The notes below the pieces were generated by a model. That model made no database searches and was not told the origin of the DNA. It saw only the letters and a program-made list of their open reading frames with translations. A stretch of 64,000 nt of DNA from an uncultured virus (IMG/VR IMGVR_UViG_3300008113_000015) (taxonomy: Duplodnaviria > Heunggongvirae > Uroviricota > Caudoviricetes), in the IMG/VR virus record IMGVR_UViG_3300008113_000015, positions 1-64,000 of that record. The stretch is one strand, 5' to 3'. A program made the translations under genes and the position numbers. Positions 1 through 64,000 of this stretch are shown piece after piece. Each line of letters begins with the position of its first letter. Positions within the stretch are counted from its first letter, which is position 1.

Positions 1-354
1 CTGGATCTCCCAGGGTTGGTCCAGATACGGTACCTTGCGTCCGTAGTATTTGCCTTTCCACAGCTTGCCACGTGGTGTCAACTGCAGGGTGCCCTTGGCA
101 AACTGTGCTACATGAGTAAGCTCATGCGCAAGGGTAGCACCCAACACGGCTATGTCCTTGACAGGTCGGAGCACAACCAAGTAGGTGTCCATACCTTTAA
201 GTGGCACAGTGGTGCCTAGATCTTCAAGGTCGGGATCTATTATAACATGCAGGAGCTTCTTGCTTTTGGTCAGTTTTAACTGTTCCAACATAGAAGGAAG
301 CAGACTCTCAACAAAACGTTTGGTTTTGGTACTGCCTTCGACATGAAATTCCAT
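1..354 (-). CDS. HExxH zinc metallopeptidase-like protein (runs off window edge; not in ORF track)
   Basis: Manual translation MEFHVEGSTKT...LAHELTHVAQF...DQPWEIQ; AAGGAG RBS and sigma70 promoter upstream. Confidence 0.75.
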   Translation of the reverse strand, partial: MEFHVEGSTKTKRFVESLLPSMLEQLKLTKSKKLLHVIIDPDLEDLGTTVPLKGMDTYLVVLRPVKDIAVLGATLAHELTHVAQFAKGTLQLTPRGKLWKGKYYGRKVPYLDQPWEIQ

Positions 355-383
355 GCATTACTCCTTGTTTTTAATGTATTCTA

Positions 384-412
384 ATTATAGCAAAAGGCGA
401 ATTATTGGTCAA
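384..412 (-). promoter_or_regulatory. sigma70-type early promoter
   Basis: TTGACC-N17-TATAAT with TG extension. Confidence 0.85.
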
Positions 413-476
413 CCACAGGATATAGGAATATATTAGTAGAAACCACTAGTGGTAAATACTGAGAAGGAAAACAAAC

Positions 477-647
477 ATGACCGCAACCATAGCACGACTA
501 CTGGAACGCCTGGCTGAAATGTTCCCCAAGCAAGATTATCAATCACGTTTGGACCGCTACCTGAACAGCAAAAATGTTCAAAGCACGGCCGAGTTAGAGC
601 ACTGGGCACGCCAGTACGATCACAACCAACGCGGGTGGTCAATATGA
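477..647 (+). CDS. small DUF3563-like protein (56 aa)
   Basis: MTATIARLLERLAEMFPKQDYQSRLDRYLNSK...ELEHWARQYD; AAGGA RBS; TAAATA at 453-458. Confidence 0.6.
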   Translation: MTATIARLLERLAEMFPKQDYQSRLDRYLNSKNVQSTAELEHWARQYDHNQRGWSI

Positions 648-736
648 AAAAAGCACTGCAAACAATTGTGGATTTTTTTATTGAGTACGGCGAATACCGA
701 GCCAAGACTTACCACAAGTACAAGTCTTGGTATTGA
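644..736 (+). CDS. 30-aa hypothetical peptide
   Basis: ATGA overlap with the previous gene; MKKALQTIVDFFIEYGEYRAKTYHKYKSWY. Confidence 0.45.
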   Translation: MKKALQTIVDFFIEYGEYRAKTYHKYKSWY

Positions 737-747
737 CTAAAATCTGG

Positions 748-996
748 TCAACTTGGACGTAATAACCAGCCTTGGCCAGAAATTCGATGATACCAGCAAT
801 AAAAAGGTTCATCGATGATCAATTTGTAGTTTTTGCATAGATGCCAATATTTTGGCAAAATTTCCATGCCATCAATAAACACTGTGTCTGTGCTGGAAAA
901 CTGCAAGACATCATGTAGCCCTGCACGACTCAAGACTCCGTTGCATTCTATATCCAAGTGGTAGTCAGTACCCAGCAGATCGAAAAAGTTGTTCAT
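748..996 (-). CDS. hypothetical protein coupled to radical SAM gene
   Basis: ORF overlapping the end of the radical SAM gene. Confidence 0.6.
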   Translation of the reverse strand: MNNFFDLLGTDYHLDIECNGVLSRAGLHDVLQFSSTDTVFIDGMEILPKYWHLCKNYKLIIDEPFYCWYHRISGQGWLLRPS

Positions 997-2239
997 ACTC
1001 TGGTAGATAGTCTAAGATGCTGTTTTTGCGATTGCCTTCGAGCTGTTTTAAAAACTGCACCAAGTCTGGCAAGCGATGACTTTCGTCTGGTTTGTTTTTC
1101 AAGTAGTTTACATAACTCTGTAAATCTTGTACGACCTGTTGCTGGGCAACGTTAGGGTTTCGTATGTTTATTATGGTTTCAGAATCAACAGTATGTTGGT
1201 CAACCCAGTGCTGTAGCTCATCAATAATATGCTGTCTATATTCAATTGGCAACACCGCAGGTCTCAAACATTCTGGCTGATTTAAAAAATTACAACTTTC
1301 CACAGTGATGTTGTGATTCCAGGCATATTCATAAATTTCCAACATGTGTCCAACTGTGAGTGCAGTGGGGGTAATTCTAAATTGGGTAAGCCATTCATGT
1401 TCTTTAGCCACAGCAAGCCAACGATTCATGGTCTCAAACACTGTAGACAAGCTCACAGGGTAACGAACGTAATCATTAACGTGTTTGAAACTTTCTACGC
1501 TCATTCCAAGATTTACGCCCTGGAACTGTTTCAGCAAATCAACAACATCGTCGCGCCAGACACCAAGGTTGGTTGTAAATCCAACAGTGGCGGTGCGATG
1601 CAAGCCGGCGTGAATCAACGCTTCAAGAATAATCTTAAACGCAGGAGTGATCAGTGTTTCGCCGCCAATGAAATGTAGATACTGTATGTGCGGACTAGAA
1701 ACAAGGGCGTCAACTAGTCGTTGCACCAATACAGGATCGTCGGTCCAATTGGCAGGTACATTATCGCTGACTATTCCAATCTTTTTAAATTCAGCAGCCA
1801 GACGAGAACTCGAATGAGGGCTACAAAACACACAGGCGCCGTTGCAATAATTGCCAAGGTCTATTTGCCAGTCCTGGGGCATTTGTGTGGTTGTAGCACC
1901 TTTGGCAAATTCCTTGGACCAAGGGCTAGATACCAGTGTTTTTTCAAACTGTTCGATACGAACACCTATTTTCAGCAACTGTTTTTGTCGGCCGCTGACT
2001 TTGTTGTGTTGCTCCATCTGTGTGCAGTCAGCACAGCCCACTGGCAATTCACCATTGAGAAACTGTTGCCTGACCGCAGACATTTGATGCTGAAAGAACT
2101 CTGCCGGTGTTGCAGTGCGTATACTGCCAGCAGAATTTCTTTGATCTTTGGTAGCCCAACGACAGTACTCATAGTGGCCAGCATTGTTGATTCTCATATG
2201 CAGCCAAGGGCTAGAACAGAAGTTGGACTTTAAATTCAT
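965..2239 (-). CDS. radical SAM protein with N-terminal Cys-rich (SPASM/twitch-like) domain
   Basis: CNGACVFC (CxxxCxxC), GGE motif, TTN; N-terminal CSSPW...C...CADC. Confidence 0.9.
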   Translation of the reverse strand: MNLKSNFCSSPWLHMRINNAGHYEYCRWATKDQRNSAGSIRTATPAEFFQHQMSAVRQQFLNGELPVGCADCTQMEQHNKVSGRQKQLLKIGVRIEQFEKTLVSSPWSKEFAKGATTTQMPQDWQIDLGNYCNGACVFCSPHSSSRLAAEFKKIGIVSDNVPANWTDDPVLVQRLVDALVSSPHIQYLHFIGGETLITPAFKIILEALIHAGLHRTATVGFTTNLGVWRDDVVDLLKQFQGVNLGMSVESFKHVNDYVRYPVSLSTVFETMNRWLAVAKEHEWLTQFRITPTALTVGHMLEIYEYAWNHNITVESCNFLNQPECLRPAVLPIEYRQHIIDELQHWVDQHTVDSETIINIRNPNVAQQQVVQDLQSYVNYLKNKPDESHRLPDLVQFLKQLEGNRKNSILDYLPEYEQLFRSAGY

Positions 2240-2862
2240 CAGGTTCGGTTTTCTACAATCTTATCAGCAAGACCCATATTTACTGCTTCTTGTGCTGACA
2301 GGAAAGTATCGAACTTCATGAGCTGGTAAAACTCGTCGTAGGTCTTGCCTGCGGTGTTGTGTTTGACATACAACTCAGTGAGTCGACGATTTACCCGCTG
2401 ACTTTCTTCAAACGCACGTTTTGAGTCTTCAAATTGCAGTTCTTGCACATGCACTGAACCACGAGTGCCCGGGGTACCAGAACTAACACGATGAATCATA
2501 GTGCGGCTTTCAGGCAGTACAAATCGTTTGCCCGCGGCACCTGCTTGTGCTAAAAATGAACCCATAGAGCAAGCTTGACCAATCACAATGGTATGCACAT
2601 CAGGACGAATAAACTGCATGGTATCGTAGATGGCCAGGCCGGCTGACACTGACCCACCGGGCGAGTTGATGTAAAAACTGATGTCTTTGTCAGGGTCTTC
2701 GGCTTCTAAAAACAGCAACTGGGCCACAATCAAACTGGCAGTATGCTCGTTTACATCTGTGTCCAACATCACCACGCGGTCTCGTAGCAAGCGACTGTAG
2801 ATGTCGTAGCTACGCTCGCCTTTTGAGGTTTGTTCAACAACCATGGGGATCAAACTGGGCAT
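2239..2862 (-). CDS. clpP: ATP-dependent Clp protease proteolytic subunit
   Basis: [40 protein letters not shown]; start corrected to the ATG after the AGGAG RBS. Confidence 0.95.
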
Positions 2863-2923
2863 AAATTCTCCTATGTTAAGTAATGCGTTAGGATAAGTAT
2901 AACATATTCTTCCGGAAAACACA

Positions 2924-4468
2924 ATGAGAGACCTGCTCAATATACTCGACTCAGTACTCAATGAGGTAACAATTTCCAAGGCCAAATATGGTCCTGGCAC
3001 CCAGTTCTCGCTCAGTGGTGGCGCGGCTGGGCAAAAAATGCTGGCCATGATGCAACAGCAGGAATTTGACCCTACTCCTCCCTTAACCATGCAAGATGTC
3101 AACAGCATGAGCAACGAAGAAATTCTTGGTTTGCCCACGGTCACTGTGGGTTCAGGTCCTGATGGTTATGTGTTTTCCAACAACGCTGGTCAAATGCTGT
3201 TGGTAACCGGCAGTGCCAGTGCTATTGGTCCCATGTTCAATGCCTACAGTGGTGCAGGTGCTCAGTCCGACGACGCCGAAGGTAAGATTGCTAACCGTGG
3301 AGAAACTTCTGAAGGTATTTTAGGAGCTGCCATGTTTGCCAAGTTCACCAAACGTGAACCCAATGAAGAAATTGGCACAGTAACACCGCAAGATATTAAC
3401 ACAGTGCTTGACAATCTCAAACAAACCGGCGAAGATCAATACGAAGTCGAAGTACAAGATTTTGATAATAAACATGCTGACTCAGTGACCTTTGTGTTGA
3501 GACTGAAGTCAGGACCTTATGCAGATTTGATGGATCCCGCCAAACGCGGACTGTTGGCCAACGAGTTTTCCAGTGCCGCAGGCTACGTCAACAGTGCCGA
3601 TGCCGAACGCTACAGTCGTTACTTTTATATCAACGGCAAAGCAGATCAGATTGTGATCATGGCCGACGGAGTCACTGGTGAAAAAACACAAAAGACTGAT
3701 GTCTGGGTCTACGTCACAGATGAAAATGGGCAGCCGCGCAAACTACGACTCAACACCAGTTTGAAAGTTGGGGGTATTGGACAGTTTGGTCAGGTAGGTG
3801 GAGACAGCGAAGAAACACAACAGACCTTGTGGAACTACTTTGGTATTGATGTTGATCCGGCCTTGAAGAATTTTGGAACCAAGGTCAAAAAAGATCCACG
3901 ACAAGCTTTCAAAAATGTGTACCAATATGCAGCCAAACAAATTGACGATCAACTGCAAGGTGCTGATGCTGACCAAGAAGCTGCTGTGATCAACAACATT
4001 GCACAGGGTATCACACACTTTGCTACCTTGGGCGATCCTCGAGTCGAACTGGTAGACTTCAACAAAGGTGGATTCAAAATTCTAAGGTTCAACAATCTGG
4101 TGCAAAAATTGCAAACTGTTAATCTAGCAGCCAGTTATGTAGACGACAAAAAATGGCCTGAGGTTTCAATTCACGAACGTGGCAATCCCAAAAACAAACT
4201 GCTTACCGTGCGCATGAAAATTGAAAACAAGCCCACTAAGAAAAACCCTGATGCACTGTACATCCGCAACTATATTGAAAAAGAATCTTTGTTGGAAAAG
4301 CTCACTGAATATCGCAGAGCTAGTTGGGACGAAGCCGGTGGTGTAAGTACAGATGATTTAGATCAACAGTTGAAAAAACCACGACTGCGTGGTCCTGGCG
4401 CCAAAGCAGCACAACGATCAGTGGAACCCAAGACTGACGTTGAGACTTTGGGGAGGAAAAAACGATGA
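2924..4468 (+). CDS. hypothetical protein, possible PD-(D/E)XK nuclease-like domain; putative virion/internal protein
   Basis: NRGETSEG...KTDV...SLK motif spacing; TAAGTA upstream. Confidence 0.45.
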
Positions 4469-5313
4469 GAGCACAAGAATTTGCAACTGAAGCACAAGAA
4501 CTAGATGAGATAGTACGCCTGGGTGCTGCTGGGTTCAGTGGTGGTAAAGGATATCTCAACTCCTATGGCAGAGAAAAGTCAGTGCGTGAACTTCCTGGTG
4601 GCAGTGGACTATTGTATAGCGTGACCAAAGACAGTGGTGATTTCATAATCAAAATGTGGGATCCTGTCAACAAAGGTGAATTTCAACCAGCACCTATAGG
4701 TCCTCGTCCGTCATATTATACTAGACGTGAATGGCAAAGCAGAATTGAATACCTGCAACAACGAGATGTTCGACGCAAGGCAGAGTTTGATCGAGCTCCT
4801 GGTAACCTGATTGGACAACTTACAGTTGATAGCGTGGGTCGCAGTTTCCCCATGCCTGGTGCTGTGCAAGTAGGAACAATCACTGTGGATGAAGACTATC
4901 GCGGTGGCGGTATTGCCAAAGCATTGTATGGCATAGTACTGACCATAATGAAACGTCCCTTACTGGCGGGCACCAGTCAAACGCCCGGCGGTCGTAAAAA
5001 CTGGCTGAGCCTGAGTCAGATCCCTGGCGTGCAAATGAAAGGATATTTCAGCATAGATGACGATGAACTAGATACTGATCCAAGAATTAACAACCCAAGA
5101 AGTTCTAAACGAGCGGATCAGAACATTGATACCATCATGGGCAAGCTGGGCGGAGAATATATAGGACAAGGCTATGATGGACATTATTTTGCCTTTGATG
5201 TCAAACCAAACACCTCCAAGCAAGAACTTGAATCATACATAAACACAAATCTAAGCCGAGTCTACGGCGGTGGTTATGGTTCGGGTGGCCTATACGCTGT
5301 TTGGACTGGCTGA
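4465..5313 (+). CDS. GNAT-family acetyltransferase-like protein
   Basis: VDEDYRGGGIAKALY acetyl-CoA binding motif A. Confidence 0.7.
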   Translation: MRAQEFATEAQELDEIVRLGAAGFSGGKGYLNSYGREKSVRELPGGSGLLYSVTKDSGDFIIKMWDPVNKGEFQPAPIGPRPSYYTRREWQSRIEYLQQRDVRRKAEFDRAPGNLIGQLTVDSVGRSFPMPGAVQVGTITVDEDYRGGGIAKALYGIVLTIMKRPLLAGTSQTPGGRKNWLSLSQIPGVQMKGYFSIDDDELDTDPRINNPRSSKRADQNIDTIMGKLGGEYIGQGYDGHYFAFDVKPNTSKQELESYINTNLSRVYGGGYGSGGLYAVWTG

Positions 5314-5315
5314 GC

Positions 5316-5888
5316 CTAGCGAGACAACTGGCTGATGTGGTCACAGATACCTAGTTTGAGTGCTTCTTCGGCACTCAAGTAAACATCATGTGGGGGCAAT
5401 AGGTACTGTTTGATTTCGTCTTCACTCAGTCCGGTACAACTCACATAGTGATTGACCATGCGTGTTTGTGTGAGTCCAAACTCTTTCATTGTGGCCAACA
5501 GTTCATGATGTTTACCATCACTGCCCCAGGCATACTGATGACTCATGATTGACGTGTTGGGAGTAAGTGTTCTGCGCCCTGCACTTCCTGCCAAAAAGAT
5601 CAGCAATCCTGCTGATGCAATCTGTCCCAGACCCACTGTTTTGATAGCTATGTTGGAACTGCGCATCACATCAATCAAGGCAAATGCGGCACTCATGTCT
5701 CCACCTTCGCTACAGATCATCAACAGTAGTTCTTTTTTCTTTTTCTTGGTCACAAAGTTTTCGTACAAAATCCATTCTACTATGGGCGCGATACTGTCTT
5801 GTGTGACTTCGTCCATGAACACATACATGCCGTTGTCATGCAGTGCTTCACTGTGGTTGGTTTCTGGTACGTTGGTGTCTTGAGCCAT
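5316..5888 (-). CDS. second, divergent ClpP-family protease
   Basis: ICSEGG, IASAG (Ser), MSHQ (His), PHDVYLSAEEA (Asp). Confidence 0.85.
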   Translation of the reverse strand: MAQDTNVPETNHSEALHDNGMYVFMDEVTQDSIAPIVEWILYENFVTKKKKKELLLMICSEGGDMSAAFALIDVMRSSNIAIKTVGLGQIASAGLLIFLAGSAGRRTLTPNTSIMSHQYAWGSDGKHHELLATMKEFGLTQTRMVNHYVSCTGLSEDEIKQYLLPPHDVYLSAEEALKLGICDHISQLSR

Positions 5889-5896
5889 GTTTTATA

Positions 5897-5924
5897 AAAG
5901 AAAAAAGCAGCCCGGAGGCTGCTT
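5897..5924 (-). terminator. intrinsic terminator
   Basis: AAGCAGCC-TCCG-GGCTGCTT plus T-run. Confidence 0.8.
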
Positions 5925-5939
5925 CTATTTATGGGCAGT

Positions 5940-6515
5940 TTATTCAGTGCGTTTGCCTTGTGTGTCAAGTTCTTTGAAAGCCGCATCTGACTGTCGCTGT
6001 ACTTGATTTTGTGCACGAATTTGATCACGGCGTTGTTGTATTTGATTGGCAGTGCCTGTGGGCAAAGCAACCAACACATAACTACGGAATCTAGCGCCTT
6101 CGGCCAATCGTTTTACTTCTACAATTTCAGCACCTGTTATGTCCACGGTACGACACATTGATCGAATTGCAACCGAGCTATTTTCCACACTTTGTTCGCC
6201 TACGTCAGCACGGAATAGCTTGGAGTTTTTGTCTACTTCTCCACCAGCGGCCATGCAAATTTTACCAAAAGCTACTGTTTTAGCCTTTTCGTCAGCCATG
6301 GACAAATCTGCACTGACCGCACTACCGTTGGCATAAACAGCGGCGTTGGATTTGGGCAATTCAGTCATCCACTTAGGTGCCTTGTCGATAGCTCGTTCAG
6401 CATATTGCTCACGCTTCTGCGTTTCTTCGTAGGCCCTGCGTTCATACGTTTCTTTGGGAGCGGAACTGCAAGCAGAGAGAGCAGCCACAGCAATAAGTGT
6501 AATAAAATGTTTCAT
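5940..6515 (-). CDS. lipoprotein (LPP20-like)
   Basis: Signal peptide with lipobox LSAC. Confidence 0.7.
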   Translation of the reverse strand: MKHFITLIAVAALSACSSAPKETYERRAYEETQKREQYAERAIDKAPKWMTELPKSNAAVYANGSAVSADLSMADEKAKTVAFGKICMAAGGEVDKNSKLFRADVGEQSVENSSVAIRSMCRTVDITGAEIVEVKRLAEGARFRSYVLVALPTGTANQIQQRRDQIRAQNQVQRQSDAAFKELDTQGKRTE

Positions 6516-6525
6516 AGATTTGTCC

Positions 6526-6648
6526 TTAACGTGATTTAACCCAATCGCCAGCTTTTTTCAAGTCATCGCCGGCACCACCTACCAAACCGCCTACAGTACC
6601 ACATGCAGACAGCACAAACGCAACAGCCAAGATTGCGATATGTTTCAT
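6526..6648 (-). CDS. small entericidin-like lipoprotein (40 aa; not in ORF track)
   Basis: MKHIAILAVAFVLSACGTVGGLVGGAGDDLKKAGDWVKSR; GGAG RBS. Confidence 0.7.
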   Translation of the reverse strand: MKHIAILAVAFVLSACGTVGGLVGGAGDDLKKAGDWVKSR

Positions 6649-6675
6649 AAAAACTCCAAAGTTATAAAGATACTG

Positions 6676-7263
6676 TTATTGTACACGAGGAGACTGTTTG
6701 ATGTCAACCACTAACCAGCGATTGTCAGTGGTTTGGCAAATTATCCCGCCGATGCGACCAGAAGGGTGTTTGAATTCCAAACAGGTACTACCAGGATACT
6801 GTTGGTGACTGAATGGTCGTCGACCATGATTGTACAACGGAAATTCGTGCAGTTGTCCAGCATACCCCACAGCATACACTGTGTTTATTCTTGGGGTTCC
6901 CACTTCTGGGGAGTCATTGCAGTTCAGGGTTTTACGACTGGCCACTTGGATACTGCCAATTTGTTCGTGTATGGCGTCTTTGGCTCGCTGTGTGGCCATG
7001 GTACAAGCTTCCGAAGCTGGCCTGCCATCTGCCCAGGCAAAACGACCAGTGCCTACGAATTCCACATCATTGTGTTCGGCCTGTACCGTAGACACACATT
7101 CTCGCCAGCCGTATGCCTGTGTCCATACTGAGCTGTCTAAAATTTTGATCTTGTTTAACACACTCACTCCTTGTGTTACGGTGCGCGAGCTCATTGAGCA
7201 CACGTCAGGCTGACCTGAGGCCAACGCCGGCACCATGGTTAAAAGAACTAGTAATTTTTTCAT
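6676..7263 (-). CDS. secreted Cys-rich hypothetical protein
   Basis: Signal peptide MKKLLVLLTMVPALA. Confidence 0.6.
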   Translation of the reverse strand: MKKLLVLLTMVPALASGQPDVCSMSSRTVTQGVSVLNKIKILDSSVWTQAYGWRECVSTVQAEHNDVEFVGTGRFAWADGRPASEACTMATQRAKDAIHEQIGSIQVASRKTLNCNDSPEVGTPRINTVYAVGYAGQLHEFPLYNHGRRPFSHQQYPGSTCLEFKHPSGRIGGIICQTTDNRWLVVDIKQSPRVQ

Positions 7264-7440
7264 TTGAATTCACAAACCTGTTTGGCAAGTTCTTTAATTC
7301 GTTCGTTCATAGAAGTCTTTTCCAAGTTTAGCATCTACCATTCTATGACCATGCACATCCGCCCAGAACTGCTAACGCCACATAGGCAGCATGAGCCATG
7401 GCCGTGTGCAGTGTTTCAATTGGGTTTGTTGCTTGTGACA

Positions 7441-7629
7441 TTATTCTTCAACTCCGAAATGTTTTAGGATATCAAAAGCATTGTCATCGTCTGCAACAAG
7501 GTCAGCACATTCACGAACAATCAACTCGGCATATTTTTCCAAAGCGGCTTCCCATGGGACTCGCTTGGCACCAAGTCCGTATACATCAAGACCGCTTTGT
7601 CGTTCAAATTCTCGAAGTAGTTTGTTCAT
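7441..7629 (-). CDS. small phage hypothetical protein
   Basis: LEKYAELIVRECA...KHFGVEE; coupled to neighbours. Confidence 0.6.
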   Translation of the reverse strand: MNKLLREFERQSGLDVYGLGAKRVPWEAALEKYAELIVRECADLVADDDNAFDILKHFGVEE

Positions 7630-7775
7630 TGTATTTCTCGGTTAGGATGTTTTGGATTACGACGGTATTCGGTCTTGGGACGTTCCACACGACCGCGGAA
7701 AGGCAAGTCCTGATCAAACAGAGCACGGTGTCGACGCTCCTTGGGTATTTGTAATCGAAATTGTATAGGTTTCAT
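7626..7775 (-). CDS. ArfA-like basic peptide (49 aa)
   Basis: ALFDQDLPFRGRVERPKTEYRRNPKH resembles the ArfA core; ATGA overlap and GGAG RBS fix the start at 7775. Confidence 0.5.
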   Translation of the reverse strand: MKPIQFRLQIPKERRHRALFDQDLPFRGRVERPKTEYRRNPKHPNREIQ

Positions 7776-7987
7776 TCTAACTCTCCAGTTACGACATTGA
7801 CTTTGCCATTGTACACAGCACAAACTATTTCCTGGTTGGCAACTTTGAATGCAGTTTCATTGAAACGGTCAATGTATGCCTGTGCTTCTACGGCAGTGTC
7901 AAACTCTTTTTCCAATCTAACTTTGTGCAAATTGGGCCGTCCCAACTCAACAGGGTGAACTTGAACAATATGTTTAAATTTTGCCAT
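7772..7987 (-). CDS. hypothetical protein
   Basis: ORF with AAGGA RBS. Confidence 0.65.
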   Translation of the reverse strand: MAKFKHIVQVHPVELGRPNLHKVRLEKEFDTAVEAQAYIDRFNETAFKVANQEIVCAVYNGKVNVVTGELE

Positions 7988-8008
7988 TTCGATGATCCTT
8001 GCAGTTTA

Positions 8009-8245
8009 TTAACCCCAATCTTTTTTGTCGCCATTGGCTTCATTGTCGCGATAACCTGCTGTATAGGCCGCGAGCTCTGATGGGGTCATCTGCTCCATGT
8101 CAATGCGACGACTTCTGTGAGTGTCGCCTGCAAAGTAATGAGGCCAGTAGTCACGACCGTAGTAGCTGTCTGCTACGCCGCGATCGTATGGACTGCCATG
8201 GCGTTGATCATAATGACCAGATTGTGTAGTTGTTTCTGCCAACAT
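8009..8245 (-). CDS. hypothetical early protein
   Basis: RHGSPYDRGVADSYYGR...YTAGY; start corrected to the ATG downstream of the promoter. Confidence 0.7.
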   Translation of the reverse strand: MLAETTTQSGHYDQRHGSPYDRGVADSYYGRDYWPHYFAGDTHRSRRIDMEQMTPSELAAYTAGYRDNEANGDKKDWG

Positions 8246-8272
8246 TTTGTGTTCCTTTGTGTCTATGTGAGT

Positions 8273-8301
8273 ATTATAACAAATTGGCAATTTTGAGTCA
8301 A
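8273..8301 (-). promoter_or_regulatory. sigma70-type early promoter
   Basis: TTGACT-N17-TATAAT. Confidence 0.85.
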
Positions 8302-8303
8302 CC

Positions 8304-8327
8304 AAAAGAAAAGCCCCTTGCGGGGCT
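8304..8327 (-). terminator. intrinsic terminator
   Basis: AGCCCC-GCAA-GGGGCT plus TTTCTTTT. Confidence 0.85.
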
Positions 8328-8348
8328 CTAAAATGTAGTACTTGAGTA

Positions 8349-8624
8349 TTACTTTTTAGATGTGGTAGCTGTGTAGGCTTTCATGATGCCTTCACCAAAT
8401 TTGGTGTAGTCAAATTTCATAGCGTCTTGTGTGGCCTTGACCATTTCTGTGGTCAATGTGGTAAATGTGTCCATGCTCACTTTGGTGGCCTTTTTGGTGT
8501 AGTCAGCTTGAGCATCAATGAACTTGATCATTGCGTCTTTGGCTGTTTCATTTTGAACAAAAGTATTCACGAAAGTCTTTTTACCGGTTTGTACGGTGTC
8601 GATGATTGCGTCTGCTGTAAACAT
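8349..8624 (-). CDS. phasin-like (PHA granule-associated) protein
   Basis: 91-aa amphipathic helical Ala/Thr/Lys-rich protein; own promoter, AGGAG RBS and terminator; family call is inference. Confidence 0.5.
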   Translation of the reverse strand: MFTADAIIDTVQTGKKTFVNTFVQNETAKDAMIKFIDAQADYTKKATKVSMDTFTTLTTEMVKATQDAMKFDYTKFGEGIMKAYTATTSKK

Positions 8625-8685
8625 GTGTTTCTCCTAATTTAAGCGAGTTTGCTATAGGACCCGGCCTATCCAGCGTCCTATGTTG
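8625..8685 (-). promoter_or_regulatory. ROSE-like structured 5' leader
   Basis: AUAGGAC/GUCCUAU hairpin, then CUCGCU-UAAAUU-AGGAG. Confidence 0.55.
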
Positions 8686-8703
8686 TATTATATATGATAA
8701 TTT

Positions 8704-8718
8704 TGCTGCATTGCAACA
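8704..8718. promoter_or_regulatory. palindromic operator, PhaR-box-like
   Basis: TGCTGC-ATT-GCAACA over the -35 position of the TATAAT (8687-8692) promoter. Confidence 0.5.
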
Positions 8719-8799
8719 TATTTTCAGCACTTTAGTGACCATTCACTAATTTTAAATACATTGGCTGTGTCGATAGTAAATAGTATACAGGAGAACTTT

Positions 8800-9111
8800 A
8801 TGCTAAAAGCAATTTTTGATTGGTTTAAAAAACCCAGCCCTGCGGCACAAGCGCCAGCAGTACAACCAGAAGCTGTGCCCTACAAAGTAGAAGCACCTGC
8901 TCAGGTTGCCCCAGTGATAGAAGCCGCACCTGTTGTGGCCGCACCTGCTGACGTTGGCAAACCTGCAGATGACCGAGTAGAGGCCACTGCCCGACCTGCT
9001 CGCAAGCCCCGAGCCAAGCCAGCGGCAAAACCGGCAGCTGGATCAGCAACAAAACCGGCAGCGATCACAGCAGCCAAAAAGCCCCAAGGCCGCAAGCCAG
9101 CACAAAAATAA
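8800..9111 (+). CDS. Ala/Pro/Lys-rich protein with AAKP-type histone-like tail
   Basis: RAKPAAKPAAGSATKPAA; TAAATA at 8777-8782 and AGGAG RBS. Confidence 0.7.
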   Translation: MLKAIFDWFKKPSPAAQAPAVQPEAVPYKVEAPAQVAPVIEAAPVVAAPADVGKPADDRVEATARPARKPRAKPAAKPAAGSATKPAAITAAKKPQGRKPAQK

Positions 9112-9136
9112 AAAAAGCCCCAGAAGGGGCTTTTTT
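9111..9136. terminator. bidirectional intrinsic terminator
   Basis: AAAAAAGCCCC-AGAA-GGGGCTTTTTT between convergent genes. Confidence 0.9.
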
Positions 9137-9137
9137 A

Positions 9138-9425
9138 TTAAGTCAACATCCTGACCAAACCCACAGTGTCAATAGTGGTCAGCAATAGATAGTTAGCCAG
9201 CATGCCAAAACTTCTCCGAGTCCAAGCAGCCCAAGCATAGAGAGCACAGCCAAAGATCCAAACAGGATAAAGAGCAAGAAGCGGAGGATTGGGGACTGTG
9301 AGCGCCATAGTAATACTGCAACCAATACTGATAGCCCAAGCAAGCAACTCAATAGCAAAGCGAATTCTGTTAGACTTAAAGTCATCTCTGATCCAGCTAA
9401 ATGTGTTAAGCAGTATATCGTTCAT
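9138..9425 (-). CDS. small membrane protein
   Basis: About three hydrophobic segments. Confidence 0.7.
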   Translation of the reverse strand: MNDILLNTFSWIRDDFKSNRIRFAIELLAWAISIGCSITMALTVPNPPLLALYPVWIFGCALYAWAAWTRRSFGMLANYLLLTTIDTVGLVRMLT

Positions 9426-10431
9426 AAACCTGTTGACTGGCTAGATTCTTGCCTTTGGCCTCACACTCAATATCAAACTTGTCAGCAAAGGACAATGCCC
9501 AATCAGTCACAGCATCGTTCCAGTAGAAGTCACTGTGAGCACGGAGCTTTTGCTTTTTATAACCTCTACCAAGAAGGGAAGCAAGGTCTGGGCGAACTCG
9601 TCGATCATGGTCAACCAAAATATCTTCGCGACTAACTGAGTAATGAAGAACAGGACGAATACCACGCCAAGAGTCAATAACCCTTGCAACGCGATCATCT
9701 TGTGGGGAGATGTATTCGCCGCTGTTGATCCAATGGTGGTGTATGTCCAGTACGAGAGCCACATGCTCAGCCACAAGTAAAGTAGTGTCAAGTCCATTAG
9801 ATATTTCGTCGTTTTCTATAGTTATGAGATTTCGAGCCTCGGGACTCAATCGCTTGAGTGTTTGTAAAAACTTAGCAGGGCCGCCTTTGCCTGACAGGTG
9901 CACGTTGATACCAAAGCCATGATCATGCCAAGTGCTACCATAGCCCATCCAACGTGCCATGTCTGCATGGTATTCAAATTCTTCCACGCTACGATCCACA
10001 ATTTCGTCGCTTTCCGAAGCCAGCACACAAAACTGTCCTGGATGAAAATCCAAACGCACATCCAGCCTGCGAGCAGTTTCGCCAATGGGTGCAAATATCT
10101 TTTCAAGATGACGCTGAATGTCGGACTGTTGCCACCAGGCCTTCCAGTCGCGTTCAGTGTAGCCTTGTAGCATTTCACTGCCCAGACGCACCATGCGTCG
10201 ATTTTTAGGTAGTGTAGCCACACGCTCGATCATTTTTACAGCGGCAGCGGCATTGTGATTCATGATATCCCACTGTCGCTGTTCGGCTTCGTCGCGATGC
10301 TCGCGCAGCCAGCGCATGGTAGTTGAACGCCCGTTAAGGTCCCGATCTTTTGCATTGACTTTCATGCCGCCGCATTCGGACGGATCATTAAGCCACTTGC
10401 AACAAAAGCCAATTCGAGGATGTGTATTCAT
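9406..10431 (-). CDS. uvsE: UV damage endonuclease
   Basis: RIGFCC, RLDFHPGQF, IENDE, LDIHHH, AHSD, ECEAKGK. Confidence 0.9.
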   Translation of the reverse strand: MNTHPRIGFCCKWLNDPSECGGMKVNAKDRDLNGRSTTMRWLREHRDEAEQRQWDIMNHNAAAAVKMIERVATLPKNRRMVRLGSEMLQGYTERDWKAWWQQSDIQRHLEKIFAPIGETARRLDVRLDFHPGQFCVLASESDEIVDRSVEEFEYHADMARWMGYGSTWHDHGFGINVHLSGKGGPAKFLQTLKRLSPEARNLITIENDEISNGLDTTLLVAEHVALVLDIHHHWINSGEYISPQDDRVARVIDSWRGIRPVLHYSVSREDILVDHDRRVRPDLASLLGRGYKKQKLRAHSDFYWNDAVTDWALSFADKFDIECEAKGKNLASQQVYERYTA

Positions 10432-10437
10432 GCAGTT

Positions 10438-10466
10438 ATTATACAATAATCTGCATATATTATCAA
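10438..10466 (-). promoter_or_regulatory. sigma70 promoter producing leaderless uvsE mRNA
   Basis: TTGATA-N17-TATAAT-N6-ATG. Confidence 0.7.
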
Positions 10467-11383
10467 CCTTGAGATGCCCGAATTAGGTCTAGCGTAACAC
10501 AATGAAATCCGCCGCCTAGTGTGCGACTGTGGCGTAATTCCAACGGAATCACAGTGAAACCTTTCTTTTCCAGGGTATTGGCAAGAGATGTCTGTCTTTT
10601 ATCACATATAACTGTGTTTGGGTCTACTGCAAGCATATTAAGGGCAATCCATTTTGATGCATACGGGTACTGATAAAAGTCTTGGGGCACAACCTCATCC
10701 ACAAAAATCTTCTCCCAATCGCGGAACACGTTTGGGCAGTTGGATTCGTTGACTCTTGATCCATTTAATAACACCAACCCTTCTCTCAGCGGAACCACGG
10801 TTGAATCAATATGCACGCCAGCATAAAAATTACACAATTCGATTTCTACCGTGGGAAATACATCACACAACCATTCGTATGCTGCTCGATTGCCTGAAGC
10901 TGATTCTAAGAACAACATCCGGTCTCCCAGACGACAGATATTAGCAGCATCTAGCACCATGCCTGAATTTCTGGGCATAAAATGATAGTGTTCTACAGCA
11001 TCCACAATATCGTGATAGCACTGTAGTTCCATGTCTCTACAGGGATACATCATGGCAGGATCTACAATGGTGTTGCCGTAGACCAACAGCCGGTCACGAG
11101 GGCAATAGTTATACATGCCGTCGTGCACTTGGAAGTTCAGTGGTTCTGGACGCACAACTTCGACCCCTAGGCTCGACAGTGTCATTGCCAGTTTGTTGAG
11201 ATCCTCGTTGGTTTCGTCAATGATGTGTTGTGGCACTGGACCGCTGGGCACAGGCGTTTCAGTCCAGGTTGTTTTTTGTGATTCTTGAGAAAATACAGGA
11301 TCCAGCACAGGCCAGTTGGCATGGGAAGCATCACCGACCACAATTTTTTTCAGTGGGCTCCACTCGTCGTAGCTAGATATCAT
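10463..11383 (-). CDS. amidinotransferase (glycine / scyllo-inosamine-phosphate type)
   Basis: SYDEWSPL, CPRD, DAAN, HIDST, LGGGFHCVTLD (catalytic Cys). Confidence 0.9.
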   Translation of the reverse strand: MISSYDEWSPLKKIVVGDASHANWPVLDPVFSQESQKTTWTETPVPSGPVPQHIIDETNEDLNKLAMTLSSLGVEVVRPEPLNFQVHDGMYNYCPRDRLLVYGNTIVDPAMMYPCRDMELQCYHDIVDAVEHYHFMPRNSGMVLDAANICRLGDRMLFLESASGNRAAYEWLCDVFPTVEIELCNFYAGVHIDSTVVPLREGLVLLNGSRVNESNCPNVFRDWEKIFVDEVVPQDFYQYPYASKWIALNMLAVDPNTVICDKRQTSLANTLEKKGFTVIPLELRHSRTLGGGFHCVTLDLIRASQG

Positions 11384-11898
11384 AGGTGTCCTGTAATTTG
11401 CAATGTATAACGATCTTCTAAACCGACGTTTGCTGCCATGTGTGGTGTGTTATAAACCCATTCTACTGTGTCTCCGGCACGCCAGTTTACGTATGGTTTG
11501 CCTTCAACTTCTAAATAGTGGCCTGGTTTCCAATCTTCCAGCAACAGCAATGCCCGTCTAATGGTATGTTCATGACCTTCAAGATCAAACAGTTCAATAT
11601 AGCGTTTGTAAAGATCACTGTGTACTGGCATCACTGTGCCTGTGGGCATGCGATAAAAAGCAAGACCAATATTTCGCCAACCTTGCTCGGCATAGATGTT
11701 GATGAACTTGCTAGCCCAGTTAGGTAAACGATGTCGCATGTCGCACAAGTCGCCACAGATTTTATCGTTGTATCCTTGACTGAGCCATAGGCTCACTGTG
11801 TCAGGATCATTGAACGGTTCTTGGATGTAGTCCAGTGTTTTGAACTCATCATCCCAGAACCGGTCTATGTGATACTTAATGCTTACGGGTGTTGCCAT
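11380..11898 (-). CDS. 2OG-Fe(II) oxygenase-like protein
   Basis: HSD...H facial triad, distal R. Confidence 0.7.
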   Translation of the reverse strand: MATPVSIKYHIDRFWDDEFKTLDYIQEPFNDPDTVSLWLSQGYNDKICGDLCDMRHRLPNWASKFINIYAEQGWRNIGLAFYRMPTGTVMPVHSDLYKRYIELFDLEGHEHTIRRALLLLEDWKPGHYLEVEGKPYVNWRAGDTVEWVYNTPHMAANVGLEDRYTLQITGHL

Positions 11899-12951
11899 AG
11901 TGAACAACTTTGACTGAGCTGGTTGAAGCCAGTTTGCGCCACGGATCAACAATTACTGATCCTGGTTTGATATCACAATAGGCCTGTGTGTCTTTTTGTT
12001 CACCGGTGTACTCATAAGTGATCTTGCGATTGTGTGCCCACAAATACACAGCAGGTTGGTTGACTTCTGTAACCACTTCGTCCTGGTTGTCTGCTAACGG
12101 ATCGACATACACCACAGGCATGCCTGCTTCTTTGACATAGTGTCCAACCAAGGTAGAGTATGAACCAATACAGTATTCAACATCGGGCTTGTAGGCTTTG
12201 CCGTGAATCACAATAGGCAGGCCTGTTTTCTTAGCCTCTTCAACCAGGAACAGACCCAAGTTTTTGGCCTGGATCTCACGAGCATGCATAATTGTGTCAA
12301 ACAAGTCATAGCCCACTTCATAGTGTTCGGCCAACCAACGCAGGGCAATGTAGCTGAAATGTAGGTGTTGTAGAAGATCTTGATGGCTTCGCATTCGTCC
12401 CAGGTACCAATCTCGTAGCGTGGATCGTTGTTCATGATGGTCTTGTACAGTTCAATTAACTCACCAGCAACGCCAGTAAGGTCACCATCTTCTGTGCCAA
12501 TGATAACCATTTCAGGATTGGCCATATCCCACTTCACTGAGCCCATGGCAATCAAGTACGGGTTGTACAAGAACTGGTGTTTAGGATCTAGCAATGTAAT
12601 AAATTTGCTACGAGTAGTACCGGGCAATACTGTACTAATCAATACAACCTTTTTGCTGGACTTGGCGTGCTGATTGACTTTTGTAATAGCGTCAATTACA
12701 GCATCGTGGCCAAAGTCTCGAGGCTCCATGTGACTCGATGGCACTGAACCGTCATAGCCTTCGGCATGCGGAGTGGGCACTGCAATAAAGATCCAGTCAC
12801 TTTTGTTCACAAGTTCTTCAATGTCGCAGACTTTTACACTGTCGCTTTGTCGTGGGTAAATATCGTAACCACGCACTTCGTGCTTTTCTGCCATAACTTC
12901 GGCACAATCAAGGCCAAGTTTACCGATACCAATAAAACCAATTTTTTCCAT
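11876..12951 (-). pseudogene. UDP-glucose/GDP-mannose dehydrogenase family gene, frameshifted with apparent internal deletion
   Basis: GIGKLG Rossmann motif, IAVPTP, STVLPG, IKIFYN in one frame; IALR...GKAYKPD...DP in another; no catalytic GxCxPxD segment. Confidence 0.75.
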
Positions 12952-12954
12952 ATA

Positions 12955-14217
12955 ATGAGCGTTCCTTTAGATAGATTATACAATCACATAGACAGTCTTT
13001 GCGACCATGACGTAATAATTTATCGCTTTTTTCCGCATGGTTCGAAAAAACTCAGTGATTTAAAAATGTTACAATCATGGAACTGGTTTGAATATATGAC
13101 TCGACCATTGGCAATATTTCACGATCAGGAGCCGTTAGACTACGATCTCTACAGCCAACAAGAAGTGTTAGCAACCATTGAGTGTTATGGATTGCCCGCG
13201 GTCATGCAGGACATTGCCAAACATACACATTTACGCGGAGTAACCTCGGGGATTCTGGGAGTGTGTGACAAATCAATCATTGTTCACTCAGAGCAAAACA
13301 GTAGTGAAATTCAAAAATATGAACACAATGATTTTGTTGGCGTGTATTGGTGGAGTCATGCAGCAATTGCAAGAGATTGGTTTAGATATGCCGAGCATGA
13401 TCCTAACTTAACATTCCGGCACAATCGCAGTCACAAAGATTTCCTGATCTACAACCGAGCTTGGCAAGGAACCAGGGAATACAGATTAAAATTTGCTGAA
13501 CTGTTGGTGCAGGCTGATTTGATAAAAGACTGCAATACAAAATTTTCAGCCACAGACAACCAACAGTACTACAGTCAACATCAGTTTGTCAACCCACAAT
13601 TTCAAGTTTCTACGGCTCTAGAAAACTATATTCCTACAAACAACCATGATGCCAGCGCCAGTGCTGACTATGACAGCAATGACTATCAGACGTCAAACAT
13701 AGAAGTAGTACTAGAAACACTGTTTGATGACACACGATGGCATCTAACTGAAAAAAGCCTAAGACCTATTGCTGTTGGCAAGCCATTTTTGTTGATGTCC
13801 ACACCTGGCAGCTTGAAATATCTTCGCAGTTATGGGTTTGAAACTTTTGCGCCGCTGATTGATGAAAGCTACGATAGTATCGTTGATCCTGTAGACCGCA
13901 TGCTCGCAGTGATCAAAGAAATGCAACGTATATCTCAACTGGGTGCCAGTGCAAAAACAGCATTGTATCAAGAACTCAATAACATCGCTGCAAGAAACAA
14001 ACAACGTTTTTTCAGCAGAGCTTGGCAAGATCAAATATTTGCTGAGTTGAAAACGAATCTAGAAGAAAAAATCAATTACTTGAACAACAACTGTGTTGGT
14101 GCAAAGTTTTGGAAGCAGGCTAATCCTGAACCAGCGCAACGATTAGTTGGTATAAAAACAGCCGTTGGCAACGAAATAGAACAGTTTAGTCAGTGGATGA
14201 AGTCAAAAGGCCTTTGA
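12955..14217 (+). CDS. putative glycosyltransferase-like phage protein
   Basis: VLETLF...LTEKSLRPIAVGKPF...LRSYGFETF..IDESYD GT-B-like C-terminus; start corrected. Confidence 0.5.
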   Translation: MSVPLDRLYNHIDSLCDHDVIIYRFFPHGSKKLSDLKMLQSWNWFEYMTRPLAIFHDQEPLDYDLYSQQEVLATIECYGLPAVMQDIAKHTHLRGVTSGILGVCDKSIIVHSEQNSSEIQKYEHNDFVGVYWWSHAAIARDWFRYAEHDPNLTFRHNRSHKDFLIYNRAWQGTREYRLKFAELLVQADLIKDCNTKFSATDNQQYYSQHQFVNPQFQVSTALENYIPTNNHDASASADYDSNDYQTSNIEVVLETLFDDTRWHLTEKSLRPIAVGKPFLLMSTPGSLKYLRSYGFETFAPLIDESYDSIVDPVDRMLAVIKEMQRISQLGASAKTALYQELNNIAARNKQRFFSRAWQDQIFAELKTNLEEKINYLNNNCVGAKFWKQANPEPAQRLVGIKTAVGNEIEQFSQWMKSKGL

Positions 14218-15049
14218 GTCTCTCAAAAACTGCATCGTAGTTGTTGACAGTGTCCGATGCAAAATCAAAACTCAACATGTTCATCTGTGGGTTTTTGTCA
14301 CTGATAACATTGAAGGTTTGTGGAAAATCATTGTGTGTGACTTGCTCTAGTTTCTTAAATTCAAACCGACGTTGTTCTACTAGATCAACTGCACTGCCTT
14401 GTGCCAGTACCCAATTACCCAAAACTTCATACTCACTGAACCACTTGACATTGGCCACATAGTCCCACGGAGTGTATTCAATCATAGCATCCAGTACATT
14501 CATGCCATGACGTTGTTCAATAAGGCGTTTTAGATTAGCCCAGTCCTGACTGAACACAGGCATCATGTCGCATACAAAACAGTGAGGGGTCTGTCGCTCT
14601 AGACCAGTGATTGCTTGGAACCCTTCGTAGTATCCAGGAGCATGTTTTATGTTGGGCAGGTTCCAGAGTTGCAATCGCCCTTCAACTTGGTACTGATATG
14701 GGCTAGTGCAAAAAGTATCTGCATCGTGCAAGAACAATATGTCATGATCCAACAAGTCAATCATGGCCAGTTTCAAGGCCTGTTGAAACAACCAGGCACC
14801 GCGATAGTCGCCGCTAATGTTCCAGTTTTTTACAGTTGGGCGTTGATCAATAACTTCTTGGTCAGTGAGATACACAAAGTTTGAAGTATCAATGCCGTAT
14901 TTGACAAACACAGAATTTAATCGTTGTCCATTCAATGGCGAAACAATGTAGGTCTGGTCTACAGGCTGTAGATAACGATCAAATTGCAGTGTTAAACAGG
15001 CGTTGCCAATACGATGGGCGCCTACTGGCATTATTCGTGCTGTTCTCAC
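14186..15049 (-). CDS. GT-A-like nucleotide-diphospho-sugar transferase
   Basis: WLFQQALKL, DAD motif, FSEYE. Confidence 0.55.
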   Translation of the reverse strand: MRTARIMPVGAHRIGNACLTLQFDRYLQPVDQTYIVSPLNGQRLNSVFVKYGIDTSNFVYLTDQEVIDQRPTVKNWNISGDYRGAWLFQQALKLAMIDLLDHDILFLHDADTFCTSPYQYQVEGRLQLWNLPNIKHAPGYYEGFQAITGLERQTPHCFVCDMMPVFSQDWANLKRLIEQRHGMNVLDAMIEYTPWDYVANVKWFSEYEVLGNWVLAQGSAVDLVEQRRFEFKKLEQVTHNDFPQTFNVISDKNPQMNMLSFDFASDTVNNYDAVFERLKGLLTSSTD

Positions 15050-15068
15050 AATGATTCCCGGTAAAATC

Positions 15069-15431
15069 TTATTTACCGGGTTGTGTCAGTGTTCCGTCCC
15101 AGTCGTCTGCTGGCGGGGTTTCTCGGAATGTTTTAATACGTTCTAAAAGATTGTCGTAAAAACTGTCAAGCTCGCCAGACCATTTTCCCTTGAGTGTTTC
15201 GCCGATGGCCTGCTCGCAGTACTCCCAGTGACGTTGCTTGTAGTGTTTGATTACATTTTCGTGCAGCTCTTTGAGATTTGCTGCCACAGGAAATTCGGTT
15301 AGTGGAATGCGCTCAATTAAACAGTAAGCAGTCACCGGCAACATTTCTGGTGGTCTACGCACAGTGTCTAGTTCCAATACCGTATAGCTGTCAGGTACGT
15401 TTTGTGCCACTTCGCCAAATATAATGTGCAT
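15069..15431 (-). CDS. hypothetical protein resembling the C-terminal tail of class III nucleotide cyclases
   Basis: ELDTV...HYKQRHW...Y..RI...PPADDWDG. Confidence 0.45.
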   Translation of the reverse strand: MHIIFGEVAQNVPDSYTVLELDTVRRPPEMLPVTAYCLIERIPLTEFPVAANLKELHENVIKHYKQRHWEYCEQAIGETLKGKWSGELDSFYDNLLERIKTFRETPPADDWDGTLTQPGK

Positions 15432-15452
15432 GTTAATTCCTTTTAAATATGT

Positions 15453-16244
15453 ATGATGAGTTTTGTATTTGATTTAATTTCTGATTTACATGTTGACACA
15501 TGGGACGAAAACAATTGGGAAGGTATTGCTACCAGCCCAGTTTGTGTGGTGGCAGGAGATGTCAGCAAAGATCGAGCCCAGGTAGTTGACACACTGCGAC
15601 GACTGGGTAAAACCTACCAAGCGGTGTTCTACATTGATGGCAACGACGAACATCAGGCCTATCTTGGTAACCTGGGCTACAGTTATGCTGATCTAGTTGG
15701 CAAAATTAACAAAATACCCAATCTAGTCTATCTACAAGACAACGTGGTTGTGATAGATGGTGTGGCCATTATTGGTACCAATGGTTGGTGGGGATTTGAT
15801 TTTGATCTAAGTGTAGACGGTCTTGCTAGTGCAGAATGGTACAAAGAAAAATTTTCTCTCAGTAACGAAGCCATCAAGGCTATCAGCAAAATGGCTACCA
15901 ACGATGCTATGTATCTAATCAATTCAGTAAAACGCCTACAAACTCATTTGGACGTAAACAAAATTGTAATAGTAACTCACACTGTGCCTAACGCTGCATT
16001 GATCTCGCATGACATTGATCTAGAAGGCAAGCTCAAGTTTAATACCATGGGCAACCGCTACATGGATCAGGTGCTAGATGCAGACACTGAAAACAAAATA
16101 CATACCTGGTGCTTTGGACACTATCATGGCTCAGTGGATCAGCATAAAAATAATATTCGCTATGTAAACAACTGTAGAGGCAGGGGTGATACACCTTATA
16201 AAAAATATGTGTACCACCCTTTGCGTGTGGTTATAGATTATTGA
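15453..16244 (+). CDS. calcineurin-like metallophosphoesterase
   Basis: SDLH, AGD, GNDE, THTVP, FGHYH. Confidence 0.85.
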   Translation: MMSFVFDLISDLHVDTWDENNWEGIATSPVCVVAGDVSKDRAQVVDTLRRLGKTYQAVFYIDGNDEHQAYLGNLGYSYADLVGKINKIPNLVYLQDNVVVIDGVAIIGTNGWWGFDFDLSVDGLASAEWYKEKFSLSNEAIKAISKMATNDAMYLINSVKRLQTHLDVNKIVIVTHTVPNAALISHDIDLEGKLKFNTMGNRYMDQVLDADTENKIHTWCFGHYHGSVDQHKNNIRYVNNCRGRGDTPYKKYVYHPLRVVIDY

Positions 16245-16549
16245 ACAGTGTCTGGTTCAAGTTTGATCTGCAATGGATAACTTTGAGCTCGGGCACTTAC
16301 AGTAACTTCAATACCTTTTTGTTCAGCAATTTCGTAGGGCAACACCGCAACCACAGCCGAACCTGCTTCATGAATATCTTCTGTGATGGTAAACGCAGTT
16401 TCTTCAGTGTAGTCAAAAAACTCCATTAAACTTTCAATCACAAACTCCATGGTGGTCTGATTGTCGTTGAGATAGATCACCTTGTACATCGGCGGTTCTT
16501 TGATTGATGTATTTGTTTTGACTCGTGATCTGATTTCAGATTGCGACAT
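16238..16549 (-). CDS. clpS: Clp protease adaptor
   Basis: PPMYKVIYLNDNQTTMEFV...IHEAGSAVV...YEIAEQK; start corrected. Confidence 0.92.
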   Translation of the reverse strand: MSQSEIRSRVKTNTSIKEPPMYKVIYLNDNQTTMEFVIESLMEFFDYTEETAFTITEDIHEAGSAVVAVLPYEIAEQKGIEVTVSARAQSYPLQIKLEPDTVQ

Positions 16550-17225
16550 TTTTTTCTCCTTTGTTGTAATGTGCATGAATTTGCACAAGGTCTTTGTTGA
16601 TAAACTTGTTGTATTTGTGCCAGTTTCCTGAGCAATGTATCTGTGATGCCAAGAAGAATACACCACTACCAGCAGTATAACGGAAAACACCGTCGGGTGT
16701 CAACCAGTCCAAAAAGTGTTGCTGATGAACTGGGTCAATTGAATGTTCAAGATCTTCAGTTTCGCTGATGTTGCAGATCTTGGTTGCAGGATTGGGCGCA
16801 GGTGTAGCCCAGTCGTACAGCATTTGACTCAGGTGGTCGTTGCTGTTGGCTTCTTCTTTGCACAGTATCACATTGAATTCGGGATGCGTATCCAATGCAA
16901 TAATAACAGTGTAGGTAGGAACATCAAAGTGTTTGCAGTAATCGTCCACATGTGTGCTGTGGGGCAGACTTTGACGCTGATAGTTGGCCCATATGTTTTC
17001 ACACCCAGGCAAAAAGTGATGGGTGACTCTTTGTACAATATCCCAGCACTGTTGACTTTTTGAAGGTTCAATCAACAGTCTATGATCAATTATGGGTCCT
17101 TGGTCCACCATGAGATGATCATCGGTAGTAGCATTCACGTACTTTTCTGTAGAGAATGTGTTGTAGTATTGTTTGAATAATTCAATCTCATCTGCAGAAA
17201 TGAGATTGTGTTCGATTTGAGCCAT
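16536..17225 (-). CDS. 2OG-Fe(II) oxygenase-like protein
   Basis: HVD...IHCS, distal K. Confidence 0.55.
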   Translation of the reverse strand: MAQIEHNLISADEIELFKQYYNTFSTEKYVNATTDDHLMVDQGPIIDHRLLIEPSKSQQCWDIVQRVTHHFLPGCENIWANYQRQSLPHSTHVDDYCKHFDVPTYTVIIALDTHPEFNVILCKEEANSNDHLSQMLYDWATPAPNPATKICNISETEDLEHSIDPVHQQHFLDWLTPDGVFRYTAGSGVFFLASQIHCSGNWHKYNKFINKDLVQIHAHYNKGEKNVAI

Positions 17226-17236
17226 GGTGTTCCTAA

Positions 17237-17260
17237 ACAGTGGCAGTTTCCTGCCACTGT
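17237..17260 (-). terminator. 10-bp GAAA hairpin after hsp20 (probable terminator)
   Basis: ACAGTGGCAG-GAAA-CTGCCACTGT, short T-tail. Confidence 0.6.
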
Positions 17261-17273
17261 ATTTACTCTGACA

Positions 17274-17732
17274 TCAAGCAGTGTAGCTGATAGCAATGGT
17301 CTTTGGCTTGGCGTCTTCAGGAACTTCACGTGTTAGGTGTATGTTCAAGATGCCCAGTTCAAGATGCGCATTGCTGATCTCCACGTGGTCAGCTAATTGA
17401 AATTCTCTACGAAAACTTCTTTCACTGATGCCTTTGTGCAGATATTTTGCAGTGGCGTCTTCATTGTCCACAGTTTCGCGGCTGTGTTTGCCTTCGATGA
17501 TCAAGACTTTTTTGTCCTTGGTCACTGAAAGATTGTCGTGCCCAAAGCCGGCTACGGCCACGCTGATCATGTACTCGTCATCATTGATTTGTACAATATC
17601 GTAGGGTGGGTAGTTGGTGTTGCCTTGTTGCGCATTCAATCGCATTAGTTCATCAAACATTGAATCAAAACCGATACCAAATTTGTGAATTGCGGGAATG
17701 TCGAAAGAACGAAGGGTGAGAGTTTTTGTCAT
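17274..17732 (-). CDS. small heat shock protein (Hsp20/IbpA family)
   Basis: GIGFD, NYPPYDI, AVAGF, YLHKGISERSFRREF, GILNIHL. Confidence 0.95.
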   Translation of the reverse strand: MTKTLTLRSFDIPAIHKFGIGFDSMFDELMRLNAQQGNTNYPPYDIVQINDDEYMISVAVAGFGHDNLSVTKDKKVLIIEGKHSRETVDNEDATAKYLHKGISERSFRREFQLADHVEISNAHLELGILNIHLTREVPEDAKPKTIAISYTA

Positions 17733-17805
17733 TTGTTTTCTCCTTTATTAAGCAAGATGACTTTTGAAATGTAGCCCGACCATCGGCACTACAAACATAT
17801 TTATA
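17733..17805 (-). promoter_or_regulatory. TATAAATA late-type promoter plus ROSE-like leader
   Basis: TATAAATA at 17798-17805; UGUAGU-G-CCGA/UCGG-GCUACA hairpin; CUUGCU-UAAUAA-AGGAG. Confidence 0.65.
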
Positions 17806-17824
17806 CAGGAAATCTCAACTCTTG

Positions 17825-18043
17825 TCAAGATTTTTCGATATTTTTTATTTCGTAATCGCATGCAACCCAGGTCATAGCAAAAAGAGTAAAATGCTCTGGG
17901 TGATTTAACCCAAGTCGATATTTTAAGCCTTTGGCAACTTTGGTTGTGTAAGGTATCTTGTAGCGGTTGGCCCAGGCGTTAACTGTATCTTTGAGACTAT
18001 CGAAACTGTCCATGCTTGTGACAATATCAAACTCAATGTACAT
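17825..18043 (-). CDS. hypothetical protein
   Basis: ORF coupled to the rpsU stop. Confidence 0.6.
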   Translation of the reverse strand: MYIEFDIVTSMDSFDSLKDTVNAWANRYKIPYTTKVAKGLKYRLGLNHPEHFTLFAMTWVACDYEIKNIEKS

Positions 18044-18267
18044 TAGAACATTTTTTTGGGCAGTTCTTGTTCACGCAGTTTCTTACGCCAGCGTTGTTTG
18101 GCTGCTGACGCTCTGAGTTTGCGTTGAGTTGTGGGTTTGATATAGTGTTCACGATCTCGCAGATCATTTAGCATGCCCGAAGCAGCAATTTTCTTTTTGA
18201 ATTTACGCAAGGCACGATCTACGTTGCCGTCTTGTACCAGTACTGATCTTCCGTGTAGTTTTTCCAT
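18043..18267 (-). CDS. rpsU: ribosomal protein bS21
   Basis: VDRALRKFKKK...LRDREHYIKPTTQRK. Confidence 0.9.
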   Translation of the reverse strand: MEKLHGRSVLVQDGNVDRALRKFKKKIAASGMLNDLRDREHYIKPTTQRKLRASAAKQRWRKKLREQELPKKMF

Positions 18268-18268
18268 G

Positions 18269-19456
18269 TCAGAGTTCTTTTGGACTATTTACCAAAGTTT
18301 TGTCAATATCTACGTGTTTAATGCCGTCTGAACGATAACGGCTCAGATTGTACATGTGCGGCAGTAACACACGTTCAAGTTCTGAGTGCAGACCACGAGC
18401 ACCTGTTTTGTTTTTAATGGTACGTTCAGCAATGAGATCCAGACTGTCCTTGGTAAACTCTAGGTCAACATCATCCTGCTTGAACAACCACTGATACTGA
18501 CTCACGTAGTTGTGCTTGACTTCTTGCAGAATACGCACAAGATCTGCTTTATCCAGTTCTTGTAGAGCCACCCAAGTAGGAAAGCGCCCAACAAATTCAG
18601 GAATAAGACCAAATCTCACAAGATCATCGGGGGTCGTTTGATCTAGTTGACCCTTGACATCGTCTGTTATTTTAGCCCCAAATCCAATACTGGTGCCTTT
18701 GATGCGATTTTTTACAATGTTGTCTAGTCCCACAAAGGCACCGCCGGCAATGAACAAGATGTTGGTGGTGTCGATTTCCACAGTTTCTCCTGTGGGATGT
18801 TTGCGTCCGCCTTGTGGAACAATACGACATTTGGTACCTTCTACCAACTTCAGCAAGGCCTGCTGGACACCTTCGCCTGACACATCGCGAGTGATACTGG
18901 CGCTTTCGCTTTTGCGACTGATCTTGTCAATCTCGTCCACAAACACAATACCACGCTGTGTTTTTTCAAGGTCAAATCCCGAAGCGGCATACAGCCTTGA
19001 GATCAAACTTTCCACATCATCGCCCACATAGCCTGCTTCGGTCAGGCTGGTAGCATCAGCAATCACAAAAGGCACATCCAGGTAACGTGCTACTGTGCGG
19101 GCCAGCAAGGTCTTGCCTGATCCTGTGGGTCCAAGCATAAGAATGTTGGCTTTTTCAATTTCGGTATTCTTGTCTTGATTGCCAATGCGTTTATAGTGAT
19201 TGGCAATGGCCACGCTGAGTACCATCTTGGCCGCATCCTGACCGATCACATACTGGTCTAGATGGCGACGAATTTCTCTAGGATCAAGGCTGGGACGAGT
19301 TTCAGTATTTGTTACCGGCTGGTCTACTAGTAAATTTTGACAGAGGTCCACGCACTCATTACAAATTGCAACGCTTTCGCCTACAATTAGTTTAGTCACG
19401 TTGTCTTTGTGTTTGCCGCAAAAACTGCAGGTATCAATAGATTTATTTTCGCTCAT
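18269..19456 (-). CDS. clpX: ATP-dependent Clp protease ATP-binding subunit
   Basis: CSFCGK zinc finger, GPTGSGKT, TEAGYVG, DEIDK, RDVSGEGVQQ, IGF loop, GARGL. Confidence 0.97.
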   Translation of the reverse strand: MSENKSIDTCSFCGKHKDNVTKLIVGESVAICNECVDLCQNLLVDQPVTNTETRPSLDPREIRRHLDQYVIGQDAAKMVLSVAIANHYKRIGNQDKNTEIEKANILMLGPTGSGKTLLARTVARYLDVPFVIADATSLTEAGYVGDDVESLISRLYAASGFDLEKTQRGIVFVDEIDKISRKSESASITRDVSGEGVQQALLKLVEGTKCRIVPQGGRKHPTGETVEIDTTNILFIAGGAFVGLDNIVKNRIKGTSIGFGAKITDDVKGQLDQTTPDDLVRFGLIPEFVGRFPTWVALQELDKADLVRILQEVKHNYVSQYQWLFKQDDVDLEFTKDSLDLIAERTIKNKTGARGLHSELERVLLPHMYNLSRYRSDGIKHVDIDKTLVNSPKEL

Positions 19457-20895
19457 GTGTTGGGTTTTGATTCGAGACGTTGTGCTACCTGAATTTGTTC
19501 GCTTTCGCTCAACATTTCAGGGTCGTATTCACCTGTTTCAATTTTGCTAATTAGGTGATCAATATAGGCCATATCGTAAGTATAATTGTCGTTTTGGTTT
19601 TTGTCAACCTGTATCCATTGGTTGCCATTGAATTTATGCAATATATTGGGCACATAATCGGTGTTGATCCAAGTATCGCCTTTGTTTGGATTAGAAGGGA
19701 AAAGAGAACCAAAGCCAAACTGTGGTTTTTGCTCAAGATATTTGATCCATGGCAACTCTGTTATTGACCCACGCTCCAGCAAAGAACGCTGATGCTTCAA
19801 CGTGTCAGTGGGATTTTCTTGTTTCCAACGACTCATTGCCAGTTTCATGTCTGAATCTTCTTCGTCATCTATGTTGTATGACAACTCAGGTTCCTCAATC
19901 AATGGTTCAGGTTTGTGGACTATGGGCTTGAGATCCTTGAAATGAGCAAATCCCTGAGTAAGATAAGGATGTTGCTCTAGTATGGATTTTTCTGGTTCTG
20001 GTTTGTCAGGCGACGGGAACATCCAGCCGGTGGGATGTGGGTCTTGAATAACTGGTTTATCTGCAACAGGCTCTACTTCTGGTTCAGGATCTGATTCAGA
20101 TTTTTGTCCAGGCGCTAGACCAAGACGTTCAAACACTCGCTGTCGTTCCCACTTTAAACTTTCTGTAGCTGCCAACAGCATCATGATGGCCAAGGGATCA
20201 AACACAGCAACAATCACAATGATCACCCAGGTCACTGCTTTTTCCAGCAGATTAGCATCTGGGTTGTCCCCGTAGATCAACTTGGCAATGTATTTGATAG
20301 GGCCTACTTCGGCTTCAACTTTACGTACCTCAGCGGCAATAGGCGCTCGCTCTTCATTAAGCTGACTAATTGTTTTCTGTTCGGCTGCAATCTCGGATTG
20401 AAGTCTAACACGTTCTTTGGCTTGCGTTCTGCGGACCGCCACTGCTTTGTCGGCACCCGTTTCCGTAGTACTGCGACCCATAATCTGGTCGACAGCTTCA
20501 TCCATTTGTTTAAGAGCTTTGCGGTTTGCATCTATATTGTCCTTTGCTGTCTTAATCTTTTCGTCGTACACTGCAACCTTGGCCTGCACGTCTCCGCCCA
20601 CTAGGCTTTGGTCGCTGTGTGCTTTCGACAAGAAACCAAAAATGCCCATTGACGTGATCAGCATCAGCACAGCCACGGCAGGCACCAAGTAAGCTTTCAT
20701 CAAGAATCGGCACTGTCGCCAGTATTCGTGCAGCCACAATGTGACCACAACCTTGCCCACCTCCAATATGCCGCCCATCACAATAATAGGGATTACAGCC
20801 GCGGCAAAAATTGCAGTGAGACCTGCAATGCTGTAATAGGCGGCAATGACTGACAAACTCAGTGCTACTGCCAGTGTAACGTAGCTGAGAAACAT
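19453..20895 (-). CDS. membrane protein with long coiled coil
   Basis: Three N-terminal TM segments, coiled coil, further TM; start corrected to MFLSY. Confidence 0.7.
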   Translation of the reverse strand: MFLSYVTLAVALSLSVIAAYYSIAGLTAIFAAAVIPIIVMGGILEVGKVVVTLWLHEYWRQCRFLMKAYLVPAVAVLMLITSMGIFGFLSKAHSDQSLVGGDVQAKVAVYDEKIKTAKDNIDANRKALKQMDEAVDQIMGRSTTETGADKAVAVRRTQAKERVRLQSEIAAEQKTISQLNEERAPIAAEVRKVEAEVGPIKYIAKLIYGDNPDANLLEKAVTWVIIVIVAVFDPLAIMMLLAATESLKWERQRVFERLGLAPGQKSESDPEPEVEPVADKPVIQDPHPTGWMFPSPDKPEPEKSILEQHPYLTQGFAHFKDLKPIVHKPEPLIEEPELSYNIDDEEDSDMKLAMSRWKQENPTDTLKHQRSLLERGSITELPWIKYLEQKPQFGFGSLFPSNPNKGDTWINTDYVPNILHKFNGNQWIQVDKNQNDNYTYDMAYIDHLISKIETGEYDPEMLSESEQIQVAQRLESKPNT

Positions 20896-20899
20896 AAGA

Positions 20900-21220
20900 T
20901 TATTTATTGGTGGCACCAACTACCCTAACGGCTAATTTTACACTGATCCAACTGGCAAAGCTAGCGTCAGGAACATCAAACCATACATTGATCTTCTTGC
21001 GCTCCCAGTTGTTTTCAAGTTTGCGTTTTATACGACTTTGGCCAGACCAATTGCCGTGGCCAAAAACTCGTTGTGCTTCGCGGATGATAGAGTACCACTG
21101 TTTTGCACTCTCTAATTCAACCACGATGCGGCATAGGTGCATAGCGTCGGTCGTTGTTTTAAGCGGGTCAAGAGACTGCAACGTGCTATTGCTAGCAGAG
21201 GTTTCAATATTAACAGACAT
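20900..21220 (-). CDS. hypothetical protein
   Basis: AAAGGA RBS immediately after the structured RNA. Confidence 0.65.
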   Translation of the reverse strand: MSVNIETSASNSTLQSLDPLKTTTDAMHLCRIVVELESAKQWYSIIREAQRVFGHGNWSGQSRIKRKLENNWERKKINVWFDVPDASFASWISVKLAVRVVGATNK

Positions 21221-21415
21221 AAAGTCCTTTCACTGTTGGTTCCTACTGGGCTTACACTCGGGTACCAGCCGAGTTTTGACTTGCGTCTAGGACAGTGCCA
21301 CACCTCGTGGACTTACGCTGAAGAGCCACGGTGCATGTAAGGATCGATTCAAAGAGCTCACCCCCACAACCGTTCAGCCGCACACCATATCCTGGCCAGG
21401 TCCGACACTATGCAA
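21221..21415 (-). ncRNA. candidate structured RNA (long leader or sRNA) of unknown class
   Basis: GC-rich non-coding gap behind a promoter; multiple stems, GCAA tetraloop, two potential pseudoknots. Confidence 0.55.
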
Positions 21416-21420
21416 TAAAC

Positions 21421-21449
21421 ATTTTACAGAAATAGTCGATGATTGTCAA
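21421..21449 (-). promoter_or_regulatory. sigma70 promoter
   Basis: TTGACA-N17-TAAAAT with TG extension. Confidence 0.85.
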
Positions 21450-22354
21450 GAAAATTCTGCAACAATTTGATCTAATTCTTCTATCAAGAAGTGGTCATCG
21501 GGATTGTAAGCAACTCCTTGCCAACGCTTGACCTTGATTGGTTCTTCGGGTTTCCAATCATTATACCAATATTCACCGTTCCAGCCGGCGTGGTATTCAT
21601 GACCAGTTTGAGTCTCAACGTTGTATTTGCCCTCACGCACAGGTTTGACTTTTGAAGGGAACCAATCAGTCAATTTGTACTTGATGTCGTCCATGTCGCG
21701 GTAGCGTTCGTATCCTGAGCCTTTGCTGGAGCCAGCAATGTAGAACGCATGATCAGAACCTTTGCCATTGGTATCGCCACCGTAGTTGTCCAGTTCCTGA
21801 TCATCGTATTCCACGCCAACTACAATTTCGTTTGCGTCAAAATCACAAAGGTTCAACAACAGTTTTTCGGGGTCAAAAGGTTCTGTGAGTTCAATATCGG
21901 CTTCAAAAAAAGTACCCTTGTCGGATGTATAGCCAAAATACACAACAGTGCCAGGTGGTTGACTGTCAATCCAGACTTCTTCAAATGTGCTGAGTTGCAC
22001 ATCACACCCATCTAGGCCAGACAGATCTCGTTCGTAGACCACAGTACCATTTTCGTCAAGAACCTGCATGGTGCCTGCGTTACGGTCAACACCACTAACA
22101 TGTCCAACGTCGTCGCAGTCATAGTATGATCCTGGTTCAAATGGTCGCATGTCTTCAGGAACATCATCAAACTCATCTCCACCCCAGGCATAGTCGGGTA
22201 CACTGAGTCTGTGTTCTCTAAAGTAGTCGTAGATTTCACGTGACACCGTGCCCATCACATACTCACCACCATAGCCCCACAGTTGGATTTTGTAGGTGCG
22301 TGGAGTGAATTTCAAATGTGCAATGAGCTTTTCTTGTTCTTCAATTGTGGCCAT
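21446..22354 (-). CDS. acidic hypothetical protein
   Basis: 302-aa ORF. Confidence 0.75.
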   Translation of the reverse strand: MATIEEQEKLIAHLKFTPRTYKIQLWGYGGEYVMGTVSREIYDYFREHRLSVPDYAWGGDEFDDVPEDMRPFEPGSYYDCDDVGHVSGVDRNAGTMQVLDENGTVVYERDLSGLDGCDVQLSTFEEVWIDSQPPGTVVYFGYTSDKGTFFEADIELTEPFDPEKLLLNLCDFDANEIVVGVEYDDQELDNYGGDTNGKGSDHAFYIAGSSKGSGYERYRDMDDIKYKLTDWFPSKVKPVREGKYNVETQTGHEYHAGWNGEYWYNDWKPEEPIKVKRWQGVAYNPDDHFLIEELDQIVAEFS

Positions 22355-22808
22355 TATCTTTTTCCTTTACAAGTTTGCATACCAGCTGAAACTGTTCGTA
22401 GGCGTCACGAACAGCAGGGTGTGTCATGAGTTTATCTGCTTCGGCCTGCATGGCCTGCACCCCAGCTTCGGCACAGTCGCGCACACTGAGCCCATACAAG
22501 GTGCATAGTTCATCGCCCATTTCTTTGGCTAACTTGCGCCATGATTTTTGTTGTGCTTCTGTGATTGGGGTTTTCTGAGGACGTAGTTCTGCGGCTTTGT
22601 TGATAGCACGACAAATAGCATCTTCTGCGTAACGCCCTGCGGCAATCATAGGAGCAAGTGCTGGGTCAATGTTAAACCTACGACTAATCCCACCAGGATA
22701 CACCATCACAAGGTGATTGCCTTTGTGAAAACTGTCCATGAGATCACTGTCGTATTCTGCCACAGGTCTGTACCTGCGACCTTCTTTAGTGTAGTAAATT
22801 TTTTTCAT
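22341..22808 (-). CDS. hypothetical protein
   Basis: Coupled ORF; start corrected to MKKIYY. Confidence 0.7.
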   Translation of the reverse strand: MKKIYYTKEGRRYRPVAEYDSDLMDSFHKGNHLVMVYPGGISRRFNIDPALAPMIAAGRYAEDAICRAINKAAELRPQKTPITEAQQKSWRKLAKEMGDELCTLYGLSVRDCAEAGVQAMQAEADKLMTHPAVRDAYEQFQLVCKLVKEKDNGHN

Positions 22809-23119
22809 TACAACCATGCATGGCATGACCATGTATTAAGATATCGCATACTGCCGTTAAATGTACCAAAATGTTTTTTGTGAAAGTTATCATACGCCTT
22901 CTGCCATTTCTTTTGAATAGGCTCAGGACTGTGACAAGCAAGATAGTGCAAGCGACCAAACTGTCGGAAGACTATCTTCCGGTTGATCCTATATCCTACA
23001 GGATACCATTCTACACGGCTCTGCCAGTTGTAGTTGTCAGTGTGACCATACAGTCTACGCATCTTCATGATGCGTTTGGTATTCATGCTAGAACTAGGAC
23101 GAAACTTATTTGCGTTCAT
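22808..23119 (-). CDS. basic hypothetical protein
   Basis: Coupled ORF. Confidence 0.6.
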   Translation of the reverse strand: MNANKFRPSSSMNTKRIMKMRRLYGHTDNYNWQSRVEWYPVGYRINRKIVFRQFGRLHYLACHSPEPIQKKWQKAYDNFHKKHFGTFNGSMRYLNTWSCHAWL

Positions 23120-23541
23120 TGGTAGTTCTTGTCCAATTTGGTGTTGGTGAGACCAGCCAGCATTTGAAATTGATCCCAGGCTTCTTTTACAGCTGGACGA
23201 GTTTCTAGTTCTGAATCCGGCAACACAGTTTCCAACCAGATTTCGCGACGGCGTGGTGGATGAAACCCAAACTTGCGAGGCTGGTGCAGTTTGCCTGATT
23301 CCCAGAGTTCAATGCTGACTTCACGAAAACGAGCTTCGTCTGTGTAGCCGTCCCATTCAGGAGTACTCCACCCACCACCTAGATTCTGGCCACCACCGTA
23401 GCCTTGCCAGATGCTGGTCCATTGTTCGTCAATGCGTGGATCAAAGTCAGTGCGAGTGATCAACACCAACACATCGCGAATGTCAACTGTGCCGTCCACG
23501 ATGTCACGCACACATCGACTGTAGCTGAGTCCAATTTTCAT
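23116..23541 (-). CDS. hypothetical protein
   Basis: Coupled ORF MKIGLSYSRCVRDIV. Confidence 0.7.
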   Translation of the reverse strand: MKIGLSYSRCVRDIVDGTVDIRDVLVLITRTDFDPRIDEQWTSIWQGYGGGQNLGGGWSTPEWDGYTDEARFREVSIELWESGKLHQPRKFGFHPPRRREIWLETVLPDSELETRPAVKEAWDQFQMLAGLTNTKLDKNYQ

Positions 23542-23543
23542 TG

Positions 23544-23774
23544 TTATTCTCCAAAATACTTGATCACAGCATCCAGGTGATGGACCATGATTTCGTTTAT
23601 GCTCACATCTTCAGGGTGCATCCACACGCCGCTAGGATTGGCGTCGGTCCGAGGATTCTTTTTCCACTCCTTGAGTTCTTTCTTGAGATAGGTTCTCTGC
23701 TCTTTGAGTGTGAGCACAGTGATTCGATCAGCGGCTTCGCCGTCCAGTGTGATAGGTCCAATTCGTTTGCTCAT
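23544..23774 (-). CDS. hypothetical protein
   Basis: Coupled ORF. Confidence 0.65.
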   Translation of the reverse strand: MSKRIGPITLDGEAADRITVLTLKEQRTYLKKELKEWKKNPRTDANPSGVWMHPEDVSINEIMVHHLDAVIKYFGE

Positions 23775-25141
23775 AATTTTTCTCCTGGTTCAAAGCCACG
23801 GAATCGTTTGTGACGGGGGAATCTCAGTGAGTATGTTCCGTCTTGGTTTTGCGTAACTGCGTCAGCTTCAACTTCACCAATGACGCCAAGTAGGCGATCC
23901 CGTGCGGCCCAAAACTCATCACGATCGCTATCGCTATAGCCAGTACCAACATTAACCCGAATATTTCTGTCATTGTCAACTCCTTCGTAAATTATAGCAC
24001 CTAACCGGCCTGCATTGCGACCAGTTCCTTCTTCAAAACCCACAATGGTCAAGTCCACTGTGATAGTAGGCTTCCATTTCATCCAAGAATCTGAACGCTT
24101 GCAGATGTAAGGTGCACCGAGCTCCTTGATCATAATGCCTTCGTAACCTTGTTCCACACTGGCTTCGGCAAAGCGGCGCATGACGTCATGACCTTCTGCT
24201 GTGTCCAAATCCACATTCATGCCGGGCATGATCTGCACACAACCGTCCTCGGGCAGGGTGGATTTGGCACTTTCAAGCCACTCCAAGCGAGCCTGCTGTT
24301 TTACATTCCAGTGTCCTTCTTCCAACGCATCCAAGGGCAAGATATCAAATACATGATAAACCATGCCATCTGTCTTGGCATCGCTTTTGCGGTGTGCCTG
24401 CTTCATGAGCTTTTGAAAGCTTTCGCCCACAATCTCACCATCCAGCACAAAGTTGCCGCCGGTGCCACGACCATATTGGAATGCCTTGCGAGCATCTTCT
24501 ACAGCTTCGGCAATCTGCGGAAAGTTTTCAAAGATCTTGCCGTTGCGACTGTACAGTGTGCAAGTGGCACCCTGTACCACAGCAATCACACGCACACCAT
24601 CCAGTTTGACTTCCAGGCGCTTGATACCTTTGAGCTTTTGCTGTTGATCTGAACTGTCCTGTGCTAACTGACAAGTAAACACAGGAATCTTCCAGTCAGT
24701 TTTGCCCAGTACTTTGTTCAAGGTCTTTTCTGAGATGCCGCAACGCAGATCTTTGATGATCACACGACGAGCAAGGCCGTTCCATTCTTCACTGTCGAAC
24801 TGCTCTGACATTTCCTTGATAGCGTCACGAGCACGACCGCCAGTGATACCACGTGTTCGCAGATCTTCCAACATGGCCCAAAAACGAGTCCAAGGATTGG
24901 CACGACCTTCAAGGCCTTGAGTTTCTGGCACTTGCCGAACCCCAAACACATAGAACGGATTGTAAGCCTGGTAACAGTTGAAAAGAAAACACTGGGCGTC
25001 TGCTGAACCCAGCTTGGCCGCTATGAGTGCTTTTTCAATTACTGATTCTTTGTGGAGCCGGCTGTCAGAGCTTTCTAAGTCGCGAATCCAACCTGCGGCC
25101 ATTGCCCCATCAAACCTTTCGTTGCTGTAATCTACTGTCAT
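23771..25141 (-). CDS. ATP-dependent DNA ligase
   Basis: KLDGVR, LDGEI, VFD, EGIMIK, KWK, LRFP. Confidence 0.95.
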   Translation of the reverse strand: MTVDYSNERFDGAMAAGWIRDLESSDSRLHKESVIEKALIAAKLGSADAQCFLFNCYQAYNPFYVFGVRQVPETQGLEGRANPWTRFWAMLEDLRTRGITGGRARDAIKEMSEQFDSEEWNGLARRVIIKDLRCGISEKTLNKVLGKTDWKIPVFTCQLAQDSSDQQQKLKGIKRLEVKLDGVRVIAVVQGATCTLYSRNGKIFENFPQIAEAVEDARKAFQYGRGTGGNFVLDGEIVGESFQKLMKQAHRKSDAKTDGMVYHVFDILPLDALEEGHWNVKQQARLEWLESAKSTLPEDGCVQIMPGMNVDLDTAEGHDVMRRFAEASVEQGYEGIMIKELGAPYICKRSDSWMKWKPTITVDLTIVGFEEGTGRNAGRLGAIIYEGVDNDRNIRVNVGTGYSDSDRDEFWAARDRLLGVIGEVEADAVTQNQDGTYSLRFPRHKRFRGFEPGEKL

Positions 25142-25151
25142 ATTTAAGACC

Positions 25152-25565
25152 TTACCATGAGCTATTATAAAACACTTTTAGACCCAAGAACAATTCTGCT
25201 CGGGCATTTTTAATAAATTCAAGATCATGATCGTAGTAGTGCTGATCTGAGTCGTTGCCAAAAAAGAATCCAGCTGTCGAAGGCAGTTGGCGCTTCTTAA
25301 TTGTGTGCTCTAGCTGATCTAAATCTTCAGCAGTGAGTTCGAGTTCAATGCCGTTGAAAGTATCATACTCTAAATTTTTTTGTTCTGCGAGCTTTTCCAT
25401 CCAGCCATGCAGGTTAGGATGTTTACGCCAGTAAGCAATCTCACGTGGCTTGGTCACTGTGTTGTTTTCGAATTCGCGAGTTGTTTCGTTAAACTCAGCG
25501 CCTTCGTAGTATTCCTCTTGTTGACCTGCCCTAGTGGCCACATAAGCATACATGTCGAGACCCAT
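25152..25565 (-). CDS. conserved phage hypothetical protein
   Basis: MGLDMY...YWRKHPNLHGWM...GFFFG...YNSSW. Confidence 0.75.
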   Translation of the reverse strand: MGLDMYAYVATRAGQQEEYYEGAEFNETTREFENNTVTKPREIAYWRKHPNLHGWMEKLAEQKNLEYDTFNGIELELTAEDLDQLEHTIKKRQLPSTAGFFFGNDSDQHYYDHDLEFIKNARAELFLGLKVFYNSSW

Positions 25566-25723
25566 TATTTTTCTCCTTGTTGATGCCGGTACTCACGCTT
25601 GAGCCACCAGCGATATCGTTGAAAGTAAACTTGCATTGGATAGGTAGGCAAACTACCTGTCCATTCTTCTATTTCCAAACAGTGGCTATACCACTGTTGT
25701 TGCAACCAAGTCCGAAATGTCAT
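25565..25723 (-). CDS. 52-aa Trp-rich hypothetical protein (not in ORF track)
   Basis: MTFRTWLQQQWYSHCLEIEEW...RWWLKREY; coupled at both ends. Confidence 0.65.
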   Translation of the reverse strand: MTFRTWLQQQWYSHCLEIEEWTGSLPTYPMQVYFQRYRWWLKREYRHQQGEK

Positions 25724-25992
25724 GCCGCCTCCAACATGTTAGCAGGCACATTGAACACGCCACCGGGGGTGTTGACCAGGATATACTTGATCTTGACTTT
25801 GCGTACAGTGCCAACATAGGTCAGACCGTTGCGGTTGCTGGTAAACTTCACAGAGTCTCCAAGTTGGAATGCTCGTTTGTTTTGTTTGGTCAGTTGCGAA
25901 CGGGCAAACTTCACAGCATCGATCACACTCGACAACTCAGTGTTGGTCAATTTACCAAACATGATAGCAGAATTGATTGCGTTGACGTCCAT
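25720..25992 (-). CDS. small SH3/KOW-like early protein
   Basis: FQLGDSVKF...GTVRKV; AGGAGCC RBS. Confidence 0.7.
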   Translation of the reverse strand: MDVNAINSAIMFGKLTNTELSSVIDAVKFARSQLTKQNKRAFQLGDSVKFTSNRNGLTYVGTVRKVKIKYILVNTPGGVFNVPANMLEAA

Positions 25993-26024
25993 TTTGGGCT
26001 CCTGTTTTGTTACGCTATGTCATT

Positions 26025-26053
26025 ATTATAGCAAAACGGGAATATTCAGTCAA
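26025..26053 (-). promoter_or_regulatory. sigma70-type early promoter
   Basis: TTGACT-N17-TATAAT. Confidence 0.85.
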
Positions 26054-26081
26054 CCGTGCAAAAGTAGTACTAAAGTACTAG

Positions 26082-27662
26082 TTAAATGGGTATTGTTTTG
26101 AAAGTAGTGCTGACAACTTCGCCCGATGCATAGCGAACAGACAGCTTATTTGAATCACTGATAGGAGGAGATACCAGCGACGAGTATACTCGATATCCGT
26201 TGGCGTCAAAGGTGCCCGAACCTGTGGGCCAGGTGCTGGTCCAACTGGTGCTCCAAGTAAATTCTGTGCTGGGCGGTCCTCTAAAGGTCACAGTTACCGG
26301 GGTTCCGTACACAGTTTCGTTCACGCTGTTGAACCATCCGTCCTGTGTTACCGTAGCAGTCTTTGGATAGTTAGTAGCAACAATTTCTAAATTTATAGAG
26401 TCAGACCTGGTAGGGCCACCGGGCTGGCTAGCAGTCATAGTCAATAAAACAACACCCAAGTTGGGAATCAGCCATCCTGGTACTTGAATTTGAACGCCGT
26501 TGCCATTGTTTAGGTCAATGCCAGGAAGTGTGACATAACTGCCTGCTGAAGTAGACAATGTGACTCGAGTGTTTGCGTCTGATGGCTGAACCACAGCATT
26601 GATCCAGAACGAAGAATTTTGAATCAACGTAGTCGACACATTGCCGGGCTGTTGAGTCGATGCCTGTTGCTCATAAACTTGTGCTATTCGTACCACAGCA
26701 GGTGCAGACAAGGATGTACTGGTAGAGGTTGGCGGCACCAATGGATTGAGCTGTTGCGATTCCACCAACTGTCTTGCTTCTGCTACAGTGTACGAAACGC
26801 TAAAAGGATTTGATGTGGTTTGATATTTAGGCAACGGTAACGTCACACTGGGTTGACCCAGATCAGACACTGCACTGGGAGGAGGCAATACACTGGTCTG
26901 CAAAATTGGTGTGCCTGTACTGCTCGGCAATCCAGGCCAGTCGTTAGACACACTGAATCCTCCCACTGGAATTCCAGCTTCGTTGAGTGTTGATTGATTC
27001 TTACCTTCACGAATAGCACCTACCACAGCCTGTCCTGCCTGAGTGCTAGTGTTGGCAATTTTCAACATGTAGTCATACTGCCCGCTGGGTGTGTTATAGT
27101 TGCCCACTTGAGCCAAGGTAGACACCAAACTGTAAACTGCTGACGGACTTCCAGCAGCCTCTGCATCGTAGTTAATGCCAGCAGCGTTTTGAAAATTTGC
27201 TTCTGATACGATTCTTTGGCAAACAGCATTGAAATTTTCATTCATTACTGTGGTCTGAACAGGATAGGTTGCTATCAGCGCAACAATTTCAGCATTGGCA
27301 GCTGGAATCAAACCTGTTGTAAAAGCAGTGTCAGCATCAGCATAGGTTCCGGCTGCAGGACCCGAAGGTATCACAATAGGTCCGCCCACTGGTCCAAATG
27401 TGCCTTGCACACAGGCCTTCATGTTATCATACACAGCTTTTAGATTGAGCAAAGTTATGCTGTTAAGAGCACTGGTAGCTTGATTCAACGCATTAGTAGC
27501 TACCGCACCGCTGGCAATGCCAATAATGTCTGTTACAGTAGGGACACCAAAGTCACCTGATCCAGTGGCTACATTGGCACGAATGTAGGAATTCACCGCT
27601 GTGGGCACAGGCGCAGCTAAATTTTCAATTAAATTTAACCCTTTGAGTGTGTCTATGCTCAT
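26082..27662 (-). CDS. putative virion protein (possibly the C-terminal part of a split gene)
   Basis: Ala/Ser/Thr/Gly-rich; downstream of PAAR; beta-rich C-terminus. Confidence 0.6.
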   Translation of the reverse strand: MSIDTLKGLNLIENLAAPVPTAVNSYIRANVATGSGDFGVPTVTDIIGIASGAVATNALNQATSALNSITLLNLKAVYDNMKACVQGTFGPVGGPIVIPSGPAAGTYADADTAFTTGLIPAANAEIVALIATYPVQTTVMNENFNAVCQRIVSEANFQNAAGINYDAEAAGSPSAVYSLVSTLAQVGNYNTPSGQYDYMLKIANTSTQAGQAVVGAIREGKNQSTLNEAGIPVGGFSVSNDWPGLPSSTGTPILQTSVLPPPSAVSDLGQPSVTLPLPKYQTTSNPFSVSYTVAEARQLVESQQLNPLVPPTSTSTSLSAPAVVRIAQVYEQQASTQQPGNVSTTLIQNSSFWINAVVQPSDANTRVTLSTSAGSYVTLPGIDLNNGNGVQIQVPGWLIPNLGVVLLTMTASQPGGPTRSDSINLEIVATNYPKTATVTQDGWFNSVNETVYGTPVTVTFRGPPSTEFTWSTSWTSTWPTGSGTFDANGYRVYSSLVSPPISDSNKLSVRYASGEVVSTTFKTIPI

Positions 27663-28819
27663 GACAACACCCTCGCTAGAGTTGCAATGTCAGTGTTGGC
27701 AATATTTGGTATCTGACTCATACTGACCGCCAATGCCACGCTGGCCACTGCTTGATCTTCTGGAACTATCTTGCTCAATTCATCGCAACCTGTGATGTTG
27801 CTGTTGGGACCAACGTCTATAGATCCAATGAATGTTTTGACAATTGAATTGGCTGTGCCGTCGCTGTTGTATATAGACTGCGGACCGTTGTCTGTGGGCA
27901 CAGATAGACTCCGCCAACTTTCGCCAAACAACACAGTAGGATTCAGTAGATCAGCTAGAGTATTGACCCCGGGTGTAGTAACATCCAAAATGTCTAAAAT
28001 TTCTGCGAGATCAGCGCCGGTTATTTTGAGCATGGCATTGTAGGCTTTTCTTTGCAGATTATTAAACTGACTGCGAGTCAAATCTAAACTTGACTGACTA
28101 GGTGTGCACAATCTTACAATTTCATTTTCAGACATGCCTTGCTCAAACAGCGCCAAAGTGATCGACGGCAAGGTGCCACGTACTATGTTACCATAAATGC
28201 TTATCTGTTGCAAAACACCAGCAGGTGTTCCGATCTCATTAAGTTGTTGAAGACTCAACGCATTGCCCATGGCTCTAAGATCTTGTGCAAATGCTGGCAT
28301 TGCCATGGTCACCTTGGTGATGTCACCAGTGACCAAGTTGTTCATGTTGGTAAAAGTGGCTGCCATTTTGTTGGCATTGACTGTGCTGTAAATCAGTTGT
28401 GTTGTTTGTGATTGATAGCTAGTAGCTGCCGACCAAACTTCTGCAAACTTACTGATGTCTCCGTTGCCGAGATATTTGTTGCCGGTGTCTAATACAAATT
28501 GAGCAAACCCACCGGTAGTGACAGTAGGTATAGTAGCCACAGTTTGCACGCCAGTAATGGTATTAGCATAGGCAGTGGGCACACTGGCACCAAGAGCCGG
28601 GCAATTTGACGCACCCAGAGTTTTTAACTGAGCAATGGTCGCGTTGGCTAGGCCATACGAACCAGCCAAGCTCAAGGTATCTAAAAGAGAATCAATGGCA
28701 GGTACTGCGTTGTAGCTGGCCACTGCATTAGACAACGTGGTGCTGACTGCTAGACCTGTGTTGGCCAACAATCCTGTCAATGCTATCAACTGCAACGGAG
28801 TATACAACCCTGTGGCCAT
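27659..28819 (-). CDS. putative virion/baseplate-associated protein
   Basis: Directly follows the PAAR gene. Confidence 0.6.
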   Translation of the reverse strand: MATGLYTPLQLIALTGLLANTGLAVSTTLSNAVASYNAVPAIDSLLDTLSLAGSYGLANATIAQLKTLGASNCPALGASVPTAYANTITGVQTVATIPTVTTGGFAQFVLDTGNKYLGNGDISKFAEVWSAATSYQSQTTQLIYSTVNANKMAATFTNMNNLVTGDITKVTMAMPAFAQDLRAMGNALSLQQLNEIGTPAGVLQQISIYGNIVRGTLPSITLALFEQGMSENEIVRLCTPSQSSLDLTRSQFNNLQRKAYNAMLKITGADLAEILDILDVTTPGVNTLADLLNPTVLFGESWRSLSVPTDNGPQSIYNSDGTANSIVKTFIGSIDVGPNSNITGCDELSKIVPEDQAVASVALAVSMSQIPNIANTDIATLARVLS

Positions 28820-28820
28820 G

Positions 28821-29099
28821 TTATCCTATCCTCACGTTGTCACTGCCGCCTACTCTTTTATGATCTTTGCAGCTATCGGCATTGCCAGTGACATTGACAG
28901 GTTTGTTGCCGGCACGAACGCTGCCAACGCCATTGGCTGTGGTGATACTTTTGTGATCGTACTGCTTGGCCTTGGCGTGGTCGGCTACCTTGGATCCATT
29001 CACGCTGATTGCTTTGTTATTGACTCGCACAGAACTAAAGCCGCTTGTAATAGCGGCTCCGGCATCATTTGCATCACCTACACGTTGCACTGCGGGCAT
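28821..29099 (-). CDS. PAAR spike-tip protein
   Basis: MPAVQRVGD...SVRVN...SVRAG..GNADSC..H...GSDNVRIG. Confidence 0.85.
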   Translation of the reverse strand: MPAVQRVGDANDAGAAITSGFSSVRVNNKAISVNGSKVADHAKAKQYDHKSITTANGVGSVRAGNKPVNVTGNADSCKDHKRVGGSDNVRIG

Positions 29100-29100
29100 G

Positions 29101-29409
29101 TTATCCTAGGATTAGTTTTTTGTCTGGAACCTTGATCCCAGTGGTGGCTTCAAGGTATTTCATGCGCACAGAATCATCAGTCGGGGCACACAAAGCTATA
29201 CTGCCAGTATTTAGCTTGATTTCGGCACTGGGATCAGCGGTAAACAAACTAGGGATCAATCCCATTCCCTGTGGCCCAGGTGCAATGCTTACTGGCTCTT
29301 CAAGGATGATCCAATCTCCTCCTGACATTTTTACCTTGGCAACTATTTCTTCGCCAGAGTTCATTTTAAATGTGTATACTTTATCCGTTGTTAGTGCTAG
29401 TTGTGTCAT
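29101..29409 (-). CDS. conserved phage protein (Sm-like fold likely)
   Basis: FKMNSGEEIVAK...Y...TTGI. Confidence 0.6.
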   Translation of the reverse strand: MTQLALTTDKVYTFKMNSGEEIVAKVKMSGGDWIILEEPVSIAPGPQGMGLIPSLFTADPSAEIKLNTGSIALCAPTDDSVRMKYLEATTGIKVPDKKLILG

Positions 29410-29639
29410 TAGACGCTTTCTGTTAGTTTTGCTTTGAGTTCTGTAAATCCGCCAATCAGTTCTCCGTCAAGGATGATCTGTGGTACGGTTCTTGCTGTGG
29501 GGATTGCTTCTAGCAATTCTTCTTTTGTGTATCCGTCACCAATCTTGCGTTCTTCAAAAGCAATGCCTTTTTGTTTTAGCAGTGCCTTGGCTTGATCGCA
29601 ATAGGGACAGTGATATTTGCTCCATACAATAGCTTGCAT
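29409..29639 (-). CDS. glutaredoxin
   Basis: CPYC, TVPQI, IGGFTEL; start corrected. Confidence 0.95.
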   Translation of the reverse strand: MQAIVWSKYHCPYCDQAKALLKQKGIAFEERKIGDGYTKEELLEAIPTARTVPQIILDGELIGGFTELKAKLTESV

Positions 29640-29640
29640 A

Positions 29641-30051
29641 TTATTTTCCTTCATTTGATTTATCATAGGTCTTGGCAAAGATGTCTGTTTTGACAACACC
29701 ATAATCGCCAGGTCCGTGCTTGACAATGTAGTCATTGCCTTTGGTGTATTCTAAGTTACCCCAACTTGCTCGAACAACACCGTCATGGTCAGCCAACTTA
29801 GCAACCTTCATAATTTTCTTTGGCGTAGCTGTGCCATCACCATTGTCATCATAGTAGGCGTTAAACTTAATAGGGCTCACCGGGTACCGCTCGCCTTTGG
29901 GACCAGTGATAATCTTGTGTCCCACTGTGTAATTCACAGGACCTTCTAGTGTGTCCACAGTGCCATTGTCTGTAGCTGTTTCGTACTTGATAGGTGTGGG
30001 ATGTTTGTAGGTTTCAAATCCACCCTGGGCAAACCAATTGTCGTCGATCAT
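29641..30051 (-). CDS. PGDYG-motif protein
   Basis: TLEG, GPKGERYP, HGPGDYGVV. Confidence 0.7.
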   Translation of the reverse strand: MIDDNWFAQGGFETYKHPTPIKYETATDNGTVDTLEGPVNYTVGHKIITGPKGERYPVSPIKFNAYYDDNGDGTATPKKIMKVAKLADHDGVVRASWGNLEYTKGNDYIVKHGPGDYGVVKTDIFAKTYDKSNEGK

Positions 30052-31151
30052 AGTTCAGGTAGTTCCTCGTAGTCAATGCTGTCGCTCATTACACCAATAA
30101 CATAATTAGTGCTTTCGTTCTCTTGCAGTGCAGTTTGTTTCTTGCTGGTGTCAACGTGTTTGTTGAACCAAGGAATAGGTGTGCTCTTGGGTGCAGGTTC
30201 CTGATACTTGATACCAATTTCGTGCAAGGCGTTCTTGGCAGTGTAGTCCACAAAGTCTCTCAAGATGTTGGCATTGAGTCCAATCACAGGACCATGTTTG
30301 AACAAATAGTCTGCCCACTCTTTTTCTTCACGAATAACATCCATGTATAACTGATACACTTCTGCTTCGCATTCCACTTTGGCGGCGGCAAAGCGTGGAT
30401 CTTCTTTCACAACTTGATTGATCAAGAATGCAGTCCAGTCCTTGTGCAGGATTTCGTCTTGCAGGATCAACTGAATGATGTTGCCGTTGCCAATAAAGAT
30501 TTTGTTTTCTACCATGGCCAATGAAGTAGCAAAGCTAACCATAAAGCGGAATGCTTCAAGTGCGTAGCTGGCATTTAGTGCCAACCAGATTGATTTAATA
30601 TGAGCATCATCAGAAACTAAATCAAATCCTAGTTCTTTCTTGCAATTCATTTGATGCAAGTCATCATAGTACTTGCCCACACTAGAAGCCATATCAATGA
30701 TCTCTTTGGTGTCGTGGATTGTATTAAACATGTCCTTGGGCACGTTGTAGATGTTGCGAATGATGTGGCTGTAGCTACGTGAGTGAATGTTGGTCTCAAA
30801 GAATCCCCAGTTGTACATCAGGCTTTCAAGTTCAGGGATTGAGCACACAGGAGTAAACACCTGTGTAGGACCGCGACCTTGCAAACTGTCCAGCGCGGTT
30901 TGACGCAACAGGTTTGATGTAAAGATGTGCTTGACTGTGTCTGACGCATCTTTAAAGTCTTGGCTGTCTTTGGTTAGTGAAATCTCTTCAGGCACCCAAA
31001 AGAAACCACGTGCTTCTTGTTCAAACTTTTGTAGTTTGTTGTACTTGACTTCTTCAAACCGTTGAATGGTCACAGGGCCTGCAGGATCCAAGAACATCTT
31101 GCGGTTGAGATAATCTGTTTTTGTTTTTAAGTTGTATTGTGCTTTGCTCAT
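30048..31151 (-). CDS. nrdB: ribonucleotide reductase class Ia beta subunit
   Basis: FWVPEE, LDSLQGR, ETNIHSRSYSH, DEILH. Confidence 0.97.
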   Translation of the reverse strand: MSKAQYNLKTKTDYLNRKMFLDPAGPVTIQRFEEVKYNKLQKFEQEARGFFWVPEEISLTKDSQDFKDASDTVKHIFTSNLLRQTALDSLQGRGPTQVFTPVCSIPELESLMYNWGFFETNIHSRSYSHIIRNIYNVPKDMFNTIHDTKEIIDMASSVGKYYDDLHQMNCKKELGFDLVSDDAHIKSIWLALNASYALEAFRFMVSFATSLAMVENKIFIGNGNIIQLILQDEILHKDWTAFLINQVVKEDPRFAAAKVECEAEVYQLYMDVIREEKEWADYLFKHGPVIGLNANILRDFVDYTAKNALHEIGIKYQEPAPKSTPIPWFNKHVDTSKKQTALQENESTNYVIGVMSDSIDYEELPEL

Positions 31152-31152
31152 G

Positions 31153-32085
31153 TTAATCTTTCAGTGTGTAACTAATCTGCCCACTTCTAATGTTGTGCTG
31201 TACAACAAGGTCTCGGTCCGGGCGAACTAAAATTATAGGATCTTCGCCTGGTCCCCAGTGCCCATCATCAAGGTACAATGTGTCATTGTCTTGTTTCATC
31301 CCCATTCTTGGCACAATCAACACACATTGATCTTTCCATGACTGAGTAGAAACTGTCAGTTCAAAGTGACGTTGTTCAGGATGCCAATGTTGCGCATGAT
31401 AGCTAGCCACTACTTGACCAGCTTTGACAGCTCGCATGTACGGAATCCATCCCCAATCGGTTTCCTGCTGGCGCGGGAAGGTAACGATGCCAGGAGTTAA
31501 GTTAACTTCTGTCACATTCATTATGTTTCCGCGCATGGTATTAACAACGTGAATGAATTTTTGATCAATGTCCACTGCTGGATTGAATCCTCGTGGCTCT
31601 GAACAAGGTCTGCATAGTCCTTGAGCAAAGCGTTCAGGAATTGGTATTGCCCACAGTTCTAAAAAGTATGTGCTCGGAAGAAACACACGCGAGTTATCTG
31701 AAGGCAGACTGTTCCATAAACCTTCCCACCAAAGATTTCCGTTTACTGTTTCAGTAAACGTAACAGGAGTAGATTCAATGTCCCTGGTGTAACGTTTGTT
31801 TACCAGTTCAATTCGATCTTGAAGGCCCAGCCGTTTTATAATCTCACAGCCCAAGTGGTAGCGATTTACATCACTTTCGAATGCACGTATGTGACGAGCA
31901 CCATGTTTCAAGGCCATGATTGATAGTAGTCCTGTGCCAAAGCCAATGTCAGTACAATCTTGGTCTTTGACATATCTACTGAGTACACGGTCATAGAATT
32001 GATTGCGAAGAAAATCGTTGATCATTCCGAGGTTAACTCCATCGTGATTCGTCCAGTCAATGTGGTTTAAAAAATCCATTACCAA
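31153..32085 (-). CDS. SAM-dependent methyltransferase (PRMT/PrmA-like N-terminus)
   Basis: MINDFLRNQFY, DIGFGTGLLS..A..GA. Confidence 0.75.
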   Translation of the reverse strand: MVMDFLNHIDWTNHDGVNLGMINDFLRNQFYDRVLSRYVKDQDCTDIGFGTGLLSIMALKHGARHIRAFESDVNRYHLGCEIIKRLGLQDRIELVNKRYTRDIESTPVTFTETVNGNLWWEGLWNSLPSDNSRVFLPSTYFLELWAIPIPERFAQGLCRPCSEPRGFNPAVDIDQKFIHVVNTMRGNIMNVTEVNLTPGIVTFPRQQETDWGWIPYMRAVKAGQVVASYHAQHWHPEQRHFELTVSTQSWKDQCVLIVPRMGMKQDNDTLYLDDGHWGPGEDPIILVRPDRDLVVQHNIRSGQISYTLKD

Positions 32086-32270
32086 TGTCTAATAGTATTT
32101 GCTATGATAAAAAAACATGTAACCACATGTATTATAACCCAAAAAGTCTTTAAGAACAAGGCTATTCGGGCTTCTCGAAGAGTTAATATAGGAACATCTG
32201 GGCGATCGTGATCTGATTTGCCCATTAGGTGTCCGGTTGCTCGAGCCCATATACGTTCGATGCTGTTCAT
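32079..32270 (-). CDS. small membrane protein
   Basis: Coupled ORF with C-terminal TM segment. Confidence 0.65.
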   Translation of the reverse strand: MNSIERIWARATGHLMGKSDHDRPDVPILTLREARIALFLKTFWVIIHVVTCFFIIANTIRHW

Positions 32271-34582
32271 AGCTTGCAGCTCTCACAGTCTTCTTGATCA
32301 TCAAAGTCAATCTCTTCCAACGGTGCGTCTTCTGCTTTTTGTTTTGAACCTGCTTTGTTGATCAAACTGTAGTAGAACGTTTTCAATCCCCAGTAGTGTG
32401 CCTGCATCAAGTTCTTGGCAATCAGGGTTGTGGGAACCTTACGATCTGGGAAGTGTGCAGGATTGTAGAATGTGTTAGTGCTGATTGACTGATCAATGTA
32501 GGCTGCTAACACAGCCGCTGTTTTCAAGTATCCGTCGCAGTCCTTTTGTGCCCACATCTGTTGATATCGATTTTTCAACTTGTGATACTCGGGCACAACT
32601 TGTGTAAGACTGCCTGCTTTAGATTCTTTTACTGAAATCAAGCTCATGGGCATTTCAATACCGTTGGTTGAGTTAATAACCACTGAGCTGGACTCTACTG
32701 GGGCAATAGCCATCAGCGTGGCGTTGCGAACACCATGTCCACGCATTTGAGCACGTAGACCTTCCCAGTTTAGTTCAGGTGTAAAGTCAGCTAACTCGTT
32801 AACACCTTGTGCTCTGCGCTCCCAAGGAAATATACCCTGGCCATAGAATGTGCGATCACTATCTTTGCAACGTCCACGTTCCTTGGCCAGCTCAACTGTG
32901 GATTCTGTGAGATAGTAAGCTTGATGTTCCATCCAGGATTTGACTTCAGCTAAGGCATCTTTCTCGCCATAATTAAATCCGCGCTTGGCGTGCCAGTAAG
33001 CAAGATTCGTAACACCGATACCGAGCGGCTGGATCTCGTCGTTGGATAACTTGCTTTGAATTGAGAGGAAGTCCTGATAGTCAAGGATATTACACAGACT
33101 CCTCTGCAGAATCCTACAAGCCCGGCGCATGTCCTCTGGATTACGGAATGCTCCCCAGTTAATGGACCCAAGTGTACACAGCGCGATGCGACCTTGATCA
33201 TCGTCCAGTCGTTTGAAAGGTTTTGTAGGAAGGAGAATTTCACAGCAAAGGTTACTCTGGTAAATGGTATGATACTCAGGATCAAAAGGACCTTGATTCA
33301 TCACGTTGTCTATGAATACCAAATAGATACGTCCTGTGTCAGTGCGTTCTTTGAGAATACCGCCTTTGAATACTTCTTCAGCTGACATGGTTTTCTTGCG
33401 TAGGTCTTTTCTCTTTTCATAGGCAACATATAGTTCTTCAAAGCGAGTTGTGTTCTTGTAAAATGCTTCATATAAGTCTGGCACTTCATTGGGGTCAAAG
33501 AACGTTATGTTTTCTTTGTTCTTGAATCGTCTCCAGAAGAAAGCTGACAGCACAACCCCATAATCCATATGACGGACTCGGGTTTCTTCTGTTCCTTGGT
33601 TGTTCTTAAGGACAATAAGATCATCAAACTGATGATGCCAAATAGGATAAAAAACAGTAGCACTTGCATTACGAATACCTCCTTGACTGCAACTACGAAG
33701 GTCACCAAACCATTTTTTCAGGAATGGAATCATACCTGTGTGCATTATCTCGCCACCACGAATGGGCGAGCCTAGTGGACGTAGTCGTCCAATCTCTAAA
33801 CCAATGCCAGCACGTTTGCTAGCATACTTGGCCATCATTTCGCCACTAGCAAAAATACTATCGAGATCATCGTCACTGCGGATAAGAACGCAAGAGCTAA
33901 ACTGCTTAGTAGGAGTGCCCAGTCCAGCAAGGACAGGCGTTGCAAGAGTAAAGAGACCGTCTGATGCCGCATTGTAGTATTCTTTGATATAGCGCATACG
34001 AGCTGAGTTCGGTTCTTCTTTATGAAATACAGTAGCGGCCGCCACCATGTAACGAACTTGAGGAGTTTCATAAATTTCCTTTGTTGAACGATTCTTGACC
34101 AGATACTTTTCAATCAGTTGTTCAATGGCCGCATAGCTGTACTGTTCGTCTTTGACATGATCAATCATGTCATTCATACGGCTCCAATCGGCCTCATCGT
34201 ACCATTCTAGGAGCTCGGGAGTGTACAGGCCTGTGGCCACATTACGCTTCACAATCTCATACAAGTGGGGAGGCTCGTAGCTGCCGTAAACGTCTTTGCG
34301 CAACATACTGAGACGTTGTTTCCCTGCTACATATTGGTAATTGGTGTGCCCTACATCTGGATTGGATTCTACGTCAATGAGATCCACAATAGCACGTAAG
34401 GTAATCTCGTCAATTTCTTTGGTGGTAATACCATCATAAAAATGCAACTGAGCTTTAATCTCTACCATGCTTTGACTTACGTCAGCAATGCCCGAGCATA
34501 TTTTAGCAATCTGCGTTTGCCACTTTTCCAAGGCCAAGGGCTCACGCTGGCCACTACGTTTAACGACGGTAATGTTTTTCAT
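32267..34582 (-). CDS. nrdA: ribonucleotide reductase class Ia alpha subunit
   Basis: ATP cone (VVKRSG), FSSC, SNLCCEI, KTFYY, C-terminal CESC. Confidence 0.98.
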   Translation of the reverse strand: MKNITVVKRSGQREPLALEKWQTQIAKICSGIADVSQSMVEIKAQLHFYDGITTKEIDEITLRAIVDLIDVESNPDVGHTNYQYVAGKQRLSMLRKDVYGSYEPPHLYEIVKRNVATGLYTPELLEWYDEADWSRMNDMIDHVKDEQYSYAAIEQLIEKYLVKNRSTKEIYETPQVRYMVAAATVFHKEEPNSARMRYIKEYYNAASDGLFTLATPVLAGLGTPTKQFSSCVLIRSDDDLDSIFASGEMMAKYASKRAGIGLEIGRLRPLGSPIRGGEIMHTGMIPFLKKWFGDLRSCSQGGIRNASATVFYPIWHHQFDDLIVLKNNQGTEETRVRHMDYGVVLSAFFWRRFKNKENITFFDPNEVPDLYEAFYKNTTRFEELYVAYEKRKDLRKKTMSAEEVFKGGILKERTDTGRIYLVFIDNVMNQGPFDPEYHTIYQSNLCCEILLPTKPFKRLDDDQGRIALCTLGSINWGAFRNPEDMRRACRILQRSLCNILDYQDFLSIQSKLSNDEIQPLGIGVTNLAYWHAKRGFNYGEKDALAEVKSWMEHQAYYLTESTVELAKERGRCKDSDRTFYGQGIFPWERRAQGVNELADFTPELNWEGLRAQMRGHGVRNATLMAIAPVESSSVVINSTNGIEMPMSLISVKESKAGSLTQVVPEYHKLKNRYQQMWAQKDCDGYLKTAAVLAAYIDQSISTNTFYNPAHFPDRKVPTTLIAKNLMQAHYWGLKTFYYSLINKAGSKQKAEDAPLEEIDFDDQEDCESCKL

Positions 34583-34588
34583 TATATG

Positions 34589-35014
34589 TTACTTTATTTC
34601 TATTTTTATTTGTTGCTGACTGATGCAGTGTTGAGTTTTTTTGGAACTCAGGTTGATATTTACGATTTGATCTCGATCCCAATTCAATATATATTTTCCT
34701 TGGTCAAATAGGACTAAATTGTCACTACCCATTTCGATCATTTCAGCGTCTTGCATGTCTGCGCGATCTAACAGAACTATAGTATACATGATTCCTAGCC
34801 CGCGAGCAAGTCCACAGTAAATGTTGTCATCCAATAACTGCCATGGGTCAGGCCAACTATTTCGTTCATCCCAGTGTAAATGATAAGGAGTCCAAGGTGT
34901 GTCAAACCACCATGCATTGATGGTCTGCAGAGCCAATTCAGGCTCTAATACCAAACACTGTCGGCGAAGATTGGACCAACTTTCAAGTCGGTCCGCAAAG
35001 GTGCGTGGCCACAT
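34589..35014 (-). CDS. hypothetical protein (transglutaminase-like Cys motif possible)
   Basis: WPDPWQLL...YC. Confidence 0.55.
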   Translation of the reverse strand: MWPRTFADRLESWSNLRRQCLVLEPELALQTINAWWFDTPWTPYHLHWDERNSWPDPWQLLDDNIYCGLARGLGIMYTIVLLDRADMQDAEMIEMGSDNLVLFDQGKYILNWDRDQIVNINLSSKKTQHCISQQQIKIEIK

Positions 35015-36813
35015 TAGGCTAAATGAGTGATACTGTAGTCTATAGTACCGGCAGAACCGGTGGAAGATGAGCTATACGCCACTGTGATATCTCCGCCTGG
35101 AGCAGCTTCAGTGGCGGTTAATGTAACACCAGTAGATGCGTTTTCTGTATAGCTGTCGGTGTAAGAGAATGACCCAGTGGCCGCGCTGACTGCGGTCAGC
35201 GTTCCGGTGCGTACTGTGGTTCCACGAATGATAGTATAATCCATCTTGAATGCCTTAAACACCGCGGTGTCTATCAAAAACAACGGACCTGAATTGTTGT
35301 CGCTGATGATAGAGTGTACACCTGTGGTGCGGGTGTACTTACCTAGCTGCATCTCAGTGGCTATAGTATCGTCACTGACTCCACTTACTGTAAAAGAAAC
35401 CCCACGTATGTTCATGCCCAACGCAATGCTGGTTGAATCGTTTAATGCAATACGTGGATATGTAGCACTTTCTGACGTGGTGCGCTCGAACATGTCACCG
35501 ACGCTGATATTGTTGTTGGCATCAATGTCTATTACAGGAGTTTGTGCAACTGTGTTGATGTGATTACCAACGTTTAAAAATGTGTTGTAACCAGTGGCAT
35601 TGAGTTTGACTCCTTGAATCACAATGCCTTCAGCATAGACATTGTCAAATATGTTATTCAGAATTCTAAATCCAATAGGACCGCCGTCTACTGGAGTCAA
35701 GCTACCTAGAACAATGCCCTGAGTAAGTGAATCAAAATAGCTGTTGCTCACTGTCACTGCCTGTACCTGTTGGTCTGTGTTGAAACCATAGGTACAGCCT
35801 GAAAACTTGCAGTCATCAAAAATCACCTGACGAGTTATCAACGCCGAGGTGCTGGCAAATTTCACTGCCGACAAGTCATCAAAGGTGGTGTTGCCATCGT
35901 TGGTGGTAAACGGTCCATCAAACGTACACTCTTTGAAACTGATTTGTTCAGCTCTTTCTACCAACAAAATGTTATGACTGCGAGCAGAGTCATTGCCAAA
36001 GTTGACTGTTTTCCAGGCCATACTTTGTACTTCTACATTTTCAGGACGTGTGGCGCTGTTGCTGAGAATATTGCTGCCAGTCTGTTGCAAACTGTCAGCG
36101 GTACGTACCACATACTCGGGCAAATCTTCTTCTACCCAGTAAGTGGTATTTGTTGGCAGAATAGCAGCACCAATGCTGTCCTCAACAGGTACAGCACTCA
36201 GCGAGCGATAGTAACGATCGTTGGTGGCATAATAGACCAGTACTCCTTGGGCATAAGGGGTGAAAGAAACCCAAGGATTAGACTGAAACAAAATAATACT
36301 AGAGTCTGATCCTTCGCCATATAGTCTGGCATGCGGGGGTATTAAAATTGTGTCAGTGATCAAATAAGTGCCAGCTGGGAAAAACAAACTGCGACGAATT
36401 TGAGGGTTGTTTTGTCGGCAATACAACTGAAACAGTGCACGATTGATTGCCGCTGTGTCATCAGTTACACCATCGCCTGTGGCACCAAAATCTTTGACAC
36501 TGGCAAACTGATCCAACCAATTCTGTAGACTCTGAGTTACAGGACTACCTGAAGTAGCACCTGTTTGTACTGCATAACCTGTGGCTTCTAGACCACTGTA
36601 GGTGTAAGCACCGCTCAACGCTAATACGTCTGAAAATTCTGTGAGGATTTCAGTGTTGCCTACTACTGGAGCACCTTCGGCTAATTCTCCGTTGCCGATG
36701 AAAAGTCTGCGCTGATCTACTGCCCAGCCAAATTCAGCGCCGGCTAGCGGCTGGGGAAGGTCATCTAATATGCCCTTGCGTTGGGTAATGCGTGAAATCT
36801 GTAAAATAGCCAC
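35014..36813 (-). CDS. tail fibre/spike protein with pectate-lyase-like beta-helix
   Basis: LAGAEFGWAVD, SVKDFGATGDGVTDDTAAI, FFPAGTY; TAAATA at 36838-36843. Confidence 0.8.
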   Translation of the reverse strand: MAILQISRITQRKGILDDLPQPLAGAEFGWAVDQRRLFIGNGELAEGAPVVGNTEILTEFSDVLALSGAYTYSGLEATGYAVQTGATSGSPVTQSLQNWLDQFASVKDFGATGDGVTDDTAAINRALFQLYCRQNNPQIRRSLFFPAGTYLITDTILIPPHARLYGEGSDSSIILFQSNPWVSFTPYAQGVLVYYATNDRYYRSLSAVPVEDSIGAAILPTNTTYWVEEDLPEYVVRTADSLQQTGSNILSNSATRPENVEVQSMAWKTVNFGNDSARSHNILLVERAEQISFKECTFDGPFTTNDGNTTFDDLSAVKFASTSALITRQVIFDDCKFSGCTYGFNTDQQVQAVTVSNSYFDSLTQGIVLGSLTPVDGGPIGFRILNNIFDNVYAEGIVIQGVKLNATGYNTFLNVGNHINTVAQTPVIDIDANNNISVGDMFERTTSESATYPRIALNDSTSIALGMNIRGVSFTVSGVSDDTIATEMQLGKYTRTTGVHSIISDNNSGPLFLIDTAVFKAFKMDYTIIRGTTVRTGTLTAVSAATGSFSYTDSYTENASTGVTLTATEAAPGGDITVAYSSSSTGSAGTIDYSITHLA

Positions 36814-36832
36814 AGTGATAATCCTTGATCTA

Positions 36833-37549
36833 TCACATATTTAGCAAATAGTACTGTTCAACTCTGCGCCACCATTCTGAACGATATTTTTCAAATTCTG
36901 CGCCTTCTAACACAAACTCTTGATACTGCGGTTTTCCCACAATGTTGTGGTCCTTGTCAAGATCTGGTTTGACGCACATTAAAACTACGCCTTTTTTGAT
37001 ACGTGTACCATGTAGTTCGTTGTGCGCTTCTGCATAGGCTGCCAACTGCATGAAATAATCTTCAATCCATTCTCGCCGTTTGGGCTTGTTGGTCTGTTTG
37101 TAGTCTAAAATACTTTCGTCATTTAGATGTATACCTGCACCGTCTGTGGTACCTGCGTAAATTCCCGGGAAATACAACGGAACTTCAATGCCCCAAAATT
37201 CATTAACATTTATCAATCCTTTGTTGACAACTTCTTCGGCCATGACATGACTGGGCCAACTAAAGGGATTTGATCCACGCGGAGGCATGGCACCGTCTTT
37301 GATGTACTTTTCTAGATAGGTGTGCATGCGTGTGCCACGGTTGGCAGCTTCGGTGGTAATTTGCTGTGCCTTTTCGTAGCCTACACTTTTACGCCAACGC
37401 TCTAGAATTTGTTTCTTTTCTTCAGACTTGGTTTTGTCTAGTATGGTGGTCACTGAGGGCAGATTTTTGCCATCTGGTGTGGCATAAAAACGTTTGCCTT
37501 CAACAACGACTCGTGGAATGGGTTTGTAGTCAAATTTAGGATTGTACAT
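36833..37549 (-). CDS. PD-(D/E)XK exonuclease
   Basis: PSVTTIL, RGTRMH, E..L...AGTTD, DYK, QLAAY. Confidence 0.85.
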   Translation of the reverse strand: MYNPKFDYKPIPRVVVEGKRFYATPDGKNLPSVTTILDKTKSEEKKQILERWRKSVGYEKAQQITTEAANRGTRMHTYLEKYIKDGAMPPRGSNPFSWPSHVMAEEVVNKGLINVNEFWGIEVPLYFPGIYAGTTDGAGIHLNDESILDYKQTNKPKRREWIEDYFMQLAAYAEAHNELHGTRIKKGVVLMCVKPDLDKDHNIVGKPQYQEFVLEGAEFEKYRSEWWRRVEQYYLLNM

Positions 37550-38918
37550 TGGGAACAAAAATCATGGATTGGTGTAAACTAACGCCTGTGTCAATTTTAT
37601 TGCAAATTGTTGCAAACTGTTCTTGATCAGATTCATTTAGTACATTATACAATCTTTGATTGTACTTTGTAAAGTCCATTTTTGTTTTTTGATCAAAATA
37701 TGCGGTATGATTAAGATATTTTTTCCAGAGTTGATCATTGTCAGGTGCTGTATCTAGTTCGCCAATGGTAGTCACAATAAAATTATAAATGCCGCGCATT
37801 TGATCTGGCCATTGTTTGAAAATTCTATGATCTAAACACTGTTGTAGCTTTTTGGCCAATTCAGGTCTATACCGTTGTGGCAGGGCCTGTACATCAAGAT
37901 GTTCAGTCTGATCTACTAAATTGGCAGCATAATTATGAAATACAAAACCACGCTGTTCGTACCAGTTGCACCAGTAATTCAACCAGTCATCAATGTAGAA
38001 TATGTTGTTGAGACTAAACACAGGACTCACTGCACATTTCCAAATGGGACGCATTACCTTGCGACCCTTTACAATGGTCATTTGATTTTTGTAACTGATC
38101 AAGGTATCTAGATTTCGTTCAATTTTTTCAAATCGTGCAGGCCAACGAATGTAGCTGTAGTTTTCTCCCACCGAGTCTATGCTGAGCAGAATATCCACAC
38201 TTTTGAAACGGCTTAACAATTCCATTAGTTCATCTCTGGGGTTCACTGTCATGGCAGTAGTCAGTCTGAGATTGATTTTTTCAGCGATGCCTTGCTCGCA
38301 CATCCAACTCAATAACTTGGTCATGCCCGGCTGAATCAGTGTTTCGCCACCAATGAAATGCACAAAAAAATGTTGATACCTGTTGTGTTTTTGCATGATA
38401 GCATTGGTTATAAAATCCCAATGCTGCTCGCTGTCGCTGATGTCAGTTTCAAAAAATTCATTGACTACGTTGTTGGTAATTCTAGCAAAGGTACTGCTTT
38501 CAAAAGGACTACAACTACGACAACTGAGATTACACAAATTACTGAATTTGATTCTAACTTCGAACTCTGCTACCTGTTTGCTCTTGATAAAATGTCCCAG
38601 CCGATCCTGCGGCATTTCAACAAAGCTGCGCAGTCGTTCACTTTGTCCACCATTGGTTTCTTCTTTAAGACAGTGCCTGCAAGCATCGGGCCATTGACCC
38701 TGTGCTTGTTGTTGCTTAATTTCAACAAAAGGATCTGAACCTTTGCTGGGCACAAACAATGCCGCATCTAGATTGCAACAGCAGGTCTGAAATATTTGAT
38801 TTTTTGAAAACTCGCTGTGACGAATGTCAAGTGTGACATAGGGTGCTGGGCACAGTGCAGGATGTTCTTGCGCCCAGGCCATGCGTTTGTGCAAGGCCTG
38901 TTGAATGATATCACTCAT
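37536..38918 (-). CDS. radical SAM protein with N-terminal Cys-rich domain
   Basis: CNLSCRSC, GGET, YIRWP. Confidence 0.9.
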   Translation of the reverse strand: MSDIIQQALHKRMAWAQEHPALCPAPYVTLDIRHSEFSKNQIFQTCCCNLDAALFVPSKGSDPFVEIKQQQAQGQWPDACRHCLKEETNGGQSERLRSFVEMPQDRLGHFIKSKQVAEFEVRIKFSNLCNLSCRSCSPFESSTFARITNNVVNEFFETDISDSEQHWDFITNAIMQKHNRYQHFFVHFIGGETLIQPGMTKLLSWMCEQGIAEKINLRLTTAMTVNPRDELMELLSRFKSVDILLSIDSVGENYSYIRWPARFEKIERNLDTLISYKNQMTIVKGRKVMRPIWKCAVSPVFSLNNIFYIDDWLNYWCNWYEQRGFVFHNYAANLVDQTEHLDVQALPQRYRPELAKKLQQCLDHRIFKQWPDQMRGIYNFIVTTIGELDTAPDNDQLWKKYLNHTAYFDQKTKMDFTKYNQRLYNVLNESDQEQFATICNKIDTGVSLHQSMIFVPNVQS

Positions 38919-39235
38919 ACCCTAAAACTTTCCCCACAACCGCAGCGGTCACGCTCATTGGGATTTCGAAATTCAAATCCTTCGTTCAGTCCGTTGCGCA
39001 CAAAATCAATTTCTGTGCCTTGTACATAAGCACAACTTTTTGGATCTATAAAAACTTTGCAGTCAAGACATTCAACACACTGATCTTCAGGCGCTGGAGA
39101 ATCCACATACTCTAGCACATAGGCCAGTCCTGAGCACCCAGTGGTTTTTACACCAATCCGAACACCAACTCCGTGTCCTCTTCGGTTCAATGTTTGTTGT
39201 ATCTTACGAGCAGCTAAGGGAGTTATTGTTATCAT
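38915..39235 (-). CDS. iscA: Fe-S cluster assembly A-type carrier
   Basis: TTGCSGLAY, NPN...CGCGESF; start corrected. Confidence 0.95.
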   Translation of the reverse strand: MITITPLAARKIQQTLNRRGHGVGVRIGVKTTGCSGLAYVLEYVDSPAPEDQCVECLDCKVFIDPKSCAYVQGTEIDFVRNGLNEGFEFRNPNERDRCGCGESFRV

Positions 39236-40223
39236 CTTTTGTACACCATCTTTTGCACACTGTCGGTTGCTTGTCAGTATTCCAAGATTCAACCAAGCGG
39301 TCAAACCAGGCAATAGCCGACTCTACCCCCACTGTAGGGCCATGGTTGCCATGTACATACTCACGTAATTCTGTGTTCCAGACCTGTAGAGCATTATGGT
39401 TGTGATACTGTTGAGGGTTGTGCCCTGTCCAACAACAGGGATACACATATCCATCAGATGCCACATAAACACTGCGTTCACGCACAGCCCAACAGTCAAT
39501 GTTCACTTTTTTGCTGTCTGTGTATTTTGGCATTTCAGTAACCACTTTGACAATTTGATCTTGTATAAATTGATCGTTGACTTGGTCAGGATATTGCCAG
39601 TCAGTTCGTATTGAAAAAATTTTGTTTCCTTTGCGATCGTAACTGGGACCGTTGTTTCGATCTGTTTCGCGTTCTTCTAGCCACATAAATCCTAGGTCCT
39701 TGGCCATTTGATACATTTCAGGTAATTGTGGTCGATTGTGATCAAACACATTGGCCATCCATATTGCCTGACCGCCTGCATCAATAAAAGTTTTAGCATT
39801 GCGTATCACGTTTTCAAACACAGTGTCTTGACGATATAAACTGTGAGTGTCTGACAGACCATCAATGCCAAATATACCAAATACTCTGAGCTTGGCCAAT
39901 CCTCTCCAGAATTCTTTGTCTCGGGCGCCACCGTTGGTGTGCACTCTTATGCTCATGTCCGGGTTGGCCTGTCTCATGTAGGCAATGATATCCAGGGTTT
40001 CTGGATTCATTATTGCGTCGCCAAAGTTACCATTGATGATAGCAATGTGAACCCTACTGAGTCGGGTCAGCGAAAATATTTTTTTAAAATCTTCAAGGCT
40101 GAGATTGGTCTCAGTGTATCCCATGTTATAAGGATATCCTAAAAAATTTCTAGGACAGAAAGAGCATCTAGCGTTACAAAGTGAGCTTAACTCTAGATGC
40201 AAATGATTGATTTCATATTGCAT
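39204..40223 (-). CDS. radical SAM protein with C-terminal SPASM/twitch domain
   Basis: CNARCSFC, GNFGD, HTNG, YPCCW, CKRWC. Confidence 0.9.
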   Translation of the reverse strand: MQYEINHLHLELSSLCNARCSFCPRNFLGYPYNMGYTETNLSLEDFKKIFSLTRLSRVHIAIINGNFGDAIMNPETLDIIAYMRQANPDMSIRVHTNGGARDKEFWRGLAKLRVFGIFGIDGLSDTHSLYRQDTVFENVIRNAKTFIDAGGQAIWMANVFDHNRPQLPEMYQMAKDLGFMWLEERETDRNNGPSYDRKGNKIFSIRTDWQYPDQVNDQFIQDQIVKVVTEMPKYTDSKKVNIDCWAVRERSVYVASDGYVYPCCWTGHNPQQYHNHNALQVWNTELREYVHGNHGPTVGVESAIAWFDRLVESWNTDKQPTVCKRWCTKDDNNNSLSCS

Positions 40224-40233
40224 CCCATACTTA

Positions 40234-40623
40234 TCAAGCCAGTTTGGCCTGTGCTCGTTGTTTGTAGTTTTCTACTGCCGCTTTGATGGCATCTTCTGCA
40301 AGTATTGAACAGTGAATTTTAACAGGGGGGAGGGCAAGCTCATCAGCAATCTCGCTATTTTTAATCGCTGCCGCTTCGTCAAGTGTGCGTCCTTTGACCC
40401 ATTCAGTAACCAGCGAACTCGACGCAATCGCTGAGCCACAACCATACGTTTTAAATCTTGCATCTGTGATTACTCCGTCTTTTACTTTTATTTGTAACTT
40501 CATCACATCACCGCAGGCAGGTGCTCCTACCATGCCAGTACCTACGTCTTCGTCGCTCTTGTCAAACGATCCCACATTGCGTGGATTTTCGTAATGGTCT
40601 ACAACTTGATTGGAATATGCCAT
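40234..40623 (-). CDS. iscU: Fe-S cluster scaffold
   Basis: DHYENPRNVG, APACGD, GCGSAIAS, LPPVKIHCS. Confidence 0.97.
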   Translation of the reverse strand: MAYSNQVVDHYENPRNVGSFDKSDEDVGTGMVGAPACGDVMKLQIKVKDGVITDARFKTYGCGSAIASSSLVTEWVKGRTLDEAAAIKNSEIADELALPPVKIHCSILAEDAIKAAVENYKQRAQAKLA

Positions 40624-40635
40624 ATAGAATTCTGA

Positions 40636-41055
40636 TCAATCAAAAGTTTGGCTAAACAATCTACCACGATATCTAAAAGTCACTGTTTCGCCTCGTTGTG
40701 TCACAACAGGTACAGACTCACACACAGTTCGGTGACTGATTCCGCCAGGATGAGAGTCTCCACGACCGGCTTGATACCCTACTACCCCGCCTACCACAGT
40801 GGCTATATCGCGTCCAGAGCCGCCGCCAATCTGGTTGCCAATTGCGGCACCAGCAATGGCTCCCAACACACCACCTGCGGCATTGCCCGATGAGTATGGA
40901 GTTTGCACAGCAATCTCGCGGCATTGTTGTTGATATGTAGTGATCATGCGTGGTTCAACACGCACAATTTCTGCGGTACCATAACTGTTGTATTGGGCCA
41001 TGGCCAATGGGGCAGCGGCTGCAAATAGAGTAAACAAAATTGCCAAACGGGTCAT
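40636..41055 (-). CDS. secreted glycine-zipper (2TM) protein
   Basis: Signal peptide; GGVLGAIAGAAIGNQIGGGSG. Confidence 0.8.
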   Translation of the reverse strand: MTRLAILFTLFAAAAPLAMAQYNSYGTAEIVRVEPRMITTYQQQCREIAVQTPYSSGNAAGGVLGAIAGAAIGNQIGGGSGRDIATVVGGVVGYQAGRGDSHPGGISHRTVCESVPVVTQRGETVTFRYRGRLFSQTFD

Positions 41056-41129
41056 ACAGTTCTCCAGAAGTTAGTGTACATACTATACACTATTTAACAT
41101 TTTGTGTCAACGTTAGTTGACCAATTTGA

Positions 41130-41489
41130 TTAGACGCTGCGGTCTCGATTCATTGCCGATTTGGCCGCACTGGCCACAATGTCCTGTGCCTTGTTTACAG
41201 GCATTGTAACAGGTTCAGGTTGTCCAGCGCCTTTGAATATAATTTCATCAGAATTGGGCTGCATTGGTTCTAGTACTGAACTCAATGGAGGCTGTCCAAC
41301 AATTTCTTCTATGTTATAAGGAGTTATGTTAATGTCTAAACTTTGTGCCAAGCTAATAAAAGCGTCTTTGCTGATTTGTCCACGAGAGTTGGTGTCCCTG
41401 GCACGACCGGCCAGGAACTGTACCAGACCCAATAATTCATCTGGTCGCGGTGTGCTGGCCTCAGCACCGGCAAACTCTCTAAGTCGCAT
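41130..41489 (-). CDS. hypothetical protein (putative head-associated)
   Basis: Late-gene cluster. Confidence 0.6.
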   Translation of the reverse strand: MRLREFAGAEASTPRPDELLGLVQFLAGRARDTNSRGQISKDAFISLAQSLDINITPYNIEEIVGQPPLSSVLEPMQPNSDEIIFKGAGQPEPVTMPVNKAQDIVASAAKSAMNRDRSV

Positions 41490-42388
41490 TATCGTTTGGC
41501 TCGGCCCAGCGCAGCTGGTGCAGGTTCCATACCTGGTTCAGCCATGGCAGGATCTACAGGCATTTCGGCGCCCATGTCAGCACCAGCAGCGGCAGCCATG
41601 TCTCCTGCGGCAGCGCCCATGTCAGCACCAGCAGCGGCCATATCAGCACCGGCTGGTGGCATAGCAGCAGGTTGGCCAGTTACAACACCAAGGGCAGAAT
41701 CAAGCTGTTGCTTGGCACCTTGGATGTTCTGCAACAGACCTGTGAGAGCGGCTGTGGCATCTTGATTAAACTGTGTGGCTTGGTCTATGCCAACTTGATT
41801 CTTGATCGAGTCAACCAGAGCTGGTAGTTCTTTGAACTGTAGTTCGCTTACATCTTCGACCATGCTTTGCATCTTGTCGACCATGTCTTGAGCAGCCAAC
41901 ACAACTTGAGCCTGTTGAATTTCGCTTTCGTTCAAACGGCGTGCCATTTTGCGGAAACGGCTTTCGGCCTGCATCATTGCAGCACCGGCCACTAACTTTT
42001 GTTCTTCAGGATTCAATGTTTGGCCAGCTTGACTCTTCTTAAGAGCTGCTGCCAACTTAGGATCTTTAGCAATAGCACCTTGCACCGCAGGTTTTTGTGC
42101 GGCTCCTGGCGTTGTTCCTGTTGCCGGCGCTGGAGTTGTTTGTGTTTGTTGCTGTGCTACCAAAGCCTGCTCAAGCATGACCAGCTTGAGATATCCAGGA
42201 TTTTTCTCACTGTGATGACGAGCGGTGCCCGAACGATGTTCAGCTAGCAGCCCACGAACACGAGTCAGTAGATGCTGTGTTTGACGACGGTTTAGGTTGT
42301 CAAACTGAATGGTAGAGCCAAAATAACTTTCGAATACTTTAGCAATTTGTTTTGTTGGCTGTGGTGCGGCCAGTTCGTGCAGTTTCAT
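41489..42388 (-). CDS. hypothetical protein (scaffold/core-like)
   Basis: Low-complexity A/G/M/P tail; TAAATA at 42412-42417. Confidence 0.6.
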   Translation of the reverse strand: MKLHELAAPQPTKQIAKVFESYFGSTIQFDNLNRRQTQHLLTRVRGLLAEHRSGTARHHSEKNPGYLKLVMLEQALVAQQQTQTTPAPATGTTPGAAQKPAVQGAIAKDPKLAAALKKSQAGQTLNPEEQKLVAGAAMMQAESRFRKMARRLNESEIQQAQVVLAAQDMVDKMQSMVEDVSELQFKELPALVDSIKNQVGIDQATQFNQDATAALTGLLQNIQGAKQQLDSALGVVTGQPAAMPPAGADMAAAGADMGAAAGDMAAAAGADMGAEMPVDPAMAEPGMEPAPAALGRAKR

Positions 42389-42836
42389 TTGCAAATCCTT
42401 TTAGTTGCCAATATTTAGCCGAATTTAAACATTTTTCTAATTCAGAATCTAGCATATTGAAGTAATCAATTTTGCGTTGAATCTTGGTGTTTACAGACTC
42501 TGCAAAGTCTGCGTTTCGGCTATGATTAGCTAGTTGTTGTCGGCAGTGAATATCCGCTGCCAAACTCTGACGTTTGTTGTCCAATATTTGTATGTTACGG
42601 GCTAGTGCATATCTTTGTAGTCGATCCGCTACGCACCAACTCATAGCCACACGTTTGCTGCCAAAAACTACAGTTTCGTTGTTTTTGACTTGAACAACAA
42701 CATGTTCTTTTTTAGGTATGATTCTGTATTTGCCAAAAGCTGTGTAGCCGCCTGAACCGTCAGGTACAATCAGTTTGTCTTGCAACTGTTTGATTTCACG
42801 ATCAGCAAACTTTTCTAGCTTTTGTGTACGATTCAT
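42339..42836 (-). CDS. hypothetical protein
   Basis: Start corrected to MNRTQK. Confidence 0.65.
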   Translation of the reverse strand: MNRTQKLEKFADREIKQLQDKLIVPDGSGGYTAFGKYRIIPKKEHVVVQVKNNETVVFGSKRVAMSWCVADRLQRYALARNIQILDNKRQSLAADIHCRQQLANHSRNADFAESVNTKIQRKIDYFNMLDSELEKCLNSAKYWQLKGFANETARTGRTTANKTNC

Positions 42837-43096
42837 ACTATTACATAAGTTGTGATTAACCAGGCCACAGTAGCAGTCAATGCACCGATGATACCTATGC
42901 CCCAACCAATGAGCTGATTGTTTCTTTTTTCTGACATCTCATGTATGGCATTTTTGATAGCCTCAACAGACTGAGATAAATTCTCAATCTTTTCGTCTAG
43001 AGTTTCCAGTTTGGTTTCTAGCAAACGGTAACGTTCAGCGCACAGTTCAACGTGCGCTTCTAGACTTTTCTTTTCAATGTCAGTGGTATCAGGCAT
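42833..43096 (-). CDS. coiled-coil protein with C-terminal TM segment
   Basis: HVELCAERY coiled coil plus hydrophobic tail. Confidence 0.65.
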   Translation of the reverse strand: MPDTTDIEKKSLEAHVELCAERYRLLETKLETLDEKIENLSQSVEAIKNAIHEMSEKRNNQLIGWGIGIIGALTATVAWLITTYVIV

Positions 43097-43532
43097 ATGG
43101 TCCGTCCAATGCTTTATTTATGGGCTCAAACCAAATGTTTGTATCAGGTCCTGAAGTTATCAACACTGTGTTAGACGTCTTGGTTTCTTTGAGTCCTGTG
43201 ATCATTGGCACATTGTCACACTCATTGATCAACGAATCAAAATCGTTTTCCTGTCCACTTAAACTATAGACCAAGGGCTGATCAACTTCAAACTCAAAAT
43301 GCCAAACACCATTGTTGCACTGTGCTGGTGCAATGTCAACTGGCTGTGTTCGCAAACTTATCAATTGATTGATAGTTTCCCAGTTACGTTGTTGATTACG
43401 GCTGAAATTCCAAGACGCTTGATCAGTCACTGGTTGACCCGCCTTGTCTTTAAACGGCATGCTAGAAGTTCTATAATGACCAGTGACACCTGTTGGACTG
43501 CAATCAAACAAGGTCTTACATAATATTTTCAT
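43089..43532 (-). CDS. hypothetical protein
   Basis: TLFD..PTG, RNQQRNWET. Confidence 0.7.
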   Translation of the reverse strand: MKILCKTLFDCSPTGVTGHYRTSSMPFKDKAGQPVTDQASWNFSRNQQRNWETINQLISLRTQPVDIAPAQCNNGVWHFEFEVDQPLVYSLSGQENDFDSLINECDNVPMITGLKETKTSNTVLITSGPDTNIWFEPINKALDGPYA

Positions 43533-43552
43533 TCTACAGGTATTTAACGGCC

Positions 43553-43590
43553 AACAAAAAACCCAGGATATTTCTAACCTGGGTTTTGTT
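43553..43590 (-). terminator. intrinsic terminator
   Basis: AAAACCCAGG/CCTGGGTTTT stem. Confidence 0.75.
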
Positions 43591-43606
43591 GTTAATCAGT
43601 GATTGA

Positions 43607-44008
43607 TTAGGTCGATAGCTTGAAGCCAACGCTTGTGCAGCTATCTAACTGATAACCTGTGTAGGTAATGTTAGCAGCAGCCAAGAACACAGCGGCGCTG
43701 GTGTTAGTTGTAGCATTAGCAAAAGCGCCGGTTGGGTATGTAGCGAAGCTCAATACTGTACCGTCAACTTGATACATAGCGATTGTAGCAGTTTGTTGGA
43801 TAGCGTTGATAACGTTAGCAACATACTCTTGCACGCCTTGTTGTGACACAACAGTAGTGTTAGCAACAGCGCGGAAGAAGTCCAGTTTAGGACCAGCAGG
43901 TTGAACTGGAGTAGCAGCGGTAGATGCAGAAGCAGCTACAGGACCGTTTTGTACGTCAAGTGCAAATACTGGTTGTACGTCACCATTTACAGGGGTAATA
44001 TAAGCCAT
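43607..44008 (-). CDS. probable abundant virion protein
   Basis: Monocistronic: TAAATA (44051-44056), AAGGA RBS, terminator; Ala/Thr/Val-rich. Confidence 0.6.
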   Translation of the reverse strand: MAYITPVNGDVQPVFALDVQNGPVAASASTAATPVQPAGPKLDFFRAVANTTVVSQQGVQEYVANVINAIQQTATIAMYQVDGTVLSFATYPTGAFANATTNTSAAVFLAAANITYTGYQLDSCTSVGFKLST

Positions 44009-44071
44009 TTTAATTTTCCTTTAAGTTTGTGGTCTCGGTGGACCTGCTTTTATTTAGCCTTTTGGCAAAAA

Positions 44072-45961
44072 TCAAGCACCTTGAGGGTTATTTCTCTGTC
44101 GATTTTGAGCAGCAAAAGCATTGGGATCAAAGCGATTTACTGCCTTAGCATAGCCTGCAGGAGTGGCCATTACCCAGCCTTCTTGCCCGGGATGCTCTAG
44201 ATCTGCTTGACGCAAGATGTCCATCTTTAAATCGTGCAACAATAAGAATGCAGTAAATGCCGCTGCCAATGCAGGTGTATTTGAGCTAGGACTTTCTAAG
44301 TATTCTACAATGTTGCGGAACTTACTGGGTGTTACTTTGCGTTGCAACCATTCGCCGAACTCGGGCAATAGTGTATTAGGATTCAATGGAGTACCAACCT
44401 TGGTGTTGATATAGTCCACACATAACTTGGCAAGGTCAGTGATCCGGTGTGCTCGTAGTTCTGTAGGATTAAACAGAGTAGAGATGGCAGCACCATCTGT
44501 GCGAATCAACTGTTTGAGTTGTTTTACTTTGGCAGGTTCCGCAGACAGTGCCGAGGGCGTCGCAGGACGCTCTAACATCAAGCCCGGAACTTCGTTAAAT
44601 GCTACACCTTTGAGAGGCTGACGTGCATCTCCTGCATCCGAGTACATGCTATGTACAGCGATACCAATATCACTGTTTCCAATGCGTTGCCCTAAGTTAC
44701 TTCGAGCTGGAATTTTATACTCAATAGTGTTAGGTTGAAACACATAATTGCCTGCGATTTCTGGGGGTGTGTTTGCGTACAGCAAATCACCTTTGACATA
44801 GCCACGGAAGTTGGGAGGTAAACTAGCTTCTAGTACAGGGAACAACTTTGTGTACAAGTTAATAATGCCAGTGCGATCGCCTTTTCTGGTGTTTTGAATC
44901 TGTGCCATCATTTGAGGACTAGTAGCAAGGCCATCGTAGCCCTTGGCTTCAAATCCTGATCCGTCAGTTAACACAAACTCGCCTGTGGAGGGTTTACGAC
45001 CCCAGATTATAGCAGGCATACCGTCCCATTTGGCAGTGGTGGTTTTTGCAGGTGATTCAGTGGCATGCTTGACAATTTCTAGTGCTCGCTGAATGCCAGC
45101 TGTGCCTTCTCGAAATACCCAGTCTTCAAGATGTTCAATGCCCTTGGCACGGCCACCTACACTGGCCTGTTCAGCTTCCAGTATGGGTTGCATGCCTTGA
45201 TTTACAATACGATCCCGCAGGCGTCCCAGGAATCCAGCATCGCTTTCCCGCACAGATGTTTGAGGTTCTTTGAGACCTTGTTTGGCCAAATAGTCGCGGA
45301 AATCTCGAAGCATAGCATCACTGTCGGGGTTGTTGGCCAAGGCAGCGTAAATGCTTTCCACACTCTTGAGATTGTTTCTGTTGTAACCTCGCCCTAGAAC
45401 CCATTGAGCAAATTGATCAGGATTTGTGCTGATCACTTCATTGGTTGTTCGATTGAGTACGCCGTTACTGCCTACTTTGAGTCCATGATGTTTGGCCATG
45501 CTGGACCATAGCACAGCACGGTTCATGCCTTTGTATTCGGTATTGTCTGCGCCACCGTAGTAGAACTGTCCCCAATCCAAGTCGGGGAAGAACATAAAAT
45601 CTGTTTGAACAAAACCACGATCTGGATCACCAGCAATGGGAGTTCGAAAATGCACTTCTCCTGCCTTGCGAACATATTCGCGAGGATCTTGTCCTTGACT
45701 TTGCACAAACTGTGTGAGCGTGGCAGCAAGTTGATCCTTGGTAATTTTGTTGGCATCCACACCAAGGTCGAGATCGCCCGAAGTAGGCTTGCGCCCGGTT
45801 GATCCTAGTTGACGTTCTTCAGGAAACTTTAAACCTGTGACTTGTTCAACCCAGGCAATGGTTGCAGGTACGTCAGCTTGGTTGATGCGTTGTGTCAGCG
45901 GCTCACCGTCTTTGCTCTTGAATACGTTACCACCTTCCAACAAAGTTTTCAATAACTTCAT
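44072..45961 (-). CDS. fusion of Pol-beta-type nucleotidyltransferase and RNA-ligase-like domain
   Basis: LGSTGRKPTSGDLD...QTD; KWDG, GDLLY, EGWV, KAVNR. Confidence 0.6.
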   Translation of the reverse strand: MKLLKTLLEGGNVFKSKDGEPLTQRINQADVPATIAWVEQVTGLKFPEERQLGSTGRKPTSGDLDLGVDANKITKDQLAATLTQFVQSQGQDPREYVRKAGEVHFRTPIAGDPDRGFVQTDFMFFPDLDWGQFYYGGADNTEYKGMNRAVLWSSMAKHHGLKVGSNGVLNRTTNEVISTNPDQFAQWVLGRGYNRNNLKSVESIYAALANNPDSDAMLRDFRDYLAKQGLKEPQTSVRESDAGFLGRLRDRIVNQGMQPILEAEQASVGGRAKGIEHLEDWVFREGTAGIQRALEIVKHATESPAKTTTAKWDGMPAIIWGRKPSTGEFVLTDGSGFEAKGYDGLATSPQMMAQIQNTRKGDRTGIINLYTKLFPVLEASLPPNFRGYVKGDLLYANTPPEIAGNYVFQPNTIEYKIPARSNLGQRIGNSDIGIAVHSMYSDAGDARQPLKGVAFNEVPGLMLERPATPSALSAEPAKVKQLKQLIRTDGAAISTLFNPTELRAHRITDLAKLCVDYINTKVGTPLNPNTLLPEFGEWLQRKVTPSKFRNIVEYLESPSSNTPALAAAFTAFLLLHDLKMDILRQADLEHPGQEGWVMATPAGYAKAVNRFDPNAFAAQNRQRNNPQGA

Positions 45962-46692
45962 GGCTTGCCACCTGCCTGCTGTTGTAAACTCTGCATGGCT
46001 TGAGCATGCACAGGATCTTTGGCATTAAAGGGTTGTCCATTTACCAGCCAATTTCCACGTGTGTCTTGCGTGAGTTTTATCTGCCCTTTTTGTTGTGTTT
46101 GGCCGCCACTGCTACGGGGATCAAACTGTGAAATCTGTTTAGCAGGAGCAATGCCATCTCGAACAATGTCAGTCCAGGCAGCAGCCAGTTGTGGGGTGTT
46201 GTTGCCAGGCTTGACTGTGGCGTTCATTACAGCGTCAATGCCTTTGTCAATGGCTTCTTTTGCTGCATCGGCAGCCCCTTTAACTGTGGGGTCATCGCCT
46301 ACTGAATTAGGCAAGCCAGCATAATCTGCGTTGGGCCCAATGGAATTGTTGACCAAAGTCACCAGCTGCGGTTTGATTGCGTTAAAGCTGGCTGGGCTCA
46401 TTGCACTGAGATTGGTAGTTGGATTACCAGCTGCATCCTTGGTCCTGCTCATGAACTCTTGCACAGCTTGAGCCCAAGCAGCTTGTAGTTGTGTGGCCAG
46501 TGGCCCTACCAGTGCTTGATTGGCCTTGAAGGCTGCCATCCTAGAATTGGCGCCAGAGCCAGCTGGATCAAAAGCAGGGCTACCGGTTTGGCTCTGTACA
46601 AACTTGTTGAATCCAGCCTTGGCAATGCCACTGGCTAGTGCACCAACAATTTCGTTAACTCTTTTTGGCTGAGTTATTTCAAAGATTTGCAT
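45958..46692 (-). CDS. hypothetical protein (putative internal virion protein)
   Basis: MQIFEIT..VNE N-terminus. Confidence 0.6.
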   Translation of the reverse strand: MQIFEITQPKRVNEIVGALASGIAKAGFNKFVQSQTGSPAFDPAGSGANSRMAAFKANQALVGPLATQLQAAWAQAVQEFMSRTKDAAGNPTTNLSAMSPASFNAIKPQLVTLVNNSIGPNADYAGLPNSVGDDPTVKGAADAAKEAIDKGIDAVMNATVKPGNNTPQLAAAWTDIVRDGIAPAKQISQFDPRSSGGQTQQKGQIKLTQDTRGNWLVNGQPFNAKDPVHAQAMQSLQQQAGGKP

Positions 46693-46939
46693 CTGTTTTC
46701 CTTACGCTGCGATTGAATTTGCCAGCATCTTTTGTTCTTATTGCATTTAACAATTTTCTTGTGAGATTTTCTGCTTGGTCAGCAGGAAACTCAGCTTCTA
46801 TTTGTTCTACTAAGCGAATAGCAGAAGCGATCACGTTGCTGGCACGATTTTCAATGATCAAGCGACGATCGCGCTGAGCATATTTTTTGTCGTACAAGCC
46901 ATCTAATTCTTCTAAGATGCTGCGAGTTTTTTTCTGCAT
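46679..46939 (-). CDS. hypothetical protein
   Basis: TAAATA at 46958-46963. Confidence 0.65.
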   Translation of the reverse strand: MQKKTRSILEELDGLYDKKYAQRDRRLIIENRASNVIASAIRLVEQIEAEFPADQAENLTRKLLNAIRTKDAGKFNRSVRKTDANL

Positions 46940-47015
46940 TGTTTAGGACCTTTGGATTATTTAGCGGGTTTCCAGTTCTAATAAATATCTAAATGCGTAT
47001 CGCAAAGGAAAACTT

Positions 47016-48887
47016 ATGACCAGTCAGATCAACCCAACAGCAATCAATGATCAATATCCTGTGGCTGCCCAGCCCAACAATACCCAAGGATTCAGAGATA
47101 ATTTCGCCGGCACTAAAACTAATTTTGAATATGCCGCAGAAGAAATCACAGAGCTTCAAACCAAATCAATTTTAAACGCTGCCTTGGACAATGGATCTTC
47201 TCTGAGTACACAAAACAACATGTTGGGTGCGCCTTTGATTGGCGCTAAGATACGTAATTTTAGTGCTGATTCAGTGAACATTGCAACCACTTCGGGCCCA
47301 ATTATATTAGATTATAGTCAAGGACATTATCAGCGTATTGCAACCACAGGCAACATTAACTTAGGCTTTAGTAACTTTGCGCCTTCAGGTAGTTTTAGCA
47401 GCATACGAGTACAGGTCATTGTTGATGCTGTTGGCCGTACCATGGCTCTTAGCCCTTACGTAACGCTAGGCACAGACGGCATTCAGGGCTATGCCAGTGG
47501 TACTATTACTTTTGCCGAAGCAGGCACTTATCAATTTGGGTTTACAACATCTGACTCAGGCGCCACTATCACAATTCAGGATTTAAATCGCCCATTGAGT
47601 GATTACACCAATCCTGTGACAATTGCCAGCACCGAGCCTAGTATCAGCATTACCTCAGGTGCGCTGGTAGTTGCTGGCGGTGTTGGCGTTGCTGGTAATC
47701 TTTATGTGGACGGCAACATTGTTGGAAACTTTGTAGCCACCACTCAAACATTTGCCGGTAACTTAACTGGTGGAAATCTATTGACCAGTGGCATAATGAG
47801 TGCCACAGGCAATGTCTCTGGCGGTAACATTAGAACCACAGGGCAAGTTTCAGCCACAGGCAACGTTACTGGAGCTTATATCATCGGTGATGGTAGTCAA
47901 TTGACCAATATCACTGTGTCCGGTGGATCAGCCATTGTCAACGGAACCAGTAATGTAAGAGCAATTGCCAACAGTAATATCACTATTGGAATTGGCGGAT
48001 CAAACGTTGCTGTATGGGCCAACACAGGTGGTTTTGTAACTGGTTTAATCAGCGCCACAGGTAACATCACTGGCGGCAACCTTAGGACTGCTGGACAAGT
48101 TTCAGCCACAGGCAACATCACTGGCGGTAACATTCTAGCAGGTTCGGGAGTTGGAGTTGGCGGCGATGTTGGAGTTGGCGGCATTATATTTGCAAATGGC
48201 AACATCAACACCAACACCTCATTCAACGCTGTTGGCAATATTGTTGGTTCTTATTTCATTGGCAACGGAGCATTTTTATCAGGCCTGTCTAGTACTTCAA
48301 GAATCACAGCAGGTACCACAGAATTGGGCGTTTCTACCCCAAGTGGTAATATTCAGGCAACCGTTGGAGGCACAGCAAACATAGCCGTAATTTCCACGCA
48401 AGGTATAGATATCACTGGAAACGTAACAGCCTCTGCTAACTTAGAAGGTGTTGGTGTCAGTGTCACTGGCAACGTCACTGGTGGCAATCTACGCAGCAAC
48501 GGTTTGATCAGTGCTGCTGGTAACATCACTGGCGGTAACATTGCAGGTACTGGCAATGTATCGTTGGTTGGCAACGTGATTGCTGGAAACTTGACCACTG
48601 GTGCACAAATGGTTGCACTTGGCAACGTCACTGGCGGTAACATTGTTACCAACGGTCAGGTGCGCTCTTTCAACGGTACTGCTGTTTCAGCAGGAGGCAC
48701 AGCTGGAGCAGGATACGTATTTTCAACTACTGCAAACTTTGGTGTATTCTTTGGATCAGGTGCACCAACATTGGCCGCAGCCAAAGGATCATTGTACCTA
48801 CGCAGTGACGGTACTACCACCAACGATCGCATGTACGTAAACACCAATGGCTCTACTACCTGGACCGCAGTAATTACTGCAAGTTAA
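47016..48887 (+). CDS. tail-fibre-like protein with GN(I/V)TGGN repeats
   Basis: YPVA..PNNTQGFRDNF N-terminus; Gly/Asn/Thr repeats; GSGAP..GSLYLR C-terminus. Confidence 0.75.
   Translation: MTSQINPTAINDQYPVAAQPNNTQGFRDNFAGTKTNFEYAAEEITELQTKSILNAALDNGSSLSTQNNMLGAPLIGAKIRNFSADSVNIATTSGPIILDYSQGHYQRIATTGNINLGFSNFAPSGSFSSIRVQVIVDAVGRTMALSPYVTLGTDGIQGYASGTITFAEAGTYQFGFTTSDSGATITIQDLNRPLSDYTNPVTIASTEPSISITSGALVVAGGVGVAGNLYVDGNIVGNFVATTQTFAGNLTGGNLLTSGIMSATGNVSGGNIRTTGQVSATGNVTGAYIIGDGSQLTNITVSGGSAIVNGTSNVRAIANSNITIGIGGSNVAVWANTGGFVTGLISATGNITGGNLRTAGQVSATGNITGGNILAGSGVGVGGDVGVGGIIFANGNINTNTSFNAVGNIVGSYFIGNGAFLSGLSSTSRITAGTTELGVSTPSGNIQATVGGTANIAVISTQGIDITGNVTASANLEGVGVSVTGNVTGGNLRSNGLISAAGNITGGNIAGTGNVSLVGNVIAGNLTTGAQMVALGNVTGGNIVTNGQVRSFNGTAVSAGGTAGAGYVFSTTANFGVFFGSGAPTLAAAKGSLYLRSDGTTTNDRMYVNTNGSTTWTAVITAS
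47750..48660 (+). repeat. intragenic degenerate coding repeats
   Basis: Identical 21-mer CAAGTTTCAGCCACAGGCAAC at 47844 and 48096, plus many degenerate copies. Confidence 0.8.
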
Positions 48888-50064
48888 TCAATTCCCAAAA
48901 TTCAGGGAAAGTACTAGCTAGATCTTGTTGTCGCAACAGATCTAGCTTTTTTGTTGACTCAAGAAATTTGTCCCACTGCTGTGGCTGATTTTCCAAAGGC
49001 ATGTCCATGAAATCCATGATGCTAGTGATTTGCCAGTTGGGCTGTTGTGATTCAAGTTGACTACGTATTGTTTGTTTGACTGTGTCTGGCAGTGCTCGAA
49101 CATTGAGATAGTGTGGATGATGCACCATGTTAAAAAACACAGGAATTTCTCGATCGCAGAAATACTGTTGTATTTGCATCACGTATAAAATGTTCAAAGC
49201 ACACACTGTAACACAGATGTGCATTTTAATGTTGGGGCTGGTTCTGACCAACTGTCGATAACGCAATACGTTCTTTTCAACTGTGCTCCACGTTTCACCA
49301 TATCGAATATAATCAAAGTGTGGTCCAATACCATCTATGCTAATATCAATGTTTACTGATTTAAACTGTTTGATGATATCAATGTACTCAGGATTCCAAA
49401 TGGTACCATTGGTATTGATATGCAACCCTTGATCTCGGCATCGACCGCTGTCAACACTCTGTTGCAAAATATGAAATACTTTGTCCAACAACATAGGCTC
49501 AGCACCGTAGATGTCATAGTACTCTACATCAGTGAACCAGGTTGCTAGATCTGTCCATAGCTGTGTGTTTTCGTCGCTGTAGCTGCTGCGAATTCTGCCC
49601 CAGGAAGCTAGATATTTCTTATAGTCTGGTTCCCATTTTTGAGCTTCAATTTCCCAGTAGTCGCGATACCATTTGCTAGAAACCTCAGGCCAGCATGTTC
49701 TGCAGGCTAAATTGCAGGTGTTACCAGGTTTAAGGTCCACCAGTTGTGGCTTGTGACCTGTGATCACTAGATCTTTAAATTGTTCATTGGCCACTTGTCT
49801 GCGGCTGCTTCTTCCTGCTGCTTCTTCATTCCAGCAAGCACTGCAATTTGGATGTTGGATCCCTTGTTCTAGATCTCGCTTTATCTCATAGCGTGTAGAA
49901 CTGTTCCAAGCCTGTTCCATAGTATGTGTATCAAGAAAAATTTCCTGACCTTCTGGGTCTCGTAGATAAGTTTGACTGTGACAACACAGCAGGCACCGTC
50001 CTGAATTGTGTAATGCAATCCCAGAATCTGCCCAAACACAATATAAACCTTTGTCTTTTTCCAT
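48874..50064 (-). CDS. radical SAM protein with N-terminal Cys-rich domain
   Basis: CNLACRTC, GAEP, NTNG, YIRY. Confidence 0.9.
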   Translation of the reverse strand: MEKDKGLYCVWADSGIALHNSGRCLLCCHSQTYLRDPEGQEIFLDTHTMEQAWNSSTRYEIKRDLEQGIQHPNCSACWNEEAAGRSSRRQVANEQFKDLVITGHKPQLVDLKPGNTCNLACRTCWPEVSSKWYRDYWEIEAQKWEPDYKKYLASWGRIRSSYSDENTQLWTDLATWFTDVEYYDIYGAEPMLLDKVFHILQQSVDSGRCRDQGLHINTNGTIWNPEYIDIIKQFKSVNIDISIDGIGPHFDYIRYGETWSTVEKNVLRYRQLVRTSPNIKMHICVTVCALNILYVMQIQQYFCDREIPVFFNMVHHPHYLNVRALPDTVKQTIRSQLESQQPNWQITSIMDFMDMPLENQPQQWDKFLESTKKLDLLRQQDLASTFPEFWELINLQ

Positions 50065-50089
50065 GATGTCCTTTGATTAAACCTTAAAT

Positions 50090-50749
50090 ATGTATGATAT
50101 GTCAGAACTTACTACAATTTTTACTCCCATTAGATATCTGGTCAGCAAACTGCATTTAAAAATGCCCTGGACCTACGAAGAAGTCGTTGCTGAACTTGAA
50201 ACAGAAGATTGGAAGCCGCATGGAGAAGTTGCTCCTGTAGGGCACAATCCATGGCCTGGAATGCGTTACAAAGTTCTACGCCCTCGTGAAGAAAACAAAA
50301 AGCTAGTAGCAATCAGCAGATATTTTAACAGTCTCAAATTCAAACAACAAGTAGTTGACTGGATGTATGACAATTATCCAGGCACCGACGTGGCCTGGGG
50401 CATGGACCGTGACACCATGTTTCGACAAAGTCAAACGCACATTGAGTTTACTCGTGACATGCCAGGCTTTGTCAACGCACTACACACAGACTATCGCAAA
50501 CTGATTGCCACTGGCATGGTCTACTTCAGCAATCACGACACTGAAGATCTCAGCAGTTATTTCTACAAATCAGAAAACCGAGATGAACCTGTGCGTATGA
50601 CCACTGAGTTTGGCGACGGTTGGTGGCACCAAAATGGTAATTACACCTGGCACGAAGGATGGAATCGTACTGATCAGGTGCGCTACAGTGGACTTCTAGG
50701 GCTTACTATATACACCAGCGACGCACCTGTTTGGCCAGGGCAGAATTAA
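50090..50749 (+). CDS. 2OG-Fe(II) oxygenase-like protein
   Basis: LHTD...TWH...R; real start may be the ATG at 50099. Confidence 0.65.
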   Translation: MYDMSELTTIFTPIRYLVSKLHLKMPWTYEEVVAELETEDWKPHGEVAPVGHNPWPGMRYKVLRPREENKKLVAISRYFNSLKFKQQVVDWMYDNYPGTDVAWGMDRDTMFRQSQTHIEFTRDMPGFVNALHTDYRKLIATGMVYFSNHDTEDLSSYFYKSENRDEPVRMTTEFGDGWWHQNGNYTWHEGWNRTDQVRYSGLLGLTIYTSDAPVWPGQN

Positions 50750-52200
50750 CCTGTTTTTATCTGTCCCAGTAACTGTTTGAGTTTGGCTGTTTGTACATCA
50801 GCGGTTACTTTAGGAACGTCACTTGAGTGAACCATTGGTTTTTCCCATGCGTGTGTGCCTGTGGGTTTCTCCCACTTAGTTGGCGAATCTTCCGATGGCG
50901 CTACTGTGCTTTTGGCCTTGATTGAATCCATGATACTGGGCTTTACTCCACCACGGAAATTGTCTTGTTCGTCGCCGCCTGCATCGGTAATACGCATAGT
51001 GTTAATATCGTATTCAAGATCGATTTTCTGTCCTACACCTGTTGAACTACGACTTTTCATACATTGAATCTGATACTTGCCTCGCTCTTTCATAGCCCGG
51101 CTCGTGAAAATACCAAATACATTGTCCGCTGTATTGATCTTACTAATACCACCACTAATATGACTGTGATCAAATTCAATCTCCTCCACAGCTGATCGAT
51201 TCAATTGCGATGCGGTCACAAGCAATATGCCCAGTTCTTTGGCCAAGTTACGCAGTTCTTCACTCACATACTTGTCTTTGACAAACAGATCGTTGGGACT
51301 GACTTTGGCGCTGACAGGCATCAACAAGTCCAAATAGTCAACCATCATGAAGTCAACTCGGTGTCCTGTTTTGATTTGATATTCTTTTAAGAATGCACGA
51401 ATGTCATTGATGTTGCTTTGTGCTGGCAATGCTTTGACTTGATAGCTACCTGCCTTCTTGCCTACCATTTTGACTTTAAGGGCTGCTGTTGATTTGTCTC
51501 GACGAATATCTTTAGTTGACATATCTGTCAACATAGCTGCCGTACGCAGACCAGTGAGTTCCTCACTGAGTTCTAGCGAAACATAAACACCATGCAAGCC
51601 CTGTTGTACCCAGTTCAGTGCAATGTTCATCATCACAAGACTCTTGCCTGATCCTGAGCCACCTGCAAAGATGTTGAGTTCGCCGCGACTAAACCCACCA
51701 TACAGCAGTCTATCCACTTGTGGCCAACCTGTTGATACTTGTCCGCCTGCATCAAAGTACTTGGTAAACATACCCTCAGGATCGGCCCAAAAATCTGTGC
51801 CAAGATCCTTGGTTAAAGAAATTTGTACTGCATCTTTAATCAATTTTTCTACAGGCTCAAACTCACCTTTTTCCAACAGATCTGCACTTTTAAGAATTGC
51901 ACGTTCAAGTTCTTGGCGCTTGGTAAACGCTTCAAACTCAGTCATAAACCAATCATAGTGTCCTTCATTCAAGTCAGGCACTGATTGTAATTTAATTCCT
52001 GTGGCCGCTGTGATCTGTGCACGATCAGGCAACGTGCTGTATTTGGCACTGTGTTCTTTGATAAACTCCGCTGCTCGGCGTATGCTTTTATCAAAGTTGT
52101 CTGGGTTATAAATGTTCTGCACACGCACATAGCTCTGTGCATCTTCCAACATCATTTCCAGGAACAGGCGCTGTACGTCAACTCCGTAGTCTTTTAACAA
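50746..52200 (-). CDS. replicative helicase (DnaB/T4 gp41-like)
   Basis: GGSGSGKS, SLE, VDYLDL, TASQLNR, KSR. Confidence 0.93.
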   Translation of the reverse strand: MLKDYGVDVQRLFLEMMLEDAQSYVRVQNIYNPDNFDKSIRRAAEFIKEHSAKYSTLPDRAQITAATGIKLQSVPDLNEGHYDWFMTEFEAFTKRQELERAILKSADLLEKGEFEPVEKLIKDAVQISLTKDLGTDFWADPEGMFTKYFDAGGQVSTGWPQVDRLLYGGFSRGELNIFAGGSGSGKSLVMMNIALNWVQQGLHGVYVSLELSEELTGLRTAAMLTDMSTKDIRRDKSTAALKVKMVGKKAGSYQVKALPAQSNINDIRAFLKEYQIKTGHRVDFMMVDYLDLLMPVSAKVSPNDLFVKDKYVSEELRNLAKELGILLVTASQLNRSAVEEIEFDHSHISGGISKINTADNVFGIFTSRAMKERGKYQIQCMKSRSSTGVGQKIDLEYDINTMRITDAGGDEQDNFRGGVKPSIMDSIKAKSTVAPSEDSPTKWEKPTGTHAWEKPMVHSSDVPKVTADVQTAKLKQLLGQIKTG

Positions 52201-53161
52201 GTTGTTTCTTCCTTAATTCTATTTTGATTCTGCTGGTTTCTCTAGCTTGAAGTATAGTTAGCAAAGTTCCAAGTCGTCCATACTTCTTTACTGCATCATT
52301 TACATCTTTGCAATCTTCCCAGTTGGGTATGCTTACTGCCCAGCCCAGTTCTACGGCGCGGTCAATCAAGTCCAACCCTGCTTGGTCTTGGTCGGGCACC
52401 ACAGTGATTTCTCGTCCTAGACCACGGATCATTCTAGCCTGTGCATCACTGATTTCATTGTGCATGACTGCTAGGCCGCCAATACTGAGTGCATCAAATA
52501 TGCCTTCGGTCACAATCACATGTTGCCAGTCTGGATGCTGTAAGTCAGTGCCGAACACATACCCTGGCTGCACATCAGAAATAAATTTAGGAATCTTGTT
52601 GTCAATAAATCTTGAAGTGTAGCCTACAATTTTGTTTTCGTGTGTGAACGGCACAATTACACAAGGTCTGGTCCAGTGAACTCCATCGGTGCGGATAGGA
52701 GTCATCATGGGAAAGTCTTCAGGTACACGTCGATCACGAATGTAGTCCCAGTACCTAGGATGTTCCTGTGTGATCAATTCACTGCCCGGTGGCAGCTCAC
52801 GTTCTTCAAAATCAATGCCTTGTAATACACTGAACACACGTTGTCGGTCTTCTACAATGCCGTAGATACTACGATGGCGTAAACTTTCCAAGTTAGCCAG
52901 TTCAATATCTCGTTCAGGCACACCCAGCCAACTCAAGAGCCTACGGGCCTTGAAGCTCACAGAGCGGCCAAGGATAAAGCTGGCGGTGTAGCCGCAATTG
53001 AAACAGTGATAGCTCCAGCCTTGTTCGTTTGTTTTGATTCCGCCTCGTTGACGTCGGTCTGGGCTGTTGCCGTTGTGATGACAACATGGAGCGTTGAAAC
53101 TGACCCACCCACTGGGACTGGCTTTGCGTTTTGCAGGTAGGTATTGAACAATATCAAGCAT
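52178..53161 (-). CDS. DNA primase (zinc finger plus TOPRIM)
   Basis: CC...HCFNC, EGIFDA, PDQD, KDVND. Confidence 0.88.
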   Translation of the reverse strand: MLDIVQYLPAKRKASPSGWVSFNAPCCHHNGNSPDRRQRGGIKTNEQGWSYHCFNCGYTASFILGRSVSFKARRLLSWLGVPERDIELANLESLRHRSIYGIVEDRQRVFSVLQGIDFEERELPPGSELITQEHPRYWDYIRDRRVPEDFPMMTPIRTDGVHWTRPCVIVPFTHENKIVGYTSRFIDNKIPKFISDVQPGYVFGTDLQHPDWQHVIVTEGIFDALSIGGLAVMHNEISDAQARMIRGLGREITVVPDQDQAGLDLIDRAVELGWAVSIPNWEDCKDVNDAVKKYGRLGTLLTILQARETSRIKIELRKKQLVKRLRS

Positions 53162-53185
53162 CTGCTTATTATAGCAGAGTTTGTA

Positions 53186-54256
53186 TCAACGGTACATCAA
53201 ATTGGTCACTGTACCATTGTTAATGATAACATTGGCCATGAGCGTGTTACCAAAAGTAATAGGCAGATATCCAGAGCCGCCATCGATCACAGTTATTGGC
53301 CCACAGGTGCCATCGCTGGCCAAACTAGCCACAGCCCGTGCGCCGGCACCGTTGCCTACAATAACAACATTGGGCGGAGCAACATAGTTGCTGCCTGGGT
53401 TGTTGAGAGTAATTCCTGTGACTACTCCGTTGACCACTGTGGCACTGGCCTGCGCACCCCATCCCTGACTTTGGTTAAACGACAAACGAAGCAAGGGGTG
53501 GAACCCTGCTACATTAAGATAGACTGTACTGGTCTCGTCAAAATACTGTGTAGAATCTGTAACGTTGTACCAGGGCGACTCGTAGTCTTCGGCTGCTTGC
53601 GCTTTGATTGTTCCTGTGAAATGGGTGAGTTCCATTTTAAACGTGGTCAAACTAGCACCCAAGGTAGGTATATGACTGCTGTAAAACTCAGTCTGTTGCA
53701 AATAATTCAATGGTTGCGGAGTCAGTGCCCAGTCTGGCCAACCCGAAGGTGGATTTGCTGGCCAGGAAGTAGGACCATAGATAGTGGGTATGGTCAAATT
53801 TACACTGTCTTGAAACTGCGGAAACACTGAGTCCACAATGTTGGCATCGCCGCGGGCACCTGAATTGTCATCTACAAACACAGCCTGTACATAGTTTCCA
53901 GCTGATCGTTGGATGCTGTAACTGGCCGGTTGTGCCAGCAGGTTAATAGTATCGGTAGTGTTTAACACTACTTTGACACGTCCAGTGCTGGCACTGAGTA
54001 CTTCCATGTCCTTGGACAGCAACAGTTCATTGCCGTTTTGACCGATTAGACGGAATACAAAATTGCTGCCAGTGATGTTTACTGGCTTTTGATCTTGATT
54101 GATGAATTCAAACAAAAGCACGTTGTCCACGCCCTTGTTTATGGTTAAATATTTTGCGTACACTGGGTCATACCTCACAGTAAAGTAACCACCACTGGTG
54201 TCAACTAACAAAACTCTGGTTATCTGCTGGTATAAGTAAACGGTGGTTGAATACAT
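53186..54256 (-). CDS. putative baseplate/tail structural protein
   Basis: NQDQKPVNITG, NPGSNY/DGGSGY repeats; start corrected to MYSTT. Confidence 0.65.
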   Translation of the reverse strand: MYSTTVYLYQQITRVLLVDTSGGYFTVRYDPVYAKYLTINKGVDNVLLFEFINQDQKPVNITGSNFVFRLIGQNGNELLLSKDMEVLSASTGRVKVVLNTTDTINLLAQPASYSIQRSAGNYVQAVFVDDNSGARGDANIVDSVFPQFQDSVNLTIPTIYGPTSWPANPPSGWPDWALTPQPLNYLQQTEFYSSHIPTLGASLTTFKMELTHFTGTIKAQAAEDYESPWYNVTDSTQYFDETSTVYLNVAGFHPLLRLSFNQSQGWGAQASATVVNGVVTGITLNNPGSNYVAPPNVVIVGNGAGARAVASLASDGTCGPITVIDGGSGYLPITFGNTLMANVIINNGTVTNLMYR

Positions 54257-54277
54257 GGTGATCCTCAAATAATATTT

Positions 54278-54655
54278 ATGGGCAGTGATATCTTTGCAAA
54301 ATTGGCTGAAAAATACCCTTTCATAACGCTGTGCGTCTATGCTAACAACGAATACGTAGGGGTAGTACAAAACAGAGACGACTCTGTTACAACAATCTAC
54401 GACTTTGGGGCTATTGTTAGCCAGCAAGACAAGATGATGTTTCTAGATTTAGCTACTACTTGGTGGTGGGAAAGCAATCGTAGTATACCCATAAACATAT
54501 TCTTACGCGGAGATTGGGACAGATTCCGACATACCCTACGCACATTCAGTAACAAAGATTTAGAAATTATTCACGGACCTGTTTGCAGTCTCAGCGATAT
54601 TACCCGTAAAAAGGTCAAACGCAAGAGTATTACCCTGGTCAAACGTCTTGGTTGA
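54278..54655 (+). CDS. hypothetical protein
   Basis: WWWESNRSIPINIFL. Confidence 0.7.
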   Translation: MGSDIFAKLAEKYPFITLCVYANNEYVGVVQNRDDSVTTIYDFGAIVSQQDKMMFLDLATTWWWESNRSIPINIFLRGDWDRFRHTLRTFSNKDLEIIHGPVCSLSDITRKKVKRKSITLVKRLG

Positions 54656-55199
54656 GAAGATTCATATGCAGTGCTACCAAGGCTGCGTAACTGATCGCAT
54701 GTGCCTTTTTGAATGTGTATCCCCGACTAGTATCTCCATCCCACACTGACGCAAACACTTCTGCCCAGGGTTGCCGTTGTAGGTGTGCTTTACCTGGACG
54801 AATAATTGATATAAAAGCAGCCAGTCTTGGTATGCTGTCTGGCTTCATTTCTTTTAACAAATCATAGTAATTGCCCACGTGCGCCAACTGGCCGACCCAG
54901 TGCGCATCAGTCCACAGTCGACTCCAAGGAGGAGTTGCTGCCAACATAGCTTCATAGTGTTCAGGACTCTGAATCAAGCTGTACACACTCATGTTCAGGA
55001 AGTCCAGCTTGAAGTAGCCACGTTGTTCTGCTGTTTCATAATCAATGGCCGCACACTGGTTCACCGGATCTTGCGGAATGTCAGTGACATACACTCCCGA
55101 ATTGTGCCGTCGCCCATCGCTTTGTCGTGCGGCTGTGTGCTGAATCAAATTCAGCACAGCATTTCGGTCAGCAAAGTCCAAGTCAATATCTGCGCTCAT
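54639..55199 (-). CDS. minimal DNA polymerase III alpha (DnaE)-like catalytic module
   Basis: ADIDLDF, HNSGV, GYFKLDFL, IIRPG, GYTFKKAHAISYA. Confidence 0.8.
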   Translation of the reverse strand: MSADIDLDFADRNAVLNLIQHTAARQSDGRRHNSGVYVTDIPQDPVNQCAAIDYETAEQRGYFKLDFLNMSVYSLIQSPEHYEAMLAATPPWSRLWTDAHWVGQLAHVGNYYDLLKEMKPDSIPRLAAFISIIRPGKAHLQRQPWAEVFASVWDGDTSRGYTFKKAHAISYAALVALHMNLLNQDV

Positions 55200-55543
55200 T
55201 TTGTATCACACAATGCCATGGCTATCTTTAGTGCATCTTCGGCTCGATCACGTGCCAGCAAAGCATCTGCTACCGTGGGGTGTGTTCGAGCTAACGCTTG
55301 CATACGCTCTTCCTCGACCATTTTAGTTTGTGCCCATTGTATAATTTCTCTAGTCTCGTTGTCTAGCTCAATTTGCGGATAACTAGATGTCATGGGCAAC
55401 CATGAGCTGCCATCATACACTTCAATATTGTTACCGTTGTACCGTACCATGCCGGCACTGGGTCGACTCATGTCTACGTAAGGTGAATTGTACACATTGC
55501 CTGCAATGTGTATTCCTTGTCCGCCTGTGATATTTCTAATCAT
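55196..55543 (-). CDS. hypothetical protein
   Basis: Coupled ORF. Confidence 0.65.
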   Translation of the reverse strand: MIRNITGGQGIHIAGNVYNSPYVDMSRPSAGMVRYNGNNIEVYDGSSWLPMTSSYPQIELDNETREIIQWAQTKMVEEERMQALARTHPTVADALLARDRAEDALKIAMALCDTK

Positions 55544-55544
55544 A

Positions 55545-56231
55545 TTACCATCCTGCTTGAGTTAGTATTTCTTGAGCATACAGTTTATCTTTGGGGTGCT
55601 CTTTGAATTTCTTTTGCCATACATCAGAATTGATATAGGGCCATACTATTGCCAGTTGTTCTGTGTTGAGCTCACCTAGAAATTTCTGACCAGACTCAGA
55701 ATTATAAATGGCCCACGGACTGACACGACCGCTTGTTATTGCATAACATATAGCATTGGAATTGCCATAACGCAAACAGTCATGTGCTGGATGCCCTGTT
55801 TTCTCGTTCCAGTCCATGCTGTATTCTATTGATCTAGCTAGCGCATCGTCCACTGCTTCAGTTGGCAAGTAATACTGAAGATACTCTGTGTAGATCTGAT
55901 CGCTGCACCAGCGGTCAATCTTTTTGTTTTGTTTTAATAACCAGTCCATAAAACGCGGCGGGTTGATTACTCGTGTATCTACACAGTAGCGTCCAAATTT
56001 TACAAAGGCCTTGTAATAAGCACTGTCAGCAAAGTCATCGAATGTCTTGGCTGCCGAAGGTTGTAGTGTACGATAAAATAGTAAAAATGCATGGAGGCCT
56101 AATTGAACTCCACGCTCGCTCTTTTCTAATCTACGTCTCTTGCGTTCACACATGTGCACCAGTACACTGCTTTCGCGTACAAATGTCTTGTTACAAAACT
56201 CGCAGACAAATTTATTTTGTGTCTGTTCCAT
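55545..56231 (-). CDS. hypothetical protein with N-terminal C2H2/C2HC-type zinc finger
   Basis: FVCEFCNKTF......VHMC. Confidence 0.65.
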   Translation of the reverse strand: MEQTQNKFVCEFCNKTFVRESSVLVHMCERKRRRLEKSERGVQLGLHAFLLFYRTLQPSAAKTFDDFADSAYYKAFVKFGRYCVDTRVINPPRFMDWLLKQNKKIDRWCSDQIYTEYLQYYLPTEAVDDALARSIEYSMDWNEKTGHPAHDCLRYGNSNAICYAITSGRVSPWAIYNSESGQKFLGELNTEQLAIVWPYINSDVWQKKFKEHPKDKLYAQEILTQAGW

Positions 56232-56661
56232 GCTTGCGCAAATACTCATCTAATTCTTTTTTGGTTGTAATGGTAGCCAATAGATCTAGTTCGTCACTTT
56301 TGTAATTCGGGAATAGTTCAGCCAGTTGTTTACGAACAGCACCACTACCTTCTTTCTTTTTAGGCGAGATCCAATTGTGTTTGAACGCACCCATGTCAGG
56401 ACTCACTGTGGTGGCCATGAGCCATTGCAATTTTTTATGGCGTGTGGAGTTGAAACTAAAAAAGTGTTTGTTCAGTCTTTCGTTGGTTGAAATCACATAG
56501 AACTCCTGTAAGTCACGCGATCCTTCCACGCAACTTCCCCAACGGATCATCAGGAACGGAGCAAACTTTTTGCGTTCTTCATCTGTAAGCTCGTCGTAGA
56601 AGTCTCGATTCTTGCGATCAAATTGTCGCATCTCGTTGGCAATGTTTAGTTTGTCACTCAT
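56212..56661 (-). CDS. putative clamp-loader small subunit-like protein
   Basis: KKFAPFLMIRW..., HKKLQW, WI..KK; replication cluster; weak resemblance to T4 gp62. Confidence 0.4.
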   Translation of the reverse strand: MSDKLNIANEMRQFDRKNRDFYDELTDEERKKFAPFLMIRWGSCVEGSRDLQEFYVISTNERLNKHFFSFNSTRHKKLQWLMATTVSPDMGAFKHNWISPKKKEGSGAVRKQLAELFPNYKSDELDLLATITTKKELDEYLRKHGTDTK

Positions 56662-56903
56662 GGGGTTTTCTTTAAATTATACAACACAAACAACTGATCC
56701 AGCAACTCACGCATAGCCGGATCTGTTTCGCACATGGTCAGAACATGGTTTATTTCGCTGCGATATCCTCGCATGGCTAGGCCTGAATCGTTGTTGTCGG
56801 CCCACCCTACCATTCGTCGCTTGGTTTCGCCAAACTTACGAGCATAGATTCGATTGTCCACTCGCTCGTAGATGTAAGTTGCACCAGGAGTTAGATTGCC
56901 CAT
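56658..56903 (-). CDS. hypothetical protein
   Basis: Coupled ORF. Confidence 0.65.
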   Translation of the reverse strand: MGNLTPGATYIYERVDNRIYARKFGETKRRMVGWADNNDSGLAMRGYRSEINHVLTMCETDPAMRELLDQLFVLYNLKKTP

Positions 56904-57238
56904 TAGTGATTCCGTTTGCCATCAAACACACAGTTGAATATCAAGTTCTGTTCGCCGTCGTTGATTACTCTATGAAATGCGCCATCGGGAATCAGGATAA
57001 TGTCGCCGGCATTGACTCTGAACTTTTGTTCATTTACTATCATCATACCTGTGCCTTTTACAAAGAAGTAAACTTCTTCTTGTCCCTCATGACTATGGCC
57101 ACGTGTGGCCTGTCCTCGATACAGTTTGGTTGAACTCAGCACAAGATTGTTCAAGGTCTTGTTGTCTTTCAACAAGTAGGTTTCGTTGTCTTTGACTATT
57201 TCTCCACCAACGTCGTTCACAGTATATTTCAAGTTCAT
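56903..57238 (-). CDS. cupin domain protein
   Basis: HSH..QEEVY..G.G, GD...IP.G.FHRV.N. Confidence 0.85.
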   Translation of the reverse strand: MNLKYTVNDVGGEIVKDNETYLLKDNKTLNNLVLSSTKLYRGQATRGHSHEGQEEVYFFVKGTGMMIVNEQKFRVNAGDIILIPDGAFHRVINDGEQNLIFNCVFDGKRNH

Positions 57239-57242
57239 AAGA

Positions 57243-57743
57243 TCACCATGCTTTGTTGTAGTCTACAATTTCGCAGTTGCGACTGACGTCTTTGACAAAG
57301 TAAACGCATTCAGGATTGTCGCCGTCAGTAATTGGCACCGCTAACAATTGTCCATTTTTTAACTTTGGTGCATACCAAGACACTTCGTGATAGACATCTA
57401 AGATTTCAATGTCAGGAAAACTAGGTCTAAAACTACTAAGTGGGTTGAATTGGAATACCTTGAACCCACGGTCATTGATTGAAGTTAATGGTAACACTTC
57501 AAGATCACCCATGTCGGGTTCTCCTATCAGGACCTGCCAGTCCATGGGCATACGAATAGTATGTTCTCCAATGCGTAACACCAGAGCTGGCGAATTAAAA
57601 CTTTCTAAAAATATTAGAGGAATAAAATAATAGTCTGGTTCAGCAGGATTAGAGTTGTCTAATATGCTGAAACGCATGTCGTCTATTTCTTCAGGAAGAT
57701 GATCTAGATCGTAGGTTTGATTGTCAAGTGTAAGAATTCTCAT
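57243..57743 (-). CDS. conserved phage hypothetical protein (leaderless)
   Basis: TTGACT-N17-TAAAAT-N6-ATG (57750-57778). Confidence 0.75.
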   Translation of the reverse strand: MRILTLDNQTYDLDHLPEEIDDMRFSILDNSNPAEPDYYFIPLIFLESFNSPALVLRIGEHTIRMPMDWQVLIGEPDMGDLEVLPLTSINDRGFKVFQFNPLSSFRPSFPDIEILDVYHEVSWYAPKLKNGQLLAVPITDGDNPECVYFVKDVSRNCEIVDYNKAW

Positions 57744-57792
57744 ATCATTATTTTACAGGTTCCTATACATAAAGTCAACTATATAGTATAGT

Positions 57793-58560
57793 ATGATTAC
57801 CAAAACATCAATTTATTATCAAGAAGATCTTGCACCAGCATTTGAATTGTCACCGTTTTTATCGCATGGCACCTGCACAGTATGCAACAAAAACACAGAG
57901 TTTGCAATTGACTCTGATTATCCTGACTTGTTTATGACCTACCGGGAAAGTGCTAGATGTGTGCAATGCAATCTAATAGCCAGACAACGTGTGGTCATGA
58001 CTGCTGTAAAACTTTTTGCTCAGCCTGGAAATGTTGTTTACTTACAAGAACAAGTGACCAGCAGCTATGAATGGGCGGTAAAAAATCTCACTGAGTGTAC
58101 TGTAATTGGCAGCGAGTATGTGCCCAATGGCGGTCCGCCTGACATACGCCACGAGAATGTCGAAAGTTTGTCATTTGCTGATGCTAGCACGGATATTATT
58201 GTGAGTCAAGATGTATTCGAACATGTGGCCAATCCCTGGCAAGGGTTTGCTGAATGTTATAGAGTGCTTATTCCTGGTGGCCGTATGTTTATGACCATTC
58301 CCTTTGCCGGCGATCCTGCTCATCTTACTGTTGATCGTGTGAAACAAGGACTACCTGATCGTTATCACGGCAATCCACTCAACGACCAAGGTAGTCTAGT
58401 GTATTCAGATTTTGGCTGGGATCTAGTGAGACGACTAAAAAAAATCGGCTTTGCAGTAGAAATGTCTGTGTATCGTTGTAGTGAACTGGGCTGGGCTAGT
58501 CCTATACTGCTGTTCGAGTTGATCAAGCCAGTTTCATCCAATCCAGTCGTTCCTGTGTGA
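57793..58560 (+). CDS. class I SAM methyltransferase-like protein with N-terminal zinc ribbon
   Basis: CTVC..CVQC; DVFEHV, RVLIPGG. Confidence 0.75.
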   Translation: MITKTSIYYQEDLAPAFELSPFLSHGTCTVCNKNTEFAIDSDYPDLFMTYRESARCVQCNLIARQRVVMTAVKLFAQPGNVVYLQEQVTSSYEWAVKNLTECTVIGSEYVPNGGPPDIRHENVESLSFADASTDIIVSQDVFEHVANPWQGFAECYRVLIPGGRMFMTIPFAGDPAHLTVDRVKQGLPDRYHGNPLNDQGSLVYSDFGWDLVRRLKKIGFAVEMSVYRCSELGWASPILLFELIKPVSSNPVVPV

Positions 58561-59992
58561 AAGGATAATTGGCTTCTTTGTAGTAGGCTTTGCGCTTGGT
58601 CAAGTGGCGTTTAGCAAACTTGCAAGTGCTAGTTACATCCCAGATCTCCACATGATCTTTATCTTCCGCCTTACGTATGCCACGGCCAATCGACTGAATG
58701 ACTCTAGTAAAACTCTTACCAGACTCAACCATAACCAAATTAAAAATACGGGGGATGTTAATACCAACAGCAGCCACCCCATATGTTGCCACAATGATTT
58801 TATCTGTTGCTTCAGCCACTTCATCATATTCGCTTTGTCTATCTTTGGATTTTGTTGCGCCCGACACAAACACCGCCCGGTCCCCTAGTCTTTCAACCAA
58901 GGCATGTCCAGCAGCCACACGATCCACCAGCACCAAGGTATTGCCTGTTTCGTTTACTTGACGGACCAATGCCGCTATAGCATCCAGTCGGCCTGACTCT
59001 TCCAGCAAATACTTTAGTTCTTTTTGATAGTCTGCAAACTCCACATGATCCATTAGTTGCACAATGTTGACGTGACACTGCGCTAACACTCCTTGCTGTT
59101 GTAATTCGTTGGCCGACAGTCTACCTATCACAGGACCCAAGCTAACCAACAGTGCTTGGCTTTCGAACTTTTCTTTTGGCACAGTACCTGTTAAACCCCA
59201 ACGAATTGGCACTTGCGCCATTACACTGGTCAGCAGGGTTTTTAATGCATCTGCTTTGGCCATGTGTACTTCATCTACCATGACACATACCACACCCTCA
59301 ATAAAATCCTGTATGGTGCAATCGCCTACACCGGCTTTGGTGTTCTTCAACAGCACATTGAGACTTTGCCAGGTACATATGGTATGTGTACGACCCCACT
59401 CTTTGCGATCACCAAAATATACACCAACATCCAGGCCCAAGTTTACATAATCCCGTTCAGTCTGGCGCACAAGATCTTTGTTGGGCACAATAACAATTGA
59501 TCTACCATGTGCTTCCACTGCGGCACTCAGCGTAGCAGTCATAATTGTTTTGCCGGCGCCTGTGGCCACTTCTTGTATGCACTGCGGATTTTGTAGGAAG
59601 TTATTGATGATTTCAACTTGATAATCACGCAACATCACAGGCTGCCCCTCAGCAGGATGTCCTTTGGGCCAGGTCTTGTGAGCCCAGGTAAGCTCTTCCA
59701 CTACATTAAAATCAAATGTATTAGAATATGTACGTTGGTCATCTAGCTCGATATCGTAGTCGTACTGTTCTAAAATAGGAATGATTTCGGGCAGTAAGTT
59801 TGTGTATGTAGATCCACCTAGTTGGAAGTAACTGACTTTGCCGTCCCATCGTCCTAGGCGTACTGCTGGAAGATACCTTGCATAAGGCACATCATATTTG
59901 AAGGTGTTTACTAATTTCTTACGACAGTCTAGATCCAGACCTTCAATCTTGATGTTGACTTCGTCACGTATTTGTATTGTGCATTGTTTCAT
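58523..59992 (-). CDS. SF2 helicase (UvsW-like)
   Basis: LRDYQ, ATGAGKT, DEVH, GLTGT, QSIGRGIR. Confidence 0.92.
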   Translation of the reverse strand: MKQCTIQIRDEVNIKIEGLDLDCRKKLVNTFKYDVPYARYLPAVRLGRWDGKVSYFQLGGSTYTNLLPEIIPILEQYDYDIELDDQRTYSNTFDFNVVEELTWAHKTWPKGHPAEGQPVMLRDYQVEIINNFLQNPQCIQEVATGAGKTIMTATLSAAVEAHGRSIVIVPNKDLVRQTERDYVNLGLDVGVYFGDRKEWGRTHTICTWQSLNVLLKNTKAGVGDCTIQDFIEGVVCVMVDEVHMAKADALKTLLTSVMAQVPIRWGLTGTVPKEKFESQALLVSLGPVIGRLSANELQQQGVLAQCHVNIVQLMDHVEFADYQKELKYLLEESGRLDAIAALVRQVNETGNTLVLVDRVAAGHALVERLGDRAVFVSGATKSKDRQSEYDEVAEATDKIIVATYGVAAVGINIPRIFNLVMVESGKSFTRVIQSIGRGIRKAEDKDHVEIWDVTSTCKFAKRHLTKRKAYYKEANYPFTQERLDWMKLA

Positions 59993-60852
59993 TCTAATGT
60001 TACTTTTGTTACATGCTGGCGCTGGGCAATTTCGGCTAGTAAGGTACTGCGTGACACCGTCTCGACCAGCTGGGCAAGAGGGAAACGCAATGGTAGTGCT
60101 CTTGTATTATACACGTTTTCTATGCCACGAGCAAGGAAAAATTCTTGGTGTTCCTGTATGTATTTTGCCATGCTGGGTGTTTTAGACTCTAGGTCTTGAT
60201 TGTAAAATGCCACATTGAAATCGGCACTGTAGTGATCAAATGGACGGAACGCATCGTCGCCAATGTATTGGTCATTGTCGTGCGCAAGGTCTTCTACAGT
60301 CTTGCCTATCTCAGCATAGTTCAAATACACAGTGCCAAATCGTATTTTCATTGTGCCATGTTGTCGTTGTAGCACAGGATCCAATTGTTGTGTCTTGGGC
60401 ATGCCGTACCAGGTACACACAAACCTATGTGGGTTAGTACCCAGTACACTTTCACATCTATGCACTGCTATGTTTAAAGAAGCCAAGGCCTCACGAACTG
60501 GCACTGGCGCACGATGCCAGAATCTTGTGTTTTGTTGATCTAACAGTCCGTGATACTGCTCAAAGATATTGTGCAGATAGTTCAAACAATTTTGATCAAA
60601 TGTAAATGGATGCCGTATGATGTACTCATAGGAGTTTATGGTTTCAATGCATTGTTTAATCATGTCAATAGCACGGGCAGTTTCCTCTGCAGGAGTGCCG
60701 AATCCATAAAATCTATCTGGATGATCTAGAGGCCACGCATCGCGCTGACTCATACGTTCTAGCCATAGCTCAGTTATGGGATTGGCTAGCAGTTGGAATC
60801 GTAGTGTTAAAGGGGAGTCATGGCCTAACTCAATAAGCAAGTGTTGAGGCAT
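59989..60852 (-). CDS. hypothetical protein (leaderless)
   Basis: TTGACT-N17-TATACT-N5-ATG sets the start at MPQHLL. Confidence 0.7.
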   Translation of the reverse strand: MPQHLLIELGHDSPLTLRFQLLANPITELWLERMSQRDAWPLDHPDRFYGFGTPAEETARAIDMIKQCIETINSYEYIIRHPFTFDQNCLNYLHNIFEQYHGLLDQQNTRFWHRAPVPVREALASLNIAVHRCESVLGTNPHRFVCTWYGMPKTQQLDPVLQRQHGTMKIRFGTVYLNYAEIGKTVEDLAHDNDQYIGDDAFRPFDHYSADFNVAFYNQDLESKTPSMAKYIQEHQEFFLARGIENVYNTRALPLRFPLAQLVETVSRSTLLAEIAQRQHVTKVTLE

Positions 60853-60884
60853 ATACAAGTATATAGCACAATACAATTGAAGTC

Positions 60885-60917
60885 AAAAAAGCAGGTACCT
60901 TTTTAGGGGTACCTGCT
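60885..60917 (-). terminator. intrinsic terminator
   Basis: AGCAGGTACC/GGTACCTGCT plus T-run. Confidence 0.85.
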
Positions 60918-60970
60918 GTAAAGCCTGGGCCGGAGCCAACCGTATAGTGCCCAGGAAAAAAGGAAATGAA

Positions 60971-61075
60971 CTACCTCACCACTACCACTTGAAAACCTTG
61001 TTGCTGTTGTTCGTCTGCTTCATCTTTGGTATCCACAGCAAACAAAAACAACTCACCATCATAAATTTTGTACAT
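60971..61075 (-). CDS. 34-aa acidic peptide
   Basis: MYKIYDGELFLFAVDTKDEADE...; AAGGA RBS. Confidence 0.55.
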   Translation of the reverse strand: MYKIYDGELFLFAVDTKDEADEQQQQGFQVVVVR

Positions 61076-61083
61076 AGTGTTCC

Positions 61084-61236
61084 TTAAAAAATAGCATTTG
61101 CGGCTGCCGCGGCATTCCAGGCGCTGAACACAATGTTCATCCAGCCCAACCCGTTGTGACCTGCTTCAAAATCTCGTTTGGCCCATTTAAGCATGAGCCA
61201 GGCAAGAAAAATATTTAAAATAGTCCAACCACTCAT
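61084..61236 (-). CDS. 50-aa membrane peptide
   Basis: MSGWTILNIFLAWLMLKW...; ATGA coupling. Confidence 0.55.
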   Translation of the reverse strand: MSGWTILNIFLAWLMLKWAKRDFEAGHNGLGWMNIVFSAWNAAAAANAIF

Positions 61237-61340
61237 GCTATCACCGCAATCAAAAATATAAACAAAGCCACAACAGGGTGTCCAAACAACAAGGCCATCA
61301 TGGCAAGTATAGTGCCAAAGAAAGCCTTGTCGGAGCCCAT
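61233..61340 (-). CDS. 35-aa hydrophobic peptide
   Basis: MGSDKAFFGTILAMMALLFGHPVVALFIFLIAVIA; TAATG coupling. Confidence 0.5.
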   Translation of the reverse strand: MGSDKAFFGTILAMMALLFGHPVVALFIFLIAVIA

Positions 61341-62362
61341 TAAGCTGCCTTCATGCAAGTTGTCTCTGACATGCGCTTCCAGTTGTTAGGGAAGCTCTTG
61401 CGCAGGTCTGCAATCTTGAGCGCCATGCGCAAGGATACCTCACGCAACCGATCTTTGTTGGCATGCATAAAGTCAATAATGTCGTCTTGTGCATACTCGT
61501 TAAAGTCGTAGTCGGCAAACAACACACCGTCTTTGGCAATCTGTTTGATACGCAAGAGCTTGTCACGCATGGTGTCCAAGGTCAAGTCCAGATAGTGGCA
61601 ACGACTTTGCAAGGCGTCCAAGTGGTCACGCAATTTTTGCGACTTCATCTTGTCGAACTTCAAGTTAGTGATGAAGATAACGCTACCTTTGAACTCAAAG
61701 CGGTCTGGGATACCCTCACGGCGCAGGGCACTGCTCTCTGACAACCAGCTAATAGTACGCTTCTTACCTGAGTCCAAGGCACCCTTGAGCAAGTTAAGAG
61801 CAACGTCATCCAACAAGATGCTGTCACAGTCGTCAAACACAACCACACAATTGGCGTCACTGTACTTGTACAGAGTCTGGTACAGACCAATGGGGGTTGC
61901 TGAGCCTTTGACTACCTCAGCACGGAGGCGCTTGCCTGCCAGCTTGTCAAACATTGTGGCCTTGTCAATTTCTTGCTCAACGCCAAAGCTCTTGCCCACG
62001 CCAGGAGGGCCGCTCACAATCATAGCACGGATGTCACCACTCACTGTGGCCTTTGTCATCTCGTGCAGGATGTCAAAACGCTCACGGATACGATCCATGG
62101 CCTCGTCGTCTGTCTCGACTACTGTGGGCTTCTCAAAATGTACTGTATTGTCTTGCATGGCATCTCCTGTTACATATTCAAAATCTTGGATGGAATCTAC
62201 TTTGATACGCACGGTATCTGGGCAGTTGGGGAAGTTACCATCATTCTTGACAGTAACATAATTGCCTTTGGCGCCTGAGGCATAGCCTGACACCAAAGTA
62301 AAAGCAATATTGCGGACGGGCTTGTTACGATACTTACCCTTAATGATACGAATGGCACTCAT
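61340..62362 (-). CDS. AAA+ ATPase (early)
   Basis: GPPGVGKS, VFDDCD, FITN, ALQSR. Confidence 0.85.
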   Translation of the reverse strand: MSAIRIIKGKYRNKPVRNIAFTLVSGYASGAKGNYVTVKNDGNFPNCPDTVRIKVDSIQDFEYVTGDAMQDNTVHFEKPTVVETDDEAMDRIRERFDILHEMTKATVSGDIRAMIVSGPPGVGKSFGVEQEIDKATMFDKLAGKRLRAEVVKGSATPIGLYQTLYKYSDANCVVVFDDCDSILLDDVALNLLKGALDSGKKRTISWLSESSALRREGIPDRFEFKGSVIFITNLKFDKMKSQKLRDHLDALQSRCHYLDLTLDTMRDKLLRIKQIAKDGVLFADYDFNEYAQDDIIDFMHANKDRLREVSLRMALKIADLRKSFPNNWKRMSETTCMKAA

Positions 62363-62392
62363 GGTTGGCTCCTTGTTGTGCGTTAAAATTAA

Positions 62393-62421
62393 ATTATAGC
62401 AGATGTTGAATTAAGCGTCAA
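62393..62421 (-). promoter_or_regulatory. sigma70-type early promoter
   Basis: TTGACG-N17-TATAAT. Confidence 0.85.
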
Positions 62422-62812
62422 CCTTGACAGCCTCAATTCCAAACTGTTCGAGCAACACGGCTCGGCAGGCATCTACGGTGCGTTTAGTTACCACTACCTT
62501 GCCGCCCATGAATCCCACATAGAGATTTCGGTGTGTTACAAACTTGATCTCACCATCGGCACCTGTGTGCTTTTGACGAGCGGCAGGTTTGGCTGTCGCT
62601 GTCTTGGCAGGTGCCTTTGCAGGCTTTTCTGCTTTGGCAGGCACTGCCGCAGGCACTGGTGCTACCAGCTTAGGTGCGGCATTGACAGACCCATGCTTCT
62701 TGTCATACTTGGCAATCTGCTCTGGAGTCATGCCCCAAGTGGCTAACAGACGTTTGACTTCTGTACCGGGCAGTTGATTCCAGTGGATGATTTTGTCGGT
62801 CCAGTTCTGCAT
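62411..62812 (-). CDS. hypothetical early protein with A/K/P linker
   Basis: AGGAGCC RBS. Confidence 0.7.
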   Translation of the reverse strand: MQNWTDKIIHWNQLPGTEVKRLLATWGMTPEQIAKYDKKHGSVNAAPKLVAPVPAAVPAKAEKPAKAPAKTATAKPAARQKHTGADGEIKFVTHRNLYVGFMGGKVVVTKRTVDACRAVLLEQFGIEAVKVDA

Positions 62813-62840
62813 TGTGGCTCCTTTTAGTTACTATACAAGT

Positions 62841-62869
62841 ATTATAACAAATTGGCAATTATTGGTCAA
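62841..62869 (-). promoter_or_regulatory. sigma70-type early promoter
   Basis: TTGACC-N17-TATAAT. Confidence 0.85.
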
Positions 62870-62874
62870 CCGTT

Positions 62875-63054
62875 TTACGCAGAAGCAAACAACTTGCCCA
62901 TTTCGCGGAAAACTACACGGCTTGCACGAAGCTGGTCAAATGTGAGATCGTCCTCACCGCTGTCTTGCATCTGTTGCAGGGTTTCCAGCAGTCCGGGCAA
63001 GGCCCAATCTTTTTGGTATTGCTGGACAACTTGCATGGCTTGTTCGAAGTTCAT
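62875..63054 (-). CDS. 59-aa early protein (not in ORF track)
   Basis: MNFEQAMQVVQQY...GLLETL...VFREMGKLF; AGGAGCC RBS. Confidence 0.7.
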   Translation of the reverse strand: MNFEQAMQVVQQYQKDWALPGLLETLQQMQDSGEDDLTFDQLRASRVVFREMGKLFASA

Positions 63055-63085
63055 TTGTGGCTCCTTTGTTTCTTACTATGCTTAT

Positions 63086-63114
63086 ATTATAGCAAAATGG
63101 GAATATTCGGTCAA
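63086..63114 (-). promoter_or_regulatory. sigma70-type early promoter
   Basis: TTGACC-N17-TATAAT. Confidence 0.85.
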
Positions 63115-63166
63115 CCAGCTAAAACTGCTGAAATTTTCAGCAGTTTTTGTGGTATTTTTGCAACAT

Positions 63167-63376
63167 TTAGCCGTTGCGACGGGCTAACAGACGTACAAAG
63201 TCTTGTTGCAATTCTGCAACATCTTCGTTTGACACATAGAAGTCAGTGGTAGGATCGTAGTACTCGCCTGCTTTGGGATCGTAGTACAGAACCTGACCGT
63301 TGGGGTAGTGGAAAGGACCTTCTAAGCCCTTGCGTGGACCGTATTCCTTGTTGTGCTTGAAAACGATGTAGCTCAT
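63167..63376 (-). CDS. small early protein
   Basis: GLEGPF...LYYDPKAGEYYDP; AGGAGCC RBS. Confidence 0.75.
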   Translation of the reverse strand: MSYIVFKHNKEYGPRKGLEGPFHYPNGQVLYYDPKAGEYYDPTTDFYVSNEDVAELQQDFVRLLARRNG

Positions 63377-63402
63377 GGTGGCTCCTTTGTTGCTATGTTG
63401 TT

Positions 63403-63431
63403 ATTATAGCAAATTGGGTATTTTGGGTCAA
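63403..63431 (-). promoter_or_regulatory. sigma70-type early promoter
   Basis: TTGACC-N17-TATAAT. Confidence 0.85.
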
Positions 63432-63435
63432 CCTT

Positions 63436-64000
63436 TTATTGCCACAGATCTTGTACTACTTTTTCGTTAATTTCGTGCGGTTTTGGGTGCCCGTGAAAAA
63501 CTAATACTGAAGTACGCGGGTCAATGTTGATGCCTGCGCCCGGTATCTTGTGACGACGCCGAGGAAAATCATACCCGCCGTCCACACACTGCCAGCGCCA
63601 ACTTTGAAACTGCCAGTCTGGCATGAGTCTGTAGCGGTTAACTCCCAGTTGATGTTGTATGTAATCTTGATCACCTGGGTAGCGGCGCATAGTGGTAGCC
63701 AAGTCTTTGGTGTTGAATTCGTCCCATAACCAGCTTACATTGGGCACATTAAACCACATCACACTGCTGTTAAGTCCTTGTTTGGTTGGCGTTTGCAAAT
63801 AACGAAAATCTCTAATAGCCCAGAGATAATTGAGATCTAATTTTGTGATCCAATCAATTTCACGCACAATCACAGTGTCAAGATCAAAGTACAGTAAATT
63901 GCCATTGAACAAATCTCGGTTGAACAACTGTAGCTTGTACCACCACGATTTCTTGGGCCCTGATACTCCGGGCCATTCTTCCAGGCAGTGCTTGACCATG
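63436..64000 (-). CDS. GT-A glycosyltransferase (family 8-like), N-terminus outside window
   Basis: WWYKL.LF, YFDLD, NSSVM, GDQ, FHGHPKP. Confidence 0.8.
   Translation of the reverse strand, partial: MVKHCLEEWPGVSGPKKSWWYKLQLFNRDLFNGNLLYFDLDTVIVREIDWITKLDLNYLWAIRDFRYLQTPTKQGLNSSVMWFNVPNVSWLWDEFNTKDLATTMRRYPGDQDYIQHQLGVNRYRLMPDWQFQSWRWQCVDGGYDFPRRRHKIPGAGINIDPRTSVLVFHGHPKPHEINEKVVQDLWQ

Follow-up and report, generated by a model that had tools for sequence, protein, structure and literature searches.

PHB is a major store of carbon and energy in freshwater and soil bacteria. Proteins with AAKP/PAKKA-type tails, such as PhaF of Pseudomonas putida and PhaM of C. necator, tether PHB granules to DNA. 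Phasins have been reported to display chaperone-like activity, and small heat-shock proteins have been reported on PHB granules in E. coli. ROSE RNA thermometers are found before small heat-shock genes and are recognized by a U(U/C)GCU anti-SD sequence that pairs with the SD around a bulged G. To our knowledge, the handling of PHB by phages is essentially unstudied, and the literature searched yielded no report of phasins encoded by phages or of PhaR operators in phage DNA. The closest described control circuits are those of PhaR and phaP1 in C. necator H16 (Ralstonia eutropha), with a degenerate palindrome built on a TGC-RNY-GCA core (PMC12849132), and of PhaR (AniA) and phaP1/phaP2 in S. meliloti, with NYGC-RNY-GCRN palindromes in AT-rich flanks (PMC12542648).

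Here we describe a divergent pair of small phage genes, ORF A and ORF B, within a 64-kb stretch of DNA from an uncultured virus, the whole of which was analysed and is referred to below as the window. The explanation that we favor combines PhaR-type gating of the ORF A promoter, a ROSE-like leader on the ORF A mRNA, an ORF A product acting on PHB granules and an ORF B that is separate from it; as a whole, we give it a probability of roughly 0.6. Under this explanation, expression of ORF A would be gated twice, once at transcription and once at translation. Positions of the features are collected in Table 1.

Table 1. Features of the ORF A/ORF B locus and of the HSP20 leader, in window positions; promoters, hairpins, terminators and operator are predictions.
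Feature	Position	Strand	Remarks
Intrinsic terminator 3' of ORF A	8304..8329	minus	stem + T-rich tail
ORF A	8349-8624	minus	91 aa; from open reading frame list
ORF A leader hairpin 2	8631..8647	minus	anti-SD CUCGCU : SD AGGAG (8635-8631), one bulged G
ORF A leader hairpin 1	8654..8681	minus	from predicted mRNA 5' end
ORF A promoter, sigma-70-type	8687..8716	minus	-35 TTGCAA 8716-8711; -10 TATAAT 8692-8687
Candidate PhaR-type operator, TTGCTGCATTGCAACAT	8703..8719	none	contains ORF A -35 (8716-8711)
Conserved palindrome TAGTGA-N4-TCACTA	8733..8748	none	unique in window
TAAATA, late-type promoter element of ORF B	8777..8782	plus	conserved in relatives
ORF B	ATG 8800, end 9111	plus	103 aa
Bidirectional terminator, ORF B/convergent ORF	9111..9136	both	11-bp stem, 4-nt loop
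Twin of ORF A leader	17733..17794	minus	5' of phage HSP20 gene (17277-17732)

The first-pass annotation of this DNA had described a divergent gene pair closed by terminators at both ends, and this layout was confirmed. The terminator stem of ORF A (8329-8310) has eight pairs, five of them G-C, with a 4-nt loop, and lies 20 nt past the stop codon. The arms of the stem beyond ORF B are 100% complementary; because an A-run flanks this stem on one side and a T-run on the other, it was assigned to both directions, and a convergent 95-aa ORF (9138-9425) lies opposite ORF B across it. The promoter predicted for ORF A matches the consensus at 10 of 12 positions with a spacer of 18 nt, the position of its -10 element is constant among relatives, and transcription would start about 7 nt past this element. 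The palindrome TGCTGC-ATT-GCAACA (8704-8718), which had been placed over the -35 element of ORF A, does cover it.

The arms of this palindrome are complementary at five of six positions, and its TGC-N3-GCA core is perfect. Extended to 8703-8719, the site has one mismatch to the C. necator consensus YTKNTGCRNYGCANMAR (PMC12849132). Within the window taken alone, the palindrome is at chance level: the 12-nt palindrome pattern has 4 matches against 2.93 expected, and the 17-nt C. necator consensus with at most one mismatch has 1 match against 1.33 expected. Its significance is thus drawn from two sources only, namely that it is conserved across relatives and that it is unique in each genome.

Conservation was assessed on the 64 distinct upstream regions that the window and 80 loci provided. 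Of these, 42 contain the 15-nt box TGYTGC-N3-GCARCA (33 exact, 9 with one mismatch), always about 25 nt upstream of the -10 element, versus a mean of 0.005 of 64 in shuffled regions. Retention of the operator upstream of homologous genes, which the first-pass annotation had proposed as a check, is thereby seen in these 42 promoters. The central triplet of the box is RNY in 37 of the 42, like the published TGC-RNY-GCA, and 46 of the 64 regions lie within three mismatches of the C. necator consensus, a limit taken from PMC12849132. Neither the window nor the 127.6-kb record to which it belongs has a second copy of the box, and each of five complete or near-complete relatives (342-364 kb) has exactly one, 91-97 nt before ORF A.

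An intact box is absent from 22 of the 64 regions. Twelve of these have a plain TTGA(T/C)(T/C) -35 element in its place, and several others retain the left arm only. Because the 12 combine an ordinary -35 element with the same -10 element and leader, the box reads as an add-on to the promoter, dispensable for it. The same relatives, in which a TTGAT(T)-type -35 has replaced the box with all else kept, could also be taken to mean that the box is a fossil of a captured bacterial phasin locus, without any regulation now, and that its left arm has been kept as a -35 element (TTGC), which does fall within that arm. We consider this quite improbable, since the right arm, which is no part of the -35 element, is still kept in 42 of 64 distinct promoters where shuffles yield 0.005, and since the three central bases are free within RNY, as expected where selection maintains a site bound by a dimer.

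The box at the ORF A promoter also occurs in bacteria. Genomes of the genus Polynucleobacter contain two to six exact boxes per 2 Mb, versus none or one for a backward-read control pattern, and some stand just upstream of Phasin_2 genes (three of five in G009, three of six in G012). TGCRNYGCA is present in 34 of 51 Polynucleobacter phasin upstream regions, versus 0.23 in shuffles, and PhaR is present in all five Polynucleobacter-genus genomes tested. The phasin promoters of these bacteria consist of the box, 9 nt and TATAAT, and the phage promoter has the same layout with 11 nt. That PhaR binds the Polynucleobacter box would be an extrapolation from what has been described in C. necator and S. 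meliloti. An all-genome scan for ATGTTGCNNNGCAACAT gave at least 120 matches spread over many phyla; by our own estimate, thousands of chance matches to its 14 specified bases are expected in 596 Gb. No PhaR domain was found in the record of the window or in five complete relatives.

The ORF A promoter is likely under the control of host PhaR, with the box as its candidate operator. This is well supported, because the box fits the PhaR consensus and precedes Polynucleobacter phasin genes, and the phages are without a PhaR of their own; together with the conservation of the box, these points uphold the PhaR-type operator proposed in the first-pass annotation. The -35 element lies inside a 15-17-bp palindrome, ATGYTGC-RNY-GCARCAT, the box that phasin promoters of PHB-storing Burkholderiales carry. 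Host PhaR would occupy the ORF A promoter while the cell offers no free PHB granule surface, and the formation of granules would titrate it away.

A second conserved palindrome stands upstream of ORF A (Table 1). Its AGTG-N6-CACT form was found in 42 of the 64 distinct upstream regions, and TAGTGA-N4-TCACTA occurs at one site per genome in all four complete relatives searched; it is not enriched in Polynucleobacter. Its presence shows that further factors may bind here, and one may ask whether the first box, too, is the operator of some other regulator of phage or host, a mere lookalike of the PhaR box on a gene unrelated to PHB. The TGC-N3-GCA core is short, the consensus match is at chance level in the window and the host searches point to no particular bacterium, all of which would suit such a regulator. 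It is nevertheless improbable to us, as the likeness exceeds the core and takes in the arms ATGYTGC/GCARCAT and the RNY center (37 of 42), the position of the box relative to the -10 element equals that on Polynucleobacter phasin promoters, and a phage regulator with one site in 350 kb for one 91-aa gene would be less economical than host PhaR. As to the second palindrome itself, a LacI-type factor was considered from its GTGA-N4-TCAC geometry and rejected, there being no LacI HTH in the 127.6-kb record and no conservation of the four central bases. Both this palindrome and the ROSE-like leader had been missed in the first-pass annotation.

The 66-nt leader of ORF A has a minimum free energy of -17.7 kcal/mol (z = -2.78). 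Across 60 leaders, 92.0% of 942 cells are paired, and 84 cells are changed on both sides versus 25 in shuffles; none of 500 shuffles reaches the observed values, and the paired share falls to 55% or less when the pairing partners are slid. Changes on both sides were seen at 7 of the 11 pairs of hairpin 1. In hairpin 2, 95.3% of cells are paired in the 60 leaders, with one pair appearing as C-G in 30 and as U-G in 26. The motif CTYGCTW...RGGA was found in 53 of the 64 ORF A upstream regions. From this covariation, the structure probably sequesters the SD.

A covariance model built from the 60 ORF A leaders had a sole other match in the 64 kb, the leader of the phage HSP20 gene (27.9 bits, E 0.0019). 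The assignment of that gene to HSP20 has an E of 3.2e-16, and its leader sequence comprises a hairpin followed by CTTGCTTAATAAAGGAG. When compared with Rfam ROSE_3 (RF02523), the ORF A leader aligned over model positions 1-69 of 69 with 24.1 bits (E 0.016), which is far under the gathering score of 43. Rfam gave no match over the whole window at E ≤ 0.05, and for the HSP20 leader it gave a weak 'freshwater-2' match, which at 20.7 bits stays well below the gathering score (49.9). The ROSE-like arrangement is supported because its pairs covary and because a small heat-shock gene of the phage has it too. The translational gate would accordingly be formed by a leader of about 60 nt with a 5'-terminal hairpin and a CUYGCU:AGGAG hairpin around a bulged G. 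For the leader to act as an RNA thermometer, the chances may be put at not quite even.

In a clade of uncultured freshwater jumbo phages, ORF A is a genuine small gene under strong conservation. Homologues were found in 1356 clusters at the 90% identity level (E ≤ 0.01) and in 149 clusters at the 50% identity level (E ≤ 0.001); the best 120 of the 1356 are 81-100% identical, on contigs of up to 360 kb. The family is almost confined to viral contigs, and tblastn confirmed the gene in 102 of 107 viral stretches. ORF A has no membership in Pfam, PHROG or NCBIfam, and the INPHARED phage records returned no match to it or to the DNA. Among the long matches from the representative search, P0221 is a tandem duplication of the ORF A domain, P0260 with GAF repeats and P0280 with a 9-fold repeat were discarded as spurious, and P0267, a LacI HTH joined to an ORF A-like C-terminus, is probably a chimeric call.

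The AlphaFold2 model of ORF A (mean pLDDT 86.2) contains helices at residues 2-22, 26-70 and 73-88. All three are amphipathic, with hydrophobic moments of 0.36-0.40 versus 0.19-0.20 in shuffles, and the model and moments thus bear out the original description of the product as an amphipathic helical protein. Its designation as a phasin fared less well. The ORF A of the window has no match to Phasin_2 (PF09361) even at E ≤ 10. Among 63 family members, Phasin_2 is the commonest Pfam match (15 at E ≤ 0.1), always sub-threshold and at best 20.0 bits against the Pfam gathering cut-off of 24.9, and of the five matches at E ≤ 0.02, four share one register. When the family alignment was compared with 51 Polynucleobacter phasins, hhalign gave probabilities of 7.1% and 3.8%, and HMM searches in both directions gave at most 12.3 bits; homology between the two was not found. 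The nearest Pfam-bearing ESM Atlas clusters are Phasin_2 (0.87), PHB_acc (0.86) and PHA_synth_III_E (0.84), which, as scores below 0.9, count as leads only; the Phasin_2 label belongs to 13% of the members of its cluster. The solved phasin 5IP0_A ranks 16th of 48,161 chains against the ORF A model (Z 7.5, rmsd 2.0 Å over 70 residues), within 1 Z unit of dozens of unrelated helical hairpins, and helical bundles, according to a caution issued with the structure comparison, commonly give Z values below about 13. With Foldseek, the model matched no PDB entry at E ≤ 0.001. A sequence-profile search of the PDB returned designed helical bundles only (best E 0.00018), which were set aside as compositional matches. 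The comparison of 8349-8624 with phasin families that had been suggested is therefore negative at the profile level (hhalign 4-7%) and yields a fold match, 5IP0, tied with helical hairpins; the phasin designation is weakly supported, with sub-threshold Phasin_2 scores recurring in the family and no match in the window's own protein.

Because its regulation and the weak sequence signals suggest it, we tentatively propose that ORF A acts on the PHB granule surface, where it could serve as a coat, displace host phasins or aid mobilisation. The conservation of ORF A (81-100% in the best 120 clusters), unlike that of fast-evolving phasins, hints at a specific protein partner. ORF A could also serve chiefly in stress, assisting or partnering HSP20 and being made once the RNA leader opens, with the PhaR box as an input of carbon status and no coating of PHB granules. 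Pointing this way are the HSP20 gene, whose leader is the sole further copy within the 64 kb, the ClpX and two ClpP-like genes that the phage also encodes, and the combination of a conservation far above that of usual phasins with the failure of phasin homology at the profile level. We nonetheless hold a mainly stress-related function to be rather unlikely, as the recurrent weak signals all point towards PHA-granule proteins and the box elsewhere goes with phasin genes; moreover, stress and granule roles are compatible with each other. Besides any action on granules, ORF A may work alongside the sHSP on hydrophobic surfaces.

The 103-aa ORF B product has a tail that reads ...KPRAKPAAKPAAGSATKPAA..., as first reported and here confirmed from the translation. 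An N-terminal amphipathic helix of 10-12 residues is followed by the motif APYKVE and by a basic tail of Ala, Pro and Lys, with an A+P+K fraction of 0.57 in the window's protein; tails such as KKPAVKKPAVKKP are seen among relatives. The N-terminus of 39 relatives is an amphipathic helix in 28 and a transmembrane-like helix in 11. Searches with ORF B gave no Pfam, PHROG or NCBIfam match and no phasin or PHA-binding domain, and the ESM Atlas gave viral hypothetical clusters only. TAAATA was found 22-40 nt 5' of the start codon, mostly at -23 or -24, in all 39 ORF B-type genes, and it appears similar to the T4 late promoter, TATAAATA. Since TAAATA precedes all 39, ORF B would be timed differently from ORF A. 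The two genes are divergent neighbors at 39 of 64 distinct loci; at the others, an ORF B homologue is 1-2 kb off or absent.

On these sequence features, ORF B is a separate late gene whose predicted product is hydrophobically anchored and carries a polybasic disordered tail, and it is a frequent neighbor of ORF A, not its co-regulated partner. The first-pass annotation had joined both genes in one PHA-granule module, with ORF B tethering granules to DNA through its A/K/P-rich tail in the manner of PhaF or PhaM. The basic Ala/Pro/Lys repeats at the end of ORF B and its relatives and the divergent adjacency at 39 of 64 loci speak for such a module. It is very unlikely all the same, because ORF B shows a separate late-type promoter in each of 39 cases, an N-terminal amphipathic or transmembrane-like helix that suggests a membrane and not a granule, no phasin or PHA-binding domain that we could find, and loci at which its homologue is 1-2 kb distant or absent. 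With a late-type promoter of its own and a hydrophobic anchor, ORF B leaves the tether idea unsupported. In sum, the PhaR-type operator of the earlier reading stands, a phasin nature of ORF A persists only weakly and the ORF A/ORF B granule-DNA tether module is left unsupported.

Homologous contigs have been binned with Polynucleobacter (one), Haliscomenobacter (three, one MAG) and Sediminibacterium (one), and these are probably mis-binned phage DNA. The G+C content of the window (45.0%) is similar to that of the Polynucleobacter loci (44.2%), which is a weak sign of a Polynucleobacter host. The phage HSP20 protein, used as a host marker, gave no host signal: its matches were phage contigs that had been mis-binned and, at 37-44% identity, Kordiimonas. 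Four RNA-labelled runs contain only contigs of relatives, in a small share, and since these are contigs and not reads, they reveal neither the start nor the end of a transcript. X19, the sole contig of true metatranscriptomic origin, spans 8580-8682 and marks no transcript start, because it runs on into the promoter of a relative.

A wider and more speculative reading, against which we would lean, is that freshwater jumbo phages sense PHB through host PhaR, use a ROSE-like switch to sense temperature or stress, and thereby time the production of a granule-remodelling protein. In an abundant, world-wide clade, ORF A would then remodel or mobilise the PHB reserve of the host as fuel for a 350-kb genome, and would share its ROSE-like switch with the sHSP gene. 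If this is true, no virus-encoded player in PHA granule biology would precede ORF A, which would represent a new class of phage host-state sensing, as well as a concrete case, easy to test, in which a phage borrows a metabolic sensor of its host to time one gene. At 91 residues, it would be a candidate for a viral protein associated with granules and might find use in PHA biotechnology. Because such a host would need both PhaR and PHB, the operator would also provide a host clue for very abundant lake jumbo phages that are without a known host. An operator combined with an RNA leader common to the sHSP gene would be an unusual layering for such a small phage gene.

Compared with known systems, ORF A is small and predicted to be all-helical and amphipathic, as phasins are (Phasin_2; A. 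hydrophila PhaP, 5IP0), and is unlike them in being half as long as Polynucleobacter phasins (173-232 aa) and far more conserved. ORF B has an Ala/Lys/Pro-rich C-terminal tail in common with PhaF and PhaM, a likeness of composition only; unlike those proteins, it is without a phasin or PHA-binding N-domain, has a short anchor and the conserved APYKVE motif instead, and bears its own late-type promoter. As in ROSE thermometers, an anti-SD of the U(U/C)GCU type is paired with AGGAG in the last hairpin of the ORF A leader, leaving a G bulged out, and the twin leader precedes a phage HSP20 gene. Unlike ROSE_3, the ORF A leader has two hairpins only and stands on a non-heat-shock gene that also bears a PhaR-type box.

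For the box itself, the S. meliloti system offers the same form of palindrome around the -35 element, and sites such as CTCTGTTGCACTGCGGCAGAA in Table 3 of PMC12542648 are similar to the phage box; S. meliloti is an alphaproteobacterium, and its phasin promoters have two boxes each. The phage arms, ATGYTGC/GCARCAT, are longer than those of S. meliloti and are shared with Polynucleobacter. The PhaR-phaP1 system of C. necator H16 (PMC12849132) resembles the phage locus in its palindrome and core, in a box at or next to a sigma-70-type -35 element, in a position suited to steric repression, and in the small amphipathic helical protein that the box serves. The phage locus differs from it in that the gene is phage-borne without PhaR and has a single box versus three C. 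necator sites. It differs further from phaP1 in that ORF A is no recognisable member of Phasin_2 and in that its predicted RNA leader would add a second layer of control.

The first-pass annotation had described two divergent genes, terminators on both sides, a promoter and a palindrome lying over its -35 element; every one of these features was found in the sequence, and the observation was confirmed as a whole. ORF A encodes a predicted three-helix protein and ORF B is its divergent neighbor. Just downstream of ORF A is a further small ORF, of no known family; its promoter (TTGACT, 17 nt, TG-TATAAT; 11/12) matches the consensus better than any other in the region.

Features of the ORF A-ORF B region (window coordinates)
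Feature	Position	Strand	Detail
79-aa ORF	8012-8248	-	Tyr/Asp/Gly/Arg-rich
Terminator 3' of ORF A	8329-8310	-	
ORF A	8349-8624	-	91 aa
Leader hairpin 2	8647-8631		CUC-G-CU paired with Shine-Dalgarno (SD) AGGAG, one G bulged
Leader hairpin 1	8681-8654		starts at predicted 5' end
ORF A promoter, sigma-70-type			TTGCAA, 18 nt, TATAAT; 10/12 consensus positions matched
Palindrome TGCTGC-ATT-GCAACA	8704-8718		over -35 of ORF A promoter
Second palindrome, TAGTGA-N4-TCACTA	8733-8748		between ORF A and ORF B promoters
ORF B	8800-9111	+	103 aa
Terminator ending ORF B and the convergent 95-aa ORF	9111-9136		perfect 11-bp hairpin with A-run and T-run flanks

Judged on the window alone, the palindrome over the -35 is at chance level, with four matches to TGCNNNGCARCA against 2.93 expected, and one match to the Cupriavidus necator 17-nt consensus at up to one mismatch against 1.33 expected. 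Conservation upstream of homologous genes had been proposed in the first-pass annotation as a test of the operator. Upstream regions of 80 loci and the window were aligned, giving 64 distinct regions, of which 33 have the exact 15-nt box TGYTGC-N3-GCARCA, 9 depart from it at one position, 3 at two and 19 at more. The box was thus present within one mismatch in 42/64 regions, and shuffled upstream regions gave 0.005/64. Its arms are fixed and its central triplet is variable (RNY in 37/42), while the distance to the -10 element is constant at ~25 nt in the boxed regions. The 127.6-kb record has a single exact copy of the box, as does each of five complete or near-complete relatives (342-364 kb), where it lies 91-97 nt upstream of ORF A. 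Among the 22 regions in which the box is not intact, 12 have a plain TTGA(T/C)(T/C) -35 at the same spot and retain the -10 and leader; most of the remaining regions hold the left arm only. The box thus adds to the promoter but is not needed for it. In many relatives, loci L005, L025, L034 and L051 among them, the spacer between box and -10 reads CATAAATA(A/T)TGT, so that a late-type TAAATA abuts the right arm of the box. These ORF A promoters may combine a sigma-70-type with a late-type promoter; the spacer of the window's own promoter has no TAAATA.

A second, putative layer of control on ORF A, missed by the first-pass annotation, is the leader at the 5' end of its mRNA. The 60-nt leader has a predicted folding energy of -17.7 kcal/mol (z -2.78). 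Across 60 distinct leaders, 92.0% of 942 cells were paired and 84 cells showed changes on both sides of a pair, compared to 25 in shuffles; the observed values were reached by 0/500 shuffles, and pairing fell to 55% or less when the partners were slid. In hairpin 1, such changes are seen at 7 of 11 pairs. The Rfam model ROSE_3 matched the ORF A leader over the full length of the model at 24.1 bits (E 0.016), well below its gathering score of 43. A covariance model of the ORF A leaders had one other match in the 64-kb window, namely the leader of the phage HSP20 gene (17733-17794; 27.9 bits, E 0.0019), in which the same hairpin is followed by CUUGCUUAA...AGGAG. Thus a ROSE-like leader, predicted to hide the SD, is common to ORF A and the phage small heat-shock gene. 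The region upstream of HSP20 (17733-17830, minus strand) has a promoter, TTGACA, 17 nt, TATAAATA, that fits both the sigma-70-type and the T4-late-type consensus. The HSP20 leader, a two-hairpin twin of that of ORF A, has in Rfam only a weak match to 'freshwater-2 RNA' (20.7 bits vs 49.9).

ORF A is a genuine gene with a very wide distribution. It matched 1356 clusters (90% identity level) at E<=0.01, and the 120 such clusters listed had 81-100% identity and, in all but one, a length of 89-92 aa; an exhaustive search at E<=0.001 yielded 149 clusters at the 50% identity level. A relative is encoded in 102 of 107 candidate viral stretches, from which the 80 loci were retained, and homologues were absent from cultured-phage records. 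Conservation of ORF A is unusually high, which favors a specific partner over a generic coat. The AlphaFold2 model (mean pLDDT 86.2) consists of helices 2-22, 26-70 and 73-88. Each is amphipathic (hydrophobic moment 0.36-0.40; shuffles 0.19-0.20), which bears out the earlier description of an amphipathic helical protein. In one relative, the 161-aa protein P0221, the ORF A domain is duplicated in tandem within one polypeptide.

The proposal that ORF A is a phasin is weakly supported. The window's protein belongs to no family in Pfam, PHROG or NCBIfam and does not match Phasin_2 even at E<=10, and hhalign of the ORF A family against 51 Polynucleobacter phasins gave probabilities of 7.1% (full-length) and 3.8% (N-terminal 125 residues). 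Phasin_2 is the commonest Pfam match among 63 diverse family members (15/63 at E<=0.1), with a best score of 20.0 bits, below the cut-off of 24.9; of five that reach E<=0.02, four share a register, placing residues ~12-74 on profile positions ~33-98. In structure comparisons, Foldseek returned no match to the ORF A model, and exhaustive structural alignment ranked the solved phasin 5IP0_A 16th of 48,161 (Z 7.5, rmsd 2.0 Å over 70 residues), tied with many helical hairpins. The three nearest Pfam-carrying ESM Atlas clusters are all PHA-related (Phasin_2, 0.87; PHB_acc, 0.86; PHA_synth_III_E, 0.84) and, being below 0.9, count as leads by the standard of the tool; Phasin_2 is assigned to 13% of the members of the nearest. 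That ORF A works like a phasin is therefore treated here as a hypothesis. Regulation, architecture and convergent weak signals make such a function possible, if tentative.

ORF B had been cast as a PhaF/PhaM-like partner tethering granules to DNA. An ORF B-type gene divergently adjoins ORF A in 39/64 distinct loci; elsewhere an ORF B-like match lies 1-2 kb off or is absent. All 39 genes have TAAATA 22-40 nt upstream of the start codon (usually -23 or -24). The element resembles a T4-type late promoter, and this sets the timing of ORF B apart from that of ORF A. ORF B has neither a family nor a named neighbor in Pfam, PHROG, NCBIfam or the ESM Atlas. The proteins are modular, with a hydrophobic N-terminus that forms a short amphipathic helix in 28 of them and a transmembrane-like one in 11, a conserved APYKVE, a polybasic Ala/Pro/Lys tail and, in some, an inserted CGCGRS..G.CVGLHKLT motif. 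At loci L010, L013, L029 and L077 this insert reads CGCGRS.(T/S)G.CVGLHKL(T/S).E.W between APYKVE and the basic tail, and it may form a small metal-binding module. The N-terminus points to an anchor in the membrane rather than the granule, and the tail resembles those of PhaF and PhaM in composition only; together with the separate TAAATA, these features make a tether role unlikely.

The second palindrome has one copy in the window. Its AGTG-N6-CACT form occurs in 42/64 upstream regions, and the palindrome is found once per genome in all four complete relatives searched; it is not enriched in Polynucleobacter (0-2 sites vs 3-8 for a control pattern). The distance separating it from the PhaR-type box is not fixed (23-38 nt), and it abuts the TAAATA of ORF B where the intergenic region is short. 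Outside the window, TAGTGTACCTACACTA occurs twice at G000:C1 (109305-109320 and 109416-109431), the two copies being identical and 111 nt apart; they share the outer arms of this palindrome but not its center, and may be a related operator pair.

The 127.6-kb IMG/VR record, of which the window is the first 64 kb, has a CheckV completeness of 37%. Contigs of close relatives are 300-364 kb, three with direct terminal repeats, and the record is therefore a piece of an uncultured jumbo phage. Replication genes among the large ORFs of the window encode a DnaB-like helicase, primase, exonuclease, a DNA polymerase piece and DNA ligase; the window also encodes both subunits of ribonucleotide reductase, ClpX, two ClpP-like proteins and HSP20 for protein quality control, UvdE, several radical-SAM proteins and a baseplate-wedge-like protein. 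With four radical-SAM genes in 64 kb (965-2239, 37536-38918, 39204-40223 and 48874-50064), clpX at 18269-19456 and ClpP-like genes at 2239-3144 and 5316-5888, the proteostasis and radical-SAM set is unusually rich for a phage fragment. One ORF A homologue lies on a 6-kb contig binned in a Polynucleobacter MAG; other homologue contigs, binned with Haliscomenobacter and Sediminibacterium MAGs, are probably mis-binned phage DNA. G+C content is similar in the window (45.0%), the phage loci (43.2%) and the Polynucleobacter loci (44.2%), which is a weak host clue. A 2026 preprint (10.64898/2026.02.18.706586) reports the first Polynucleobacter phages linked by Hi-C; in its accessible part, no link from these to the present phage clade was found.

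The accessible text on C. necator gives the palindromic PhaR motif as YTKNTGCRNYGCANMAR, counts up to three mismatches as a site, and places PhaR sites of phaP1 beside the -35 and at the transcription start (PMC12849132). For Sinorhizobium meliloti, the accessible text reports that the motif WNWD2NYGCRNYGCRNH2WNW flanks the -35 of both phaP1 and phaP2 and that EMSA on mutated versions of the palindromes confirmed it (PMC12542648). The window site, TTGCTGCATTGCAACAT, departs from the C. necator motif (PMC12849132) at one position, and 46/64 relatives fall within three mismatches. Polynucleobacter was chosen as the test genus because of the MAG-binned homologue contig, and Phasin_2 genes were present in all 31 genomes of the set. 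Many of its main phasin genes are preceded by ATGTTGC-N3-GCAACAT, 9 nt and TATAAT, a layout matching that of the phage ORF A promoter, with a gap from box to -10 of 9 nt versus 11 nt. At paralogous phasin genes the box is often doubled, with one copy upstream of the -35 and the other immediately downstream of the -10, as described for C. necator. TGCRNYGCA was found upstream of 20/28 main and 14/23 paralogous genes, compared to 0.23 of 51 upstream regions in shuffles. The exact 15-nt box numbers 2-6 per 2-Mb genome compared to 0-1 for a backward-read control pattern, and stands just upstream of Phasin_2 genes in 3/5 cases in genome G009 and 3/6 in G012; other boxes in these genomes include two within the gidB and atpI coding sequences and one before an OsmC-like gene. 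The promoter of the ATP synthase operon (atpI) in G009 (L136:4005-4030) reads TTGACATATTGCACTGCACACAT, in which a TGC-ACT-GCA core directly follows the -35; this is a hint that energy metabolism may belong to the host PhaR regulon. PhaR is encoded in all five Polynucleobacter genomes tested and was not found in the window's record or its five complete relatives. By analogy, the Polynucleobacter box would be a PhaR site, and host PhaR binding the ORF A promoter would be the simplest reading. The single mismatch to the C. necator motif, conservation in relatives and occurrence on Polynucleobacter phasin promoters uphold the operator named in the first-pass annotation, and 8703-8719 is a well-supported candidate PhaR-type operator (probability about 0.7). 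Our literature search turned up no published description of a phage-encoded phasin or of a phage PhaR operator. As predicted from sequence, this is a known circuit in a new setting, in which the PhaR-type operator of a host PHB sensor and a ROSE-like leader are placed on a phage gene.
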